DNA of 64,000 nt, from the NCBI GenBank assembly GCA_046155785.1, contig JBJXFR010000191.1, forward strand, positions 7,925-71,924, in the 5' to 3' direction. Both the position numbers and the translations under genes were made by a program. The notes below the pieces were generated by a model. That model saw only the letters and a program-made list of their open reading frames with translations. It had not been told where the DNA came from and ran no database searches. Below are positions 1 to 64,000 of the stretch, piece after piece (within the stretch, counting starts at the first letter, position 1; each line of letters starts with the position of its first letter). Source of the stretch: Blastocatellia bacterium (GTDB lineage Bacteria > Acidobacteriota > Blastocatellia > RBC074).

Positions 1-104
1 CCACTCTTTCTCTTGCTTGAGCAAGCGACAAAGCTCCGCCGCGCGATGAATCTTGTCTTCAAGGTGAGAGAATTTTTCCAGCCCAGATAATATGGACAGT
101 GTGG

Positions 105-2180
105 TCATCGTACTTCCGCCGAAAATTCCTGTTTCAGTTTTTGGACAATGCGGTCATGCATCGCTGTGACTTCTTCGTCGGTCAAGGTTCGGTCAGCCGC
201 CCGGTATCGCAACGACAGCGCAATCGAATGTTTGCCTGCGGGAAGCTCTTTGCCTGCGTACAAGTCGAACAAGCGAAACCCAATCTGTTCCGGAATCGCC
301 AGTGAGTTGACGGCTTGTTCGATGGCGGCCAACGGCGCAGCCGTATCAATCAACAACGCCAAATCGCGCGAAGCCGTTGGGAATTTGGGCAATGGCTGGT
401 AACGAACTTCAGTTCGATCCGCCTGTAACAACGCGCTCAAATTCAATTCGGCGACAAACACAGCTTGTTTGAATTTGTATTCGGCTGCCACACGCGGGTG
501 AAGCTGGCCGATTTGCCCAACCGATTGGCCGCCCAACGATAACGAAGCGGCGCGTCCGGGATGCAAATGCGGGATGGTTTCAGCCAGCGAAAATTGCAGC
601 GGCGGCAAGCCCAGGCTTTCAACCACCGATTCCACTGCGCCTTTCACGTCAAAGAAATCCACGCGAGCGTTGGCCGCTTGCCAATCGGCTTCATTGCGAG
701 CGCCCGCGCAAACAAAAGCCAATCGCTCTATTTCCGTCGGTCTGTCGTCGCCTCCGCCCAGGAAGCATTTGCCGATTTCAAACAACCGCACGTTGCGCGA
801 ACCGTGATTGAAGTTGTTTTCCAACGCTTTCAGCAATCCGCCCAGCAAAGTCGTTCGCATATGACCGGCGGTTTCGTCTATCGGATTTTGCAGCAGCAAT
901 CGCGCCGAATCGTCAGCTTCGCTCAAACGCGCATCGGCTTCGGCGTTGACGAAACTGAAACTGACGGCCTCGTTGTACCCCAGACCGGTCAAAACCTTGC
1001 GCGCAGAGCGACGTCCATCTTCCCCAGGCAGATAAGAACCGGCTCCGGCGCTGCCAGGCAGCGAAGTTTTCAAATTGTCGTACCCGGCGATGCGCGCGAC
1101 TTCTTCGATCAAGTCTTCTTCAATTGCGGCGTCAATTCGCCAAGTCGGCGCAACTGTGTGAAGTGAATCTTTCTCAACATCGGCTTCGACGGCAAATCCA
1201 AGCACCCGCAAAATCCGCTCGGCTTCGTTCAGTTCCACCTGTAAGCCGGTCAGGTGTTCATAACGCCCTCGGCGCATCGTTATTAACACCGATTCCGATT
1301 TTTGAGGGTACGCATCAACGATGCCGCTCAAAACCTGACCGCCTGCGATTTCGGCAATCATCGCCGCCGCGCGAGCCGAAGCGACGGGGACAATTTCAGG
1401 ATCGGTTCCGCGCTCGTATCTGTATGAGGCTTCAGTGCTTAAACCCAACGCCTTTGAAGTTGCGCGAACCTGCGCCGGAGTGAAATACGCTGCTTCCAGC
1501 AACACGTCCACGGTTTTTTCGGTGATGCCAGAATCCTCGCCGCCTTTGATTCCGGCCAACGCGACAGCGCGTTCGGCGTCAGCAATCACCAGCATCCGCG
1601 AATTCAGTTCGCGCTCTTCGCCGTCAAGTGTCGTAATCTTTTCGCCGTCACCGGCGGCTCGAACTATGATTCGATGACCTCGCAACATCGCCAGATCGAA
1701 AGCGTGCAGCGGTTGCCCAAGTTCCAGCATGACGTAGTTGGTAATGTCGGCCACGTTGTTGACGCTGCGCTGCCCCATCACTTCCAGCCGTTTGACCAGC
1801 CATTCCGGTGAAGGGCCAATCTTCACGCCTTTGATAATTCGTGCCGTGTAGCGTGGGCAGAAATCGGGATTCAAAATCTGAACCGAAGTGACATCGCTCG
1901 CTTTTGCCGTTCCATCACTCAATCGTCCGGTTCCGCCATCCGGAATCTGCAAAGATTTGCCGATGATCGCCGCCACTTCACGAGCGACGCCAAGATGTGA
2001 CAAGCAGTCTGGCCGATTGGAGGTCAGATCAATTTCGAGCACGAAATCGGCATTAGTATCAGAAGGGTGTTCTTCGACCGCATCCACGGCCAAGCCCACC
2101 ATAGTCAGCTTCTCCGCCAAATCGCGCGGAGACAAATCCATATCAACAAATTCTTTTAGCCAGTTGTAGCTGATTTTCAT
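105..2180 (-). CDS. pheT: phenylalanine--tRNA ligase beta subunit
   Basis: 691-aa ORF starting [11 protein letters not shown]. Its length and domain order are typical of bacterial PheT. It is the last gene of the thrS-infC-rpmI-rplT-pheS cluster. Confidence 0.95.
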
Positions 2181-2195
2181 AAGTGCAGGAGTAGT

Positions 2196-2969
2196 TCAAT
2201 CTTGGTCTTGGGCTTTAGCCGGAATCACCAGCAGTTCGCAATCAAACAGTGTTCGCGCCAGATAGTTGGCAAAAGTCGCCGAGGTCATCTCGAATTTGCC
2301 GCGTGAAAGTTCGTCGAAGACCCGGCGATTGGGCGACACCAGCGAAACCATTTCGCTGGCCAATCGGTGGAAACAGTCATCGTCCAGCGCTTCCGGTTCA
2401 CGCAAGGCCAAAATCTGGTGCATCGCTTCGGCAAAATCTTCGCCGTGGATTGCGCGTTCCAGCTTGCGCGGCTTTGGGCAGAAATAAACGTCTTTGGTTG
2501 TGCCGCTGAAAACTACTCGGTGATTCTGGTTGTCGGAGACTTCGCCAATGTCGCCAGGACTGACAAACAAGGTGTGAGCGACGACCCTCTCGTCGAAGAA
2601 AGCTCCGTTCAAATTGACGGCTTCGTGCATTTTCGGCGTGGCGTAATAAACCAGGCAGCCGCGCTTTTCCAATTGCGCCAAAAGCTGATGCTGATTCGAT
2701 TGAGTCTTGCGATAAATCGGAAAGCGAAAGTACGGCAGGCCAACCAGCTTCGATTCGCCGGCGTTCTTGCGCTTCATGTATTCGCTAGCTTTGAACTGAA
2801 GAAAGAGCGGATAACCTTTGAGCGGCGGAGCGTCTGCTTCGTCTTTGGCTTTTTTGCGTTTCTTTTCCGTTCCGGGCAACGGAGCATCGGTCGGTAAATA
2901 GCCGTTGGCTCGCACCAGTTCGTGCGTCAAAACAAAACCATACGCGAATTCCGAAACTTTCCGTTTCAT
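2196..2969 (-). CDS. hypothetical protein, no family recognised, inserted between pheS and pheT
   Basis: 257-aa ORF on the same strand as the operon. It lies 4 nt after the pheS stop and 15 nt before the pheT start. It has a K/E-rich low-complexity loop ([14 protein letters not shown]). Composition resembles the neighbouring genes. Confidence 0.6.
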
Positions 2970-2973
2970 AGCG

Positions 2974-4011
2974 TTACCTGAACTGCTCCAAAAACCGTAC
3001 GTCGTTCTCGTAAAGCAGTCGAATGTCGTCCAGGCCGTACATCAACGCGCAAAGCCTATCCAATCCCAGACCGAATGCGAAGCCGGAAAACTCTTCGGGA
3101 TCAATGCCTACACCGCGCAACACGTTCGGATGCACCATGCCCGAACCACCCATTTCAATCCAGCCGGAGCCTTTGCACACACGGCATCCGCTGCCGCCGC
3201 ACTTGAAACAGGTGTAATCAATTTCGGCTCCGGGTTCGACGAACGGAAAGTACGATGGGCGAAAGCGCGTCTGAGTTTCAGGACCGAACAAACGACGCAC
3301 AAACTCTTCGACTGTGCCTTTCAAATCGCCGAGCGTGATGCCTCGATCAATCAACAAGCCTTCGACTTGATAGAACATAGGGTTATGCGTGGCGTCAGGC
3401 GTGTCGCGGCGAAAGACTCTGCCTGGCGCAGCGACGCGCAAAGGCGGCGTGCGTTTTTGCATCGCGTGAATCTGCATCGTCGAAGTCTGCGAACGCAACG
3501 CCAACTTATCCGCCAATTCGCCTGCCAGATAAAATGTGTCTTGCGGGCTGCGCGCAGGGTGACTGGTGGGGATGTTCAGCGCATCGAAGTTGTAAAAATT
3601 CGTTTCGATTTCCGGGCCGTCTTCGATTTCATAACCCATCGAAACAAAAATGTCTTCGATGCGATGGCGCAGCAACGTAATCGGGTGCAGATGACCAGCT
3701 TGAATGCGGCGACCGGGCAAAGTCACATCAATGCTTTCTTTGGACAACTGCTCGGCTTCGCGTTTGGCGGCAAAACCATCAAGCAGTTTTTCAACTGCCG
3801 ATTCAACGTAACTTTTCAACACGTTTAATTCGGCGCCGACCGTTTTGCGCTCTTCTGGCGAAAGCTTGCCGAGTGTTTTCATCTCGCCGGTGAGCAGACC
3901 ACTTTTGCGCCCAACCCAACGATCACGCAGAGCGGTCGCGTCGGCTTCAACGGTTGCCGCCGCCAATTCACGTTCAAAATCCGTTCGTAATTGTGTAATG
4001 CGATCTGACAT
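2974..4011 (-). CDS. pheS: phenylalanine--tRNA ligase alpha subunit
   Basis: Class II aaRS motifs are present ([29 protein letters not shown]). I chose the ATG at 4011 (MSDRITQLR). The track ORF begins at an upstream TTG at 4053. Confidence 0.93.
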
Positions 4012-4082
4012 AAAGCAGGTAGTCGGTAGCCAGCAGTCGGGAGTCTTTGCCAATTACCGGCTCTCGACTACTTCTCTGAAGC

Positions 4083-4125
4083 AAAAACCCAAGACTGGTG
4101 GAGCGCAAAAGCATCCGGTCTTGGG
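4083..4125 (-). terminator. hairpin plus U-tract between rplT and pheS (terminator or attenuator)
   Basis: On the minus strand, CCCAAGAC (22-nt loop) GTCTTGGG is followed by TTTTT. It lies 50 nt after the rplT stop and upstream of pheS. Confidence 0.55.
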
Positions 4126-4174
4126 TCTTTGGGATTTGCTGACCAGTGAATTCTTCACTGGTGTTCAACATCGT

Positions 4175-4561
4175 TTAAGCTGCCGCCGCTTTCAATTTCC
4201 CGGCAGACTCCAAAGCCTTCTTCACTGAACTTGCCAAGTCGGCAAAAGCTTCGGGCTGATTGACAGCCAGGTCAGCCAGAACTTTTCGATCAAGTTCGAT
4301 CTGGGCCAGCGTCAAGCCATGCATAAACTGGCTGTAATTCAAACCGTGCAACCGTGCTGCTGCTCCGATGCGGATGATCCACAGCGAACGGTAATCGCGT
4401 TTTTTGATCTTGCGACCAACGTAGGCAAATTTCAGCGCGCGTTGCACTGACTCTTTCATCGAACGATACAATTTGCTCTTGGTGCCGCGAAAACCTTTTG
4501 ACAGTTTCTCTAACTTCTTGCGCTTCTCTACGCGCTTGGGACCTCGTTTTGCTCTAGGCAT
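4175..4561 (-). CDS. rplT: 50S ribosomal protein L20
   Basis: 128 aa, starting [16 protein letters not shown]; the L20 signature is clear. Confidence 0.95.
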
Positions 4562-4627
4562 AAACCTCTCCTTGCGAAAAATGATTTATAAAGACTGAAC
4601 TCACTGAGTTACCGAAGAGGTTCAGCG

Positions 4628-4831
4628 TTACTTTCTGCCGTAAGGCAGCATTCCTTCAACACGCTTCTGATCGCTTTCGGAAACCAGCACATCAATATCC
4701 AGCATGCGTTTCCGCTTGGCGGTTTTCTTCGTCAGAATGTGACGCGCGTGCGACTGGCCGCGCTTGATCTTGCCGGTTGCGGTGGTGCGAAAACGCTTTG
4801 CCGCTCCCTTGTGAGTTTTAAGTTTAGGCAT
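4628..4831 (-). CDS. rpmI: 50S ribosomal protein L35
   Basis: 67 aa, starting [15 protein letters not shown]. Confidence 0.95.
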
Positions 4832-4841
4832 AAATCCTCCG

Positions 4842-5402
4842 TTATGATTTCTTCGGTGAGAAGATGACTATGAACTGCATGCCTTCCAGTCGGGCGCGGT
4901 TTTCCGGGACGCCGCTTTCGGCCAAATCCTTCTCCAACCGTTCCAGCAATCTCTGTCCAAGTTCTTTATGCGTAATTTCGCGTCCACGAAATCGGACAGT
5001 CGCTTTGACCTTGTTGCCATCGGCCAGAATTTCTCTGGCATGCTTCATCTTGAAATTGTAATCGTGTTCGTCGGTCGCCGGACGAAACTTGATTTCTTTT
5101 ACTTCAATGACGACCTGTTTTTTCTTGGCTTCGTGAGCGCGTTTCTTTTGCTCGTACTGATACTTGCCAAAATCAACGATTCGGCAGACAGGTGGTTGAG
5201 CTTGCGGCGCGACTTCCACCAAATCGTAGCCGCGCTGGCGAGCGGTCCTTATCGCCTCCTGCGGAGTCATTACGCCAAGCTGTTGACCTTCTTCGTCAAT
5301 GACGCGCACTTCTTTTGTGCGAATGCGTTCATTGACGCGCACTTGCGGGCCGCGCTGATCGCGTCGCCCTCTGAATCCACCGCCTTGATAACCGTTGCTA
5401 AT
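4842..5402 (-). CDS. infC: translation initiation factor IF-3, AUU start
   Basis: The IF-3 body is clear ([24 protein letters not shown]). The track ORF starts at GTG 5342. The frame stays open upstream to an in-frame ATT at 5402-5400, preceded by GGAGG (5414-5410) with a 7-nt spacer. This is the classic non-canonical infC start. Confidence 0.85.
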
Positions 5403-5426
5403 AGAAACACCTCCGAAGTTTTGTAA

Positions 5427-5516
5427 ATCGCGGATGGCAGGTTGCGAATCTGGGATGCCGGCCCCACGTCAAAACGAATTTTGGCGCGAAGCGATTCGCA
5501 ACCTGCCATCCGCGAT
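5427..5516. repeat. 24-bp perfect inverted repeat forming a long hairpin in the thrS-infC spacer
   Basis: ATCGCGGATGGCAGGTTGCGAATC (5427-5450) is the exact reverse complement of 5493-5516, with a 42-nt loop and no U-tract after it. The core GGCAGGTTG-N-GAATCTG ... CCCCAC is shared with the hairpin at 13464-13528. Confidence 0.85.
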
Positions 5517-5519
5517 CAT

Positions 5520-7517
5520 TTAAGTCTGTAGCGCGCGAGAGCGAACCAATTCTGTCAATTGCGCGCTGAATTCAGCGACAGGCACAGCGCCTGTATCGCC
5601 CTTAACCCGGTCGCGCACGGCGACCAGCCCGGCTTCGGCTTCGCGTTCGCCAAGCACGAGCATAAAAGGAATCTTTCTCAACTGAGCGTCTCGAATTTTC
5701 GCGCCGATTTTTTCGCTGCGTAAATCCGATTGGACTCGATGACCAGCAGCCAACAATTCACGCTCGACTTCAATGGCTTTGTCATTGAACCGATCCGAAA
5801 TCGGCAGCACGATGGCCTGCGTCGGAGCCAGCCACACCGGGAATGCCCCCGCGTAATGCTCAATCAAAATCCCAAAGAACCGTTCAAACGAACCCAAAAT
5901 CGCTCGATGAACCATGATCGGTTGATGTGGCTTGTTGTCTGGGCCTGTAAACTCAATGCCGAAACGCTGCGGCAGATTGAAATCCACTTGAATCGTCGAA
6001 AGCTGCCACGTGCGTTTGATCGCGTCCACAACCTTGAAGTCAATCTTCGGGCCGTAAAACGCAGCTTCGTCTTCCATTCGCACATACGGCAATCCGTATT
6101 CATTCAACGCATCGGTCAACGCCTTTTCGGCCAGATTCCAGACTTCGTCGGAACCCAAATACTTTTCGTGATCCGTGGCGTGACGAACCGAAAGTTCGGC
6201 TTTGTATTCAAACCCAAACGCCTTGAAGATGAAATCCACCAGATCAAGACAACCCAGCACTTCGCCTTTCAATTGCTCCGGCGTGCAAAACAGGTGAGCG
6301 TCATCCTGAGTAAATCCGCGAGCGCGCATCAATCCGTGCGTGACCCCAGACCGTTCGTAACGATAGACCATTCCGTATTCGGCGTATCGCTGCGGCAAAT
6401 CACGATAAGAACGCTGCCGAGCCTTGAAAATCTGGATGTGGAACGGGCAGTTCATAGGCTTCATCCGATACTCGACATCTTCTTTTTCGCCTTTGTCGCC
6501 CGTGTGCATCGCCGGGTACAAGCCTTCCTGGTAATGCTCCAAGTGGCCTGAAATCTTGAACAGCTCCGATTGCGTAATGTGAGGAGTGTTCACAAAACTA
6601 TACCCAACTTGATAAAGCTTTTCGTTCAGGAACTGTTCGATGACTTTGCGAATCAGCGCGCCGTTCGGATGCCACAACACCAATCCCGGCCCAATCGCCT
6701 CGCTGAAACTGAATAGATCAAGTTCCGGCCCAAGTCGGCGATGGTCGCGCTTTTCGGCTTCTTCCTTTTGCTTGACCCAATCGTCCAACTCTTCCTGAGA
6801 AAAGAAGGACGTGCCGTAAATGCGCTGCATCTGTTCGCGCTTTTCGTCGCCTTTCCAGTGCGCGCCTGCAATCGAAAGCAGCTTGATGGCCTTGATTCGA
6901 TTGGTCGAAGGAATGTGCGGCCCCAGGCAAAAATCAATAAACGGCGTTCCTTCAATCGTGTAACAACTAACGACTGCGCCCGCTTTTTCTGAAATCAACT
7001 CGCATTTCAAAGGCTCGCCCAATTCGGCGAATTTCTTTTCGGCCTCGGCTTTCGGCATTTCGACTCGCCGATATTCCAGGTTGCGCTTGATCAAATCCTT
7101 CATGCGCTTTTCGATCTTCGGCAAATCTTCCGGCGTAAACCGTCCACCGTCTTCGCGCGCAAAGTCGTAATAAAACCCGCCTTTCGGATCGTCCAGCAAA
7201 GCCGGGCCAATTCCCAGCTTAGTTCCAGGATACAAATCCAACACCGCCGCCGCCAGCAAATGCGCCGTTGAATGACGATAAACTTCTAAAGCTTCTGGCG
7301 ATTCTGGCGTCACCGGCTCAACTGCGTCGCCTTCTTGCAACTGATAACTCAGATCAACTGGCTCTTCGTGCTTGACGCCATTGCGAAACAAGCGCGCGGC
7401 TATCGCCTTTTTAGCGCTTTCCCGATCCTTCTGTTTCAAGGCATCGAAAGCCGAGGCTCCTGCCGAAGCGTGATTATTTTGAATAGATTGATTCTGTAAT
7501 TCGCTCACTGCTGTCAC
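5520..7517 (-). CDS. thrS: threonine--tRNA ligase
   Basis: 665 aa with TGS, editing (HSTAHLLA) and class II core motifs. The start may instead be the second GTG at 7508, which has an AGGTGA Shine-Dalgarno sequence. Confidence 0.93.
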
Positions 7518-7701
7518 CTAAACGTACGGCTGGACAGTTGGGATTACTGCCAGGGTGAAGTCGGAAACTCGACAAAGCGAAGTTCAGACTTCACAACTGA
7601 AATCTACTGATGCGGACTATCCCAAAAGCTTGAGCCTTAGGTTAAGGTTTAGAAACTTAAGAGTGCTTTAGGTAAGGTCCTACGTCAGCGGTTGCCTATG
7701 C

Positions 7702-7748
7702 AAAAACGCTGCGACGAACGCGACAAGAGTCGCTTCGATCATCGCAGC
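7702..7748 (-). terminator. rho-independent terminator downstream of tRNA-Val and upstream of thrS
   Basis: The minus strand reads GCTGCGA..GCGAC-TCTT-GTCGC..TCGCAGC followed by GTTTTTGC. Confidence 0.6.
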
Positions 7749-7841
7749 TATCTAGTTCGATTGGTAAATCGGTTTTGCATAAAATCGGCAACTCTTCTGG
7801 AGCTGACGTTGAACGATTTGGCGTGTGCCAAACATAAAAAA

Positions 7842-7913
7842 TAGGCCCTAGCGGATTTGAACCGCTGACCCCTACAGTGTCAATGTAGTGCTCTACCACT
7901 GAGCTAAGAGCCT
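7842..7913 (-). tRNA. tRNA-Val (anticodon GAC)
   Basis: A hand-folded cloverleaf fits: acceptor AGGCTCT/AGGGCCT, D arm GCTC-AGTGGTA-GAGC, anticodon arm CTACA-TTGACAC-TGTAG, T arm AGCGG-TTCAAAT-CCGCT, discriminator A. CCA is not encoded. Confidence 0.9.
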
Positions 7914-7948
7914 GTATGTTGTTGTAAACAAAACTTGAACGAGCGAGG

Positions 7949-7978
7949 AAAATAGCAAACGGTTCGCAAAACTGTCAA
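7949..7978 (-). promoter_or_regulatory. sigma70-like promoter for tRNA-Val
   Basis: On the minus strand, TTGACA (7978-7973), an 18-nt spacer and TATTTT (7954-7949) lie about 35 nt upstream of the tRNA 5' end. Confidence 0.45.
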
Positions 7979-8113
7979 GACACCGAGCAAAGGATTTTCA
8001 TCGTTATCGCCTGTTACGGGTAGTTTGTGTTATATCGTCGCCTCAAGTCGCGGCATTCTTCGCGGCGTTCAAACCAAATCGGGCAAACCAAAAAACGGGA
8101 GTGAAAACTACTT

Positions 8114-9487
8114 ATGTTTCGACTTGATGCTGAACGAACTGTGAGCTTCTGTGATGGCGTGCGTCGCCGTGATTTTCTGCATGCTGGCTCGTTGAGCTTT
8201 TTGGGATTGACGCTGCCTGACCTGTTCGCGATCAAGGCGCAAGGCGCGATCAATTCAGAAAAAGACATGAACTGCATCTTCCTGATGCTGCTGGGCGGCC
8301 CCAGCCAGGTGGACACCTGGGACATGAAGCCGAACGCCCCTGCTGAAATTCGCGGCCCATACAAACCAATCAAGACTAACGTGCCGGGCATCGAAATCAG
8401 CGAAATCTTCCCGCACACAGCCAAACACGCGGACAAGTTCGCTCTGGTTCGAGGCGTCAATCACACCGCCGCCGCAGTTCACGACACCGGTCACCAAATG
8501 ATGCAAACCGGAAAGCTGTTCCAAGCCGGGCAGGAACACCCCAACGTAGGTTCCGTGCTGTCGAAACTGCGCGGCCCGCGAGGCGACGCGCCTCCGCACG
8601 TTTTGCTTCCACGTCCGATTGGAAACACCGGAGGCAATTTACCTCACGGCCAGACGGCTGGATTTCTGGGCAAACAATTCGATCCGTTTGTGTTGAATTC
8701 CGATCCTTCGACGCCGGATTTCAAAGTGCCGGACATGCTGCCGCCGGATTACATTTCGTCGGTGAGAGTTGACCGCCGCCGCAAGCTTCGTGAAATGGTT
8801 GACGCTTCGGTCAAAGAGTTTGAAGTTTCACCAGACGCGCGATTGCTGGACGACAATTTTCACCAAGCCTACACGCTGATGTCGTCGGCCAAAATGCGCG
8901 AAGCCTTCGATCTATCGAAAGAATCCGACGCCGTCAAAGATCGTTATGGCCGCAACAAATTCGGCATGAGTTGTTTAATGGCTCGGCGAATGATCGAACG
9001 CGGCGTTCGCTTCGTGACAATCAATCAATTTGAAACTGTCTTCAACGAAATCACCTGGGATATTCACGGCTCTGCTCCGTTCAGCCCAATAGCCTGTTAT
9101 CAAAACGAAGTCGGCCCAATGTTCGACAACGCATACGCTTCGTTGTTGGAAGATTTGCACCAGCGCGGTTTGCTGAAAAACACACTGGTCGTAGCCACGG
9201 GCGAATTCGGGCGAACGCCAAAGATCAACCCGGCTGGCGGACGCGATCACTGGCCTCAATGCTGGACGATGTTATTCGCTGGCGGCGGAGTCAAAGGCGG
9301 ACAAATTATTGGCTCTTCAGACGAAATCGGCGCTTATCCCAAAGACCGCCCGGTAACTCCCGGCGAAGTCGCCGCAACGATGATGCGCTCGTTGAAAATT
9401 GATCTGGACACTGAATTGCCAGGCTTGCAGGGGCGACCAATCAGAGTCGTTGACCACGGCGTCAATCCGATCTCAGAACTTTTCTGA
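8114..9487 (+). CDS. DUF1501 domain protein (sulfatase-like) with Tat signal
   Basis: 457 aa with a twin-arginine motif (VRRRDFLHAG) and GGPSQVDTWDMKP, typical of DUF1501. Confidence 0.85.
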   Translation: MFRLDAERTVSFCDGVRRRDFLHAGSLSFLGLTLPDLFAIKAQGAINSEKDMNCIFLMLLGGPSQVDTWDMKPNAPAEIRGPYKPIKTNVPGIEISEIFPHTAKHADKFALVRGVNHTAAAVHDTGHQMMQTGKLFQAGQEHPNVGSVLSKLRGPRGDAPPHVLLPRPIGNTGGNLPHGQTAGFLGKQFDPFVLNSDPSTPDFKVPDMLPPDYISSVRVDRRRKLREMVDASVKEFEVSPDARLLDDNFHQAYTLMSSAKMREAFDLSKESDAVKDRYGRNKFGMSCLMARRMIERGVRFVTINQFETVFNEITWDIHGSAPFSPIACYQNEVGPMFDNAYASLLEDLHQRGLLKNTLVVATGEFGRTPKINPAGGRDHWPQCWTMLFAGGGVKGGQIIGSSDEIGAYPKDRPVTPGEVAATMMRSLKIDLDTELPGLQGRPIRVVDHGVNPISELF

Positions 9488-11103
9488 TGGAAAACATTTT
9501 CTTCCACAAAGCCACACCAAGAAGACACGAAGAAAAACACAAACAGCCTGGGCTTTGGTTTCTGACGGCGTTGCTGTTTCTGCACGCGGCAACTTTTCTG
9601 GCGCAGTTGCCGACGATTTACGAATTCGCCAACTTCGTCTTCTTCGACCCCGGAGTCACGCTTCGCACAGACAAATTACTGGAACAGGGTTACGTGCCGA
9701 CCGTTGATTTTGGTTATCCGTACAGCCTGTTGCCGCTGATTCTTGGCCGAGCCTTTTTCGCATTGACTAGCCGAACTCCCGCCGCTTACATCCTGTTTAT
9801 GTTTCTGGCCGAAGCCGCCGTGCTAATTGGGCTGTGGCGACTGGCCAAGAACTTCGGTTGGTTGATTGCTGTATTTGTGCTGGCGGCAATTCCGCACGCA
9901 ATCATTCCGGTCTACGTTCACCTGACTCATCCGCTGGAAGCCGCGCTGATCGTTCACACCATCGCCGACCTTGCCGTTGGCCGCAGAGCCAGAGCTTTGG
10001 CAATTGCGACTGTTTGCCTGTTTGTGAAACCGGCGATGGCCTACGTCTTGGGCTTTCTGATTCTGGCGCTGGCAATCTTGCAACTGCTTCGTCAGCATGA
10101 AAACCTGAAATCGTTCTTCTACTTTCTTCGACCAGCCATCATCACCGGAGCCGCTTGCCTGACAATTTCATCGGCGTACTTCGGTCTGATTCCAACGATC
10201 AGCGCGCTGATTCCTACCAACGGCGCTCAAAGTTACAAAGCGCTTGGCTTCGGCTTTTTCGCCAACGGCAAAACCTTCTGGCTGCCAAAGCTGGGCAGCG
10301 CCACTCAATTCGCCCAATACTATGCAACGACTCCCGCCGGTTTCTGGATCATCTGCACTCTGCTGATTGCCGCCTTCGGCTTATTGTCGTTATGGAATTC
10401 AATCCAACCTCTCTGCGCTCCCTCTGCGTTCTTTGCGCCTCTGCGGTTGAAAAAGCTTTGTGGAGTTTTATTTTCGAGTCACTCCTTCGTGTCTTCTTCG
10501 TGTGACTTCGTGGAAGAAAAATCCGAGACTTTGATCGTTATTGCCGTCTGCCATTTCACCTTTCTCTTCACGTTCTTCGGCTGGCCGGGTTCGTGGACGT
10601 ATTACTCTTCATTGCTGGTGGCTGGCACGGCTTTAGGTTTGGCGACGTTTCGAGTTCGCCCCGCGCTAATCTTGGCAATGATTCTGATTGCGCTGGCTGG
10701 TAACTTCGAACGTTACCAAATCACAGCCAACGCCTGGAAATGGATGAAGCGCAGCCCTGAATCCGCAGGGCTGTGGGCTTTCCAAAACCAACGCGACGAA
10801 TGGAATCACGCTCGCGCGCTAGCAGGCGACCGACGGATTTTCTACTTCAACAACGGTTGCGCTGAGCTGTTGTACCCAAACATAGATTCGCCCGTCAGCT
10901 TCTTCCTTTCGCCTGACCAGCAAGCGCCAATCGAATTCGACCGCATACGCCAACAACTGGACCAAGCCACCATCGTCGTCACATTCAATCAAGCCACAGT
11001 CCTTGATCCCTGGAACTGGCCAGAGTTCGCCGCCCAACGCGAAAAGTTTGAAGAAACCTGGCAAGGGGTGTATGTAACAGTTCACGAACGCAAACGGCAG
11101 TAA
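9487..11103 (+). CDS. polytopic integral membrane protein (function unknown, glycosyltransferase-C-like topology)
   Basis: 538 aa with many hydrophobic helices. Its ATG overlaps the DUF1501 stop (TGATG). The first ~20 codons and an internal 36-codon loop are encoded by dispersed repeat modules, so the true start could be the downstream TTG near 9571. Confidence 0.6.
   Translation: MENIFFHKATPRRHEEKHKQPGLWFLTALLFLHAATFLAQLPTIYEFANFVFFDPGVTLRTDKLLEQGYVPTVDFGYPYSLLPLILGRAFFALTSRTPAAYILFMFLAEAAVLIGLWRLAKNFGWLIAVFVLAAIPHAIIPVYVHLTHPLEAALIVHTIADLAVGRRARALAIATVCLFVKPAMAYVLGFLILALAILQLLRQHENLKSFFYFLRPAIITGAACLTISSAYFGLIPTISALIPTNGAQSYKALGFGFFANGKTFWLPKLGSATQFAQYYATTPAGFWIICTLLIAAFGLLSLWNSIQPLCAPSAFFAPLRLKKLCGVLFSSHSFVSSSCDFVEEKSETLIVIAVCHFTFLFTFFGWPGSWTYYSSLLVAGTALGLATFRVRPALILAMILIALAGNFERYQITANAWKWMKRSPESAGLWAFQNQRDEWNHARALAGDRRIFYFNNGCAELLYPNIDSPVSFFLSPDQQAPIEFDRIRQQLDQATIVVTFNQATVLDPWNWPEFAAQREKFEETWQGVYVTVHERKRQ
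9502..9543. repeat. CACGAAG-type repeat module (module A) copy
   Basis: TTCCACAAAGCCACACCAAGAAGACACGAAGAAAAACAC closely matches 30099-30135 (TCCACGAAGCCACACGAAGAAAACACGAAG). Confidence 0.7.
10409..10516. repeat. composite repeat (module C then module A) lying in frame inside a CDS
   Basis: CTCTCTGCGCTCCCTCTGCGTTCTTTGCGCCTCTGCGGTT matches 18727-18757. CCTTCGTGTCTTCTTCGTGTGACTTCGTGGAAG matches 27625-27644 and 30250-30268. The span is about 108 nt, or 36 codons. Confidence 0.75.
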
Positions 11104-11145
11104 AGCCAAACACGGCTCATCCACATCAATCGCAGGAATAACGAG

Positions 11146-13428
11146 ATGAAAACGACTCGCTTCAAACTCACCTTAGTCCTTGTGCTGGCATCAGCAACAG
11201 TTATTTTCAATTGGCTTGAAAGCGGTTCGTCAGCCGCGGTGACCAGCCCTAATGGAAGTATCGTCAGCTTAGACACCACACGACCTGTCAGCGAAATCAC
11301 GGCTCCAACCGGCGGCTGGAGTTTTCGCAATCATGTCATTCCGGTGCTGACCCGTATGGGTTGCAACTCTGGCGCTTGCCACGGAGCGGCGGCGGGCAAG
11401 GGCGGCCTGAAACTGACTCTGCGAGGTTACGATCCCGAAAGCGATTTCAATGTGCTGACTCGACAATCGTTGGGCAGGCGCGTCAACAAGCTGGAACCGG
11501 CGAAAAGCTTGATGTTACTGAAACCTACGATGGCGATGGGACACGGCGGCGGCAAACGAATTGACGTGGGTTCGCTGGAATACAAAGTCCTGTCGGAATG
11601 GATTGCCAGCGGTTTGGCGGCTCCGGCGGAAAGCGATGCGCGCATCACCAAAATCGAAATCACGCCGCAAGCTTCTACATTGTCCGCAAATGCCGAACAG
11701 CAACTGCGCGTTCTAGCTCACTATACGGACGGCCACTCCGAAGACGTGACCAAATGGGTGAAGTATTCTTCCGCCGACCCTGGGACGGCTTCGGTGGACG
11801 ACGACGGCAAAGTCAAAATGTTGGGCAGCGGCGAAACAGTTATCAGCGTTTGGTACTTGAGTCAGGTTTCCTTCGCCCGCGTAGCCAATCCTTATCCGAA
11901 CAAAATCTCGCCGGAAGTGTTCGCCGCTTCGCCTCGACAAAATTTCATTGACGAACTGGTCATCAAAAAACTTCAGACTTTGAACATTGCGCCTTCGCAG
12001 CAAGCCACCGACCGCGAATTCATTCGCCGAGCTTTTCTGGACGCGACCGGCGCTTTGCCGACTTCGCAGGAAGTCGAAAACTTTCTGGCTGACAACGCGA
12101 CGAACAAACGCGCAAAGCTGATTGACGGATTGCTGGCGCGCGAAGAGTTCGTTGATTACTGGACGAATCGCTGGTCGGACGTGCTGCTGGTTTCCAGCGA
12201 CAAGATCGGTTCGACGGCGATGTGGAGCTTTTATAACTGGCTGCGGGACGGCGTGGCGGCGAACAAGCCCTGGGACAAAACCGTTCGCCAAATCATCACG
12301 GCCAGCGGCAACACTCTGGAAAACGGCGCCGCCAATTATTACGTGATGCACAAGGATGTCACCGATCTGACTGAAAACGCTTCGATGGCGTTTCTGGGAA
12401 TGTCCATCACTTGCGCGCGCTGCCACAATCATCCGCTGGAAAAATGGACTCAGAAACAATACTTCCAAATGGCCAACCTGTTCGCTCGCGTAGGCTTGAA
12501 AAATGGCGCGCGCGCCGGAGACGTTCAGGTTTACTCGAACCCTGTTGGCGAAGTGAATCATCCGCGTTTGGGCAAACCGTTGCCGCCTGCTCCGCTGGAT
12601 GGTGAAGCTCTGGCTTTCGATTCACCGAAAGATCGCCGCGAACATTTGGCCAACTGGCTGACTTCGCCATCGAACACTTACTTTGCCAAAGCCGCCGTCA
12701 ATCGCGTCTGGAAAAACTTCATGGGGCGCGGCCTGGTTGAAGCCGTTGACGATATGCGCGCGACCAATCCGCCGTCGAACGAAGAACTGCTGGCGGCATT
12801 GACCAAAGACTTCACCGATCACGGTTTCGATCTGAAGCATTTGATTCGCACGATCATGAATTCGGCGGCGTATCAACGGTCATCGAAACCAAACGAAGCC
12901 AACAAGCAGGACGAGCGGTTTTATTCGCGTTACATCATCCGGCGGCTGCCCGCCGAAGCGATGCTGGACGCGGTTTCTCAGGTGACAGGCGTGGCTACGG
13001 ACTTTCCCGGCTACCCGGCTGGCATGCGAGCGATGCAACTTCCCGATGCGCGAGTCAATTCATACTTTCTGACCATCTTCGGCAAACCGCCTCGCTTCGC
13101 CACTTGCGAATGCGAACGAACTGCCGAACCTTCGGTCACTCAGGCGTTGCACGTCATCAACGGTGACACCATCAACCAAAAGCTGCGCGCTCCGGGCGGG
13201 CTGGTTGATTCATTCCTCAAGCTAGGAGCAACTGACGAAACGATCATCAATCACCTTTATCTTTCCGCGCTCAGCCGACGGCCTGAAAAAGATGAAATAA
13301 ACCGGCTGCTTTCTGTGATGAAGGAAGGTGTGGGAACGGCGAAAACTGCTGGAGACGTTCGGCGACAGGCGATTGAAGATTTGGCGTGGGCTGTGCTGAC
13401 CAGCAAAGAGTTTATGTTCAACCATTGA
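11146..13428 (+). CDS. DUF1549/DUF1553 domain protein with Big_2 domain
   Basis: 760 aa with a signal peptide. It carries GCNSGACHG...GGLKLTLRGYDP, an Ig-like segment, ITCARCHNHPLEKW (DUF1549) and a C-terminal DUF1553-like region. Confidence 0.85.
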   Translation: MKTTRFKLTLVLVLASATVIFNWLESGSSAAVTSPNGSIVSLDTTRPVSEITAPTGGWSFRNHVIPVLTRMGCNSGACHGAAAGKGGLKLTLRGYDPESDFNVLTRQSLGRRVNKLEPAKSLMLLKPTMAMGHGGGKRIDVGSLEYKVLSEWIASGLAAPAESDARITKIEITPQASTLSANAEQQLRVLAHYTDGHSEDVTKWVKYSSADPGTASVDDDGKVKMLGSGETVISVWYLSQVSFARVANPYPNKISPEVFAASPRQNFIDELVIKKLQTLNIAPSQQATDREFIRRAFLDATGALPTSQEVENFLADNATNKRAKLIDGLLAREEFVDYWTNRWSDVLLVSSDKIGSTAMWSFYNWLRDGVAANKPWDKTVRQIITASGNTLENGAANYYVMHKDVTDLTENASMAFLGMSITCARCHNHPLEKWTQKQYFQMANLFARVGLKNGARAGDVQVYSNPVGEVNHPRLGKPLPPAPLDGEALAFDSPKDRREHLANWLTSPSNTYFAKAAVNRVWKNFMGRGLVEAVDDMRATNPPSNEELLAALTKDFTDHGFDLKHLIRTIMNSAAYQRSSKPNEANKQDERFYSRYIIRRLPAEAMLDAVSQVTGVATDFPGYPAGMRAMQLPDARVNSYFLTIFGKPPRFATCECERTAEPSVTQALHVINGDTINQKLRAPGGLVDSFLKLGATDETIINHLYLSALSRRPEKDEINRLLSVMKEGVGTAKTAGDVRRQAIEDLAWAVLTSKEFMFNH

Positions 13429-13463
13429 TGATTGTTGTCTCGCTGCTTCTCGACTGAAAAAGC

Positions 13464-13536
13464 GTGGGGCGGGTTCCCAACCTTGCCCGTCCCGTAACCT
13501 GCGGGGGCAGGTTGAGAATCTGCCCCACATATTTTT
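13464..13536 (+). terminator. palindromic element plus T-tract after the DUF1553 gene
   Basis: GTGGGGCGGGTTCCCAACCTTGCCC (13464-13488) pairs imperfectly with GGGCAGGTTGAGAATCTGCCCCAC (13505-13528), followed by ATATTTTTG. It is related to the 5427-5516 element. Confidence 0.6.
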
Positions 13537-13549
13537 GAAGGAGCAAGCA

Positions 13550-13756
13550 ATGAACACCGGAGAAATCATCAACCTGTTCTGTCAAACCGAAGAGCACGAA
13601 TGCGACGGCTGCAAGCCTTGCCGTCGTTGCCAGTTTGAATTGAAAGCCGCCGATAAATTCTGCCGCCGTTGTGGCTGGAGGCAATTCGATTTCGTGACCG
13701 GCAGCGCGTTGCGACTCAACAATCAGATTCAATCTCAGCAGCCAACACTGCAATGA
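13550..13756 (+). CDS. small Cys-rich zinc-ribbon protein
   Basis: 68 aa from ATG 13550, preceded by AAGGAG (13538-13543). It has three CxxC pairs (CDGC, CRRC, CRRC). Its stop overlaps the MFS start (ATGA). Confidence 0.6.
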   Translation: MNTGEIINLFCQTEEHECDGCKPCRRCQFELKAADKFCRRCGWRQFDFVTGSALRLNNQIQSQQPTLQ

Positions 13757-14934
13757 CAAAACTGCGACCAAGCCTGCTGTTGCTTTTGCTGACCTATGCA
13801 GGCTTTTTCAGTCTGGGGATGCCTGACGGATTGTTGGGCGTGGCGTGGCCTGCCATGCGTTCGACGTTTGGATTGCCACTCGGCGCGTTGGGATCATTGC
13901 TGGCGCTGTTTACGACTGGTTATTTGACGGCAAGTTTGCTCAGCAGTTGGTTGCTGACTCGATTGAGCGTCGGCAGTCTGCTGACGCTGAGTTGCCTGGC
14001 CACCAGCGCCAGCTTGTTCGGGTATGCAATCGCTCCGCGCTGGTTGGTGTTGATTGCTTGTGGTTTTTTGGGCGGCCTGGGAGCCGGAGCAATTGATGCC
14101 GGGCTGAGCATTTACGTCGCCAATTTTCATACCGCAAGAACCTCCAATTGGCTGCACGCCAGTTACGGGTTCGCAACCACCACCGGCCCGGCGTTGATGA
14201 CTGCGGCGATGGCTTCGGGGCGAAGCTGGCAATTCGGGTATGCCGCCGTCGCTGCTACGCAATTTGCGTTGGCGTTGTGCTTTGGCCTTTCGCGGAAATT
14301 CTGGCCAGCGTCGCTGACGCCGGATGACGTTCAGGTTTCAACCGCCCCACCTTCAAGCTCCCATTCCAAACTATGGCAATTGCCTGCCGCCTGGTTAAGC
14401 GTCGCCATCTTCATCGTGTACACAGGCATCGAATCCGCCGCCGGAGCCTGGCCATTCACGCTATTCACCGAATCACGCGGTATTTCCAGAATGACAGCCG
14501 GAACTTGGGCCAGTGTTTACTGGGGCTGTTTTACTGCGGGAAGAATCCTTTCCGGCCTGGCAGCCAATCGAATTTCGACTCGATGGCTGATGCGATTCAG
14601 TATCTTCAGCATCTCCATCGGCGCAATTCTGTTGTGGGTCAACCTCACTTCTCTGCTGAGTTTTGTTGGCGTAGCGCTGATTGGTTTGGGCTGTGCTCCG
14701 ATTTATCCAACGATGATCGTCACTACTCCGGATCGAATCGCTCAACGATTTGTCGCCGCCGCCATTGGGCTGCAAATTTCCGCCGCCGTGATTGGCCAAT
14801 CTGCGCTTCCGTCTTTGGTTGGCGTGCTGGCGGGAAGATTCGGGCTGGAAGTTTTGCCGCCAACTTTGTTGATTGCGGCAATCCTGCTGCTGGCATTGAG
14901 CGAAACCCTGTTCGCCAAATCATCTTCGCCTTAA
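13753..14934 (+). CDS. MFS transporter
   Basis: About 393 aa from ATG 13753 (MTKLRPSLLLLLL), with about 12 hydrophobic helices. Confidence 0.85.
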   Translation: MTKLRPSLLLLLLTYAGFFSLGMPDGLLGVAWPAMRSTFGLPLGALGSLLALFTTGYLTASLLSSWLLTRLSVGSLLTLSCLATSASLFGYAIAPRWLVLIACGFLGGLGAGAIDAGLSIYVANFHTARTSNWLHASYGFATTTGPALMTAAMASGRSWQFGYAAVAATQFALALCFGLSRKFWPASLTPDDVQVSTAPPSSSHSKLWQLPAAWLSVAIFIVYTGIESAAGAWPFTLFTESRGISRMTAGTWASVYWGCFTAGRILSGLAANRISTRWLMRFSIFSISIGAILLWVNLTSLLSFVGVALIGLGCAPIYPTMIVTTPDRIAQRFVAAAIGLQISAAVIGQSALPSLVGVLAGRFGLEVLPPTLLIAAILLLALSETLFAKSSSP

Positions 14935-15072
14935 CCTGCCTGATCGAAACCTCACTGATTTTTCATCACAAGATGCCGGAAAGTTGTTTTTGGGAATTGA
15001 CCACACGGCGATTGCCATAGGCGACCGACACCAGGTCGCGGAGGCAATTTTCCAAATTGCCGCACTAAAAAA

Positions 15073-16203
15073 TTACGGCTTCTTCGGCGAAGCGACAGGA
15101 CTTTGCGCAGGCGGTGGCGTTTTCTTCAACTCAAAACTGATGACGCCGCTGATCTGAACAGGCTGGCCGTCCAGCATCGCCGGTTCAAAAGTCCAACCCC
15201 GAGCCGCCAGAATTGCCGCGCTGTTCAAATCAGAACGCCCGTCAATAATGTGAGAGAAAATCACTTTGCCTTCGGTTGAAACCAGGACTTCGACTTTGAC
15301 CTTGCCAGAAGAGTAAACGCTTTTCGCAGTGGCCTCAGCCTTGTCGTTTGGCTTTGCGGCGCGCGAAGCCGGAAAAATAGCTTGCGTCCGTTTCACTGGC
15401 TTACCACCTTCAATCGCCTTCAACATTTCATCCGTCTGCTGTTCCTGTTCTTCTTTTGTTCGAGCAAACTCCGCAATGCGTATGGTTGGATAGTTGAAAT
15501 CCGCTGCTTCATTGGCTTTTTCCTGCGCCAACGGCGAAGACATAGTCAACGCCATTCGCAAATCATCCAGAGCTTTTTGCCGACTGTTTCTGGCTGCCAT
15601 TTCATCAGTTGCGGTCAATGCGGCTTCGGCCTGCAGCAAATTGCGAATGTTGTAAGCGTCGGCAAAACTGGTTCGCAGATTCAACGCGCGTGTGGCGTAT
15701 TCAATTCCGTTGGAGATGATTTCCGAAACTTCCCGCAGAGCGCTTTCAGGAAAATTGTTCACGGCTTTGCCGTTTTTCAAGTCAGTGTATTTGGCCACCA
15801 GATCGTGAGATTCCCGCCAGCAAGTCATTGCGGCGCGGTGATAACTGTAAGCTTGGACAGTGTCTTTCTGTCCTGATAATTCAGCGCGTTTCAAAAAGTA
15901 ATCGCGCGCCGCCGCCTGACTGTCCAATCGAAACGCCGTTTCTGCCGCCAGTCCCAAAGCTTCGTCGTTATCCGGTTCTTTCTTCAACGCGGCTTCAAAT
16001 TTGGCCAACGCCAATTTGAATTTTGCGGTGCGGTACAGAGCCTTGCCTTGAGTCACCAACTCTGCCGCTGGCAGATTGGACTGTTCCTGTTCGGCTTTTG
16101 TCGAAGCGTTTTTATTGCCTGCAAGAGTTTGCGCGACAGCCACATTCTGCGAACAAAACAGAATCAGACTCAGCGTCAGAAATATATTTCTCATAGCGTT
16201 CAT
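15073..16203 (-). CDS. secreted TPR protein with TonB C-terminal-like domain
   Basis: 376 aa with a signal peptide, TPR-like helices and a C-terminal segment (VEVLVSTEGKV...GQPVQISGVISFELK) resembling TonB_C. Confidence 0.65.
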   Translation of the reverse strand: MNAMRNIFLTLSLILFCSQNVAVAQTLAGNKNASTKAEQEQSNLPAAELVTQGKALYRTAKFKLALAKFEAALKKEPDNDEALGLAAETAFRLDSQAAARDYFLKRAELSGQKDTVQAYSYHRAAMTCWRESHDLVAKYTDLKNGKAVNNFPESALREVSEIISNGIEYATRALNLRTSFADAYNIRNLLQAEAALTATDEMAARNSRQKALDDLRMALTMSSPLAQEKANEAADFNYPTIRIAEFARTKEEQEQQTDEMLKAIEGGKPVKRTQAIFPASRAAKPNDKAEATAKSVYSSGKVKVEVLVSTEGKVIFSHIIDGRSDLNSAAILAARGWTFEPAMLDGQPVQISGVISFELKKTPPPAQSPVASPKKP

Positions 16204-16228
16204 CCTCTAACGTTCATCTTCAACATCA

Positions 16229-17635
16229 CTACGGCTTCAAACTTTGACTGACTTGTTTTTGGTACTTGCGGGCAGCGGCTTTGACAGGTTCTTCGTTGAT
16301 GGTCAGCAAACGCCGATTCCGCATCAACACACGCCCGTTGACGATGGTGTCGGACACATCCGTAGCCTTGACCGCGTACGCCAGATGCGAAAAGTAGTTG
16401 TACAACGGCGTCAAATGCGTTGCGCTTAGATCAACCAGAATCACATCGGCTCTCTTGCCGATTTCAATCGAGCCAATTTCTTTTTCCATATGCAACGCCC
16501 GCGCGCCGCCAATTGTCGCCATCGCCAAAGCGTCCTGGGCCGGAACCGCAGTCGGATCGCCGGAAATCAGTTTGTGCAACTTGGCCGCCGAATCAATCTC
16601 TTCCCACAAACTCAGGTCATGATTCGCAGCCGCGCCGTCCGTTCCAAGCCCCAGCCGCAATCCGGCTTTGAGCATCGCGGTAACCGGAGCTGTTCCAGAA
16701 GCCAGTTTCATATTCGATTGCGGACAATGAGCGATGCCGACTTCTCGGCGTTTTAGGATGGCAATCTCTTGGTCGTTGACGTGAACTACATGCGCCGCCA
16801 GCAAGCGTGGCGAAAGAAAGTTGATTCGCTCCAGATAGGCCACAGGTCGCGTGTTGTAATTTTTGGCAATGAATTCCGTCTCGCTCGGAGCTTCAGCCAG
16901 GTGAGTCAGAATCGGCGAATCCTGCTTTTCAGCCAGCACGCGAACTTCATTCAAGTGTTCAGCGCTGACAGTGTAAGGCGCGTGCGGAGCAATAGCGGCG
17001 GTAATCAGCGAGTCGCCTTTCCAGCGTTTCAAAAACCTTTCGGTGTAGGCCATTGCTTCGGCCCAGGTTTTGTTATCGGCCACTGGAAAATCTATCACCG
17101 TTTCGCCCAGAACGCCGCGAACACCAGCGCGTTTGGTTTCTTCGGCAATGGCGTCCTCGAAATAATACATATCGGCATAAGTCGTAATGCCGCCTCGAAT
17201 CATTTCAGCCAATCCGAGCTGAGTTCCGGTGACGACAAATTCGCGCGTAACATTTTTGGCTTCAGCCGGGAAAATGTATTTCGTCAGCCAGTCCTGCAGG
17301 TTCAAATCGTCGGCGATTCCGCGAAACAGCGTCATCGGAATGTGCGTATGCGCGTTGACCAACCCCGGCAGAACGACTTTGCCTCGCGCGTCAATGGTTT
17401 GCCTGGCGCGATAACCTTTGGCTTTTAACCGGGCAGCGTCGCCGACATCAACGATTCGCTCTCCGCGTATGGCCACAAAACCGTTGTCAATGATTCGCCG
17501 CTCAGCATCCATTGTCACGATGGCTCCGCCGGTAATCAGCAGATCAACCGAAACAGCCGACGAACCTGCGCGCTTTTGCCCTGACAGCGCAACAACCGCC
17601 GCAAACAAAACAAAGATGCTCAGTAGTTTTTTCAT
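16229..17635 (-). CDS. amidohydrolase, MtaD/nucleoside-or-base deaminase-like, with signal peptide
   Basis: The metal-binding motif PGLVNAHTHIP is present. I placed the start at ATG 17635 (MKKLLSIFVLFAAVVALSG) to avoid overlap with the upstream gene. Confidence 0.8.
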   Translation of the reverse strand: MKKLLSIFVLFAAVVALSGQKRAGSSAVSVDLLITGGAIVTMDAERRIIDNGFVAIRGERIVDVGDAARLKAKGYRARQTIDARGKVVLPGLVNAHTHIPMTLFRGIADDLNLQDWLTKYIFPAEAKNVTREFVVTGTQLGLAEMIRGGITTYADMYYFEDAIAEETKRAGVRGVLGETVIDFPVADNKTWAEAMAYTERFLKRWKGDSLITAAIAPHAPYTVSAEHLNEVRVLAEKQDSPILTHLAEAPSETEFIAKNYNTRPVAYLERINFLSPRLLAAHVVHVNDQEIAILKRREVGIAHCPQSNMKLASGTAPVTAMLKAGLRLGLGTDGAAANHDLSLWEEIDSAAKLHKLISGDPTAVPAQDALAMATIGGARALHMEKEIGSIEIGKRADVILVDLSATHLTPLYNYFSHLAYAVKATDVSDTIVNGRVLMRNRRLLTINEEPVKAAARKYQKQVSQSLKP

Positions 17636-17649
17636 CGCCAGCGCTCCAA

Positions 17650-18651
<1,002 letters not shown>

Positions 18652-18696
18652 TTTTTAGAGTTCAACGAACAGACTGAATTCGCTATGACAATTCAC

Positions 18697-18757
18697 CACA
18701 GAGGGAGCGCAGAGTTTGGGCTACATCTCTCTGCGTTGCCTTTGCGCCTCTGCGGTT
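18697..18757. repeat. module C repeat copy with internal hairpin
   Basis: CACAGAGGGAGCGCAGAG is the reverse complement of CTCTGCGCTCCCTCTG seen at 10411. It is followed by CTCTCTGCGTTGCCTTTGCGCCTCTGCGGTT. Confidence 0.7.
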
Positions 18758-18791
18758 AAAGAACTTCAATTGGCGTCCTTTCAAGCCAGTC

Positions 18792-19190
18792 TTAAAGAAA
18801 ACTTCGGTCAAAGGCTTCCGGCAGCAAATGAGCGACGGTGTGCGTTTCGATTTCGCCTTTCATGTTGACCATTACGACTTCGGTTTCCCCGCCGCACAAT
18901 TCCGAAATCACTTGTCGGCAAGCTCCGCACGGAGGCACTGGCGCGTGAGCGTCGGCGATAACAGCCATACGAATAAAATCGCTGCCGCCTTCTGAAACCG
19001 CTTTGCCCAGGGCGACTCGCTCCGCGCACATGGTCAATCCGTAGCTGGAATTTTCGACATTGCAACCAGTGAAAATTCTTCCGTCGCTGCATTCAATTAC
19101 AGCGCCGACTTTGAATTTGGAGTACGGCGCATAAGCGCGTTCGCGCGCCTGCCTTGCCAGTTGAATCAATTCTTCAGGCGTTTTGCTCAC
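18792..19190 (-). CDS. cdd: cytidine deaminase
   Basis: 132 aa with CAERVALGKA and PCGACRQV zinc motifs. Confidence 0.92.
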   Translation of the reverse strand: MSKTPEELIQLARQARERAYAPYSKFKVGAVIECSDGRIFTGCNVENSSYGLTMCAERVALGKAVSEGGSDFIRMAVIADAHAPVPPCGACRQVISELCGGETEVVMVNMKGEIETHTVAHLLPEAFDRSFL

Positions 19191-19813
19191 TACTTTTTCA
19201 CCAATTCCTTTTGTAACTGCGCGTGAATCTTGCCGGAAATCAAATCAATGCCGACTTCGTTATGCCCGCCTTCGGGAATTATCACGTCGGCATAACGTTT
19301 GGACGGTTCGACAAACAGCCGGTGCATCGGGCGAACGGTTTCCAGGTATTGTTTGATGACGGATTCAACCGTGCGGCCACGTTCATTCACGTCGCGTTGC
19401 AGCCTCCGAATGAAGCGCAAATCGTCGTCCGTATCCACGAAGATTTTGATGTCCATCAATTCGCGCAACGCGGCATCCACAAAAATCAGAATGCCTTCCA
19501 GGATCAAAATCGGTTTGGGTTCAACGTGAACCGTTTCGGCTTTGCGCGTGTGAATGGCGAAATCATAAACAGGCATTTCAATCGCTTCGCCCGCGCGCAA
19601 AGCTTTGACGTGATTAATGAACAGGTCGTTATCAAACGCATCCGGGTGATCGAAATTGATTTGGTGTCGCAATTCCGGCGGCATATCGCCCAGGTTGCGG
19701 TAATAACTGTCCTGCTGGAAAAAGACGACATGTTCGTCGCTGACGTTTTCCAGAATACGCCGGGCGACTGTTGTTTTGCCCGAACCGGTTCCACCACAAA
19801 TTCCGATAATCAT
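19190..19813 (-). CDS. udk: uridine kinase
   Basis: The P-loop IIGICGGTGSGKTT is at the N-terminus. I chose ATG 19813. The track ORF start at 19912 would overlap the PNP gene. Confidence 0.85.
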   Translation of the reverse strand: MIIGICGGTGSGKTTVARRILENVSDEHVVFFQQDSYYRNLGDMPPELRHQINFDHPDAFDNDLFINHVKALRAGEAIEMPVYDFAIHTRKAETVHVEPKPILILEGILIFVDAALRELMDIKIFVDTDDDLRFIRRLQRDVNERGRTVESVIKQYLETVRPMHRLFVEPSKRYADVIIPEGGHNEVGIDLISGKIHAQLQKELVKK

Positions 19814-19875
19814 AAATGGGAGCGCGAGCGTCCTGCCCGCTGTAATAAAAGCGCGAAGCTTCCGATTTTTAACCG

Positions 19876-20706
19876 TTACATTCTGACGATAACTTTTGTC
19901 AGCAGTTCGCAAAATTGCGCGCTGACGCGATGCCCCATCTCCATCACTTCGGCGTGATTGATCGGAGCGTCTTCGATCCCGGCGGCGGCGTTGGTAATGA
20001 GCGAAATGCCCAGCGTCTTCATTCCCATTTGCCTGGCCACAATGGCTTCCGGCACTGTGGACATTCCGACAGCGTCCGCGCCAAGCAATCGCATCATTCT
20101 GATTTCCGCCGGAGTTTCGTAGTTCGGCCCTTGCAACGACATATAAACGCCTTCGCTCAATCGAAGCTTCAATTCCGCAGCGGCTTCTTTGGCAATTTGG
20201 CGATAGTCTTTGGAATAGACCTCGCTCATATCCGGGAAACGCGCGCCCAAGCGGTCATCGTGTTGGCCACGCAGCGGGCTTTTCATCATCAAGTTGATGT
20301 GGTCGCTGATTAACATCAAATCACCGGCTTTGAAATTTTCATTCACTCCACCAGCAGCGTTGGTCAACACCAGCTTTTTGACGCCCATCGCGTTAAAGGC
20401 GCGAATCGGCAGCGTCACTTCGTCCAGCGAATAACCTTCATAATAATGAAACCGCCCCTGCATCACGGCGATGTTGGTTCCAGTCCCCGCCAGTTTGCCG
20501 ACGACCAATCGCCCGGAATGGCCTTCGACCGTTGAACGCGCGAAGTCAGGAATCTCTTCGTAAGGCACAATCGTCGCGTCTTCCAGTGTTTCAGCAAACG
20601 CTCCCAAGCCAGAACCGAGCACTGCCGCGACATCAACATCCGCGTTGATGCGTTCACGAATGAAGCGCGCCGAAGTTTGCGCGCGATCAAAAATCGAACT
20701 TGTCAT
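19876..20706 (-). CDS. purine nucleoside phosphorylase (trimeric PNP-I family)
   Basis: GRFHYYEGY and LTNAAGG motifs are present. ATG 20706 is preceded by AAGAGGG. Confidence 0.88.
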   Translation of the reverse strand: MTSSIFDRAQTSARFIRERINADVDVAAVLGSGLGAFAETLEDATIVPYEEIPDFARSTVEGHSGRLVVGKLAGTGTNIAVMQGRFHYYEGYSLDEVTLPIRAFNAMGVKKLVLTNAAGGVNENFKAGDLMLISDHINLMMKSPLRGQHDDRLGARFPDMSEVYSKDYRQIAKEAAAELKLRLSEGVYMSLQGPNYETPAEIRMMRLLGADAVGMSTVPEAIVARQMGMKTLGISLITNAAAGIEDAPINHAEVMEMGHRVSAQFCELLTKVIVRM

Positions 20707-20743
20707 TAACCCTCTTTTCAAAATCACGTTCGTAATTTGAACG

Positions 20744-21673
20744 CTACTCTTTCACGTAAGCCACGCCCAACGCTTTTGGTGGATCAGCCCGGCGAATCAG
20801 CCCGGCCAGCATCACCATCGTCAGCACGTAAGGAATCATCATCACAAATTGATTAGGAATGTTGACGTTGCCCTGCATACGAATCGAAACCGCTTCGGCA
20901 AAGCCGAACAACAAACAAGCCATCAACGCCCCCACCGGATGCCATTTGCCAAAGATCAAAGCAGCCAGCGCAATGAAACCTCGCCCGGCAGTCATGTTCC
21001 GTGTGAACTGAGAGCTTTGGCCGATTGAAAGATAAGCTCCACCCAGAGCGGCCAGCGCGCCTGAAATCAAAACTCCGGCGTAACGCATTCGGCGAACGTT
21101 TACGCCTGCCGTGTCCGCCGCTTCGGGGTTTTCGCCGACGGCTCTGAGCCGCAGCCCAAATCGAGTTCGATAAAGGACGTAAACCGAAAGACCCGCGATC
21201 AAAAACGCCAGATAAACAATCGGCTTCTGATTGAACACCGACGACAGCATCGGCGACGAATCAGGATTGAAAAACATCACATCCGGCAACACTTCGTCTT
21301 TGGTCAACTGCCGAGTCGCCCCGGTTGATTCAAACAAAGCTCCTGACAACAAAGCCGGTACGCCGAGAAACAAAATGTTGATCGCCGTTCCGCTGACCAC
21401 TTGATCGGCTTTGAAATTGATCGTCGCCACAGCGTGCAGCGCAGCAACCAACATCCCCGCCGCTACTGCCGCCAGGACTCCAATCAGCGAACTGTGCGTG
21501 AACACGGTTACTGCGGCGGCAGTGAACGCTCCGGCCAGCATCATTCCTTCCAGAGCGATGTTGATGACTCCGCTGCGTTCGGAATACAGCCCGCCCAGCG
21601 CAGCCAGAATCAACGGCGTAGACAACCGAATCGTCGAAGCAATCAGCGTGTAGTTGAAAATGTCTCTGAGCAT
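20744..21673 (-). CDS. ABC transporter permease (BMP/nucleoside family, YufQ/NupQ-like)
   Basis: 309 aa with TPLILAALGGLYSERSGVINIALEGMML, typical of this permease family. Confidence 0.8.
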   Translation of the reverse strand: MLRDIFNYTLIASTIRLSTPLILAALGGLYSERSGVINIALEGMMLAGAFTAAAVTVFTHSSLIGVLAAVAAGMLVAALHAVATINFKADQVVSGTAINILFLGVPALLSGALFESTGATRQLTKDEVLPDVMFFNPDSSPMLSSVFNQKPIVYLAFLIAGLSVYVLYRTRFGLRLRAVGENPEAADTAGVNVRRMRYAGVLISGALAALGGAYLSIGQSSQFTRNMTAGRGFIALAALIFGKWHPVGALMACLLFGFAEAVSIRMQGNVNIPNQFVMMIPYVLTMVMLAGLIRRADPPKALGVAYVKE

Positions 21674-21682
21674 GCCAAACCT

Positions 21683-23173
21683 CTATTTGACCTTCTTGCC
21701 TTCCAAAACCTGCCCGCTGCCGAAATGCACTGTCACGCCAGTGACCGCGCCTTGACCGTCTTTTTTGAAAACTATTCGGATGTTTTGCGTCATAGGGAAA
21801 AATTCTGTTTCCGACATCGCCAGCAACTCATCTTTCCCGCCGCCCGGAGGCTGAAAGTAAAGCTTGTTGTTTTCAGTCGTAACAACCACCTTGCCGTTGG
21901 CTTCGTATTCGCCGACATAAGCTTTGAAGATTTCCGGGTTGACCTTGACCACGGCGCGTTCGACGGGTTTGAAATCCGGCCAGCCGTATTCGCGGGCGAT
22001 GCTGCGAAAGATTTCCGAAGCCAGTTGACCGCCTAAATCTCCGTTGGTCATGACCACTGCGCCTTGGCCGGTTTCACTGTAAGCGAACAGGTTGCATTTG
22101 AAACCTTCGTTTGAACCACCGTGACTGAAACTGGATTTGCTACCTTCGCCTCCAACGCCAATGCCCAAGCCGTAATCACCCGACTGTTTCGTCAACATCT
22201 GAGCAATCATTGTTTGTGACAACACCTTGTTCGATTTTCCAGCTTTCGACTGTTGAATCTCGATGGCGAATTTGGCCAGGTCGGTGGGAGTCGTCCACAA
22301 CCCTGCGGCGGCCATTTCGGGGTAAGTGTGAGATTGGCCTTTGACGATTTCTCCGTTGGCGCGATGGCCTATTGCAGCTTTAGCCGTTTTGTTGGCTGGC
22401 AGCGGCTGTTCGAAGGTGCTGTTCTTCATTCCGATTTTGCCCAACACCGACTCTTGCATCAACTCCGGAAACGGTTTCCCAGAAACTTCGGTCATCAACA
22501 ACTGCATCACCGTGATGCCGCCGCCGGAATAGCGCCACAAACTGCCGGGCTTTACGTTGACGCGAACGGCAGCAGAGTTCGCAGGCTTTTCGCCATCCAA
22601 CACCTGAACAGTTGCCGGAACCGATTCGCCAACTGCGTAGCCACGGAAACCGTGAACAGTCAGCCCTGCACTGTGGCTGGCCAATCGGCGCAAAGTCACT
22701 TTCTGCTCTTTGGTGAAATCGTTTTCCGGCACTTTCCAGGATTTGAGCTTGGCGTTCACGTCTTCGTCCAGCGTCAGCAGTCCCTTTTCAACCAGCCTCA
22801 ACATTCCCATTGCCGCAACCGGCTTGCTGATCGAAGCCGCCTGAAACATCGTGTCGGCAGTCACTGGAATCGAGCCGCCAACTTCTGTCACACCATAACC
22901 TTTCGCCCATTCGATTTTGCCGTCGTTGATGACGGCGACGCTGACGCCCGGAACTTTGTAATGCTTCATTCGGTCGGCAATCGTCATCGCAGCGGTTTGA
23001 TCTTTGATGACGACGGCTGCCAGCAATCCGCTTTCGACGCTAGCGATGCGCTCGGCAACCGAAGGCTTCGCCTGGCTGGCAGCATATAGCCGTGATTTTT
23101 GAGGCGAGTGCCCAGCCATGCCGCCAACCAACAACGCCAGACAGACAAATAAACGGAGGTTAAGATTTTTCAT
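21683..23173 (-). CDS. secreted serine hydrolase (class C beta-lactamase/DD-peptidase family)
   Basis: 496 aa with a signal peptide, an SxxK motif (ASISKPV) and a C-terminal extra beta domain. Confidence 0.8.
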   Translation of the reverse strand: MKNLNLRLFVCLALLVGGMAGHSPQKSRLYAASQAKPSVAERIASVESGLLAAVVIKDQTAAMTIADRMKHYKVPGVSVAVINDGKIEWAKGYGVTEVGGSIPVTADTMFQAASISKPVAAMGMLRLVEKGLLTLDEDVNAKLKSWKVPENDFTKEQKVTLRRLASHSAGLTVHGFRGYAVGESVPATVQVLDGEKPANSAAVRVNVKPGSLWRYSGGGITVMQLLMTEVSGKPFPELMQESVLGKIGMKNSTFEQPLPANKTAKAAIGHRANGEIVKGQSHTYPEMAAAGLWTTPTDLAKFAIEIQQSKAGKSNKVLSQTMIAQMLTKQSGDYGLGIGVGGEGSKSSFSHGGSNEGFKCNLFAYSETGQGAVVMTNGDLGGQLASEIFRSIAREYGWPDFKPVERAVVKVNPEIFKAYVGEYEANGKVVVTTENNKLYFQPPGGGKDELLAMSETEFFPMTQNIRIVFKKDGQGAVTGVTVHFGSGQVLEGKKVK

Positions 23174-23202
23174 TTTGAGTTCCTTTCTTCGTCAGCCGAG
23201 AC

Positions 23203-24300
23203 TTACGCGCTGCTGACGGTTTTACGCAGAATCATTCGACGGAACATAGCTTCCATCGCTACGAACAAAATGATGATGCCTTGCAGAACCTGAACCAGGT
23301 CTTTCGATACATGGTCGGTAAAAATGTCCACGAACAATCCGCCGCGATTCAGCGCGCCAAACAGAATTGCCGCCAGCACAACTCCTACGGGATGATTCCG
23401 CCCCAACAGCGCGACGGCGATTCCGGCAAAGCCATATCCCGGCGAAAATCCATCGTAGTAACGATAGCGATAACCCAGCACTTCGCCTATGCCCACCATT
23501 CCAGCCAAACCGCCCGACAAAGCCATCGCCAAAATTATCTGCCGCTGCACGCTAATGCCGCCGTATTCCGCCGCCGAAGGGTTTTGGCCAACGGCGCGAA
23601 CTTCGTAACCCCACTTCGTTTTCCACAAGAAAACCCAAACCAGAAAACAGGTCAGCAGCGCAATCAGAAAAGCTACGCTGAGCGGAATGCGCGATGGAAA
23701 ATTGATGCCCAGCGGCGATAGCAAAGTCGAAAAGCGCGCGATCTGAGCCTGATCGGCAATCGTCTTGGTTTGCATAATCGGGTCGCCGGTCACTTTGTAG
23801 CGGCTCTGAGTCAAATAGCTGACCAAACCGACCGCGATGAAATTCAGCATGATCGTGTTGATGACTTCGTGCGAACCGAAGCGCGCTTTCAAAACTCCGG
23901 GAATGGCTCCCCAAAAAGCTCCTGCCAGCATCGCAGCCAACATCGCCATCGGAATCAACGCCCAGCCAGACCAGCCGTCAAACGTAAAACCAATCCACGC
24001 CGCCGCAAAAGCTCCGACAGTCAATTGCCCTTCCGCTCCGATGTTCAGCAATCCGCACTTGAACGCCAGCGAAACCGCCAACCCGGTGAAGATCAATGGC
24101 GTCGCGTAAAACAGCGTGTAACCCCAATTGTCCCAAGTGAAATTGCCCATCGCGTCAAACAACCCGAACGCGCTGGAAATCAGCAGCCGATACACGGTGA
24201 AAGGATTATCGCCAATTGCCAACACCACCACGCCACCTATGACAAACGCGGCTAGCACAGCAATCAACGGGAAGAGGAGTTCTCGGAAGAGTGTTTTCAT
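23203..24300 (-). CDS. ABC transporter permease (BMP/nucleoside family, YufP/NupP-like)
   Basis: 365 aa polytopic protein from the same family as 20744-21673. Confidence 0.8.
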   Translation of the reverse strand: MKTLFRELLFPLIAVLAAFVIGGVVVLAIGDNPFTVYRLLISSAFGLFDAMGNFTWDNWGYTLFYATPLIFTGLAVSLAFKCGLLNIGAEGQLTVGAFAAAWIGFTFDGWSGWALIPMAMLAAMLAGAFWGAIPGVLKARFGSHEVINTIMLNFIAVGLVSYLTQSRYKVTGDPIMQTKTIADQAQIARFSTLLSPLGINFPSRIPLSVAFLIALLTCFLVWVFLWKTKWGYEVRAVGQNPSAAEYGGISVQRQIILAMALSGGLAGMVGIGEVLGYRYRYYDGFSPGYGFAGIAVALLGRNHPVGVVLAAILFGALNRGGLFVDIFTDHVSKDLVQVLQGIIILFVAMEAMFRRMILRKTVSSA

Positions 24301-24304
24301 AGTC

Positions 24305-27034
24305 TCAATGCCCTGGGCCGAAAAAGACTGCGTTCAAAAACATCACGTTCAATCCGTCCATAAACGCGCGATAGTTGGGGTCTTCAGCAAAGCCGACAAC
24401 ATTGCCACGTCCGACGCGCGAGTGCATCAGGTAAGCCTTGTTCGGAATTTGTTTGCGGGCGTCGTCCCACATAAAGCCGCTGGCAAAGAACTTGTCTTCC
24501 GGCAGATAGACGGCGACGTTCGTGCCTCTGTCCAATTTGACCAGCGAGAAGATACGATTGCTGTCCGTCATCACAGTCGTTGTTTCGCCGTAGCCAAATC
24601 CCAGCCAATGCGAGTTGTTCACACGAACGCGCAAAATCGCTCCCGAAGTCGAACTGGGGAATTCGTCGGCAGGTTCGATGGCTTTTTCAACGGGGTCGGC
24701 TTTGACAGCTTCCTCTTTTTTCTCAGCCTTGGGATCTATCTTCTCTCGTTTTTCTCGCTTGGTGGCCAACAGATTTACTTTCTCATCGGCCAGCCAAGTC
24801 GTTGCGCCACCGATGCCAATCAAGGTTCCGCCGCGCTGCACCCATTCGCGCAAGCTGGTTCCGTCGCCGAGTTGCGCCGTATAACCAGCAAAAGTGTCCG
24901 GCAGAATCAGCACGTTGTAACGGCTCAAGTCTGCGATGCGAAGCTGATCCGCGCGAATCGTCGTCACCGGATAACCGTAACGCTGTTCGATCAAATACCG
25001 CAGCCAGCCGACCGAACCGCCGGAAACCGGTTGGTTGTAAGCAATTGCCACTCGCGGTCGCGGCAGGTAATTCACGTTGGAACTGCCAAAATTCGGTCCG
25101 TCTTCGACCCAGGCCGTGTCAGTCGGATAAACGTCAACGCCGTGGTCAGCCGCCAGTTTCGTCATTCGTTCGTGCAGGTTTGCCGGATTGTCTTTCAGCT
25201 TGACGACCAATGTTCCGGCGGGAAAATTAGTCCCGTTCAGCTTGAAGCCTTTGTCGTAACTGTGAACTCGCACGTCTTGCCGGAATAAATCTGCCAACGC
25301 CGCCGCGGCCGATTGAGTTCCCCAGGCAATTAAGTAAGCCAGTTTCGCCTGCCCGCCCCGCAATTGGCCTTGAGGCTGAAGCAGAACCAGGCTATTAGCA
25401 CGCTCGCCCGGCTTCGGGCCTGATAGCGTCAATGTGCTGAACTGCCCTATCGAAACCTGCTCGGCAACGTAACAGGGCACGTCGAACAGCAGCGGCAGCG
25501 ACCATCCGGTCACGTCGTAAAACTCTTCGTTCTGGCGCAGCTTGTTGCGGCGGCGCTGTTCGTCCAGAAACTCTTTGTCCTGATCGGTCTGTTTGTCCAT
25601 CAGCGTTTTCAGCAAACGCTTGGCCGGTTGATCCAGCGAAAGGATGAAGCTGCCCGCCGGAAAATCGCGCGGCTGCAATTGGCCTTCGCCGTAATCGCGC
25701 GTCTTCGGATTGCTGAATGTGGCGTCGGCGCGTTTCACTTCAATGCCCGACATCATCAGCGTCGCAGCCCTTCTGGCTGCACGATTCGGATCGTTGCCCG
25801 GAGCGATGATGTATTCCTTGATCGTTCCGCTCTTCCCTTCTTCAACAGCGGTGCGGCGATGATCGTAAAAATGCCGCAGCAGGGCTTCGCGGTTTTTCGC
25901 CGTGCTTTCAATTGTCGCCAGCGCAGCGACGAAATGATGCTGCACCGAATCGCGATAGTGCATTGTCGTTTCGTCGTCTCGCCGAGCCAGCAAGCCACGC
26001 ACGCTTGCCTGTTCGTAAGTCATCCCAATCGAGCCGTGAAACAGCGGCCAGCCTTCGCCGTACCCGGGATAAAACGAGTCGTAGCCTTCGCGCGTGAAGT
26101 AATCGAATTTGAATTTGTCGAACCAGGCGGCGTTGTTGCGGCCAATCCGGTTGAGCCAATCAAGCTGAGCTTTAGTCAAGTTCGGATTCCAGGGCAAGGC
26201 AGGCGGCGCGAAGTAAAAGCTGCTGTTGGTTCCCATTTCATGCTGGTCGGCGACGACTTGGGGAAACCATTCCAGATAAATTTTCGTGCGTCCGCGAGTT
26301 TCCGGCTGGGATTGAGTGAACCAATCGCGGTTCATGTCGAACAGGTAATGATTCGTTCTGCCGCCCGGCCAGACTTCGTTGTGTTCTGCTGATTGCAAAT
26401 CGGCGTCGGGAAAGCGGCCTACGTTTTGGCGAAAGTAATTGATGAAGCGGTCGCGCCCGTCGGGGTTTTGCATCGGGTCAATCAATACGATGGAGTTTTT
26501 CATCGCCGCCGTCACAACTTCATCACCCTGAGCCGCCAGCAAGTGATAAGCCGTCATCAAGGCCGAATCCACGCTGGAAATTTCGTTGCCGTGAACTCCG
26601 CAAATCAACCAAACCGTCGAAGGCAACGAAGCTATCAACAAGTTGGCTTCGTTGGCAGTGATTTTTCGCGGGTCGGCCAGTTTTTGCATCCCGGCTTTGA
26701 TTTCATCCAGCTTGGCAATGTTCGCGGCTGAGCCAATGGCCATAACGTACAACGAACGGCCTTCCCAGGTTTCGGCGTACTTGACGACCTTGATCCGAGA
26801 ACCGGCAGCTTGCTGCAAAGCCGTCATGTACTTTTCGGCTTCATGGTGCATGGTGATTTTTTCGCCGATGTCGTGGCCTACAACTTTTTTCAAGGTCGGA
26901 ATTGCCGGGTCGTATTTCGCGCCGGGCAAAAGCTCAAAGCCTTGCGCCCAAACCGCGCCGGTTAACATCAAAAAACAAATAGCAGCAGAGGCCGAACGCA
27001 GGCCGGAAAGTTGAATCACAGTAGATGTCTCCAT
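24305..27034 (-). CDS. M14 family zinc carboxypeptidase, large secreted form
   Basis: About 909 aa from ATG 27034 (METSTVIQL...AVWAQG signal). It carries the M14 HxxE motif (CGVHGNEISS). Confidence 0.8.
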   Translation of the reverse strand: METSTVIQLSGLRSASAAICFLMLTGAVWAQGFELLPGAKYDPAIPTLKKVVGHDIGEKITMHHEAEKYMTALQQAAGSRIKVVKYAETWEGRSLYVMAIGSAANIAKLDEIKAGMQKLADPRKITANEANLLIASLPSTVWLICGVHGNEISSVDSALMTAYHLLAAQGDEVVTAAMKNSIVLIDPMQNPDGRDRFINYFRQNVGRFPDADLQSAEHNEVWPGGRTNHYLFDMNRDWFTQSQPETRGRTKIYLEWFPQVVADQHEMGTNSSFYFAPPALPWNPNLTKAQLDWLNRIGRNNAAWFDKFKFDYFTREGYDSFYPGYGEGWPLFHGSIGMTYEQASVRGLLARRDDETTMHYRDSVQHHFVAALATIESTAKNREALLRHFYDHRRTAVEEGKSGTIKEYIIAPGNDPNRAARRAATLMMSGIEVKRADATFSNPKTRDYGEGQLQPRDFPAGSFILSLDQPAKRLLKTLMDKQTDQDKEFLDEQRRRNKLRQNEEFYDVTGWSLPLLFDVPCYVAEQVSIGQFSTLTLSGPKPGERANSLVLLQPQGQLRGGQAKLAYLIAWGTQSAAAALADLFRQDVRVHSYDKGFKLNGTNFPAGTLVVKLKDNPANLHERMTKLAADHGVDVYPTDTAWVEDGPNFGSSNVNYLPRPRVAIAYNQPVSGGSVGWLRYLIEQRYGYPVTTIRADQLRIADLSRYNVLILPDTFAGYTAQLGDGTSLREWVQRGGTLIGIGGATTWLADEKVNLLATKREKREKIDPKAEKKEEAVKADPVEKAIEPADEFPSSTSGAILRVRVNNSHWLGFGYGETTTVMTDSNRIFSLVKLDRGTNVAVYLPEDKFFASGFMWDDARKQIPNKAYLMHSRVGRGNVVGFAEDPNYRAFMDGLNVMFLNAVFFGPGH

Positions 27035-27107
27035 GAATTGAATTTGAACGCGAATTGGCCAGTGAAGTAACACGCGCTCTTACATGCGTCAAGCATTCAA
27101 ACACGCA

Positions 27108-27557
27108 TCAACCGTCAACGCGGTGAACACGAACGCTGTACTTCTGAAAGTCCACTGACCCGTTGCCGCCTCCGGCAATTAACAGCGTCAGCGACATGCC
27201 CAGCAGGGCCAATGTGTATTCAAACCCGCCAGTGTTCAGAAAAAATCCATTTTTCCAATGCACTCCTGCCATGGCTACCCCCATGACACAGGCCAGCATG
27301 AACGCGCCAATTCGAGTCATAAATCCGAACATCACCATTATTCCGCCTGCGAATTCGGCAGCCGCGGCCAATCCCATCCACAACCAGGAAGGCCGCAAGC
27401 CCAAAGGCGCAGAGCCATCCACCCAAGCCGCCAACCCTCGTCCGCCCCACAAACCAAATAATTTTTGGGATCCGTGAGCAAAGAAGATCACTCCCAGCGC
27501 CAACCGCAGCGGCAACAAAGCCCAGGTATTCGTAGTTGCAGTCAAACGTCCTATCAT
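27108..27557 (-). CDS. DoxX family membrane protein
   Basis: 149 aa with four helices and an FAHGSQKLFG motif. Confidence 0.8.
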   Translation of the reverse strand: MIGRLTATTNTWALLPLRLALGVIFFAHGSQKLFGLWGGRGLAAWVDGSAPLGLRPSWLWMGLAAAAEFAGGIMVMFGFMTRIGAFMLACVMGVAMAGVHWKNGFFLNTGGFEYTLALLGMSLTLLIAGGGNGSVDFQKYSVRVHRVDG

Positions 27558-27577
27558 TTTTACTCCGAAAATTTATC

Positions 27578-27644
27578 CCACGAAGACATGCGAAGAAGAC
27601 ACAAAGAAAAAGCGCCTGAGTGGTTTCTTCGTGTGTCTTCGTGG
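27578..27644. repeat. module A inverted pair (hairpin)
   Basis: CCACGAAGACATGCGAAGAA (27578-27597) pairs with TTCTTCGTGTGTCTTCGTGG (27625-27644) at 18 of 20 positions. It lies between the GH10 stop and the DoxX start. Confidence 0.8.
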
Positions 27645-27663
27645 ACGGTTTCTTGTTTCACTT

Positions 27664-30057
27664 TCATTGACCAATCTGACGCGGTTGATCGCGTCGAATC
27701 GGCGAACGCGGCGCAGCCACATCCAGCGTGACGGTGACTTCGCCGGACTGGTCCAGCTCCGCCGTAATTGTTTGAGTAACGCGCCCATACACCGCCGTCA
27801 CGTTGTACGCGCCTTTGAAACCGCGCATGGCAAAGCGGCCCGTCGCGTTGCTGACGCCGCTGGCGTTCGTCCACCATTCGCGGAACAGAAGATCGTTGTA
27901 AACCAGCGCGTTTGGCTTTGACGACCAGTCTGAACGGTACATTGCGCCCAACGGCAACCAATGCGATTTCTCCCAAAATCCCCACATCAAAAAGTCAGTG
28001 AACTTCGGCTGGCTGAAAATCATAGTCATCACATCGCGCGTGTATTCGGCCTGCAACTCTTCGTCAGCCAGATTGATGTCGAATTCAGTCACTGCCAGTT
28101 GCACCGGCAGAGTCGAAAATCGTTCGATGATCGTTTGCAGCAATGCTGGTGGAGTAATGCTGCCGAAATGCCCTTGCAGCCCAACCCCGTCCACCGGAGC
28201 GTCGTTGTTCAACATCCATTTGGTCAATTCATACAAATAGTTTTGATGATTCACATTCGCCCCGCCCGCAGCCAGAATGTCGTAATCGTTTACGAACAAT
28301 TTCGATTGCGGGTCCAGATTTCTGGCCAGTTGAAACCAGCGAATGATTTCCGCATTGCCCAGCTTGCCGTTCGATTGCGGAGTGGCGCCGACAGCGATGC
28401 GGCCTTGAATATCGTAATTCGTGTACGGTTCGTTGACCACATCCCATTGGTAACATTTGCCACCCGCGTTTTCCGGTTTCAGGATATCGGCGAATCGCTG
28501 GTCAATGCGCGCCTTCAACGCATCGCCTGTCAAGTTGCGAACGTTAGAAGGCAAGTTGTCATTGCTCGGCCAGATCAAATTGTGGCCACGCACTGGTAAG
28601 TTATGAGCTTTCAACCAGGTGAAAGCATCCATCGTCGCTTGCCGATTCCACGATTGCCAGTCTTCCCAGAAAGGCCATTTCAGATCGTTTTCCAGCACAG
28701 TCGTCGTGAAATGCGAAGACACGCGCGAACGATACTGCTCACGGTCAGCCGCAGTTTGCCCGTTGCCAGCCAACAATTGAGCCGTCACCGCTGAACCGAA
28801 CTTGAACGCATGATCGGTTTGTTGAACGAAAACCAACGCGCCAGGCAAAGCGTTCCCGTCTCGATCCACAACCCGAACATTCAGCTCGCCTTTGCGAATC
28901 TGGTTGATGCGCTCAGTCGCCGCCACTCGCCACGGAGCATTCGCTTCACCGCGTCCGGGGTAATAATACTCAGTCTTGAATTGAGCCAGGCTGACCGTTT
29001 GGCCGTAATTGTTCAAAGCGATTCCGCCAACCTCGAATTTCTGCGGCCCGTAAGCGAATTGGAAAATCAGATTGACCTGCCCTGCGGCAAACGTGTCATG
29101 AGCTTTGAACGGAAATTGATAAAAACGCCATTCGCTGTTGTCGGTTGGAAAATTGACGTTGATGGCTTTGTCGTAAGGGCTGGCTCCGCGTTCAAAAACC
29201 ACTTGCCCGCGAATCGTCGCGTTGCCGCCGGGTTCCAGCTTGCGCGCCCAAAACGACAGCAACAACACATCGCCTTTGGTCACTGCCGAAGCCGAATTCC
29301 ATCCCATCGCCGAATTGTAGACAAACGCTGAATCTCCGCCAGTTGAAATCTGTATGGCTTGGGAAAAGCTTTGACCGTTGACGCTGACGACCGACGCCGC
29401 CCCGCCGACTTGTTGATCGAAGTAGCGGAAAAAAGCGCTGATAGGATTGGCTGGCAACACTGAAACCGGCTCGACCGTGACGGGCGGAATTCGCCCCAGA
29501 TTGACCAAACCGATTCCGCCAATTTCAAAGGTCTGCGGCCCGTGCGCGAAATGAAACACCAGTTGCGCTTCGCCCGCCGCGTAACTCGCCGCCGCCTTGA
29601 ACGGCAGGCTGTATTTCGTCCAAGTCTGGCTGTCGCAGGGGAAAGTCGTGTGCAGCGATTTCATCGCCGAGGCGTCCGTTTTTTCAAAACCGACAAAGCC
29701 TCGGATGTTGTGGCCATCCAGTGGCGCAATCTTTCTGACCCACAGCGTCAATTGCAGATTGTCGCCTTGAGCCACTGGCTGCGCGGTGCGAAAAACCAAT
29801 CCGGCGTCGTCAGTTTTCGCCGAAGTTCCGCCGACCGTTACCCGATAGCCTTGAGTAAACGATTGCCCGCTGACCAAAACAGGGGCGACTTTCGCATTCG
29901 CTCCAACATCGCCGCTGAAACCGTAAATGTCGCTCGGCAAAACCGGAGTCCCTGATTGCGCCAACGCCGCCAACGACAAAAGACAAACGAGCAAAAGCGC
30001 GTTGCCAAGGTGAGCGCAAAGAAACTTCCGCCTAAAACTTCGAGTTGAAATTCGCAT
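27664..30057 (-). CDS. GH10 endo-1,4-beta-xylanase with N-terminal CBM-like modules and C-terminal CarboxypepD_reg-like domain
   Basis: GH10 motifs are present (GHNLIWPS, WDVVNEP, VTEFDI). I chose ATG 30057 (MRISTRSF...signal). The track start at 30111 lies inside a repeat. Confidence 0.88.
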   Translation of the reverse strand: MRISTRSFRRKFLCAHLGNALLLVCLLSLAALAQSGTPVLPSDIYGFSGDVGANAKVAPVLVSGQSFTQGYRVTVGGTSAKTDDAGLVFRTAQPVAQGDNLQLTLWVRKIAPLDGHNIRGFVGFEKTDASAMKSLHTTFPCDSQTWTKYSLPFKAAASYAAGEAQLVFHFAHGPQTFEIGGIGLVNLGRIPPVTVEPVSVLPANPISAFFRYFDQQVGGAASVVSVNGQSFSQAIQISTGGDSAFVYNSAMGWNSASAVTKGDVLLLSFWARKLEPGGNATIRGQVVFERGASPYDKAINVNFPTDNSEWRFYQFPFKAHDTFAAGQVNLIFQFAYGPQKFEVGGIALNNYGQTVSLAQFKTEYYYPGRGEANAPWRVAATERINQIRKGELNVRVVDRDGNALPGALVFVQQTDHAFKFGSAVTAQLLAGNGQTAADREQYRSRVSSHFTTTVLENDLKWPFWEDWQSWNRQATMDAFTWLKAHNLPVRGHNLIWPSNDNLPSNVRNLTGDALKARIDQRFADILKPENAGGKCYQWDVVNEPYTNYDIQGRIAVGATPQSNGKLGNAEIIRWFQLARNLDPQSKLFVNDYDILAAGGANVNHQNYLYELTKWMLNNDAPVDGVGLQGHFGSITPPALLQTIIERFSTLPVQLAVTEFDINLADEELQAEYTRDVMTMIFSQPKFTDFLMWGFWEKSHWLPLGAMYRSDWSSKPNALVYNDLLFREWWTNASGVSNATGRFAMRGFKGAYNVTAVYGRVTQTITAELDQSGEVTVTLDVAAPRSPIRRDQPRQIGQ

Positions 30058-30098
30058 AGACCTTTTTCGAGTTATAGATTTTGAGAAAACGCTTTTTG

Positions 30099-30268
30099 TC
30101 CACGAAGCCACACGAAGAAAACACGAAGCTAAGAAAAGACTTTAAACAGGATGCTCAAGATTTTTTTTTAGGATTGACACGATAAGCGATTAATCTTGTC
30201 AATCCTGAACCAAATCTCGTTAATCCTGTTTTTGTTTTCTTAGTGTTCCCTTCGCGTGACTTCGTGGA
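30099..30268. repeat. 170-nt composite MITE-like element (module A TIRs flanking module B)
   Basis: The terminal inverted repeats are TCCACGAAGCCACACGAAG (30099-30117) and CTTCGCGTGACTTCGTGGA (30250-30268). The interior has nested palindromes (AGGATTGACA/TGTCAATCCT; AAACAGGAT/ATCCTGTTT) and is about 85% identical by eye to 55990-56085. Confidence 0.8.
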
Positions 30269-30311
30269 AGAGCATTTCTTCTTGAAGCCTGGATGTTGAA
30301 TTGTTGTGAGA

Positions 30312-31565
30312 TTACCGGAGCAACGTTCTTAGCGTCGCTTTATTGCCATCATTCCGAGCAGGTTTCAACTTCAGGATTTTTGCCATGACGTTGTAAAGGT
30401 CTACATTGGCGAACGGCTCGACGATTTGCCCACGCCGAAAAGCCGGGCCGTGTCCGATGAAAAACGCCCGCATGGATTCCAGTTGATTGTCGAACCCGTG
30501 CGCTCCGCGATAACTGACGCTGCCATCCGCCGACGGTTGAACCGGGCGAACGCGGTCTCGACTGTTCAAACTCCAACCTTCCTCCGCCATCACCACGATT
30601 TCACCGACGCGCGGGCTGGTTCCGTAATGAAAACGCGCCGGAATTTCCTGCTTGCGATACACCGCAACGTGCGGAGCTTTTGCTTTCAACGAAGCATAGA
30701 TGGCCTCGTCCATTCCAGGTTTCGGAAAGATGTGAACCATCGAACTGTTCCAGGCGATTTGATGCGCCTGTGTCGAGTCAAAGTAATCGTCCAGCGCGAC
30801 GACATTGCGCGGGTCTACTCTGGCCATTCCGTGATCGGACACGATCAGCAAATTGATGCGGTCGAAGATTCCGCGCGCTTTCAAACCTTCAACCAAACGA
30901 CTGAGCGCTTGATCCACTCGATCAATCGCTTGTTTGACGTTTTCGGAATTCGGCCCGGCGTCATGGCCACCGTGATCTACGTCGCTGTAATAAAGCGTAA
31001 TTATCGTAGGCCGTTCGGCTTGCGGCTTATCCAACCAGGACAAAATCGTGTCCACGCGCTCGAAGTTTGGAAAGTTGTCGTCAAACATTTTCCAGATGCT
31101 GGGGCGTTTGCCACCGATTTCGGCTTCGGTTCCCGGAAAGAAGAAAGCTCCGGAGCGTTGCCCCTGCTTTTCCGCCGTCACCCAAATCGGTTCGCCCAAC
31201 CACCATCGGCCGTTTTCGACTTCGGCCCGCTTGCTCATGCTGAAAGTTTCATTGAACTCCGCCGAGTACATGTTGTTGGCGACGATGCCGTTGTGATCCG
31301 GGTACAAGCCTGTAGCGATGGCGTAATGATTAGGAAACGTCAGCGAAGGATAAGACGGCGTCATCCACTTCGCCCGCACTCCCTTTTTGGCGAGCAAACC
31401 GAGCGTCGGAGTCGGATACTTATCCAGATAATCCGAGCGAAAGCCATCCAGCGAAATCAAAATCACAGTCGGCTTCAAATCTTTGATCAGCTTCGGCTCA
31501 GTTTGAGCCGAAACCCAGTTCGCCGCGAACAGCAAAGCAATCATTGCCAGAAAAGCACGCTTCAT
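30312..31565 (-). CDS. ectonucleotide pyrophosphatase/phosphodiesterase (alkaline phosphatase superfamily)
   Basis: 417 aa with a signal peptide and the motifs ISLDGFRSDY, TFPNHYAIATGLYPDHNGI and SDHGM. Confidence 0.88.
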   Translation of the reverse strand: MKRAFLAMIALLFAANWVSAQTEPKLIKDLKPTVILISLDGFRSDYLDKYPTPTLGLLAKKGVRAKWMTPSYPSLTFPNHYAIATGLYPDHNGIVANNMYSAEFNETFSMSKRAEVENGRWWLGEPIWVTAEKQGQRSGAFFFPGTEAEIGGKRPSIWKMFDDNFPNFERVDTILSWLDKPQAERPTIITLYYSDVDHGGHDAGPNSENVKQAIDRVDQALSRLVEGLKARGIFDRINLLIVSDHGMARVDPRNVVALDDYFDSTQAHQIAWNSSMVHIFPKPGMDEAIYASLKAKAPHVAVYRKQEIPARFHYGTSPRVGEIVVMAEEGWSLNSRDRVRPVQPSADGSVSYRGAHGFDNQLESMRAFFIGHGPAFRRGQIVEPFANVDLYNVMAKILKLKPARNDGNKATLRTLLR

Positions 31566-31694
31566 ATTGTTTTCCCCATACTGAACAGCCCAATAAACCT
31601 ATAGCATTTAATGTGGAAAGCCGCAGCTTTGATATTCGACTTATCTGAACATCAAAAGCTACGGCTTTCTTTTCGCCTAAACGATGTCGAAAGA

Positions 31695-34298
31695 CTATCG
31701 CCGAATTCTCAGCGAATAATCCGGCCAGCAATTCAACAATTCTTCAGACAGCTCCTCATCATTGAATCTGCCCAAAATGAATGGCAAACCGGTTGCAGCC
31801 GGAGCCGGAGCCGCGAATTTAGGATCAAGAATCTTGGCGATTTGATCCCGCACGTCTTCCAGATGCATGCGCGAAGCGCGGTCTGTGGCACGAGCAAGCG
31901 ATTTGGTGACATCGGCATTCAACGCGCGCAGTTCGCCTCGGATAAACGGACGTTGATCGTCAGTCGCCGGAGCGCGTCCATTCAGTTTGTCGCCCAGCAA
32001 ATCCAAATAAGCGCGTTGCAGGTTGCGACGGTAAGCGTCAATTTTGATTGCCGCAGTTCCGCTCAACTCGCTCCAAACGCCGCTGCGAACGTCAGCCATA
32101 AAATCCACAGGGCGATAAGCCTTGTCGCCGTCCATCGCTTCCTGTTCGACCAAACGAGCAAAACGCGATGAACTCATCAATTGGGACAGCGTCATTTGCT
32201 GAGCCATACGCACACGATCCAATGAACCATTGGTTTCGATTCGGCGCAAAATCTCAGGCTTCAGCATCCAGGTCGGAGTGGCAAACACATTGTCGCTCAG
32301 GAATTTAACGGCTTCGGCCTGACGTTCTTTGGAAATCGGCGTGAACAGAACGCCGTCCTGACCAATGTGTTTTTGCTGAGTCTGGAATCCGCCGACGATG
32401 GCCGTGACGTGTCCCATTTCCAACCGCCATTGGCCAATCATATCGCCGTAAACTTCTTCCAAATCGCTGTACGGCGCGCCTTTTTCTGTTGTCGTGGCGG
32501 TCATCAATAAATCAGCCACCCGCTTCAGATTCTTCAATCCCAAACCTGACGCTTTGACTGCATCGGCATCGCCGACGGCTTCAGTCAATTCACCGGGATC
32601 GGCTCCGCGCGACCGGGCGGTTGAAAATCGCAACCAGGGTTTTGAATCCTGTTCGCGTGCCCATTCGTCCAAAGTCTTCTTTTCGTCTTCGGAAGATTTC
32701 GCTCCAGGAATTGGCTTGTAACCCCACATCGTCGCCCATTTGTCATACGGGCCGACTTTGGGAATCAGGTCATCAACAGGAATCTTATCTTCCGGTTGAG
32801 CGACGTAATTGAACCGTGAATAGTCCATGATCGAAGGCGTATGCCCCATTTCTTTCAGCCATTTCGGATCCCGGATTTTCTCGAAGGGATACATCGAACT
32901 TCCCTTCATGTTGTGCTGAAAACCGAGCGTGTGGCCGACTTCGTGAGCAACTACAAAGCGCAGCAACTCACCCATCAAATCATCCGGGAACGGGAATTTA
33001 TGCGTGCGCGGATCGAGCGGGCCAACCTGCGTGAAGTACCACGACCGCTGCAAGTTCAAGATGTTGTGATACATCTGAATGTCTGATTCCAGAATTTCTC
33101 CGGTGCGCGGATCGTGAACGTGCGGGCCGCTGGCGTTTTCAATTGTCGAAGGCAACCAGCGCACAACGGAATAACGCGCGTCTTCGGGCGACCATTCCGC
33201 GTCATCTTTCGGAGCTTCTTTGGCAAGGATCGCGCTTTTGAAACCGGCGGCTTCAAACGCTGGCTGCCAATCTTCGATGCCCTGTTTGATGTATTTCACC
33301 CATTTTGTCGGTGTGGCCGGGTCAACGTAATAAACAATCGGTTTGACCGGTTCGGACATCGCAGCATTCGGGTCTTTCTTGTCCAGCCGCCAGCGAGTGA
33401 TGAAGGTGCGCTGCGGAGCGCGATGTTCGTCTTTGCTGTAATCCATTTTGCGGACGTTGAAATACCCGACGCGCTCGTCCATCAAACGCGGCATCATCGG
33501 ATTTTCAGGCAGCTTGACCATCGAATAATGCATGACCACCGAAGCGCTGCCCGTTCCCATTCCAGCGCCCAAAAACGGATTTGGCGGAGTCTGCGCGCCG
33601 CCGCCCAAAGTGTCAGCCGGATTGCTGAAGGTGTGAGTGGCTTCGACTTCGATGTTGGTCGGGAAGGACGTAATTCGTTCGATGAACGACCGCGAAGCGT
33701 CGAAGATTCGCGCGCGCAACCGAGACTTGGCGTTGAATTCGGTGACTTCGGTGTTGAACAAACTGGTCACGTCAATAACCACGGAATCGTCTTTGCCCAA
33801 AGCTTCGATGAAAAACGATTTGATGATGGCGTCGTTGTTCGCAGCCTGAACCGCTTTGGCCACAGGCGTTTTAGGATCGGCAACCACGTCATAAGAAATG
33901 TTCTTCAGGAAGACACGGTTGTTGTAACGATCCCATTTGATGACTCGATTGCCCATCGCCTGGCCGCCGTAACCTACGCCAAGCGTGGTTTTGGCAATCT
34001 GGCTGACCCACAAAAACTCTTTGCCGAGTTCTTTCTTCGGGATTTCGTAATAGACCTTTTCTTTGATCCGGTGAACTGTAAAAACGCCTTCGTCGGATTT
34101 GGCGTCTTTGGTGATTACCCGGTCATAAGGTTTGATCTCAGGTTCGCGGCTTGCGCCCGGAAAACCTGCGGGGGGACCTTGCGTCGCCGCAGGCGGAGCG
34201 CCGGTTGGCGGGTCCTGAGCGAAAACCGACGCTCCGACAACAACAATCGCGCTCAACCAGAGCAGGATTGTCCAGCAAGTCTTGAATGGACTTTTCAT
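31695..34298 (-). CDS. secreted zinc-dependent metalloprotease (DUF5117/DUF4953-type)
   Basis: The HEXXH motif is [14 protein letters not shown]. The start is ATG 34298, preceded by AGAGGAG, followed by a signal peptide ([15 protein letters not shown]). Confidence 0.8.
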
Positions 34299-34628
34299 AA
34301 TTGGTGACTCCTCTAATTCGTAGTTTTTCCGTTTTGATGGAATGGGTTGACGAAGCAATGGTAGTGGCGGACGCCAAAACCGCGCGCAGCATAGCCGTCA
34401 TTCTTCGGTAACTCAATAATACCGGCCTGCGCCAAAACTGGTTTCAGCTTTCTCTTCGGATGGTTGGAAATCGGCTGCTTGTCGTTCAAACGGCAGCCTT
34501 GCTATTCTCTGCCCGCCTGAATCAACACGAACAACCAGCAACACAAACAACCGAAAACTCTGGCGACGCGCCAGCTTCCCAGGCCACAGTCGTCGCCACG
34601 TTCAAACGTTTTTATCTCGAATGCCCGA

Positions 34629-35597
34629 ATGCCCAAAAAGGAAGCTGCAACACTGAAAAACATTCACTTTACGCCGTGGCATCTGCGAGACCGCACGCGA
34701 AACTTTCGGCGCAGATTTTCCAAAACCATTCAGTCGAATTTTTTCTACTCGTTCCTGTTCCTGCCAAAATTGAAGCGCGAAGCGATCATTGACGTTTATT
34801 CGTTTTGCCGAGCCGTTGACGATGTTGTGGACGACATCGCTCCTGGCGACCCCGACAGCTTTTCAATAGGGTCAATCGAAAAAGCCAGGCTGGAATTAGA
34901 CAAATGGCGAGCTGAAATTGGCGCCTTGTATGTTGGCCGGGCGACCATGCCGATTGCCGAACGATTGCAAGCCGTTCTGGAACACTTCCCAATGCCGAAA
35001 GAATACTTCGAGGAAATGATCAACGGATGCGAGATGGATTTGCGCGTTCACCGCTACGAAACCTTCGATCAACTTTACCAATACTGTTATCGGGTCGCGT
35101 CCATCACCGGGTTGATGTGCATAGAAATTTTCACTTACCGGTCGGCTCAAACCAGAGAATACGCTGTCAATCTGGGAATCGCGTTGCAACTGACAAACAT
35201 CCTGCGCGACATCAAGGAAGACGCCGACCGTGGCCGCTTTTACCTGCCGCAGGAAGATTTGTGCAGCTTCGGTTACAGCGAAAACGATTTGCTTAATTGC
35301 CGAATCAACGACAGCTTTCGCGCGTTGATGAAGTTTGAATGCGACCGCGCACGAAGCTATTACCGCAAAGCCGAAGAGTTGTTGTCGCCAGAAGACACGC
35401 CGACTCTGACCGCCGCCCTGACGATGGGAAAGATTTACTTTCGGTTGTTGGAACAGATCGAGCAGGTCAATTACGACGTGTTCAACCATCAAATTCGGCT
35501 CCATCGGCCTGAACGCTTTTACATCGCGTTAAGAGAATGGGCGCGAGCCACCAGGAGACAAGAGGACGGGGAGGCAGGGAGACGGGGCGATGCCTAA
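34629..35597 (+). CDS. squalene/phytoene synthase family protein (HpnD/HpnC-like)
   Basis: FFYSFLFLPKLKREAIIDVYSFCRAVDDVVDD and the second Asp-rich region are present. It overlaps the downstream hpnE start by 8 nt. Its own start is uncertain. Confidence 0.8.
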   Translation: MPKKEAATLKNIHFTPWHLRDRTRNFRRRFSKTIQSNFFYSFLFLPKLKREAIIDVYSFCRAVDDVVDDIAPGDPDSFSIGSIEKARLELDKWRAEIGALYVGRATMPIAERLQAVLEHFPMPKEYFEEMINGCEMDLRVHRYETFDQLYQYCYRVASITGLMCIEIFTYRSAQTREYAVNLGIALQLTNILRDIKEDADRGRFYLPQEDLCSFGYSENDLLNCRINDSFRALMKFECDRARSYYRKAEELLSPEDTPTLTAALTMGKIYFRLLEQIEQVNYDVFNHQIRLHRPERFYIALREWARATRRQEDGEAGRRGDA

Positions 35598-37011
35598 GCC
35601 AATCAATCCTCCCATCCACCCATCTCCCCGCTTCCCCGTCATCATCGTCGGTGGCGGTTTCGCAGGTTTAGCCGCTGGCGTCGAACTGGCTGAACAAAGC
35701 GTAAGGGTTCTGATGCTGGAACGCCGGGCGTTTCTTGGCGGACGCGCTTATTCCTTCACGGACAAAACCACAGGCGACACGATTGATAACGGCCAGCATT
35801 TGATGATGGGCTGTTATCACCACACGCTGAGCTTTCTGGAAAAGATCGGCTCGCTAAACAAATTGAAGTTTCAGCAAAACCCGCAAGTTGATTTTCTAAG
35901 CCTATCGCCCGATGGATCCCCCTCTCACGCCAGTTTCAAATGTCCTTCGTTGCCAGCGCCGCTTCACCTTCTGGCTGGGCTGTTCAAGCTGGAAACCATC
36001 GGTTGGAAAGATCGGTTCAACGCTTTGCGCGTCGGGTTGGAATTGCGACGACTGAATGGCAATCAAGCTTTGCTGGCCGATGTCACTGTGCGCGAATGGC
36101 TGACTCGGCTTGGCCAGACTAAAAAAATGCAAAGTCGGTTTTGGGATTTGGTGGCGTTGGCGACGCTCAACGAAACGCCGGATAGAGCTTCAGCCGATAT
36201 GTTTGCTCGCGTGTTGGATCAAGCGTTTATGCGAACGCGGCAGGATTCGACGATGGTTATTTCAAAAGTTGGCTTGAGCGAACTTTACACCGACGACGCT
36301 CGCCGATTCATCGAAGCTCGCGGCGGCGAAGTCCACTTGAACGCCGAAGTCGAACAAATCGAATTCAATGAAAATCACGCCGTAGCCGTGAAGCTGAAAA
36401 CCGGCGAACGAATTGCAGCCGAAGCCATCATCAGCGCAGTCCCATACTTCGCGTTGGGAAGAATGCTTCCAGCGGAAATCGCCGCCGCTCCAAATCTGAA
36501 ACATGCGCTTGAATTCAAATCGGCTCCGATTGTTTCGATCAATTTGTGGTACGCCGAACCCGTTACGAACGTTGAATTTACAGGCTTGCTGGATTCGCGC
36601 ATCGAATGGGCCTTCAACAAAAACGCCATCTCCGGCGACAGCCACAGCAGCCATCAACATCTGGTCCTAATCATCAGCGGCGCTCACGAAGCGGCTCGGT
36701 TAAACAAAGAAGAATTGATAGAACTAGGCATTGGCGAAATGCGACGCTTCTTTCCTGCTGCCAGAAAACAGCAACCGGTTCACGCCTTTGTCGTGCGCGA
36801 ACACGACGCGACGTTGTCTCACACAGTCGGAGTGGCTCGGCTTCGTCCAAAGCAGAAAACACAGTTTGAAAATTTCTTTCTGGCCGGAGACTGGACTGAC
36901 ACGGGTTTGCCCGCCACCATCGAAAGCGCGGTTTTCAGCGGTCAGCGGTGCGCCCAACACATTTGGCAAAAATGGTGGCATAAAAATGGGGAATCAGCCT
37001 TGAGGGCGTAA
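35590..37011 (+). CDS. hpnE: hydroxysqualene dehydroxylase-like FAD oxidoreductase
   Basis: IIVGGGFAGLAAGVELAE...LERRAFLGGRAYSF...DNGQH matches the HpnE/amine-oxidase pattern, and it is adjacent to the synthase gene. Confidence 0.75.
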   Translation: MPKPINPPIHPSPRFPVIIVGGGFAGLAAGVELAEQSVRVLMLERRAFLGGRAYSFTDKTTGDTIDNGQHLMMGCYHHTLSFLEKIGSLNKLKFQQNPQVDFLSLSPDGSPSHASFKCPSLPAPLHLLAGLFKLETIGWKDRFNALRVGLELRRLNGNQALLADVTVREWLTRLGQTKKMQSRFWDLVALATLNETPDRASADMFARVLDQAFMRTRQDSTMVISKVGLSELYTDDARRFIEARGGEVHLNAEVEQIEFNENHAVAVKLKTGERIAAEAIISAVPYFALGRMLPAEIAAAPNLKHALEFKSAPIVSINLWYAEPVTNVEFTGLLDSRIEWAFNKNAISGDSHSSHQHLVLIISGAHEAARLNKEELIELGIGEMRRFFPAARKQQPVHAFVVREHDATLSHTVGVARLRPKQKTQFENFFLAGDWTDTGLPATIESAVFSGQRCAQHIWQKWWHKNGESALRA

Positions 37012-37026
37012 AAGTTTAAGTTCCCG

Positions 37027-37058
37027 GTGTGTCGAGGGTTAGAAAACCCACGACACAC
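37027..37058 (+). terminator. hairpin after hpnE (GTGTGTCG-GGG family)
   Basis: GTGTGTCGAGGG-loop-CCCACGACACAC lies 16 nt after the stop and is preceded by TTTAAGTTCCC. The same design occurs at 41431-41476 and 62092-62122. Confidence 0.55.
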
Positions 37059-37101
37059 TCGTTTGTGCGTTGAAAACGGGAGGTTAATTTTTAACGCGCC
37101 C

Positions 37102-38980
37102 TTACTTCAAAACATTCACCTTCAACCGCGTAGCGTATTTGCTCGACCGATAAATGCGCTGAGTCGTTTTTTGGAAGTCTTCATCCTTCGCTTTGTAAAT
37201 GTTCAGGAACTTCTGCGGGTTGCGATCCACCAGCGGAAACCACGAGCTTTGAATGTGGATCATTATCCGGTGGCCTTTCTTGAAGCTGTGGTTCACATCC
37301 GGCATCGCAAACGGAACGTGAGTCACTTCGTTTGGTTTCAGAGGCTCCGGCTTCGCCCAACTCTTGCGATATTTGGCGCGCATCGGTTCGCCCCGAACCA
37401 GCATTTGATAGCCATCCATGCTGGCCATACCGGCCATAGAGTCTTGCGCTCTGGCTGGAAAAACATCAATCAGCTTGACGACGAAATCCGAGTCAGTCCC
37501 GGAAGTCGAGGCGTAAATATCTGAAAGAATCTCGCCCGAAATCGTCAGGTCTTCGGTCAACACATCGCTTTGGTAAACCAACACGTCCGGACGATTGGCT
37601 GAAAACCGTTGATCGTCGGTCATGTATTCGTAAGTCATATCGGGCGAAATGCGATTCAGGTGCGGCACGGGCTTGCTGGGGTCGCTGACATATTCGTCAT
37701 AGCCGGAAACCGCTTTCGGCGGATCAAACGACAGCTTGCCGTTGGGCTGAAGGTAGATGCTCTTTTCGGCGACGTTTTTCGGAGGCCAGGATTCGTAAGT
37801 CTTCCAGGCGTTCGAGCCGCTTTCAAAAACATAAGCTTCAGGCAACTTCATCTCGCCTTTGTCTTTCAGGAAATGGAGAAAGAATGGGAATTCGATGGTT
37901 TCCTGATAGAAGGCCGAAGTGTTCGATCCGAACTTCACGCCGCCCAGCGCGCTGCCATCTCTGCGCGACCAACAACCGTGACACCAGGGGCCTTCGACCA
38001 GCACGTTCCACGCTTTCGGATTGTTCTTTTCAATCTCACGGTAAATCCACAGCGGGCCTTGCACATCTTCGGCGTCGAACCAACCACCGACGGTCATCAC
38101 AGCCGGAGTGACTTTCTTCAAATGCTGCGGGACGTTTTGCAGTTGCCAGTATTCGTCATAATCGCCGTGCTCCAACCATTCATTCCAGAGCTTGTTTTCG
38201 TTTTTCATGTATTTCTGGGAATTGGGCAAAGCTCCCATTTCCAGAAAGAATTTGTAGCCATCCGCCGTCCCGTGATCGAAGCGCGAAAACTGGGCTACGC
38301 CAGGCCCGGTTCGCGGCCTGCCGAAGTTGATAATGAAGTTGAAAGCGTGCGACAGAAAATAAAGCTCCGTTGTGATGCATGTCGTCGCCCAGCCAGTTAT
38401 CAGCCATCGGAGCCTGAGGCGAGACGGCTTTCAGAGCCGGATGCGGATCAATCAAAGCTTGCGCGGCGTAATGACCGGGATAGGAAATTCCCCACATTCC
38501 AACACGCCCATTGTTGTTCGGAATGTTTTTCAGCAGCCATTCAATTGTGTCCCAGGTGTCTGTGGTTTCGTCTGCGTCTGTTGCACTGGCTTTTTTGGGC
38601 TTGTACGGACGCATCCAGGCAAAATCGCCTTCGGACATCGTCCGCCCACGCACATCCTGGTAAACAAAGATGAAACCTTCTTTGGCAAACAGCGAAGACG
38701 GGCCAAGCTGATTTCGATAAGCTTCCGCTCCATAAGGCGCGACACTGTATGGCGTGCGCTGCATAACCATCGGATATTTTTGCGACGTGTCTTTCGGCGC
38801 ATACACCGAAGTGAAGAGCTTCACGCCGTCGCGCATGGCAATTTGGTATTCGTGCTTGGTGTAATTGTCTTTGATGCTGAAAGCCGTTTGAGCCGAAGAT
38901 GTCGGCAAGGAGCTGAATGCAAATGCCGCCGGAATCAGCAAACACAGCAGCGTCACGAAAAGCAAGATTCGAGGTTTCAT
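37102..38980 (-). pseudogene. CocE/NonD (S15 X-Pro dipeptidyl-peptidase) family hydrolase, frameshifted
   Basis: Two overlapping ORFs (38180-38995 and 37102-38238) encode the N- and C-terminal parts. The protein-like sequence continues in the second frame (..YFLSHAFNFIINFGRPRTGPG..FDHGTADGYKFFLEMGALPN). The switch is at a T/A homopolymer tract around 38356-38366. Confidence 0.8.
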
Positions 38981-39195
38981 CACTTGATCCTCCATTGGGA
39001 TAATGGTTGTTGAGTGGTTTGACGGAAATTACGATCGAGCCGAAGGGTAAACGCCTCCCGGAAAACTGGCAAGCATTGAGGCCAAGCGGGTTGTCATTTG
39101 GCAAAAGGCTTCTGCTATAATCCGCCCCGCTTAATTCAAGTGTTCAACCCCTTACATCCGAATCGAAAAAGTAACGAGCTTTTTTAGCGAGCAGT

Positions 39196-40758
39196 ATGGT
39201 TATGAAGGACTTCGCTTACGACAACAATGAATTGGTCGAACAGTGTCGCCGCTCGCGGCAACGCGCAATTCTGGTTTCGGTGGCGGCCTGTTTTTTGGCT
39301 GTCGGAGTCATTGTGGGCGCGCTGCTTACGCGCCAGCCAGCGCCGGTCAATGCGGGCGATAAAAAAGAAGTGAACTCCGAATTGGCTTCAGCCTTTGTCG
39401 AAGTCGCGCGATTGATTGAACCAGCGGTCGTCAACATTTCAACCGTCAGCAAACCGGTCAAACAGCAGACTCGTGATAATGAACTTTACTCGCTTCCCCG
39501 CCCGTCGCTGGGTTCGGCGAGGCCTTACGCAAACACCGAACAGGCTTTGCGCGGCAATGGTTCTGGAGTGATTGTTGATCCTCAAGGATTCATCCTGACC
39601 AATCGCCACGTCATTAACAGAGCGGATCGAATCATGGTTCGCCTGTCTGACGGAACCGAATTGCCCGGACGAGTTGTCGGCAGCGATGCCGAAGTGGATT
39701 TGGCCGTCGTCAAAGTCGAACCGGTTGCTCCATTGACGGCCATGCGGTTTGGCGATTCCGAAAAAATGCGCGTCGGCGATTGGGTCTTGGCCATCGGCTC
39801 CCCGTTCGGCTTGGATCAAACCGTGACGGCAGGAATCATCAGCGCCAAAGAACGGAACTCATCGGAGCTATACAAAAGAGTCGGCTTTCAATACTTCCTG
39901 CAAACGGACGCCGCGATCAATCGAGGCAATTCCGGCGGCCCGCTGGTGAACTTGTCCGGCGAATTGATAGGCATCAACTCCGCCATCGCCACCAGCACAG
40001 GAGATTACAACGGCATTTGCTTCGCGCTGCCTTCGCTGGAAGCCAAAGTCGTTTATCTGCAACTGGTCAAAAATGGACATGTCGTTCGTGGTTTTTTGGG
40101 AGCGATGACCGACCGGGTGACGCCGCAAATCGCCAAAATTTACAACCTGCCGGTCACTCGCGGGGCCATCGTCAGCAATATCAGCGAAACAATGTTGATT
40201 GGCGACCTCGCCGTTGAAAGCCCGGCGGCCAAAGCGGGTTTGAAGCTCAACGACATAGTTCTGGAATTTCGCGGCGAACGAATCAAGGATGATTCAGACC
40301 TGATTCGACAGGTTTCAACGACTCCGATTGGAGCTTCCGCCCCGATCAAGATTTTCCGCAACGGCAAGGAGATGACTTTGACTGTTGTCGTCGGCCAGCG
40401 ACCAGGTTCCGCAATGGCCGAAGCGATCAAGGCCGAGAAATCAAATGTAGAGGAATTACCGCGACAAAAAATAGGCATTTCAGTCCAAACGCTGCCGCCC
40501 AATCGAATCATCGAACGCGCCCTTGACAGGTTTTTAGGCGTCACCGTTGTCCACGTCGAAGCCGGAAGCATTTCTGACGATGCCGGACTGACGCTCAACG
40601 ATGTGATCGAAGCCATCAACCGGCAACCGGTCAAAAACACTGACGAATTCAAAGAAGTTCTTTCCAATGTGAATTCCGGCGAACCCGTTGTATTACAGGT
40701 TTACAGACAAAGCCTTTACCCGAATCCGCGAATCTTTATCTCGTTCAACAAGCCGTAA
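39196..40758 (+). CDS. HtrA/DegP family serine protease with two PDZ domains
   Basis: 520 aa with an N-terminal membrane anchor, a trypsin-like core (GNSGGPLVN) and two PDZ-like segments. Confidence 0.9.
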   Translation: MVMKDFAYDNNELVEQCRRSRQRAILVSVAACFLAVGVIVGALLTRQPAPVNAGDKKEVNSELASAFVEVARLIEPAVVNISTVSKPVKQQTRDNELYSLPRPSLGSARPYANTEQALRGNGSGVIVDPQGFILTNRHVINRADRIMVRLSDGTELPGRVVGSDAEVDLAVVKVEPVAPLTAMRFGDSEKMRVGDWVLAIGSPFGLDQTVTAGIISAKERNSSELYKRVGFQYFLQTDAAINRGNSGGPLVNLSGELIGINSAIATSTGDYNGICFALPSLEAKVVYLQLVKNGHVVRGFLGAMTDRVTPQIAKIYNLPVTRGAIVSNISETMLIGDLAVESPAAKAGLKLNDIVLEFRGERIKDDSDLIRQVSTTPIGASAPIKIFRNGKEMTLTVVVGQRPGSAMAEAIKAEKSNVEELPRQKIGISVQTLPPNRIIERALDRFLGVTVVHVEAGSISDDAGLTLNDVIEAINRQPVKNTDEFKEVLSNVNSGEPVVLQVYRQSLYPNPRIFISFNKP

Positions 40759-40848
40759 AACTCACCGGTTTGACGGCTTAAACCCACGCAGCCTAAAAAC
40801 TGCGAATTGTTGTTTACGACAATCCAATGCCCCGGAGGTCAACAAAAA

Positions 40849-41421
40849 ATGTTTTCACGCAAACTCTCCCAAGCGTTCACTTGCGCCCTGGCTCTTGCCA
40901 TTATGATAACAGCAACCGCTCTTTCAGTTGAAGCCAAAAGCAAAAAGAAAAAAGCCGTCGCTTCGGCCAAAGGCAAATCGTCTCAATCCGTTCGCAGCAG
41001 TTCCGCGCGGCGCGCCGTTGCCCGAAGAAGCAAACGCGGACGCCGAGTAGTGCGCGAGGCTAATTACCAACCCAATCCTTCGCCCGCCATCGTGCCTGAT
41101 CGCATTGAAGTGATGGAGTTCGGTTCGACAAATTCCTCTGATCTTTCCAGGTTGACGAGTCCGCCCCAATCGAACAGCAACAATTTAACGACCGATGTTG
41201 GAACGATCACTCCTTCTCGCCGCGTCAGCATTGACGCGATGCGCGTGATCCAGATTCAACAGGCTCTGGCCAGCAAAGGTTTTTACTCCGGCGAAACTTC
41301 CGGCAATTACGACGACGCGACCATTGACGCCATGCGCCGATTTCAATCCAGCAATAAAATCACCGCCACTGGATACCCAACTGCTCACGCGCTGAAGCGA
41401 CTGGGACTGGCAAGCTGGTAA
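40849..41421 (+). CDS. secreted peptidoglycan-binding (PG_binding_1) domain protein
   Basis: A signal peptide begins at ATG 40849, followed by a basic low-complexity region. The C-terminus reads IQIQQALASKGFYSGETSGNYDDATIDAMRRFQ. Confidence 0.7.
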   Translation: MFSRKLSQAFTCALALAIMITATALSVEAKSKKKKAVASAKGKSSQSVRSSSARRAVARRSKRGRRVVREANYQPNPSPAIVPDRIEVMEFGSTNSSDLSRLTSPPQSNSNNLTTDVGTITPSRRVSIDAMRVIQIQQALASKGFYSGETSGNYDDATIDAMRRFQSSNKITATGYPTAHALKRLGLASW

Positions 41422-41430
41422 GTCAGCGTA

Positions 41431-41476
41431 AAAATTTAAGTTCCCAATGTGGCGCGGGTTGGCCCCCCAAGACACA
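41431..41476. repeat. degenerate copy of the TTTAAGTTCCC...TGTG-CG-GGG hairpin family
   Basis: AAAATTTAAGTTCCCAATGTGGCGCGGGTT compares with AAAGTTTAAGTTCCCGGTGTGTCGAGGGTT at 37011-37040. Confidence 0.6.
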
Positions 41477-41494
41477 TCTGCCTGAGCTTTTTCA

Positions 41495-41546
41495 ATCGGT
41501 AGAAAGACGATTTAGGCCAGTCGCCTTTCTACCGATTTCTTCGTTT
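41495..41546 (+). terminator. 12-bp perfect hairpin plus T-rich tail
   Basis: ATCGGTAGAAAG (41495-41506) pairs with CTTTCTACCGAT (41525-41536), followed by TTCTTCGTTT. Confidence 0.6.
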
Positions 41547-41557
41547 AAGTCAGGCTC

Positions 41558-41586
41558 TTGATTTGCCAGCGCCCGCATTTGATAAT
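41558..41586 (+). promoter_or_regulatory. sigma70-like promoter upstream of the ECF sigma gene
   Basis: TTGATT (41558-41563), a 17-nt spacer, then GATAAT (41581-41586). Confidence 0.4.
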
Positions 41587-41791
41587 CGCCCCGGTCGCAA
41601 TCGTAGACCTCAATTAAGCCAGCGGTTCAACAATTCCTTCACAGTCCGACAGCTTTACAACCAGATGGAATATCGAGTTGCGCTCCGCGCAAACTGCAAA
41701 GCCTGTTGAATTCGCCGGTCAGTGTTTTAAATGCTTTGGCGGCGCGCGTTTTTTAAGTTCCGCGTTCGCCCGTTACCTTACCGAACCCCTG

Positions 41792-42361
41792 ATGCGTACT
41801 ACCTGGCAACCTACGACGGAGGATTTCAAGCTATTTCTTCGCTGGCTGGATCAAGACGAAGAACAAGCCCCTCTGCGTTATGAAAACATTCGCCGGAATT
41901 TGATCGCTATCTTCAACCGCAGAGGCTGTCACTGCTCAGAAGAACTGGCCGACGAAACTTTCAATCGAGTCATGCGGCGTTTGCCGGGCATGATTGACAC
42001 CTATGTCGGCGAACCCGCGCGTTACATCATCGTCGTTGCTCGCAACCTGCACTTGGAATACGTCAAAGAGTCGGATCGGTTGGAACCATTGCCCGACCAC
42101 GATCACACAGACCTTTCTGTGGAAGCCTCAGACGAAAACAAAGAAGAGGAATTCGGATGTCTGGAACATTGCCTGAAGCAATTGACTCCACCGAATCGAA
42201 AGCTGGTCATTGGGTACTACCACGAAACCAAACGCGCCAAAATTGACCATCGCAAAGAGATGGCCGACAAGATGGGCATTGGGATGAACGCCTTGCGAAT
42301 TCGCGCCCATCGCATCCGAGCCTCGCTGGAAGAATGCTTGAAACGCTGCCTGAGATATTGA
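41792..42361 (+). CDS. ECF-type RNA polymerase sigma factor
   Basis: A region 2-like segment (ADETFNRVMRRL...ARYIIVVARNLHLEY) and a region 4 HTH (EMADKMGIGMNALRIRAHRIRASL) are present. I chose ATG 41792; an upstream TTG at 41678 is possible. Confidence 0.7.
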   Translation: MRTTWQPTTEDFKLFLRWLDQDEEQAPLRYENIRRNLIAIFNRRGCHCSEELADETFNRVMRRLPGMIDTYVGEPARYIIVVARNLHLEYVKESDRLEPLPDHDHTDLSVEASDENKEEEFGCLEHCLKQLTPPNRKLVIGYYHETKRAKIDHRKEMADKMGIGMNALRIRAHRIRASLEECLKRCLRY

Positions 42362-42443
42362 TTTTGCAGGCGAAACACTTTTTCCCATCGCTCCTTAGAA
42401 AACCAGCAGAACATTCCAATCCAAGAAAGGGGCTGAGTATGAA

Positions 42444-43448
42444 ATGAACCAAAAAGCTGTAGAAATGGACACGCAATTACGTCGCTATCTGCTCGATGAA
42501 TTGCCAGCCAACGAACAACAATCAATCGAAGAACGTTTGCTGGTGGACAACGAGTATCTGGAACAAATGTTAATCGTCGAAGAAGACCTGATAGACGATT
42601 ACACCGCCAACAAATTATCCCCCCAACAAACGGCCAGCTACCAAAAACTCTTTTTGGCTTCCCCCGAAGGCGGCCAGAAACTGCAAGTCACACAGGTTCT
42701 AAAAAAACATTTGACCCAATTCGCACCCGAACCTGAGCGCCAATTGACGCTTGTGGAACGGATTCAAACAGCGTTCGCCCGACTGTTCACTGTTCCGGTA
42801 TTGGCGGCAACCGCCGCAGTATTCGTAATTGGGCTTAGCGTCTTGAGCTGGCGAGCATTTTTCCAATCCGATTTGAGAAAAGGCATGACGGCTTTGCAAG
42901 TCGCTTACCGTGAACAGCGCCCATTGGAAGCCCGCATCAGCGGATTCCAGCACGCCAGTTTCTCAAACTCCGCCCAACTCCCCAGTCAATCCAGCGCCAA
43001 GTTGAAAGTCGCCGACAAAGCCTTTCATAACTTAATGGATGACAAAAAGACCGCCTCGTCTTTGCATGAATTGGGCAAATACCTGCTGACTCAAAAGAAA
43101 TTTGACGAGGCGATTAAGAACCTGGAAGAAGCAGTTAAAACCAATTCCAAAAACGCCGCCATTCACACCGATTTGGCTGTAGCTTTTTTGGAACGAGGCA
43201 AACTGGCGCATCCGGAAGCGTCTCAATCCGATTTCGAGAGTTGCCACAAACATCTGGATCACGCTCTGGCTCAAAACCCGTCTTCACCCGAAGCCTTGTT
43301 CAATCTGGCGCTGCTCCAACACACCACGAAATCCTGGAAAGACGCCGAAGCAAGCTGGCAACGTTTTTTAGCAATCGAGCCTAATACGAAATGGGCTGAA
43401 GAAGCCAAGCGCTATTTGAACCTGGCTATAGACGCGCAGAAACACTGA
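42444..43448 (+). CDS. anti-sigma factor-like membrane protein with C-terminal TPR domain
   Basis: The N-terminus LRRYLLDELPANEQQSIEERLLVDNEY...EEDLIDDY is typical of ECF partner proteins. It has a single TM helix and TPR repeats. Confidence 0.6.
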   Translation: MNQKAVEMDTQLRRYLLDELPANEQQSIEERLLVDNEYLEQMLIVEEDLIDDYTANKLSPQQTASYQKLFLASPEGGQKLQVTQVLKKHLTQFAPEPERQLTLVERIQTAFARLFTVPVLAATAAVFVIGLSVLSWRAFFQSDLRKGMTALQVAYREQRPLEARISGFQHASFSNSAQLPSQSSAKLKVADKAFHNLMDDKKTASSLHELGKYLLTQKKFDEAIKNLEEAVKTNSKNAAIHTDLAVAFLERGKLAHPEASQSDFESCHKHLDHALAQNPSSPEALFNLALLQHTTKSWKDAEASWQRFLAIEPNTKWAEEAKRYLNLAIDAQKH

Positions 43449-43470
43449 ATCCCTGTTTATTGCTTGTCGC

Positions 43471-43524
43471 AAAAAAAGGCGGCGGCGTCCGATTGATTGA
43501 ATCGAACGCCGCCGCCTTTTTTTT
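43471..43524. terminator. bidirectional rho-independent terminator
   Basis: AAAAAAA-GGCGGCGGCGT-loop-ACGCCGCCGCC-TTTTTTTT lies between convergent genes. Confidence 0.8.
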
Positions 43525-43535
43525 GCCCCAGGCGC

Positions 43536-44033
43536 TTACTCCAGATAAGGCTCGTTGCTATCGGAAGGCCGAGCCGACAGGTTGTTTCTCATAATGATTC
43601 GGGCGCAAGCGTTCCAGCGCAAAATCGAATCGTCATTGCCTTCGGGGCGACAAGCTTCAGCTTTTTCAAAATGGCTCATGGCTTCGCGCAGGTATTCATA
43701 AGCGTCATGGCCTGAGCCGGGACCGCCCTGACTCAGCCGAGCTTTCGCCTGGCGTTCGCAGATGATTCCGGCGTAATAAGCTCGCTGGTAATCGTCTTTG
43801 ATGCGCGGCAAAACGTCTTTTGCCTGACTGACCCCACTGCCATAACCTTTGGTAAAGCGATCCGTCAGCGCCAGCAACAGAGTCACCAACGCTTGTTGGT
43901 TTGCCGACTCTACTTCCAGAACGTCCAGACAAATGCTTTCGGCCTCGCCCGGTTCGTTCAGCAAGCGGTAATGCTGAGCTTTTTCCAGCGCCTGATTCAG
44001 CGCGTCTTTGTGAATTGGCTTTAGCTCGAACAC
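43536..44033 (-). CDS. hypothetical helical (TPR-like) protein
   Basis: 165-aa ORF with protein-like composition. I could not name a family. Confidence 0.55.
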   Translation of the reverse strand: MFELKPIHKDALNQALEKAQHYRLLNEPGEAESICLDVLEVESANQQALVTLLLALTDRFTKGYGSGVSQAKDVLPRIKDDYQRAYYAGIICERQAKARLSQGGPGSGHDAYEYLREAMSHFEKAEACRPEGNDDSILRWNACARIIMRNNLSARPSDSNEPYLE

Positions 44034-44061
44034 GAATTCTCTCCAAATGGAATCAAATGGT

Positions 44062-44141
44062 TCACGCCAAGCCGCGCGAAGTCGCCAAGAAAAAAAAAGT
44101 CACATTCTGACCTTTCTTTGCGTCTTTGCGGCTTGGCGTGA
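44062..44141. repeat. module C-type palindromic element
   Basis: TCACGCCAAGCCGCGCGAAGTCGCCAAGAAA pairs imperfectly with TTTCTTTGCGTCTTTGCGGCTTGGCGTGA. It lies downstream of sdhB. Confidence 0.7.
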
Positions 44142-44158
44142 GAGACCAAATTGAACAC

Positions 44159-44899
44159 TTACTTCTTGCCTTTACCGGTCAGCTTGCGAATTACCCACAT
44201 AACCGGATCGTAATGATCGTCCACCACGCGCTCTTTCATCGGAATGATGGCGTTGTCGGTGATGTGAATGTCTTCCGGGCAGACTTCGGTGCAGCACTTG
44301 GTGATGTTGCAGAAACCAAGCCCCAACTCATCCTTGAGCAAATCCGTCCGTGAAAGGCTGTCCAGCGGATGCATGTCCAACCCGGCGACGCGAACGAAAA
44401 AGCGCGGGCCGCCGAATTCTTCGGTCTTCTGGTGGTCGCGCAACACGTGGCAGACGTTCTGGCAAAGAAAGCATTCAATGCACTTGCGGAATTCCTGCAC
44501 ACGATCAATGTCGTCCTGCTGCATGCGCCAGTCAGTGTTTTCCTTCGGCGTGAAGGCCGGAATCTTTTTGTTGATCCGGTAATTCAGCGAAACGTCAGTT
44601 ACCAAATCTTTGATGATCGGAAAGGTCTTCAGCGGATTGACGACGATCGGTTGATCCAGCGGCAGCGCGTCCATTCTGGTTTTGCAGGTCAGACGCGGAC
44701 GGCCATTAACTTCGGCGGAACACGAACCGCACTTGGCGGCTTTGCAATTCCAGCGCACAGCCAGATCAGGAGCCTGATGACCCTGAATGTAATGCAGCGC
44801 GTCCAGCACAACCATTCCGGGAGCTACTGGAACCTGGAAATCCTGGTGCCCGCCGCCATCCTTATCGCCGCGATAAACTCTCAAAGTAGCTTCAGCCAT
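44159..44899 (-). CDS. sdhB: succinate dehydrogenase/fumarate reductase iron-sulfur subunit (operon 1)
   Basis: 246 aa with 2Fe-2S (CKAAKCGSCS) and 4Fe-4S/3Fe-4S cysteine clusters. Confidence 0.9.
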   Translation of the reverse strand: MAEATLRVYRGDKDGGGHQDFQVPVAPGMVVLDALHYIQGHQAPDLAVRWNCKAAKCGSCSAEVNGRPRLTCKTRMDALPLDQPIVVNPLKTFPIIKDLVTDVSLNYRINKKIPAFTPKENTDWRMQQDDIDRVQEFRKCIECFLCQNVCHVLRDHQKTEEFGGPRFFVRVAGLDMHPLDSLSRTDLLKDELGLGFCNITKCCTEVCPEDIHITDNAIIPMKERVVDDHYDPVMWVIRKLTGKGKK

Positions 44900-46627
44900 T
44901 TATTGATCCTCCGCCAAGACTTGTTTCAATTCTTCAGGCATTTCCATCAACGGACGCTGGCTCAGGTTCAAGCTGCCATCGTCATTGCGCTTGATAATGT
45001 TGTGCTGTTTGCCCCAGACGGCATCGTCCAGCTTTTCAAAATCCACGCGAGCGTGAGCGCCACGGCTTTCTTTGCGTTCGCGCGCCGACAAAGCGACGGC
45101 TTCTGAAACGATAAGCATGTTTTTCAGGTCGTGCTCCAAATGCCAGCCGGGGTTGAACATACGCGAACCGTCCACGCGGACTTTCTTCGCGCGTTCCTTG
45201 AACTGTTCGATGTTGTCCAGGCCTTTGGTCATGTCTTCCTGGTTGCGGAAGATGCCCACCAAATCCTGCATTGACTCCTGCAAGTCACGATGCACGTCGT
45301 AAGGCGATTCGCCCGAAGTTCGCTCGAACGGTTCCAGCATTTCGCGCGCGGCGGCTTCGATTTGATCGTTTCCGACAGAAGATGCGCCAGCGCCATTCGC
45401 GTATTGAGCCGCAGCCATTCCAGCTCTGCGACCAAAAACCAGCAAGTCGGACAGCGAATTTCCGCCCAGCCGATTTCCGCCGTGCAAACCGGCGGCAGCT
45501 TCACCGGCGGCGTAAAGTCCTTTGACAGTGGCCGCGCCGGTTTCGGCTTCAACGTTGATTCCGCCCATGACGTAATGGCAGGTCGGGCCGACTTCCATCG
45601 GGCCTTTGGTGATGTCAACGTCGGCCAGTTCCTTGAACTGGTGATACATGCTCGGCAGCTTTTTCTTCACGTAATCGCCAGGTTTGTGCGAAATGTCCAA
45701 GTAAGCGCCGCCGTGTTCAGAACCGCGCCCTTCGCGAACTTCGGTGTAAATCGAACGCGCCACCACGTCGCGAGTCGAAAGCTCCATGCGTTTCGGGTCG
45801 TACTTTTCCATGAAGCGTTCGCCGTTTTTATTGCGAAGGATTCCGCCTTCGCCGCGCACAGCTTCAGTCACCAAAATGCCTTGCACGCCCGGCGGCCAAA
45901 CCATTCCTGTCGGATGGAATTGGACAAACTCCATGTCTTTCAATTCGGCTCCGGCTTCAAAAGCCAGCGATTGGCCGTCGCCCGTGTACTCCCACGAATT
46001 GGAAGTCACGCGCCAGGCTTTGCCTATGCCGCCGGTGCAAATGACCACGGCTTTGGCTTTGAAAACGACGAAGCGCCCGGTTTCTCGCCAATAAGCGAAA
46101 GCTCCAACCACGCGGTCGCCGTCTTTCAGCAACCGGGTGACGGTGCATTCCATGTAAACGTCAACGCCCTGCTGGACTCCACGATCCTGCAAGGTGCGGA
46201 TCATTTCCAGACCGGTGCGGTCGCCGACGTGAGCCAGACGTTTGTAAGTGTGGCCGCCGAAAGCGCGTTGCAGAATTTTGCCGTCGGGAGTGCGATCAAA
46301 CAGCGCGCCCCATTTTTCCAGTTCCAGCACTCTGTCGGGAGCTTCCTGAGCGTGAAGCTGAGCCATGCGCCAGTTGTTCATGAATTTGCCGCCGCGCATA
46401 GTGTCGCGGAAGTGCGGCTTCCAACCGTCGGCGGCGTCAACGTTGGCCATCGCCGCGGCGACTCCGCCTTCGGCCATAACCGTGTGAGCTTTGCCGAGCA
46501 AGGATTTGCAGACGACTCCGACTGAAGCTCCCTGATTCAGGGCTTCAATCGAAGCGCGCAATCCTGCTCCGCCCGCGCCGATGATGAGCACATCGTGTTC
46601 GTGAGTTTCGTATTTTTCGTTTGCCAT
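44900..46627 (-). CDS. sdhA: succinate dehydrogenase/fumarate reductase flavoprotein subunit (operon 1)
   Basis: 575 aa with DVLIIGAGGAGLRA, an FAD-linkage His region (KAHTVMAEGG) and HPTG. Confidence 0.92.
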   Translation of the reverse strand: MANEKYETHEHDVLIIGAGGAGLRASIEALNQGASVGVVCKSLLGKAHTVMAEGGVAAAMANVDAADGWKPHFRDTMRGGKFMNNWRMAQLHAQEAPDRVLELEKWGALFDRTPDGKILQRAFGGHTYKRLAHVGDRTGLEMIRTLQDRGVQQGVDVYMECTVTRLLKDGDRVVGAFAYWRETGRFVVFKAKAVVICTGGIGKAWRVTSNSWEYTGDGQSLAFEAGAELKDMEFVQFHPTGMVWPPGVQGILVTEAVRGEGGILRNKNGERFMEKYDPKRMELSTRDVVARSIYTEVREGRGSEHGGAYLDISHKPGDYVKKKLPSMYHQFKELADVDITKGPMEVGPTCHYVMGGINVEAETGAATVKGLYAAGEAAAGLHGGNRLGGNSLSDLLVFGRRAGMAAAQYANGAGASSVGNDQIEAAAREMLEPFERTSGESPYDVHRDLQESMQDLVGIFRNQEDMTKGLDNIEQFKERAKKVRVDGSRMFNPGWHLEHDLKNMLIVSEAVALSARERKESRGAHARVDFEKLDDAVWGKQHNIIKRNDDGSLNLSQRPLMEMPEELKQVLAEDQ

Positions 46628-46649
46628 GATTGTTAAGAAGTGTCGTTCC

Positions 46650-46713
46650 TGACCGCTTGCTTACGCGCGCGATACCGATCCGGATCAGCGCCGCGCGCGT
46701 AAGTAAGCGGTCA
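46650..46713. repeat. 22-bp inverted repeat in the sdhC-sdhA spacer
   Basis: TGACCGCTTGCTTACGCGCGCG (46650-46671) pairs with CGCGCGCGTAAGTAAGCGGTCA (46692-46713) with 1 mismatch. The arm sequence recurs at 56580-56600. Confidence 0.85.
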
Positions 46714-46722
46714 GGTGATTGG

Positions 46723-47487
46723 CTAAAACAGTCTCAAATCGGTAATCGTGCCTTCGCACAGCAGTTTGATGTAGAGGTCAGTCAAACCGACAGACACCAA
46801 ACTCGCCCAGGCGAAAAGCATGTGGCGTTCATTCAGGATGCTGACGCCTTTCCATGCTTTGTGGCGCGCGCCGCCAGCGACTTCGCAGGAAAAACAATCC
46901 AGCTTGCCGCCTATGATGTGCCGCAGCGAATGGCAGGAAAAGGTGTAACAACTCAGCAAAACAACATTCACCGTCATCACCAGCGAACCGACGCCTACGC
47001 CGAAACCGTCAGCAAAGAAAAACGCTTTGACAGCGTCGTAAGCCAGAATGATGATGAACAGAATCGCCAGGTACAGAAAGTACCGATGCAGGTTTTGCAG
47101 AATGAATGGGAACTTGCGTTCGCCGGAATACTTTCCGGCTCCAACGCCAGTCACAGCGCACGAAGGCGGAGAAAGAAAGAACGCCCGGTAATAAGCTTTG
47201 CGGTAGTAATAGCAGGTTGTTCGGAAGCCCAGCGGCGCGCCCAGAATCAACAACGCAGGCGACAACCAGGCTGGCAACCAGTGATGTTCGGCGTCAATCA
47301 GCGGCGAATAAAACGGCGACAGGTAAGGGCCGAATTCGTAGCTCACGCCTTGAAAGGCTCGCCATGTCGCGTAGATGCCGAAGCCGCCGAAAACGATGAT
47401 TACCGGAAACACTTCCAGCCACCACGAATCGCGCCTGAAAGTGGCGCCGAAGCGTCTGTTTTGTAAGTCAGTCCGAGATTCAGCCAT
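46723..47487 (-). CDS. complex II membrane anchor subunit, non-b558 type (operon 1)
   Basis: 254 aa with about 5 helices. It sits directly upstream of sdhA/sdhB. It contains the cluster FSCHSLRHIIGGKLDCFSC. Confidence 0.65.
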   Translation of the reverse strand: MAESRTDLQNRRFGATFRRDSWWLEVFPVIIVFGGFGIYATWRAFQGVSYEFGPYLSPFYSPLIDAEHHWLPAWLSPALLILGAPLGFRTTCYYYRKAYYRAFFLSPPSCAVTGVGAGKYSGERKFPFILQNLHRYFLYLAILFIIILAYDAVKAFFFADGFGVGVGSLVMTVNVVLLSCYTFSCHSLRHIIGGKLDCFSCEVAGGARHKAWKGVSILNERHMLFAWASLVSVGLTDLYIKLLCEGTITDLRLF

Positions 47488-47580
47488 TTCGATCTGGCAG
47501 CAATTGTCCGTAGCCTAATTGCCGCCATATCTCCTTTCTAAGATGGTCTAAGTTGTTATTGAAGCCTGAGACTCAGATCG

Positions 47581-48714
47581 TCAGCAGCCTTTGCAAGTCA
47601 TTGTCTGACCACCAGAGTTGTTCTTGGTTACCTGCACCCAATCCGACAAAGTGACGCTGGAGCCGTCGGTCGTGTAGAAAAAGAATGTGATTACATTGTT
47701 GGTGGCTTCGACCAGCATCGCACCGTACATCCCGGTAATGTATTCCTCTTTGCCAAAATCGCTGCCCAGCTTGCTACACTTTTTCTTTAGCTCGGTGCCG
47801 CCGGCTCCGTTGGTGATGTACGGATGATCCTTGAAACTATTCTTCGAAAATCGTTGATAAATATGTTTGTGCCCAGTCAGCACAGCGTTCGTTCCTAAGT
47901 TTTCAAAGTCCCACTGCATCCACGTTGAGTTGTCGCTGTCGTTGTTGCAGGCATAAGGGGCGTGATGAAAATAGGCGATTTTCCAGGGTTCGGTGGCAGA
48001 GCCAACTGCTGCCTTGTACCAGTTGTATTGAACCGAGCCGACCGTTGCTCCGTCAGGTTCAAAGGTTGCAGTGCTGCGAGTCAGTTTGCAGTTGCCTTCA
48101 TAAGCTTGCGGGTCTTCGCTGTCTATCGCAAACAAATGAACCGGCGAAATTTGATTGTCGCGCGTCTTCCAGGTCAGGTCGTAATAACGCTGATTGGGTT
48201 GAGTACCGCTGTTGTTGACTGGTAACCCGGTAAAGAACTGTAGGTAAGCCGTCGCGTTCGCCGAGTACCATTCGTGATTGCCAGGCGCGGGAAAAAAAGC
48301 ATTCGTTTTGTTATCGGTAGCCTTTCCCGTGCAAGGTGTGGGTTTAGCGCCAGGATTGTAAATGTAATCGCAATAAGGTTGGCTGTTGGCAAATATGGTG
48401 TCGGCTTTTCCACAAGGATAGTTGTTGTCGCCGACAGTGATGATGAACTGTGCATCCCAACCAAGAACCATCTTGGCTACGTTCTGTTCTGGGCTGCCGT
48501 CATCGTTCGATTGATCGCCAAAATCGCCGAGCACGGCAAAGCGCACACAGCCTTGGGCATTTTTATCACAAGAAGGGCTGGGAACAGACGGAGCATTCGG
48601 AGAAGGCGCAACTGCGGTTTCGACCACAGGCGCAGATTTGTTATTGCAAGCCGCAGAGATGGCCAAAACAACCGCCGCTGTAATCACAACGATAAATGCC
48701 TTTTTGCTGCTCAT
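47581..48714 (-). CDS. metallophosphoesterase (calcineurin-like), probable lipoprotein
   Basis: Motifs are FAVLGDFGD, VGDNNYP, GNHEW and GHKHIY. The N-terminus is MSSKKAFIVVITAAVVLAISAAC. Confidence 0.8.
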   Translation of the reverse strand: MSSKKAFIVVITAAVVLAISAACNNKSAPVVETAVAPSPNAPSVPSPSCDKNAQGCVRFAVLGDFGDQSNDDGSPEQNVAKMVLGWDAQFIITVGDNNYPCGKADTIFANSQPYCDYIYNPGAKPTPCTGKATDNKTNAFFPAPGNHEWYSANATAYLQFFTGLPVNNSGTQPNQRYYDLTWKTRDNQISPVHLFAIDSEDPQAYEGNCKLTRSTATFEPDGATVGSVQYNWYKAAVGSATEPWKIAYFHHAPYACNNDSDNSTWMQWDFENLGTNAVLTGHKHIYQRFSKNSFKDHPYITNGAGGTELKKKCSKLGSDFGKEEYITGMYGAMLVEATNNVITFFFYTTDGSSVTLSDWVQVTKNNSGGQTMTCKGC

Positions 48715-49040
48715 CGAAAATCGCCTCAACGCAAGTAAACCTAGCCGCTGGCCGGTAAAGCAGCCTTTTAAGGACTTGCACCCAGGCGACAGAACTTGCG
48801 AATTGTCCGAATTGATTTACAACTGATTTCGCGCTCGGCTGGAAATCGGCGCCAAGCCCAAGAGTGTCAGGAACGCGGCGTAGTCTACGCATAGAGCCGA
48901 CAACCGTCAACGCACATGCCCAACTTTAAGACGAATAAACTAGCCTGTTTACAGATTAGGTTTCGGCTGATATTTTTCATCGCCTTAACTCCTTTTACAA
49001 CCAAGACAAACAAAATTTACCCAAATTGATTGGAGGCAAG

Positions 49041-49754
49041 ATGTCTGCGTCAGCGCAAAGTCTGAGACCTTCAAGCGTCGGGCTGCTACTTAAGCTTTGG
49101 CAGTCTTCGCTTGGCAAAAAATATGTGATGGCGATTACCGGTTTGATGCTGTTCGGTTTCGTTGTCATTCACATGATTGGCAACCTGCAATTTTTTGGCA
49201 GGCCAACACTGATTAACGAATACGCCGAATCGCTGAAATCAAAACCGCCCATTTTGTGGGGAGCGCGCTCCGTTCTGCTGGTAGCAGTTGCGCTGCACAT
49301 CATGGCGGCGATTCAACTCTATTTGGCCAATCGCCGAGCGCGGCCAGTCGGTTACGCAGGCGGCAAAGTCGTCGCGTCGACGCTGGCCAATCGGACAATC
49401 ATCGCCAGCGGATTGATCGTTTTTGCCTTTATTGTTTTCCATCTGGCGCACTTCACGATTGGTTGGGTGGACACTGACTTGTTGAAGTTGACGGATTCAG
49501 CCCAGCGTCACGACGTTCGAGCTATGATGATTGCCGGATTTCGCAATCCGTTGGTTTCAATCTTTTACGTCGTCTCAGTCGGCTTGCTGTGTTTGCACCT
49601 GAGCCACGGCGTCGCCAGCATCTTTCAATCGCTGGGTTTGCGAAGCAAAAAAACCGAAGCGAATTTGAAAAAGCTGGCTCTGGTTGCGGCAATCATCTTG
49701 TTCTTTGGATTCTGCGCGATTCCCGTCGCAGTTGTGACAAACCTGATCAGATAG
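49041..49754 (+). CDS. sdhC: succinate dehydrogenase cytochrome b558-type subunit (operon 2)
   Basis: GGAGG lies 4 nt before ATG 49041. The protein has 5 helices with conserved His residues ([32 protein letters not shown]). Confidence 0.8.
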
Positions 49755-49887
49755 GTTGGTTTGTATGATTTGAACCCAGGGGGAACACTAGGATCACGGG
49801 GGAAAATTGGGGATAGTTTTGTTTTCCCAGTGCTCTCCGTGGTTGAATTTTCAGGACGTACCGCTCGCGGTACTGACTCAAAAAGCT

Positions 49888-51810
<1,923 letters not shown>

Positions 51811-51832
51811 GATTCCCATTCAGAAAGCATTG

Positions 51833-51947
51833 AAACAGGATGAACAGGATTTGGTTCAGGATTAACAGAAATATGAAACAACAAAGCTGGCTGATTACCG
51901 TTGCTGAATCCCGTAAATCCTGAAAAGAATCCTGTAAATCCTGTTTT
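51833..51947. repeat. module B (AATCCTG-type) palindromic element inside the sdhA-sdhB spacer
   Basis: AAACAGGATGAACAGGATTTGGTTCAGGATT pairs with AATCCTGAAAAGAATCCTGTAAATCCTGTTT. It belongs to the same family as 30143-30240 and 55990-56076. Confidence 0.8.
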
Positions 51948-52007
51948 GTTTTTTTCCCCTCAATGCTGGTTGTTCTGGTTTAGAGATTTAAGAAGGAGAT
52001 TTGAGCA

Positions 52008-52760
52008 ATGAACCTGACACTTCGTGTCTGGCGACAAAAGAATGCAGCAACCGGCGGGCAGTTCGTCAACTACCCTGCCAAAGACATCAGCCCCGATATG
52101 TCCTTTTTGGAAATGCTGGATGTGGTCAACGAAGGGTTGATCCTAAGCGGCGAAGAACAAATCGCCTTTGACCACGATTGCCGCGAAGGCATCTGCGGAA
52201 GTTGTTCGTTGGTCATCAACGGAACTCCGCACGGGCCAATACCAGCGACTACAACCTGCCAACTGCACATGCGTTCCTTCAAAGATGGCGACACGATCAC
52301 CATCGAACCCTGGCGAGCCGCGCCCTTCCCCATCATTAAAGACCTGGTCGTTGACCGCACGGCGTTTGATCGAATCATTCAATCCGGCGGTTACGTTTCG
52401 GTTTCCACAGGCGGAGCGCCCGACGGCAACGCCATTCCGATTCCCAAAGAAGACGCCGACATAGCCTTTGACGCCGCCGCCTGCATCGGCTGCGGAGCCT
52501 GTGTCGCAGCCTGCAAAAACGCTTCGGCGATGTTGTTCGTTTCGGCGAAGATTTCTCACCTAAGTTTGCTGCCTCAAGGCAAAGTCGAAGAAACGCACCG
52601 CGTGTTGAATCTGATTGAGCAAATGGATGCTGAGGGTTTTGGCAATTGCACCAACATCGGTTCGTGCGAAGCCGCTTGCCCCAAAGAAATCTCGTTGGAC
52701 AACATAGCTCGGATGAATCGGCTGTATGCAAAGGCGTTGTTAAAGAGCAAATTGGCTTGA
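52008..52760 (+). CDS. sdhB: succinate dehydrogenase/fumarate reductase iron-sulfur subunit (operon 2)
   Basis: 250 aa with [21 protein letters not shown] and CEAACP clusters. A GGAG Shine-Dalgarno sequence precedes the ATG. Confidence 0.9.
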
Positions 52761-52771
52761 GGCAATTTCAA

Positions 52772-52948
52772 TCAGCAGCCTTTTGTCAGCAAAGCAATAC
52801 CCAACAACCAGGCAATGCCCTTCAGCAGAAAGAAAAAAAAGCCAATCCAGCCCACCCGTTTCAGCCAAGTCGTTTTTGGCTGGCTCAAACCGGCGTTTTT
52901 TTCTGTTGGCTCTGTCGCCTCTGTTGGTGATTGAATCTGGTCTTCCAT
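52772..52948 (-). CDS. possible 58-aa single-pass membrane peptide (not in the ORF track)
   Basis: Hand translation gives MEDQIQSPTEATEPTEKNAGLSQPKTTWLKRVGWIGFFFFLLKGIAWLLGIALLTKGC. It starts 5 nt after the VOC gene stop. No clear Shine-Dalgarno sequence is present. Confidence 0.3.
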   Translation of the reverse strand: MEDQIQSPTEATEPTEKNAGLSQPKTTWLKRVGWIGFFFFLLKGIAWLLGIALLTKGC

Positions 52949-52953
52949 GGCGG

Positions 52954-53736
52954 CTATTTCAGAACTATCGAACCTTTGGGAGTTTTCAGAGTTGCTTTGA
53001 TAACGGGCGAATTGCCTTTGGTGATTTTGGCTTTCAAACCGATGGACTTCATCATCTCAGTCATTGCCGCCACTTCAGGATGCTCGAATTCCAACGCGGT
53101 CAATTTGCATCCCGTCGGAGAATCCAGCGAAGGGTGCGGCGAGTCTTTATCCCAGTTGATAAAGAACGGCACGATGTTGAAGTAAATCACTTCCTTGTCG
53201 GCTTCGCGGGCTACGCTTAGCGAACGCCATTTCAGCAGCTTTCCATCAGGCCGAGCGCGCGAACCATCCATCGGCCCCATCATCAAAAGCTTGGACGTTT
53301 TTGCCTGCTGAGCCAGCGCGTCAATTTCAGAAGTCGCCGAAGCCCACAACAGCATTCGCGGTTCGGCCAGCTTCAACAAATCAACGGCTCGCGGATGATT
53401 TTTCTGATCGGGATCAGGAGCCAGCAGTTCCAGATACTGACGGTTGCCACCAGCGCTGCTAGCGTTGAAAGACACCAGCGCATTTTGAGTTCCTCGGTTT
53501 GGATGCTTGCCGCCAACCACAGGCCGAACGCCAGTCAATTTTTCAAACCAATCTATTCCCTTCTGCAAATCGCTGACGCCCAAAACCAAATGATCTACGG
53601 CGTCTTTGGCATCCCGAAGTTTCATTGTTTCTCCCATTACTGACTTGCCAAACAACGAGGCTATCAGCGCCGCGTTGCCAAGTTGAAGAAAATGTCTGCG
53701 CGATTGGAACGAAACTAATTCGCAATTGGTTTCCAT
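52954..53736 (-). CDS. VOC (glyoxalase-like) family protein with Tat signal
   Basis: AGGAG lies 8 nt before ATG 53736. It has a twin-arginine motif (SRRHFLQLG) and a glyoxalase-like core (DHLVLGVSDL...YLELLAPDP). Confidence 0.75.
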   Translation of the reverse strand: METNCELVSFQSRRHFLQLGNAALIASLFGKSVMGETMKLRDAKDAVDHLVLGVSDLQKGIDWFEKLTGVRPVVGGKHPNRGTQNALVSFNASSAGGNRQYLELLAPDPDQKNHPRAVDLLKLAEPRMLLWASATSEIDALAQQAKTSKLLMMGPMDGSRARPDGKLLKWRSLSVAREADKEVIYFNIVPFFINWDKDSPHPSLDSPTGCKLTALEFEHPEVAAMTEMMKSIGLKAKITKGNSPVIKATLKTPKGSIVLK

Positions 53737-53897
53737 TTCGTATGCTCCTGTTTGGTTTTGTTGAATGGTCAATTAACGACCAGACAATAATTGATCCCAC
53801 ACGAAGTTTCCACTTGCCGACAGCCCGACCAGATGGCAAAGTCGTTGGTGGAATTCCTCCACAAAACTTTCAATTCAATCGAAAAGGAAAATATCAA

Positions 53898-54209
53898 ATG
53901 AGTCAGGAAAAAGTGAGCGTCATCGCCTACATCACCGTCCAACCGGGAACCGAAGCGGCATTTCTGGAACACGCTGCCAGCGTCATTGCGGCGACGCGAA
54001 CTGAAGAAGCTTGCATCAATTACGACCTCCATCAGTTGACCGACGAACCGCATAGATTCGTGTTTTATGAAAACTGGACCAGCCTGGCCGGTTTGGATCA
54101 GCACGCAAAATCCGATCACATCCGGGCGTTTCGCAGCGGCATTGCAGACCTGATTGCCAAACCAACCGAAATTACAATTTGGAAAATGGTCAGCGAACCA
54201 GAGCAATAA
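53898..54209 (+). CDS. antibiotic biosynthesis monooxygenase (ABM/YgiN-like) domain protein
   Basis: 103 aa from ATG 53898, with a ferredoxin-like ABM pattern (VIAYITVQPG...FVFYENWTS...HAKSDH). Confidence 0.8.
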   Translation: MSQEKVSVIAYITVQPGTEAAFLEHAASVIAATRTEEACINYDLHQLTDEPHRFVFYENWTSLAGLDQHAKSDHIRAFRSGIADLIAKPTEITIWKMVSEPEQ

Positions 54210-54227
54210 CTCCGTAATTCCACATCT

Positions 54228-55964
54228 ATGATTCCAACCATCCGCCACAGCAAAGCGCCCGTCAGAAACTTCCGCAAGCCTAGCGGCATGACGCTTTGCG
54301 TGGTGTTGATGGCGCTGCAACTTCAAACAACAGCAAACCAGCGCGTTATTCAAACCGAAACGCTGTTGTCCAACCTTCGCTACGAAATCGAACTGAAACT
54401 GGATTATCGCAACGCAGCTTTTACCGGAATTGAAACTGTTCGCTTTACCAATTCCGGGCGCGAAGATTTAGACCACCTTAGTTTTCACCTTTACCCCAAC
54501 GTCGGGTTGACCGATGAAGACGAAACCTGGTTGAGCATTCGCCGCGTCACAGCCAACGGGCGAGAGTTACGCCCCACCTTGCGAGCGCGCCAAACCATCG
54601 TCCGCGTCGAACTGCCCGCCAAACTCGCCATCGGACAAAGTCTGGAATTGAAGCTGGAATTCACAGGCCGCGTTCCCCAGGTTCAACGCGAAGAAGCCAG
54701 CTTGCTGGCGCACTTTCTGCAAGAGGTCAACGACGCCGTCAACGAAGAACGCCCGACGCGCGACGCTCGTGACATTTTCTTTGCAGGCGAAGAATCCATG
54801 CTGCTCGGATACTTTTACCCGATTCTGGCTACGCGGCCTTCGCAACTTTCCGATCAAAGTCTGGTTGCAGGAGCCAGCGGCATCGCGGTCAGCGAAGCCG
54901 CAACTTACGAAGTCAATATCACTGTCGCCGAAGGCTTAACCGTCATTGGCTCTGCGCCGTTGTTGGAAACGACGCCTGTTTCCGGTGAAAACGACAAACG
55001 TATTTCGTATTTGTTCAAAGGGTCGAATCTGCGCGGATTCGGCTTGGCCATTGCCGAGCGCCTGAAAAGCGCTGAGCAACAAGTTGATTCCACGCGAGTG
55101 GTTTCTTACTTCCGCGAAGGCGACGACCGGTTGGGCAAACGCGCCTTGGAAATCAGCGTTCGCGCGCTGGAAACTTATACTCAAGCATTTGGCGCATATC
55201 CTTACCCGCTGCTGCAAGTGCTTGAAATGCCGCTTCCCGCCGGTCACAGCAGCAGCGAATTGTCGTCGCTGATTATTCTGGCTCAGGCATATTTCATTGA
55301 TTTCGATTCGCCTAAATCATCACGGCTGCCGAGCTTTTTGCGCGAACAGGCTGATGTCATCAAAACGTCGTTTGAATTTTCGCTGGCTCACGGCGTGGCC
55401 AGACAGTGGTGGGGCGTCGCCGTTGGCAGTGATTCCGAGCGATTCCCGTATCTGGACGAAGCCTTGTCCAGTTATTCGGCGGCGTATTATCACGAAGCGA
55501 TTTATGGCAAAGGCTTGGGCGACATCATCCTTAAGCAACAACTGCACGGAACTTATCAAGCTTATCGAATGCTGGGTGGCGCTGACATGGAAGTAGACAA
55601 ACCCGCCAGAGAGTTTCGCAATGGATTGCAATACACGGCAATCGTTCAGGCCAAAGGCGCTATTCTATTTTCCATGCTGCGGCGTGAGCTCGGCGACAAG
55701 AAATTTTTCGACGTGCTGAAAAACTATTTTTCAGCCAACCGCTTCCGCTTTACGACGCCGGATCAATTGCGAGCTTCGTTTGCAACCGCTGCTGAAGATC
55801 AGCGAAACGTCCGCGCGCTTTTCCAGCGTTGGCTGAAGGAAAAACACGGCGACGAAGACATTGGCGCTCCTGACCTGACGCTGGTTTCGCCTTCGGTATC
55901 CAAGATTCGCGCGCTTGGACGAGTGTTTGTGAAGATCGGGAAAACAGCGGCCAAACCATTCTGA
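54228..55964 (+). CDS. M1 aminopeptidase-like protein with degenerate zinc site
   Basis: 578 aa with M1-like layout. At the position of HEXXH(X18)E the sequence reads AHGVARQWWG...LDEALS, so the catalytic Glu and the second His are absent. Confidence 0.65.
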   Translation: MIPTIRHSKAPVRNFRKPSGMTLCVVLMALQLQTTANQRVIQTETLLSNLRYEIELKLDYRNAAFTGIETVRFTNSGREDLDHLSFHLYPNVGLTDEDETWLSIRRVTANGRELRPTLRARQTIVRVELPAKLAIGQSLELKLEFTGRVPQVQREEASLLAHFLQEVNDAVNEERPTRDARDIFFAGEESMLLGYFYPILATRPSQLSDQSLVAGASGIAVSEAATYEVNITVAEGLTVIGSAPLLETTPVSGENDKRISYLFKGSNLRGFGLAIAERLKSAEQQVDSTRVVSYFREGDDRLGKRALEISVRALETYTQAFGAYPYPLLQVLEMPLPAGHSSSELSSLIILAQAYFIDFDSPKSSRLPSFLREQADVIKTSFEFSLAHGVARQWWGVAVGSDSERFPYLDEALSSYSAAYYHEAIYGKGLGDIILKQQLHGTYQAYRMLGGADMEVDKPAREFRNGLQYTAIVQAKGAILFSMLRRELGDKKFFDVLKNYFSANRFRFTTPDQLRASFATAAEDQRNVRALFQRWLKEKHGDEDIGAPDLTLVSPSVSKIRALGRVFVKIGKTAAKPF

Positions 55965-55989
55965 CAACCGATCACCACGAAACCTTTCG

Positions 55990-56120
55990 ACAGGATGTAC
56001 AGGATTTTTTTCAGGATTGACAGAATCAGCAGTTAATCCTGTTAATCCTGAACCAAATCTTGTTAATCCTGTTTTGTTTTCTTCTTTGCGCCTTTGCCTC
56101 CTGGCGTCTTTGCGTTTGAG
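55990..56120. repeat. composite repeat, module B followed by module C
   Basis: ACAGGATGTACAGGATTTTTTTCAGGATTGACA...TTAATCCTGAACCAAATCTTGTTAATCCTGTTTTG is followed by TTCTTTGCGCCTTTGCCTCCTGGCGTCTTTGCG. It lies between convergent genes. Confidence 0.8.
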
Positions 56121-56134
56121 ATGTGGTGACGTGG

Positions 56135-56485
56135 CTAACCCGGAGGCCACGCCATCGGGCGACCACCCATCACGTGCAAGTGGACGTGAAACACCGTTTG
56201 CCCGGCATCGGCTCCGGTGTTGATGGTGGCGCGAAACCCGTTGTCGGCGATTCCTTCCTGACGCGCGATCTTTCCGGCAACGATCAACAAATGCCCCAAC
56301 ACCGCGTGGTCTTCCGAAGCGGCTTCATTCAGCGAAGCAATATGTTTTTTGGGAATCAGCAAGACGTGAACTGGCGCTTGTGGATTGATGTCGCGGAAGG
56401 CAAAGGAATGGTCGTCTTCATAAACTTTGGCTGCCGGAATCTGCCCGGCGATGATTTTGCAAAAGAGACAATTGCTGTCTGACAT
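56135..56485 (-). CDS. HIT family (HinT-like) protein
   Basis: 116 aa with the histidine triad HVHLHVMGG. AGGAG lies 5 nt before the ATG. Confidence 0.92.
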   Translation of the reverse strand: MSDSNCLFCKIIAGQIPAAKVYEDDHSFAFRDINPQAPVHVLLIPKKHIASLNEAASEDHAVLGHLLIVAGKIARQEGIADNGFRATINTGADAGQTVFHVHLHVMGGRPMAWPPG

Positions 56486-56570
56486 GCTTTCTCCTGGTTA
56501 AGTTTTGTGGGATCAAGTGAGCGCGGCCCGATGGCCGACAAGATACTAAGTCACAGTAAGTAGATTGGTA

Positions 56571-56606
56571 CAGTACCCAAGCCGCTTGCTCACGCGCGCG
56601 GTACTG
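56571..56606. repeat. hairpin carrying a half-copy of the 46650-46713 arm
   Basis: CAGTACC-(CAAGCCGCTTGCTCACGCGCGC)-GGTACTG. The loop matches TGACCGCTTGCTTACGCGCGCG. Confidence 0.6.
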
Positions 56607-56624
56607 CACCGAAAGAGGTATTTT

Positions 56625-57452
56625 ATGTCCGGCTTTTTTAAGTTAGCGTTTGCAATCACACTGCTGTTTACCGCTGCCTGCGATGCAAGTCAGGCAAACA
56701 GTTCAGGAATCCAACAACAACCGTCCGTGCCATTCCGAGTGCAGAATTACACTTACGAAGTCATCAACAGTTATCCGCATGACCCTGCCGCCTTCACTCA
56801 GGGGCTGGTCTACCATCAGGGCGTTTTGTACGAAAGCACAGGGCTGAATGGCCAATCGTCGTTACGGCAAGTGGAACTGACAACCGGGCGAGTCCTGAAA
56901 AGGGTAAATGTCGCTTCGATTCATTTTGCCGAAGGTCTGGCGCTGTTCAACGACCGTTTGTACCAACTGACCTGGCAAACACAAACAACGTTTGTTTATG
57001 ACTTGAATTCGTTTGCTCAACTGAAAACGCACAACTACTCCGGCGAAGGCTGGGGAATCACGCACAACGGCCAATCTCTGATTATGAGCAACGGCAGCAA
57101 TCAGATTCGGTTCATTGATCCCGAAACCTTTCAGACTCAGCGAACGATCAACGTCACAGATCAGGATCGCCCGGTAAGCCAACTCAACGAACTGGAATTT
57201 ATCAAAGGTGAAATCTTCGCCAATATCTGGCTGACCGACCGCATCGCGCGCATTGACCCGGCGACGGGCAAAGTCACTGGCTGGATAAATCTGGCGGGCT
57301 TGCTGCCGCCCGAAGATCGAACCCGCCCAGTGGATGTGCTGAACGGAATCGCTTACGACGAAGCCGGCGACAGGCTCTTCATCACCGGAAAACTCTGGCC
57401 GAAACTGTTTCAGATCAAACTGATTTCTCGGCGTGATCCGGTCAGCCGATAA
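56625..57452 (+). CDS. glutaminyl-peptide cyclotransferase (beta-propeller type), probable lipoprotein
   Basis: AGAGG lies 6 nt before ATG 56625. It has a LFTAAC lipobox and YPHDPAAFTQGLVYHQGVLYESTG, typical of this family. Confidence 0.85.
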   Translation: MSGFFKLAFAITLLFTAACDASQANSSGIQQQPSVPFRVQNYTYEVINSYPHDPAAFTQGLVYHQGVLYESTGLNGQSSLRQVELTTGRVLKRVNVASIHFAEGLALFNDRLYQLTWQTQTTFVYDLNSFAQLKTHNYSGEGWGITHNGQSLIMSNGSNQIRFIDPETFQTQRTINVTDQDRPVSQLNELEFIKGEIFANIWLTDRIARIDPATGKVTGWINLAGLLPPEDRTRPVDVLNGIAYDEAGDRLFITGKLWPKLFQIKLISRRDPVSR

Positions 57453-57692
57453 TTTTCAAGCTCTCAATTGACGGTCTTCTGGCGCAACCGTATGATGCCC
57501 GCGCTCACTGGCCTTACCTCATATCTTGCAGCGTCACTCTTGTTCATCACCGCTGCGTAACACGTTCGTTTTCCGATGGTTATGGACGAGGAGGTAAGTA
57601 CGAATCTGGGATTTTTGGGTTACAGGCCGCCGAAAAATTCTCAACCTCAAATGGCCTTGTTTCCTTCCCGCAAATCTGAAAGGAGTCCACAC

Positions 57693-60600
57693 GTGAATAA
57701 AAGAGTTCTGTCCTTAGTAGCTGTGCTGTGTCTGCTGACATTGCCACTATTACTACCAACAACTTCAACTTATGCGAAAAAGCTGCTGACCAGTTTGGTT
57801 CCGGCGAAACTTGCCCCAACTGCCGCAGCTCAAAATTCTCCGTGGCCATCGTTGCCCGATCAGTTGACTCGATACAAAGTCCAGCCGGGCAGCGCGTTGG
57901 AACAATTGATCAAAGACAACCAGCAGTTCGGAATGCTTCGCCCGGATGAAGCCAGCGACCTGCGCGGATTGCCGCCTTGGATCAGAGTTTGGTGGCGCAA
58001 AGCGCATCCGGAACTGGTTTATTCCGCGACTGATCCGACCGGCGGGTATCCGCTGGTACTGAAAGAAGTCGTCGAATGGATGGAGCATCATCAGGATTTA
58101 AAACCTGCTCCGGCTCCACCGTCTGTGCCTCCGCCGCCCAAAGGGCCAAACAGCCCTGACGCAACCATCACAGGCGAACAACGGATTTCCGGCGCGCAAA
58201 CCACGCCGCGCAGCGAATCAGATATTCGCGTCAATTATTTCGATCCGACAAAAATCATAAGCGGGTCAAACGCCATTACCAGCGGTGGGCATCAGGCGAT
58301 GTTTTATTCCACAGACAGCGGAGCTACCTGGGGACAAACTTCGTTGCCCTTCACCGGCAGTGATGGTTTTCATTCCGACCCGACAGTGGATTGGACTTCG
58401 GACGGACGCGGCTGGTCGTCAACCCTCGGAATTCAAGGCAGCACTCTGCGTTTGAGAAATTACTTCACGACAGACAACGGCGCGAACTGGACGTTTGAAG
58501 ACACGCCTTCCGACGCTCAAACCAGTGTAGACAAACAATGGGTTTGGGTAGATCACAATGCGGCTTCACCGTTTTTCAACCAGCAGTACGCCATTTGGCA
58601 CAATGGCACACCCGCATTCGTCAGCTTTCGCACAGCCGGAGCGGGCGGAGTCTGGTCAGCACCGTTGCAAATCACCGGAGCGGAAAGCACCGGAACAGCA
58701 ATCGGTTCCGACATCAAAACCAACAGTGACGGACACGTTTTCGCCTTTTGGCCGACCACAGGCAACCGCCGCATCTTCGTTTCAAAATCAACCAACGGCG
58801 GCACGTCTTACGGAACGCCGGTTCAAATCGCCACGACCTTTGACGGTTTCGACATCGGAGTTCCTTCGTTCAACGGACGTCGCGCGCTGATTTACACGGC
58901 ATCGGCGGCTTACAAAACTCCGTCGAAAAATCTGGTTTACACCACGTGGACGGATTTAAGTGGTGATGCCGGGTGTACCGCCGCGGCAAACGAGCCGGGA
59001 GCGAACGTCGCTTCAACCTGCAAAACGCGCATCTGGTTTTCGCGTTCGACCGACGGCGGAGCCACCTGGTCAACTCCGGTCAAAATCAACAATCAGGCTG
59101 GCTTGAACGATCAATTCAATCAGGCTTTGGTGGTTGACGAAACAACCGGCGCGCTGGCGTTGATGTATTACGACACTGTCGCCGACGCCGGGCGAAAAAA
59201 GGTTCACGTTTACTATCAAGGTTCGTTCGATGACGGCGTGAACTGGTCTGCGCCAATGCAAGTAACCACGGCGCAAACCGATGAAACCGTTGCCGGAGCC
59301 GACAGCGGCAACCAGTTCGGCGATTACAACGCATTGTCAGGTTACGCTGGAATCTTCTTCCCTTCGTGGACTGACCGCCGCAACAACGCCCGTGAAGAAA
59401 TCTGGACAGCCAAGATCAGCGATCAGGCCTGCACCACTCCCGGAGTTCCAACCGGAACCGCTGCTTCGGCAACTGCGGCCAACCAAATCACGGTGACGTG
59501 GTCGGATGGGGCGCCGTCGTCTGCCAAGTACAACGTTTACAGAGCCGTCGGGACTTGCGCTTCGCCGGGCGCGTTTACTCTGGTGGCGTCGAACGTCATG
59601 GCCACGACTTACGTGGACACCATGGTTTCAGGCGGCACGACCTATTCGTACAAAATCACTGGCAAGGATGTGACTGGTAATTGCGAATCGGCTCAATCCA
59701 CTTGCGGTCAGGCAACAGCAACCGGCGTTTGTAACTTGCCGCCGACTTTTGCCGGATTGACCAGCGTCACCAACGCCGCCTTGGCCAATTGCACGCTCAA
59801 TCTGGCTTGGTCAGCAGCGACTGCAAATTGCGCGGGGCCGGTGACTTACACCGTTTACCGCGCAACGACTGCGGGCTTCACTCCCGGAGTCGGAAACCAG
59901 ATTGCCACCGGATTAGCCGGAACCAGTTACACAGACACTGGCGCTTTGATGAACGGCATCAGGTATTACTACGTCGTTCGCTCAACCGACGGGTCGAACT
60001 CTGCAACCGACACCAACACTGTCGAACGCAGCGGGGTGCCGTCTGGCCCGGTGACTTTGAGCACGTTGACCGAAACCTTTGAAGGCGCATTAAGCGGCGG
60101 CGGTTTCGACAACGCAGGCTGGACTCATCAGGCATTGACCGGAGCCGTTGACTGGGTTTGGTCAACCGCGCAATCACAAACTCCAACGCACGGTTGGCAT
60201 TCAGCCAGCCAGATTACTGTGTCGGATCGCGTGTTGGTTTCGCCAGTCTTCGGAGCTAACGCCGGCACGACTTTGAGTTTCTGGCACACTTTCGATTTTG
60301 AAACCAACGCCGGTGGAACGACATTTTTCGATGGCGGAACGTTGGAGTATTCCACCAACGCCGGAGCGAATTGGACTGTCATGCCGGACGCCAACTTCAC
60401 GGCGGGCGGATTCAACGCGACAATCAGCACAGGCTTCAGCAATCCGATTGGAGGTTTGCGCGCCTGGGGCGGAGGAGCCATCGGAGCAATGACTCAGGTG
60501 ACGGTCAATCTTGCTTCGCTGGCCGGAAACAACGTTATGCTGCGTTGGCGCGAAGGCGACGACAGCAGCGCGGCAGACCCAGGCTGGTTTGTTGATTCCG

Positions 60601-62066
60601 TGACCATCGCCAACGCTGGCGTGGCGGCTTCCTGCGTAACAACTGGCGGATGCTCGCTGACGATCAATCCGGCTACCTTGCCGGGCGGATTTGTCGGCAC
60701 GCTTTACAGCCAAACGCTGACGGCATCCGGCGGAACGGGCCCATACACCTTCTCGGTGGATCTATCCGGTCCGTTGCCTGCGTCACTCAATCTGGTCGGT
60801 GACACCATCACCGGAACTCCGTCAGCGACGGGCGTCCATAACGTTGTCATCAAAGTCACAGACACCAGCAACAACTGTATGACTACGCGGAGTTACACGC
60901 TGGTTATCAGCGGAACGGGTTTGATGTATTACCCGATAACGCCTTGCCGGTTGTTGGATACGCGTAACTCAACAACAATCACCGGCGGAACGTCGTTGAC
61001 ACAAGCGGTTACTGGCATCTGCGGCATTCCGGTCGGGGCGCAAGCCGTGGTTGGAAACGTCACCACAGTTTCTCCTGTGTCAGCGGGTCATTTGACCATT
61101 TACCCGGGCGACGGAACGTTGCCTACATCCGCCAATTCCAATTTCCAGGCGAATCAAATAACCAATAACCTTTTCACTTCCAAGTTGGGTGTTGCCAACG
61201 GAGATATAAAAATCTACGTGCATCGCACAACTCACGTGGTTGTGGATGTAAACGGGTATTACGCAGCGCCCGGCGCAAATGCGTTGTATTTCCACCCGTT
61301 GTCTACTCCGATTAGGTTGATGGATACGCGCGTAGGATTTACCGCTTGTGTAACCCCCGGAGCGGCATTGGCTGCAAACTCCAACACCGTTGTTCAGGGT
61401 GCGACCACTTGCAGCGGCATCACGATTCCCGCCACCGCCAGAGCTTTGGTTGGAAACGCAACCACTGTCGGCCCAACGGGCGCAGGCTGGATTACGCTCT
61501 ATCCTGGTGATCTTGCTTCGCCACCGCTTGTCGCCAGCGGCAACTACACATCGGGGCAAACCCTGAATTCGCAATTCTATGTTGGCTTGTCTCCAAGCGG
61601 ACAGTTCAAACTGTTCACCACACAGCAAACCAACATGGTGATTGACATCAGCGGGTACTTCAGCACGGAACCGATGGACGCCAATGGGCTGGGATTGTTG
61701 TTTGCTCCAATGACGCCCAATCGGTTGCTGGAAACTCGTGTTGGCTTTAGCGGATGCACGACTCCGGGAGCGGCGCTGGCTGCGGCCTCGGAAACTTCGC
61801 AAGCCGCGCGTGGCTTCTGCACGATTCCGGCAACGGCGCAAGCCATAGTCGGAAACGCGACGGTCGTGACTCCAGCGGCTCTAGGCTTCCTGACCTTGTG
61901 GCCAAGCGATGTCACCAGACCGACTACCGCCAATTCCAACTGGGTAGCCAATGACGTTTTCAATCGCCACTTCACGGTCAAACTGGGTGGGGATGGAGCT
62001 TTCAAAATCTATCCGCAAACCGCAACCCACCTGGTGATTGATGTTTCCGGTGCGTTCGTGCCCTAA
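57693..62066 (+). CDS. large secreted multidomain protein: BNR/Asp-box propeller, 2x FN3, lectin-like region, He_PIG Ig domain, 3x unnamed C-terminal repeat
   Basis: The start is GTG 57693, preceded by AGGAG (57681-57685), followed by a signal peptide. Asp-boxes are STDSGATW, TTDNGANW, STNGGTSY, STDGGATW and FDDGVNW. FN3-like segments follow, then LPGGFVGTLYSQTLTASGGTGPYTF. Three repeats of about 125 aa occupy 60921-62063. Confidence 0.8.
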   Translation: MNKRVLSLVAVLCLLTLPLLLPTTSTYAKKLLTSLVPAKLAPTAAAQNSPWPSLPDQLTRYKVQPGSALEQLIKDNQQFGMLRPDEASDLRGLPPWIRVWWRKAHPELVYSATDPTGGYPLVLKEVVEWMEHHQDLKPAPAPPSVPPPPKGPNSPDATITGEQRISGAQTTPRSESDIRVNYFDPTKIISGSNAITSGGHQAMFYSTDSGATWGQTSLPFTGSDGFHSDPTVDWTSDGRGWSSTLGIQGSTLRLRNYFTTDNGANWTFEDTPSDAQTSVDKQWVWVDHNAASPFFNQQYAIWHNGTPAFVSFRTAGAGGVWSAPLQITGAESTGTAIGSDIKTNSDGHVFAFWPTTGNRRIFVSKSTNGGTSYGTPVQIATTFDGFDIGVPSFNGRRALIYTASAAYKTPSKNLVYTTWTDLSGDAGCTAAANEPGANVASTCKTRIWFSRSTDGGATWSTPVKINNQAGLNDQFNQALVVDETTGALALMYYDTVADAGRKKVHVYYQGSFDDGVNWSAPMQVTTAQTDETVAGADSGNQFGDYNALSGYAGIFFPSWTDRRNNAREEIWTAKISDQACTTPGVPTGTAASATAANQITVTWSDGAPSSAKYNVYRAVGTCASPGAFTLVASNVMATTYVDTMVSGGTTYSYKITGKDVTGNCESAQSTCGQATATGVCNLPPTFAGLTSVTNAALANCTLNLAWSAATANCAGPVTYTVYRATTAGFTPGVGNQIATGLAGTSYTDTGALMNGIRYYYVVRSTDGSNSATDTNTVERSGVPSGPVTLSTLTETFEGALSGGGFDNAGWTHQALTGAVDWVWSTAQSQTPTHGWHSASQITVSDRVLVSPVFGANAGTTLSFWHTFDFETNAGGTTFFDGGTLEYSTNAGANWTVMPDANFTAGGFNATISTGFSNPIGGLRAWGGGAIGAMTQVTVNLASLAGNNVMLRWREGDDSSAADPGWFVDSVTIANAGVAASCVTTGGCSLTINPATLPGGFVGTLYSQTLTASGGTGPYTFSVDLSGPLPASLNLVGDTITGTPSATGVHNVVIKVTDTSNNCMTTRSYTLVISGTGLMYYPITPCRLLDTRNSTTITGGTSLTQAVTGICGIPVGAQAVVGNVTTVSPVSAGHLTIYPGDGTLPTSANSNFQANQITNNLFTSKLGVANGDIKIYVHRTTHVVVDVNGYYAAPGANALYFHPLSTPIRLMDTRVGFTACVTPGAALAANSNTVVQGATTCSGITIPATARALVGNATTVGPTGAGWITLYPGDLASPPLVASGNYTSGQTLNSQFYVGLSPSGQFKLFTTQQTNMVIDISGYFSTEPMDANGLGLLFAPMTPNRLLETRVGFSGCTTPGAALAAASETSQAARGFCTIPATAQAIVGNATVVTPAALGFLTLWPSDVTRPTTANSNWVANDVFNRHFTVKLGGDGAFKIYPQTATHLVIDVSGAFVP

Positions 62067-62091
62067 ACTCAGGTTGAGTCACGACGTTGAA

Positions 62092-62125
62092 ATGTGTCGT
62101 GGGATTCCATCCCGCGACACATTTT
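62092..62125 (+). terminator. hairpin (GTGTCG-GGG family) after the large gene
   Basis: ATGTGTCGTGGGA-TTCCA-TCCCGCGACACAT is followed by TTT, 25 nt after the stop. Confidence 0.6.
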
Positions 62126-62160
62126 CCCGGCATACCGCGCAAGCGTCACCACATAATTTA

Positions 62161-62196
62161 AAGGGCAAGGCTTCTTCCGAAACCTTGCCCTTTTTG
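62161..62196 (+). terminator. rho-independent terminator
   Basis: AAGGGCAAGG-loop-CCTTGCCCTT overlaps and runs into TTTTTG. Confidence 0.75.
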
Positions 62197-62199
62197 TAA

Positions 62200-62414
62200 T
62201 TGCTCAGCCCCATTCAGATGCGTGAGCGATGGTTAAGAAGAGGGCGAAAAAGGCAGGCATCACGGCGGAGATTCCGCCGCATTCCTTCCGGGCGACGGGA
62301 ATCACGGCTTATCTTGAGAACGGCGGAACGGTTGAGCCTGCCCGTAACATTGAAGGTTTCATTACGGCGAGAGCCGTCACTTCGGTACATCATCAAGGTT
62401 GTAGTACCGAATAG
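62200..62414 (+). pseudogene. tyrosine recombinase (phage integrase family) C-terminal remnant
   Basis: The fragment reads ..MVKKRAKKAGITAEIPPHSFRATGITAYLENGG.. . That is the conserved HxxR box region only. An in-frame TGA lies immediately upstream and a frame change lies before it. There is no N-terminal domain and no recognisable catalytic Tyr segment. Confidence 0.7.
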
Positions 62415-62619
62415 TACTGAAATCAGGGATCCCCAGCCAGATTCCTTCAAAGAAAAGTGTCCCTTGAACTTCAAACTCATCTTTCATAAAGAGTAAGACT
62501 TTCATCCCATTTTCTAAAGTTTCCCCATATTGCTTGATGCTTTCAAGCGAACCGATTGTGTTCAAGCACACACGGCCTTGTTCATCACAGGAGTTAAAAT
62601 CAACATAGAGCTTAACCAT
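62377..62619 (-). CDS. hypothetical small protein (cassette gene D)
   Basis: 80 aa in AT-rich DNA, 9 nt downstream of gene C. Its 3' end overlaps the integrase remnant. Confidence 0.5.
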   Translation of the reverse strand: MVKLYVDFNSCDEQGRVCLNTIGSLESIKQYGETLENGMKVLLFMKDEFEVQGTLFFEGIWLGIPDFSTIRYYNLDDVPK

Positions 62620-62628
62620 CTAATTCTT

Positions 62629-63159
62629 TCATACGTTTCTGCTTATAGATAAAAAAGAAAACCAATCTCTCTTTTTTAATGCACTGCGCGGCAGCTCTAA
62701 AGAGTGACTCACATCTTGTAAATCGTTCGATGATAGCTCCTTTGCGGCAATCAGTCTCTCTAATCTGTTTCCCTGCCAAGCGGCTATAATCTCATACTCC
62801 CCTCGCTGACTCAGTACCTCATTGATTTTGTCTTCTACCATTACTCGATCCTCTTTCAAACTAAACTTCCAGCTTGGAAACCATACTGGCCATGATGGAG
62901 CAGGTAAAGACACGCTAAAAGCTTTGATGATTACTTCAAATGAGTCATATGGGAGGGGAGCAAGCGTAAATACACGTACATCAGCGTCATCTCGTTCATC
63001 CCAATCAATCAAATCAAAGTAAAATACTTTTTGGCATTTAGAGCACTGTAAGATCCCTTCCGTAATGCCGTCATAGCTATCCAAGCCTATAACTCTACTG
63101 CCAGTAGAAAATAAACAATGACTCTCAAGAGGCAAATCACCAGTATTGTTTTCTTTCAT
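62629..63159 (-). CDS. hypothetical protein (cassette gene C, candidate immunity/partner)
   Basis: 176 aa. Its ATG directly abuts the stop of gene B. I recognised no family. Confidence 0.55.
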   Translation of the reverse strand: MKENNTGDLPLESHCLFSTGSRVIGLDSYDGITEGILQCSKCQKVFYFDLIDWDERDDADVRVFTLAPLPYDSFEVIIKAFSVSLPAPSWPVWFPSWKFSLKEDRVMVEDKINEVLSQRGEYEIIAAWQGNRLERLIAAKELSSNDLQDVSHSLELPRSALKKRDWFSFLSISRNV

Positions 63160-63669
63160 TTATTTTTTAAACCCCCAAAGATCATTCCAGCGTTTAGCAT
63201 CTGCTTGTGATACAGGATGAGGTAGCTCAACAGTTCGATGACGCTTATCTCTACCCGGAGTGTTATGAACTGGAAAAGCCTTTTCAACAACTTTACGCGG
63301 TAACGCTCTGAAATCTGAGCGCGTGGGCGGTCCAGCCGTTGTACTAACTCCATGAACCAATTCGCCCGGATTTGCCAATGACTCTTCTGATAATCGCTCT
63401 AACCGGTTAGCTGACTCAGGGCCGCTGGCGTATCTTATCAGTATTTCTTCATCATCATCATCATCATCATCATCCTCATCAGGCTCAGCCGGAACCGGGC
63501 TTACGAATGTTTTTATGGCTGTTGCAACTGCCGCAGCAATTAAGGTTTTAACTAGAATTTGTTTTGCAACAGTAGAAGCCGCTCCAACAGTTGCTCCTGC
63601 TCCCGTTTGTGGAGCAACGAGCGCAATAACCGGCACTCCTATGTAAGCCGCAACCATAGCGCCAGCCAT
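63160..63669 (-). CDS. hypothetical protein with Gly/Ala-rich hydrophobic N-terminus, poly-Asp linker and basic C-terminal domain (cassette gene B, candidate effector)
   Basis: 169 aa. The N-terminus MAGAMVAAYIGVPVIALVAPQTGAGATVGAAS...LIAAAVATAIKTF forms two hydrophobic segments. The linker is EPDEDDDDDDDDEE. The C-terminal domain of about 95 aa is rich in K, R and H. Confidence 0.55.
   Translation of the reverse strand: MAGAMVAAYIGVPVIALVAPQTGAGATVGAASTVAKQILVKTLIAAAVATAIKTFVSPVPAEPDEDDDDDDDDEEILIRYASGPESANRLERLSEESLANPGELVHGVSTTAGPPTRSDFRALPRKVVEKAFPVHNTPGRDKRHRTVELPHPVSQADAKRWNDLWGFKK
63451..63474. repeat. (ATC)8 / (GAT)8 trinucleotide microsatellite inside gene B
   Basis: Eight perfect ATC units on the plus strand encode Asp8 on the minus strand. 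Confidence 0.95.
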
Positions 63670-63836
63670 TTTATCCGCTGCATGATGCCTGATAACATGG
63701 ATCTCCCCATCCGCGCCTAACTCTGCATATTCTTTGTTGTAAGTTGGTGAGCAAAATTATTTCGGTATTTTGAATGCTGATGTCCAATAAACTCAGGATT
63801 GGCAGCAATTCTTTATGCCATGTTAATTTTGGTCAC

Positions 63837-64000
63837 CTACTTATATTTTTTGTAATCCTCCCACCCCGGTTCATTAGGGCCAGGTCCATGCATTGCTCCC
63901 CAAGCCAACCCATAACTTCCTGCCCCTCCAATGCATCCACAGTCAGTACTATAACCCCCCATAAGACCTGCAGTTGCAGTCCCACCCGCCACACCTAATC
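63837..64000 (-). CDS. 3' end of a Gly-rich ORF running off the window (partial)
   Basis: Hand translation of the minus strand gives ..LGVAGGTATAGLMGGYSTDCGCIGGAGSYGLAWGAMHGPGPNEPGWEDYKKYK, ending at stop 63839-63837. It is absent from the track because no start codon lies inside the window. Confidence 0.4.
   Translation of the reverse strand, partial: LGVAGGTATAGLMGGYSTDCGCIGGAGSYGLAWGAMHGPGPNEPGWEDYKKYK

Follow-up and report, generated by a model that had tools for sequence, protein, structure and literature searches.

Polymorphic-toxin cassettes occur as toxin-immunity pairs (PMC3482391). Orphan rhs-CT/rhsI pairs also exist, in which a displaced RHS tip is followed directly by an immunity gene, as in the modules of Enterobacteria (Salmonella STM0292, Dickeya and E. 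coli; PMC3967940, PMC3150448), and the orphan of one strain can be the main toxin of another (PMC3967940). A further described arrangement is the recombinase-driven acquired-immunity array of Bacteroidales (rAID), defined by a tyrosine recombinase together with co-oriented, low-GC orphan immunity genes (PMC12247911). An AT-rich patch at the end of the window (the whole stretch of DNA analyzed here, 64,000 nucleotides from a Blastocatellia bacterium) shares characteristics with these systems. With a probability of about 0.8, this patch exposes one end of an RHS-type polymorphic-toxin island gained by horizontal transfer, carrying an orphan toxin cassette (B), a cognate immunity gene (C), an orphan immunity gene (D), and a dead integrase remnant. 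An earlier sequence-only reading had suggested a cassette of polymorphic-toxin/immunity type adjoining a recombinase scar, a proposal now supported by homology of B to the ends of RHS proteins, by the position of C in 22 of 26 loci, and by the presence of D in immunity-gene arrays. The features of the patch are as follows.

62083..62199, plus strand: two hairpins ending the 1496-aa host gene (62083-62147, and 62160-62193 followed by a T-run), from RNA folding
62226..62345, plus strand, antisense to the cassettes: tyrosine-recombinase remnant of ~39 codons (MVKKRAKKAGITAEIPPHSFRATGITAYLENGGTVEPAR), Pfam Phage_integrase (PF00589)
62346..63720, minus strand: low-GC stretch (GC 0.436) that holds genes B, C, and D and with which a related cassette array in locus L035 is collinear
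62377..62619, minus strand: gene D, 80 aa, acidic (pI 4.4), with homologues in immunity-gene arrays
62629..63159, minus strand: gene C, 176 aa, acidic (pI 4.8), abutting B, its family linked to the toxin domain
63160-63669, minus strand: gene B, 169 aa, an ORF with RHS C-terminal homology
63163..63447, minus strand: putative toxin domain of B (B-CT, residues 75-169), basic, with 559 homologues, a domain that ends RHS and Tc-like proteins
63442..63669, minus strand: B residues 1-76, a pair of hydrophobic Gly/Ala-rich segments followed by a poly-Asp/Glu linker, the pre-toxin region common to full RHS proteins
63670..63741, minus strand: RHS pre-toxin sequence, 24 codons long, preceding the B ATG, from tblastn with the L036 RHS protein
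63837..64000, minus strand (as B): 3' end of a Gly-rich, Cys-containing ORF, from the ORF listing

The two hairpins form the chromosomal side of the island border, where the large host gene is convergent with the array. The pair folds at -56.5 kcal/mol (z-score -5.9), and none of 200 shuffles was equally stable, in agreement with the two terminators previously noticed after the large gene; a simple terminator scan missed both hairpins, which were found by folding. The host gene had been given as 1457 aa, but its ORF counted from the first ATG comes to 1496 aa. Past ~62400, GC content falls from ~0.55 to 0.40–0.47, bearing out the AT-rich shift seen earlier, and GC3 is 0.30 in B, 0.37 in C, and 0.44 in D as compared to 0.60–0.63 in neighboring genes. 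The packed minus-strand layout was likewise read correctly, C beginning on the base following the B stop codon and D lying 9 nt after C. The block at 62346-63720 is 81.8% identical over 1381 nt to positions 56-1408 of L035, in comparison with which a deletion seems to have truncated the array 31 nt beyond D. A tRNA, as a candidate integration site, was sought near the island and none was found. At the far side of the array, the Gly-rich ORF ends at 63837 and runs past the window end, as had been observed; it matched nothing in Pfam, NCBIfam, PADLOC, or PHROGs, has no relative in loci L001-L035, and is possibly the last gene of a preceding module.

B, C, and D are real genes rather than chance ORFs, since all three have homologues and their dN/dS values against relatives at dS 0.5–1.5 are 0.14–0.26 (B), 0.15–0.23 (C), and 0.09–0.13 (D). 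All three are under purifying selection. The island is foreign (GC3 0.30–0.44, as compared to ~0.6), and its genes are maintained (dN/dS 0.09–0.26). These values bear directly on the alternative that the patch is junk, a now functionless leftover of an old island in decay. An integrase truncated at both ends, a B gene that has lost its RHS body, and an array seemingly cut after D would each fit such decay, but B, C, and D are intact, retain the residues invariant in their families, and evolve under the constraint just described, making the junk explanation very improbable.

The integrase remnant corresponds to positions 114-145 of the 172 in the Phage_integrase profile (E 0.011–0.021). It is truncated at both ends and keeps only the HxxR box, with no complete R..HxxR..Y catalytic domain, and from 62346 cassette sequence replaces the region of the catalytic Tyr. 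A metagenome contig (L036) carries a counterpart at 2958-3073 with 83.6% nucleotide identity and an identical 5' truncation point. The L036 copy is longer (profile positions 114-165), scores above the Pfam threshold (30.2 bits, E 4.6e-7), and retains the Tyr; it also lacks profile positions 1-113. The scar recognized by the sequence-only reading is real, while two details attached to it were not sustained: a supposed frame change is dropped in favor of plain 5' truncation because upstream integrase sequence is absent in every frame, and, as integrase homology stops before the D stop codon, what looked like an overlap with D is the frame reading on into unrelated sequence. The identically truncated piece in L036 suggests inherited debris rather than an active system, and the antisense piece would be the dead remnant of a recombinase that arrived with the island.

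Resemblance to rAID is most apparent in this part of the patch. Short, low-GC genes (0.40–0.48) in a common orientation flank a tyrosine-recombinase sequence; D, the one putative orphan immunity gene of the array, is among them, and intact tyrosine recombinases adjoin related arrays in L014 and L032. The patch could accordingly be read as a recombinase-driven acquired-immunity array serving defense, with B a carried-along toxin remnant. However, the recombinase here is a dead 39-codon fragment, antisense to the array and downstream rather than upstream of it, and the shared truncation in L036 suggests that it was inherited in that state. Since B is intact, selected, and accompanied by a predicted cognate immunity gene, the array is not immunity-only. 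It also differs from rAID in holding a toxin cassette and in belonging to a different phylum. An rAID-like array is for these reasons an unlikely description of the patch.

The RHS-type island is instead indicated by the ancestry of B. In L036, ~195 residues corresponding to B plus its 24 upstream codons form the in-frame C terminus of an RHS protein of >786 aa, with 75% identity; by tblastn, residues 596-785 of this protein match window positions 63741-63163. The RHS protein of L008 aligns over the whole of B (E 5e-13), and B residues 1-76 align with the RHS C-terminal regions of L036, L035, and L008. Another Blastocatellia MAG (L014) contains an array of RHS-tip cassettes, one of which has a B-like domain with 66% identity. 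From these alignments, B appears to correspond to the C-terminal end of a polymorphic RHS toxin, with no RHS body within the window, a tblastn search of positions 1-64000 having detected no RHS core. Nor is RHS-core or DPxG sequence retained with B, the homology starting 62 residues past the DPSGE motif. A stop codon at 63757-63759, 29 codons upstream of the B ATG, severs the pre-toxin codons, and the segment at 63670-63741 is the probable scar of B's decapitation from its RHS body. By eye, RHS homology seemed to continue past 63741 via a frameshift; tblastn gave this no support. The site at which tips are exchanged can be placed by comparing L008 and L036, whose RHS cores are 84% identical at the nucleotide level up to L036 nt 1627, just past DPSGEYW, while their tips are only 26% identical. 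This divergence point right after DPSGE corresponds to the classical polymorphic boundary. B thus resembles orphan rhs-CT/rhsI modules in being a displaced tip directly followed by a predicted immunity gene, in ending a full-length RHS gene in L036, in having its boundary at DPxG, and in its foreign composition. It differs from them in having no RHS core or DPxG sequence that could drive homologous re-fusion, in starting at its own ATG, in the lack of relationship of the B and C families to described Rhs-CT/RhsI pairs, and in its acidobacterial host (Blastocatellia).

The layout previously described for B is confirmed, comprising a Gly/Ala-rich hydrophobic head (maximum Kyte-Doolittle value 2.13), an Asp/Glu linker (charge -13), and a basic tail of pI 9.9. 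The head had been considered as a toxic part. It is probably not toxic itself, since 94 of the 123 best-scoring B-CT homologues are stand-alone proteins of at most 110 aa with no delivery domain, leaving no room before the ~95-aa domain. Searches at E <= 0.01 recovered 559 B-CT homologues. The domain lies at the extreme C terminus of RHS/YD-repeat proteins in L036, L015, L034, L008, L014, and L032, the order in L036 being RHS body, DPSGE, and B sequence. The B-CT HMM matches the ends of the RHS proteins in L015 and L034 and the end of a 2543-aa Tc-like protein with SpvB, TcdB, and RHS domains in L032, such that B-CT caps RHS and Tc-like carriers in phyla other than that of the host. No match to B-CT was found on plasmids. 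In these respects the domain is comparable to the polymorphic toxin systems that include the hypervariable regions of TcB/TcC (ABC toxin) proteins (Zhang et al. 2012, PMC3482391), with which it shares its occurrence as a C-terminal cassette on different carriers (RHS, an SpvB-TcdB-RHS fusion, and a weak PT-HINT match), an immunity gene that varies along with it, and additional immunity genes downstream. In contrast to those systems, B-CT belongs to no Tox- or Ntox family of Pfam, and most of its best hits are stand-alone proteins of ~97 aa.

C is the predicted cognate immunity gene of the B toxin domain, a prediction that follows from its linkage: the toxin domain is directly followed by a C-family gene in 22 of 26 distinct loci, across at least eight named lineages of bacteria. 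Loci without the standard C neighbor are L027, L033 (where the match is weak), L034, and L014, the closest genome relative, in which an ankyrin-repeat protein rather than a C homologue follows the B-like domain. At E <= 1e-3, the C family counts 467 representative clusters. The toxin-domain and C families are charge-matched, with median pI values of 9.3 and 4.9, respectively, and C would neutralize the B toxin domain by binding. D, for its part, has 12 homologues of 64–78% identity, all ~80 aa. D-family genes occur in small-gene arrays after RHS genes, alongside DUF5071 genes, and in L012, L013, and L037 a gap of 5 nt separates D from the preceding tail of a different toxin, which ends in ...TVVTxDPLPIEQAKKISAVFKP.... 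D is consequently a candidate orphan immunity gene with its cognate toxin absent here, and because that toxin is absent D would act only as protection against neighbors carrying it. A relationship of D to C was rejected (hhalign probability 0.14%). Likewise, a 97-aa gene upstream of D in L012 resembled B-CT by eye, but the likeness was unsupported by hhalign (probability 1.3%, E 0.039, 33 columns).

With regard to mechanism, the tip of full-length relatives would be enclosed in the RHS shell, cleaved off, and delivered to a competitor, in whose cytoplasm it would be active. B, which as a tip has lost both its RHS shell and its DPxG cleavage site and retains the pre-toxin hydrophobic segment, the acidic linker, and the ~95-aa domain, would be undeliverable in this window. 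Two possible roles are that B constitutes a silent reserve cassette, which recombination could rejoin to an RHS gene, or that, translated from its own ATG, it joins C in an addiction (toxin-antitoxin-like) pair. The second role amounts to an alternative that overlaps the RHS-type island and need not exclude it, namely that B and C are an autonomous module for addiction or growth control with C as a labile antidote. The B ORF is intact, with all invariant residues and a dN/dS of 0.14–0.26, and its start Met is conserved, as an internal Met of the RHS tip, in L036, L035, and L008. Most homologues are moreover stand-alone pairs of a toxin-domain gene and a C gene, some at a conserved Planctomycetota site: in five genomes of that phylum the B-CT/C pair occupies a fixed place between serC and serA. 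The stand-alone homologues and this fixed site are more suggestive of a resident pair, whether toxin-antitoxin-like or domesticated, than of a weapon. The system described in 2020 (PMC7043789), in which a C-terminal toxin and its immunity protein could be expressed without the delivery part, is similar in this regard, and the internal Met of B and the stand-alone pairs fit such expression. Set against the addiction module are the lack of any recognizable DNA-binding or antitoxin domain in C, as judged by family libraries and by Foldseek against the PDB, and the presence of a hydrophobic pre-toxin segment that would serve no obvious purpose in a purely intracellular toxin. Neither a promoter nor a clear ribosome-binding site was found before B; the sole promoter-like match overlaps the start codon, and such matches were fewer than expected by chance. 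An autonomous addiction module is therefore a tentative alternative, plausible enough to keep in view but well short of even odds.

The predicted structure of B-CT has a beta-alpha-beta-beta-alpha-beta-beta-alpha topology (AlphaFold2 pLDDT 90.6, pTM 0.82), and C is modeled with similar local confidence (pLDDT 91.6). Searches of B, C, and D against Pfam, NCBIfam, PADLOC, and PHROGs returned only noise. Foldseek detected no significant neighbor of the B-CT model in the PDB or BFVD or of the C model in the PDB, and profile searches of the PDB with B-CT and C gave nothing below E 0.07. Residues invariant in the B-CT family are R10, S17, R20, G38, S40, T68, H75, T77, L80, P83, and N93, as numbered in a 100-residue model starting at B residue 70; R10, S40, T68, H75, T77, and N93 are thereby residues 79, 109, 137, 144, 146, and 162 of B.

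A resemblance to R-S-E ADP-ribosyltransferases had been raised, without being asserted, by the sequence-only reading, under which the toxin domain would be a minimal enzyme of this class modifying protein or nucleic acid with NAD+. The order of Arg, Ser-x-Thr, and Glu on strands 1, 2, and 5 is indeed that of R-S-E toxins, with Arg and Ser-x-Thr invariant and Glu nearly so; the SdeA mART tops the PDB Foldseek list, and the BFVD matches include a viral PARP. However, neither match is significant (SdeA E 0.92, TM 0.36, rmsd 10.3 A; viral PARP E 3.9), and sequence similarity is equally insignificant, with none of 122 family members scanned matching an ADP-ribosyltransferase Pfam family. The Glu lies in a T-V-E context rather than an ExE or QxE motif and is not universal, being replaced by His in L008. 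B-CT is also too small, with only ~95 aa and five strands. To our knowledge, this is smaller than any known ADP-ribosyltransferase. Such an activity is thus highly doubtful, and our best guess for the toxin chemistry is an enzyme with a nucleic acid or nucleotide substrate.

The B-CT and C families are undescribed, while the type of system to which they belong is well known, and the value of the finding accordingly lies in new families rather than in a new principle: it adds a toxin and antidote of undescribed families to the catalogue of contact-dependent bacterial weapons. Members occur in Acidobacteriota, Planctomycetota, Myxococcota, Verrucomicrobia, Chloroflexi (Dehalococcoidia), Acidimicrobiales, Saccharimonadales, and Alphaproteobacteria. 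The confident predicted structures of B-CT and C, unlike any solved, are compact targets that might yield a novel toxic activity and a novel inhibitor fold. Together with L035, L036, and L008, the window shows cassettes shuffled, beheaded, and trimmed in soil bacteria, where Rhs biology has scarcely been studied. A broader proposal, which we consider possible but would not favor at present, is that B-CT and C constitute an undescribed toxin-immunity superfamily with hundreds of members in at least eight named lineages, with folds that have no solved relative and a new catalytic arrangement built on the invariant Arg, Ser, Thr, His-x-Thr, and Asn, and that, in addition to arming RHS and Tc proteins, it has been domesticated in Planctomycetota as a stand-alone module. 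If this proposal is true, the pair between serC and serA hints at a cellular role beyond warfare.

Genes B, C and D, from a 77,377-nt contig of a Blastocatellia (Acidobacteriota) MAG, lie tightly packed on the minus strand among the following features.

63837-64000, minus strand: 3′ end of a Gly-rich ORF that exits the window
63160-63669, minus strand: gene B, ORF, locus tag ACKVZH_16815, annotated as hypothetical protein
62629-63159, minus strand: gene C, ORF, locus tag ACKVZH_16810, annotated as hypothetical protein
62377-62619, minus strand: gene D, ORF, locus tag ACKVZH_16805, annotated as hypothetical protein
62226-62345: integrase remnant, with integrase similarity only within these positions
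62160-62193: hairpin 2 and the T-run after it, ending the convergent 1496-aa gene
62083-62147: hairpin 1, ending the same convergent gene

The packing proposed in the sequence-only reading was borne out, with C starting at the base right after the B stop and D following C by 9 nt, as was the AT-rich character of the patch: past 62400, GC falls from ∼0.55 to 0.40–0.47, and third-position GC is 0.30 in B, 0.37 in C, and 0.44 in D versus 0.60–0.63 in adjacent genes. Both hairpins (62083-62193) are stable (folding z-score −5.9) and end the large gene before the patch as had been claimed, although its product is 1496 aa long, not 1457 aa. That gene (57576-62066, plus strand) has BNR/sialidase-like and Reelin-subrepeat-like Pfam matches and a host-like composition (GC3 0.61). 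The Gly-rich ORF ending at 63837 and leaving the window was likewise found; it contains Cys, ends in …GGTATAGLMGGYSTDCGCIGGAGSYGLAWGAMHGPGPNEPGWEDYKKYK at its stop, had no family match and no relative among the homologous loci L001–L035, and could encode a small membrane or bacteriocin-like protein or be the immunity gene of a preceding module. No tRNA was found near the island. B has the described Gly/Ala-rich hydrophobic head, acidic linker (net charge −13), and basic tail (pI 9.9), and C and D are acidic proteins. Values of dN/dS for B, C, and D (0.09–0.26 at dS 0.4–1.5) indicate purifying selection on all three.

B was unrecognized by Pfam, NCBIfam, PADLOC, and PHROGs. In a first homology search, its last ∼95 residues recurred at the C termini of proteins with RHS-type ends, and a profile search returned 559 relatives of this terminal domain. 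The locus taken as decisive for B as a predicted RHS tip is an ENA metagenome contig (L036), where a >786-aa RHS protein extends past the typical RHS-shell end (…NRYSYVMNRPLSLVDPSGEYW…) and, ∼60 residues further, into in-frame B-like sequence (75% identity) that also spans the 24 codons upstream of the B ATG. A much more diverged RHS tip in locus L008 (26% identity, E 5e-13) aligns to all of B, including the Met, hydrophobic segments, acidic linker, and terminal domain. Between L008 and L036, the RHS bodies share 84% DNA identity and diverge just after DPSGE, the textbook signature of polymorphic toxins (PMC3967940, PMC3482391). An HMM of the toxin domain also matched the ends of RHS proteins in Bryobacterales (L015) and Acidimicrobiales (L034) MAGs and, in a deltaproteobacterial MAG (L032), the end of a 2543-aa protein with SpvB, TcdB_toxin_midN, FG-GAP, and RHS domains. 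Another Blastocatellia MAG (L014) carries two tyrosine recombinases followed by an array of RHS-tip cassettes, one of which has a B-like domain (66% identity). In the window, the B ATG has a stop codon 29 codons upstream, RHS homology begins only at 63741, and an RHS core is absent throughout the 64 kb, which argues that B is most probably an “orphan” toxin tip that has lost its RHS body.

In the first loci examined, the gene adjoining the toxin domain is 30–37% identical to C, whose family comprised 467 representative clusters in an exhaustive search. With an HMM built from these clusters, 22 of 26 distinct loci proved to have a C-family gene immediately following the toxin domain, counting the diverged pair in L008 (hhalign probability 94.7%); the exceptions were L014, L027, L034, and L033, the last with a weak match. 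Together with the B-like end of the L036 RHS protein, this recurrence upholds the toxin/immunity cassette put forward earlier and identifies C as the predicted cognate immunity gene. In L014, the closest genome relative, the B-like tip is followed by a 161-aa ankyrin-repeat protein (L014:10349-10834) in place of a C homolog, which suggests that this toxin domain can be countered by another kind of immunity protein.

D is unrelated to C by hhalign and is probably the immunity gene for a toxin other than B. Only 12 homologs were found, all ∼80 aa and 64–78% identical, always among small genes packed closely on one strand behind RHS genes, together with DUF5071 genes. In two loci (L012 and L013) a 97-aa gene precedes D by 5 nt, as does a truncated PA14/YD-like protein in a third (L037), and these products end alike (…TVVTxDPLPIEQAKKISAVFKP…), a tail that probably marks D's own toxin. 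That toxin is missing from the window, L035, and L008, so D would be an orphan immunity gene here. The L037 protein (448 aa; L037:8649-10243) has as its abrupt end the final 30 residues of the toxin tail that normally precedes D; D and then IS630 transposase fragments come next. Apparently, a deletion joined the front part of a carrier protein directly to the very end of a toxin tip. DUF5071 (PF16804) genes recur beside D, downstream of RHS toxin genes, in L008, L010–L012, and L035, which suggests an immunity-protein family; no mention of DUF5071 was found in the literature searched.

Window positions 63720-62346 are collinear with L035 (81.8% nucleotide identity), where B-like, C, and D genes are followed by DUF5071, a gene for a 67-aa protein, and the beginning of another RHS gene (DUF6531, NHL, and TIG domains). 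L036 lacks D and has the order RHS-B, C, antisense integrase fragment, further RHS cassette; its integrase fragment is 83.6% identical to window 62341-62226, passes the Pfam threshold, and begins, as the window copy does, at profile position 114. Judged from these two loci, the window seems to be an L035-type array that was broken 31 nt past D and fused into the middle of an integrase remnant that was itself truncated before; the host gene's terminator follows immediately beyond the remnant. The earlier call of an integrase scrap thus held at 62226-62345, but the frame change and gene overlap attributed to it did not, since nothing integrase-like lies upstream and the similarity stops before the D stop codon. 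The remnants in the window and L036 (L036:2914-3073) start at exactly the same codon and differ in their outer DNA (host terminator versus another RHS cassette); the shared break may be inherited debris or mark a site favored for recombination. In L014 (5074-7010, two in tandem) and L032 (14637-15431), RHS cassette arrays with the B-type domain have intact tyrosine recombinases as neighbors; that of L032, ∼34% identical to those of L014, follows the giant toxin gene at a distance of ∼4 kb.

B residues 70 to 169 were modeled with AlphaFold2 (122 sequences; pLDDT 90.6, pTM 0.82) as β-α-β-β-α-β-β-α, and C at pLDDT 91.6. Fold searches gave no significant neighbor for the toxin domain (best E 0.92 in PDB, 0.099 in BFVD) or C (best E 0.4 in PDB); sequence-profile searches of PDB gave no match. 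Invariant toxin-domain residues (numbered from B residue 70) are R10, S17, R20, G38, S40, T68, H75, T77, L80, P83, and N93, with H37, H66, D72, and E79 nearly so; the distant L008 tip keeps R10, S40, T68, H75, T77, and N93, with E79 replaced by His and H66 by Glu. Median pI is 9.3 for the toxin-domain family and 4.9 for the immunity proteins. A basic domain, acidic immunity proteins, and conserved His/Thr/Ser/Arg/Asn tentatively suggest an enzyme acting on nucleic acid or a nucleotide phosphate. An R-S-E ADP-ribosyltransferase, hinted at previously but not asserted, fits in residue order, but the lack of fold similarity, the small size, the absent ExE/QxE motif, and the E-to-H change in L008 speak against it.

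In its testable features, the patch belongs with RHS polymorphic-toxin cassettes with cognate immunity and with orphan modules, retaining no core sequence; it does not fit ADP-ribosyltransferases or, because no intact recombinase heads the array, rAID-like systems. The architecture is familiar and the finding unsurprising in principle, while two protein families (three with D) are undescribed; the gain is a toxin-immunity pair that is compact and widespread, can be modeled with confidence, and has no precedent in structure or function.

The two Gly/Ala-rich segments and acidic linker are conserved across the window, L035, L036, and L008, and several other fused or short versions of the toxin domain likewise have hydrophobic stretches before it. 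The domain occurs alone, without the head, in 94 of 123 best hits, so toxicity probably does not reside in the head; the head may serve membrane passage of the delivered tip. Most best-scoring relatives, mainly from Planctomycetota, are 94–110 aa long, with a C-family gene next. Five distinct Planctomycetota genomes (L003/L018, L007/L031, L024, L025, and L030) have the pair at the same place, between genes for a class-V aminotransferase (read as serC) and phosphoglycerate dehydrogenase (serA), whose products are only 60–74% identical among the five, so the pair has long been retained at this site. Such retention is unusual for a selfish toxin cassette. These stand-alone pairs show that the toxin-immunity module can persist without a delivery domain, which may apply to B and C of the window too.
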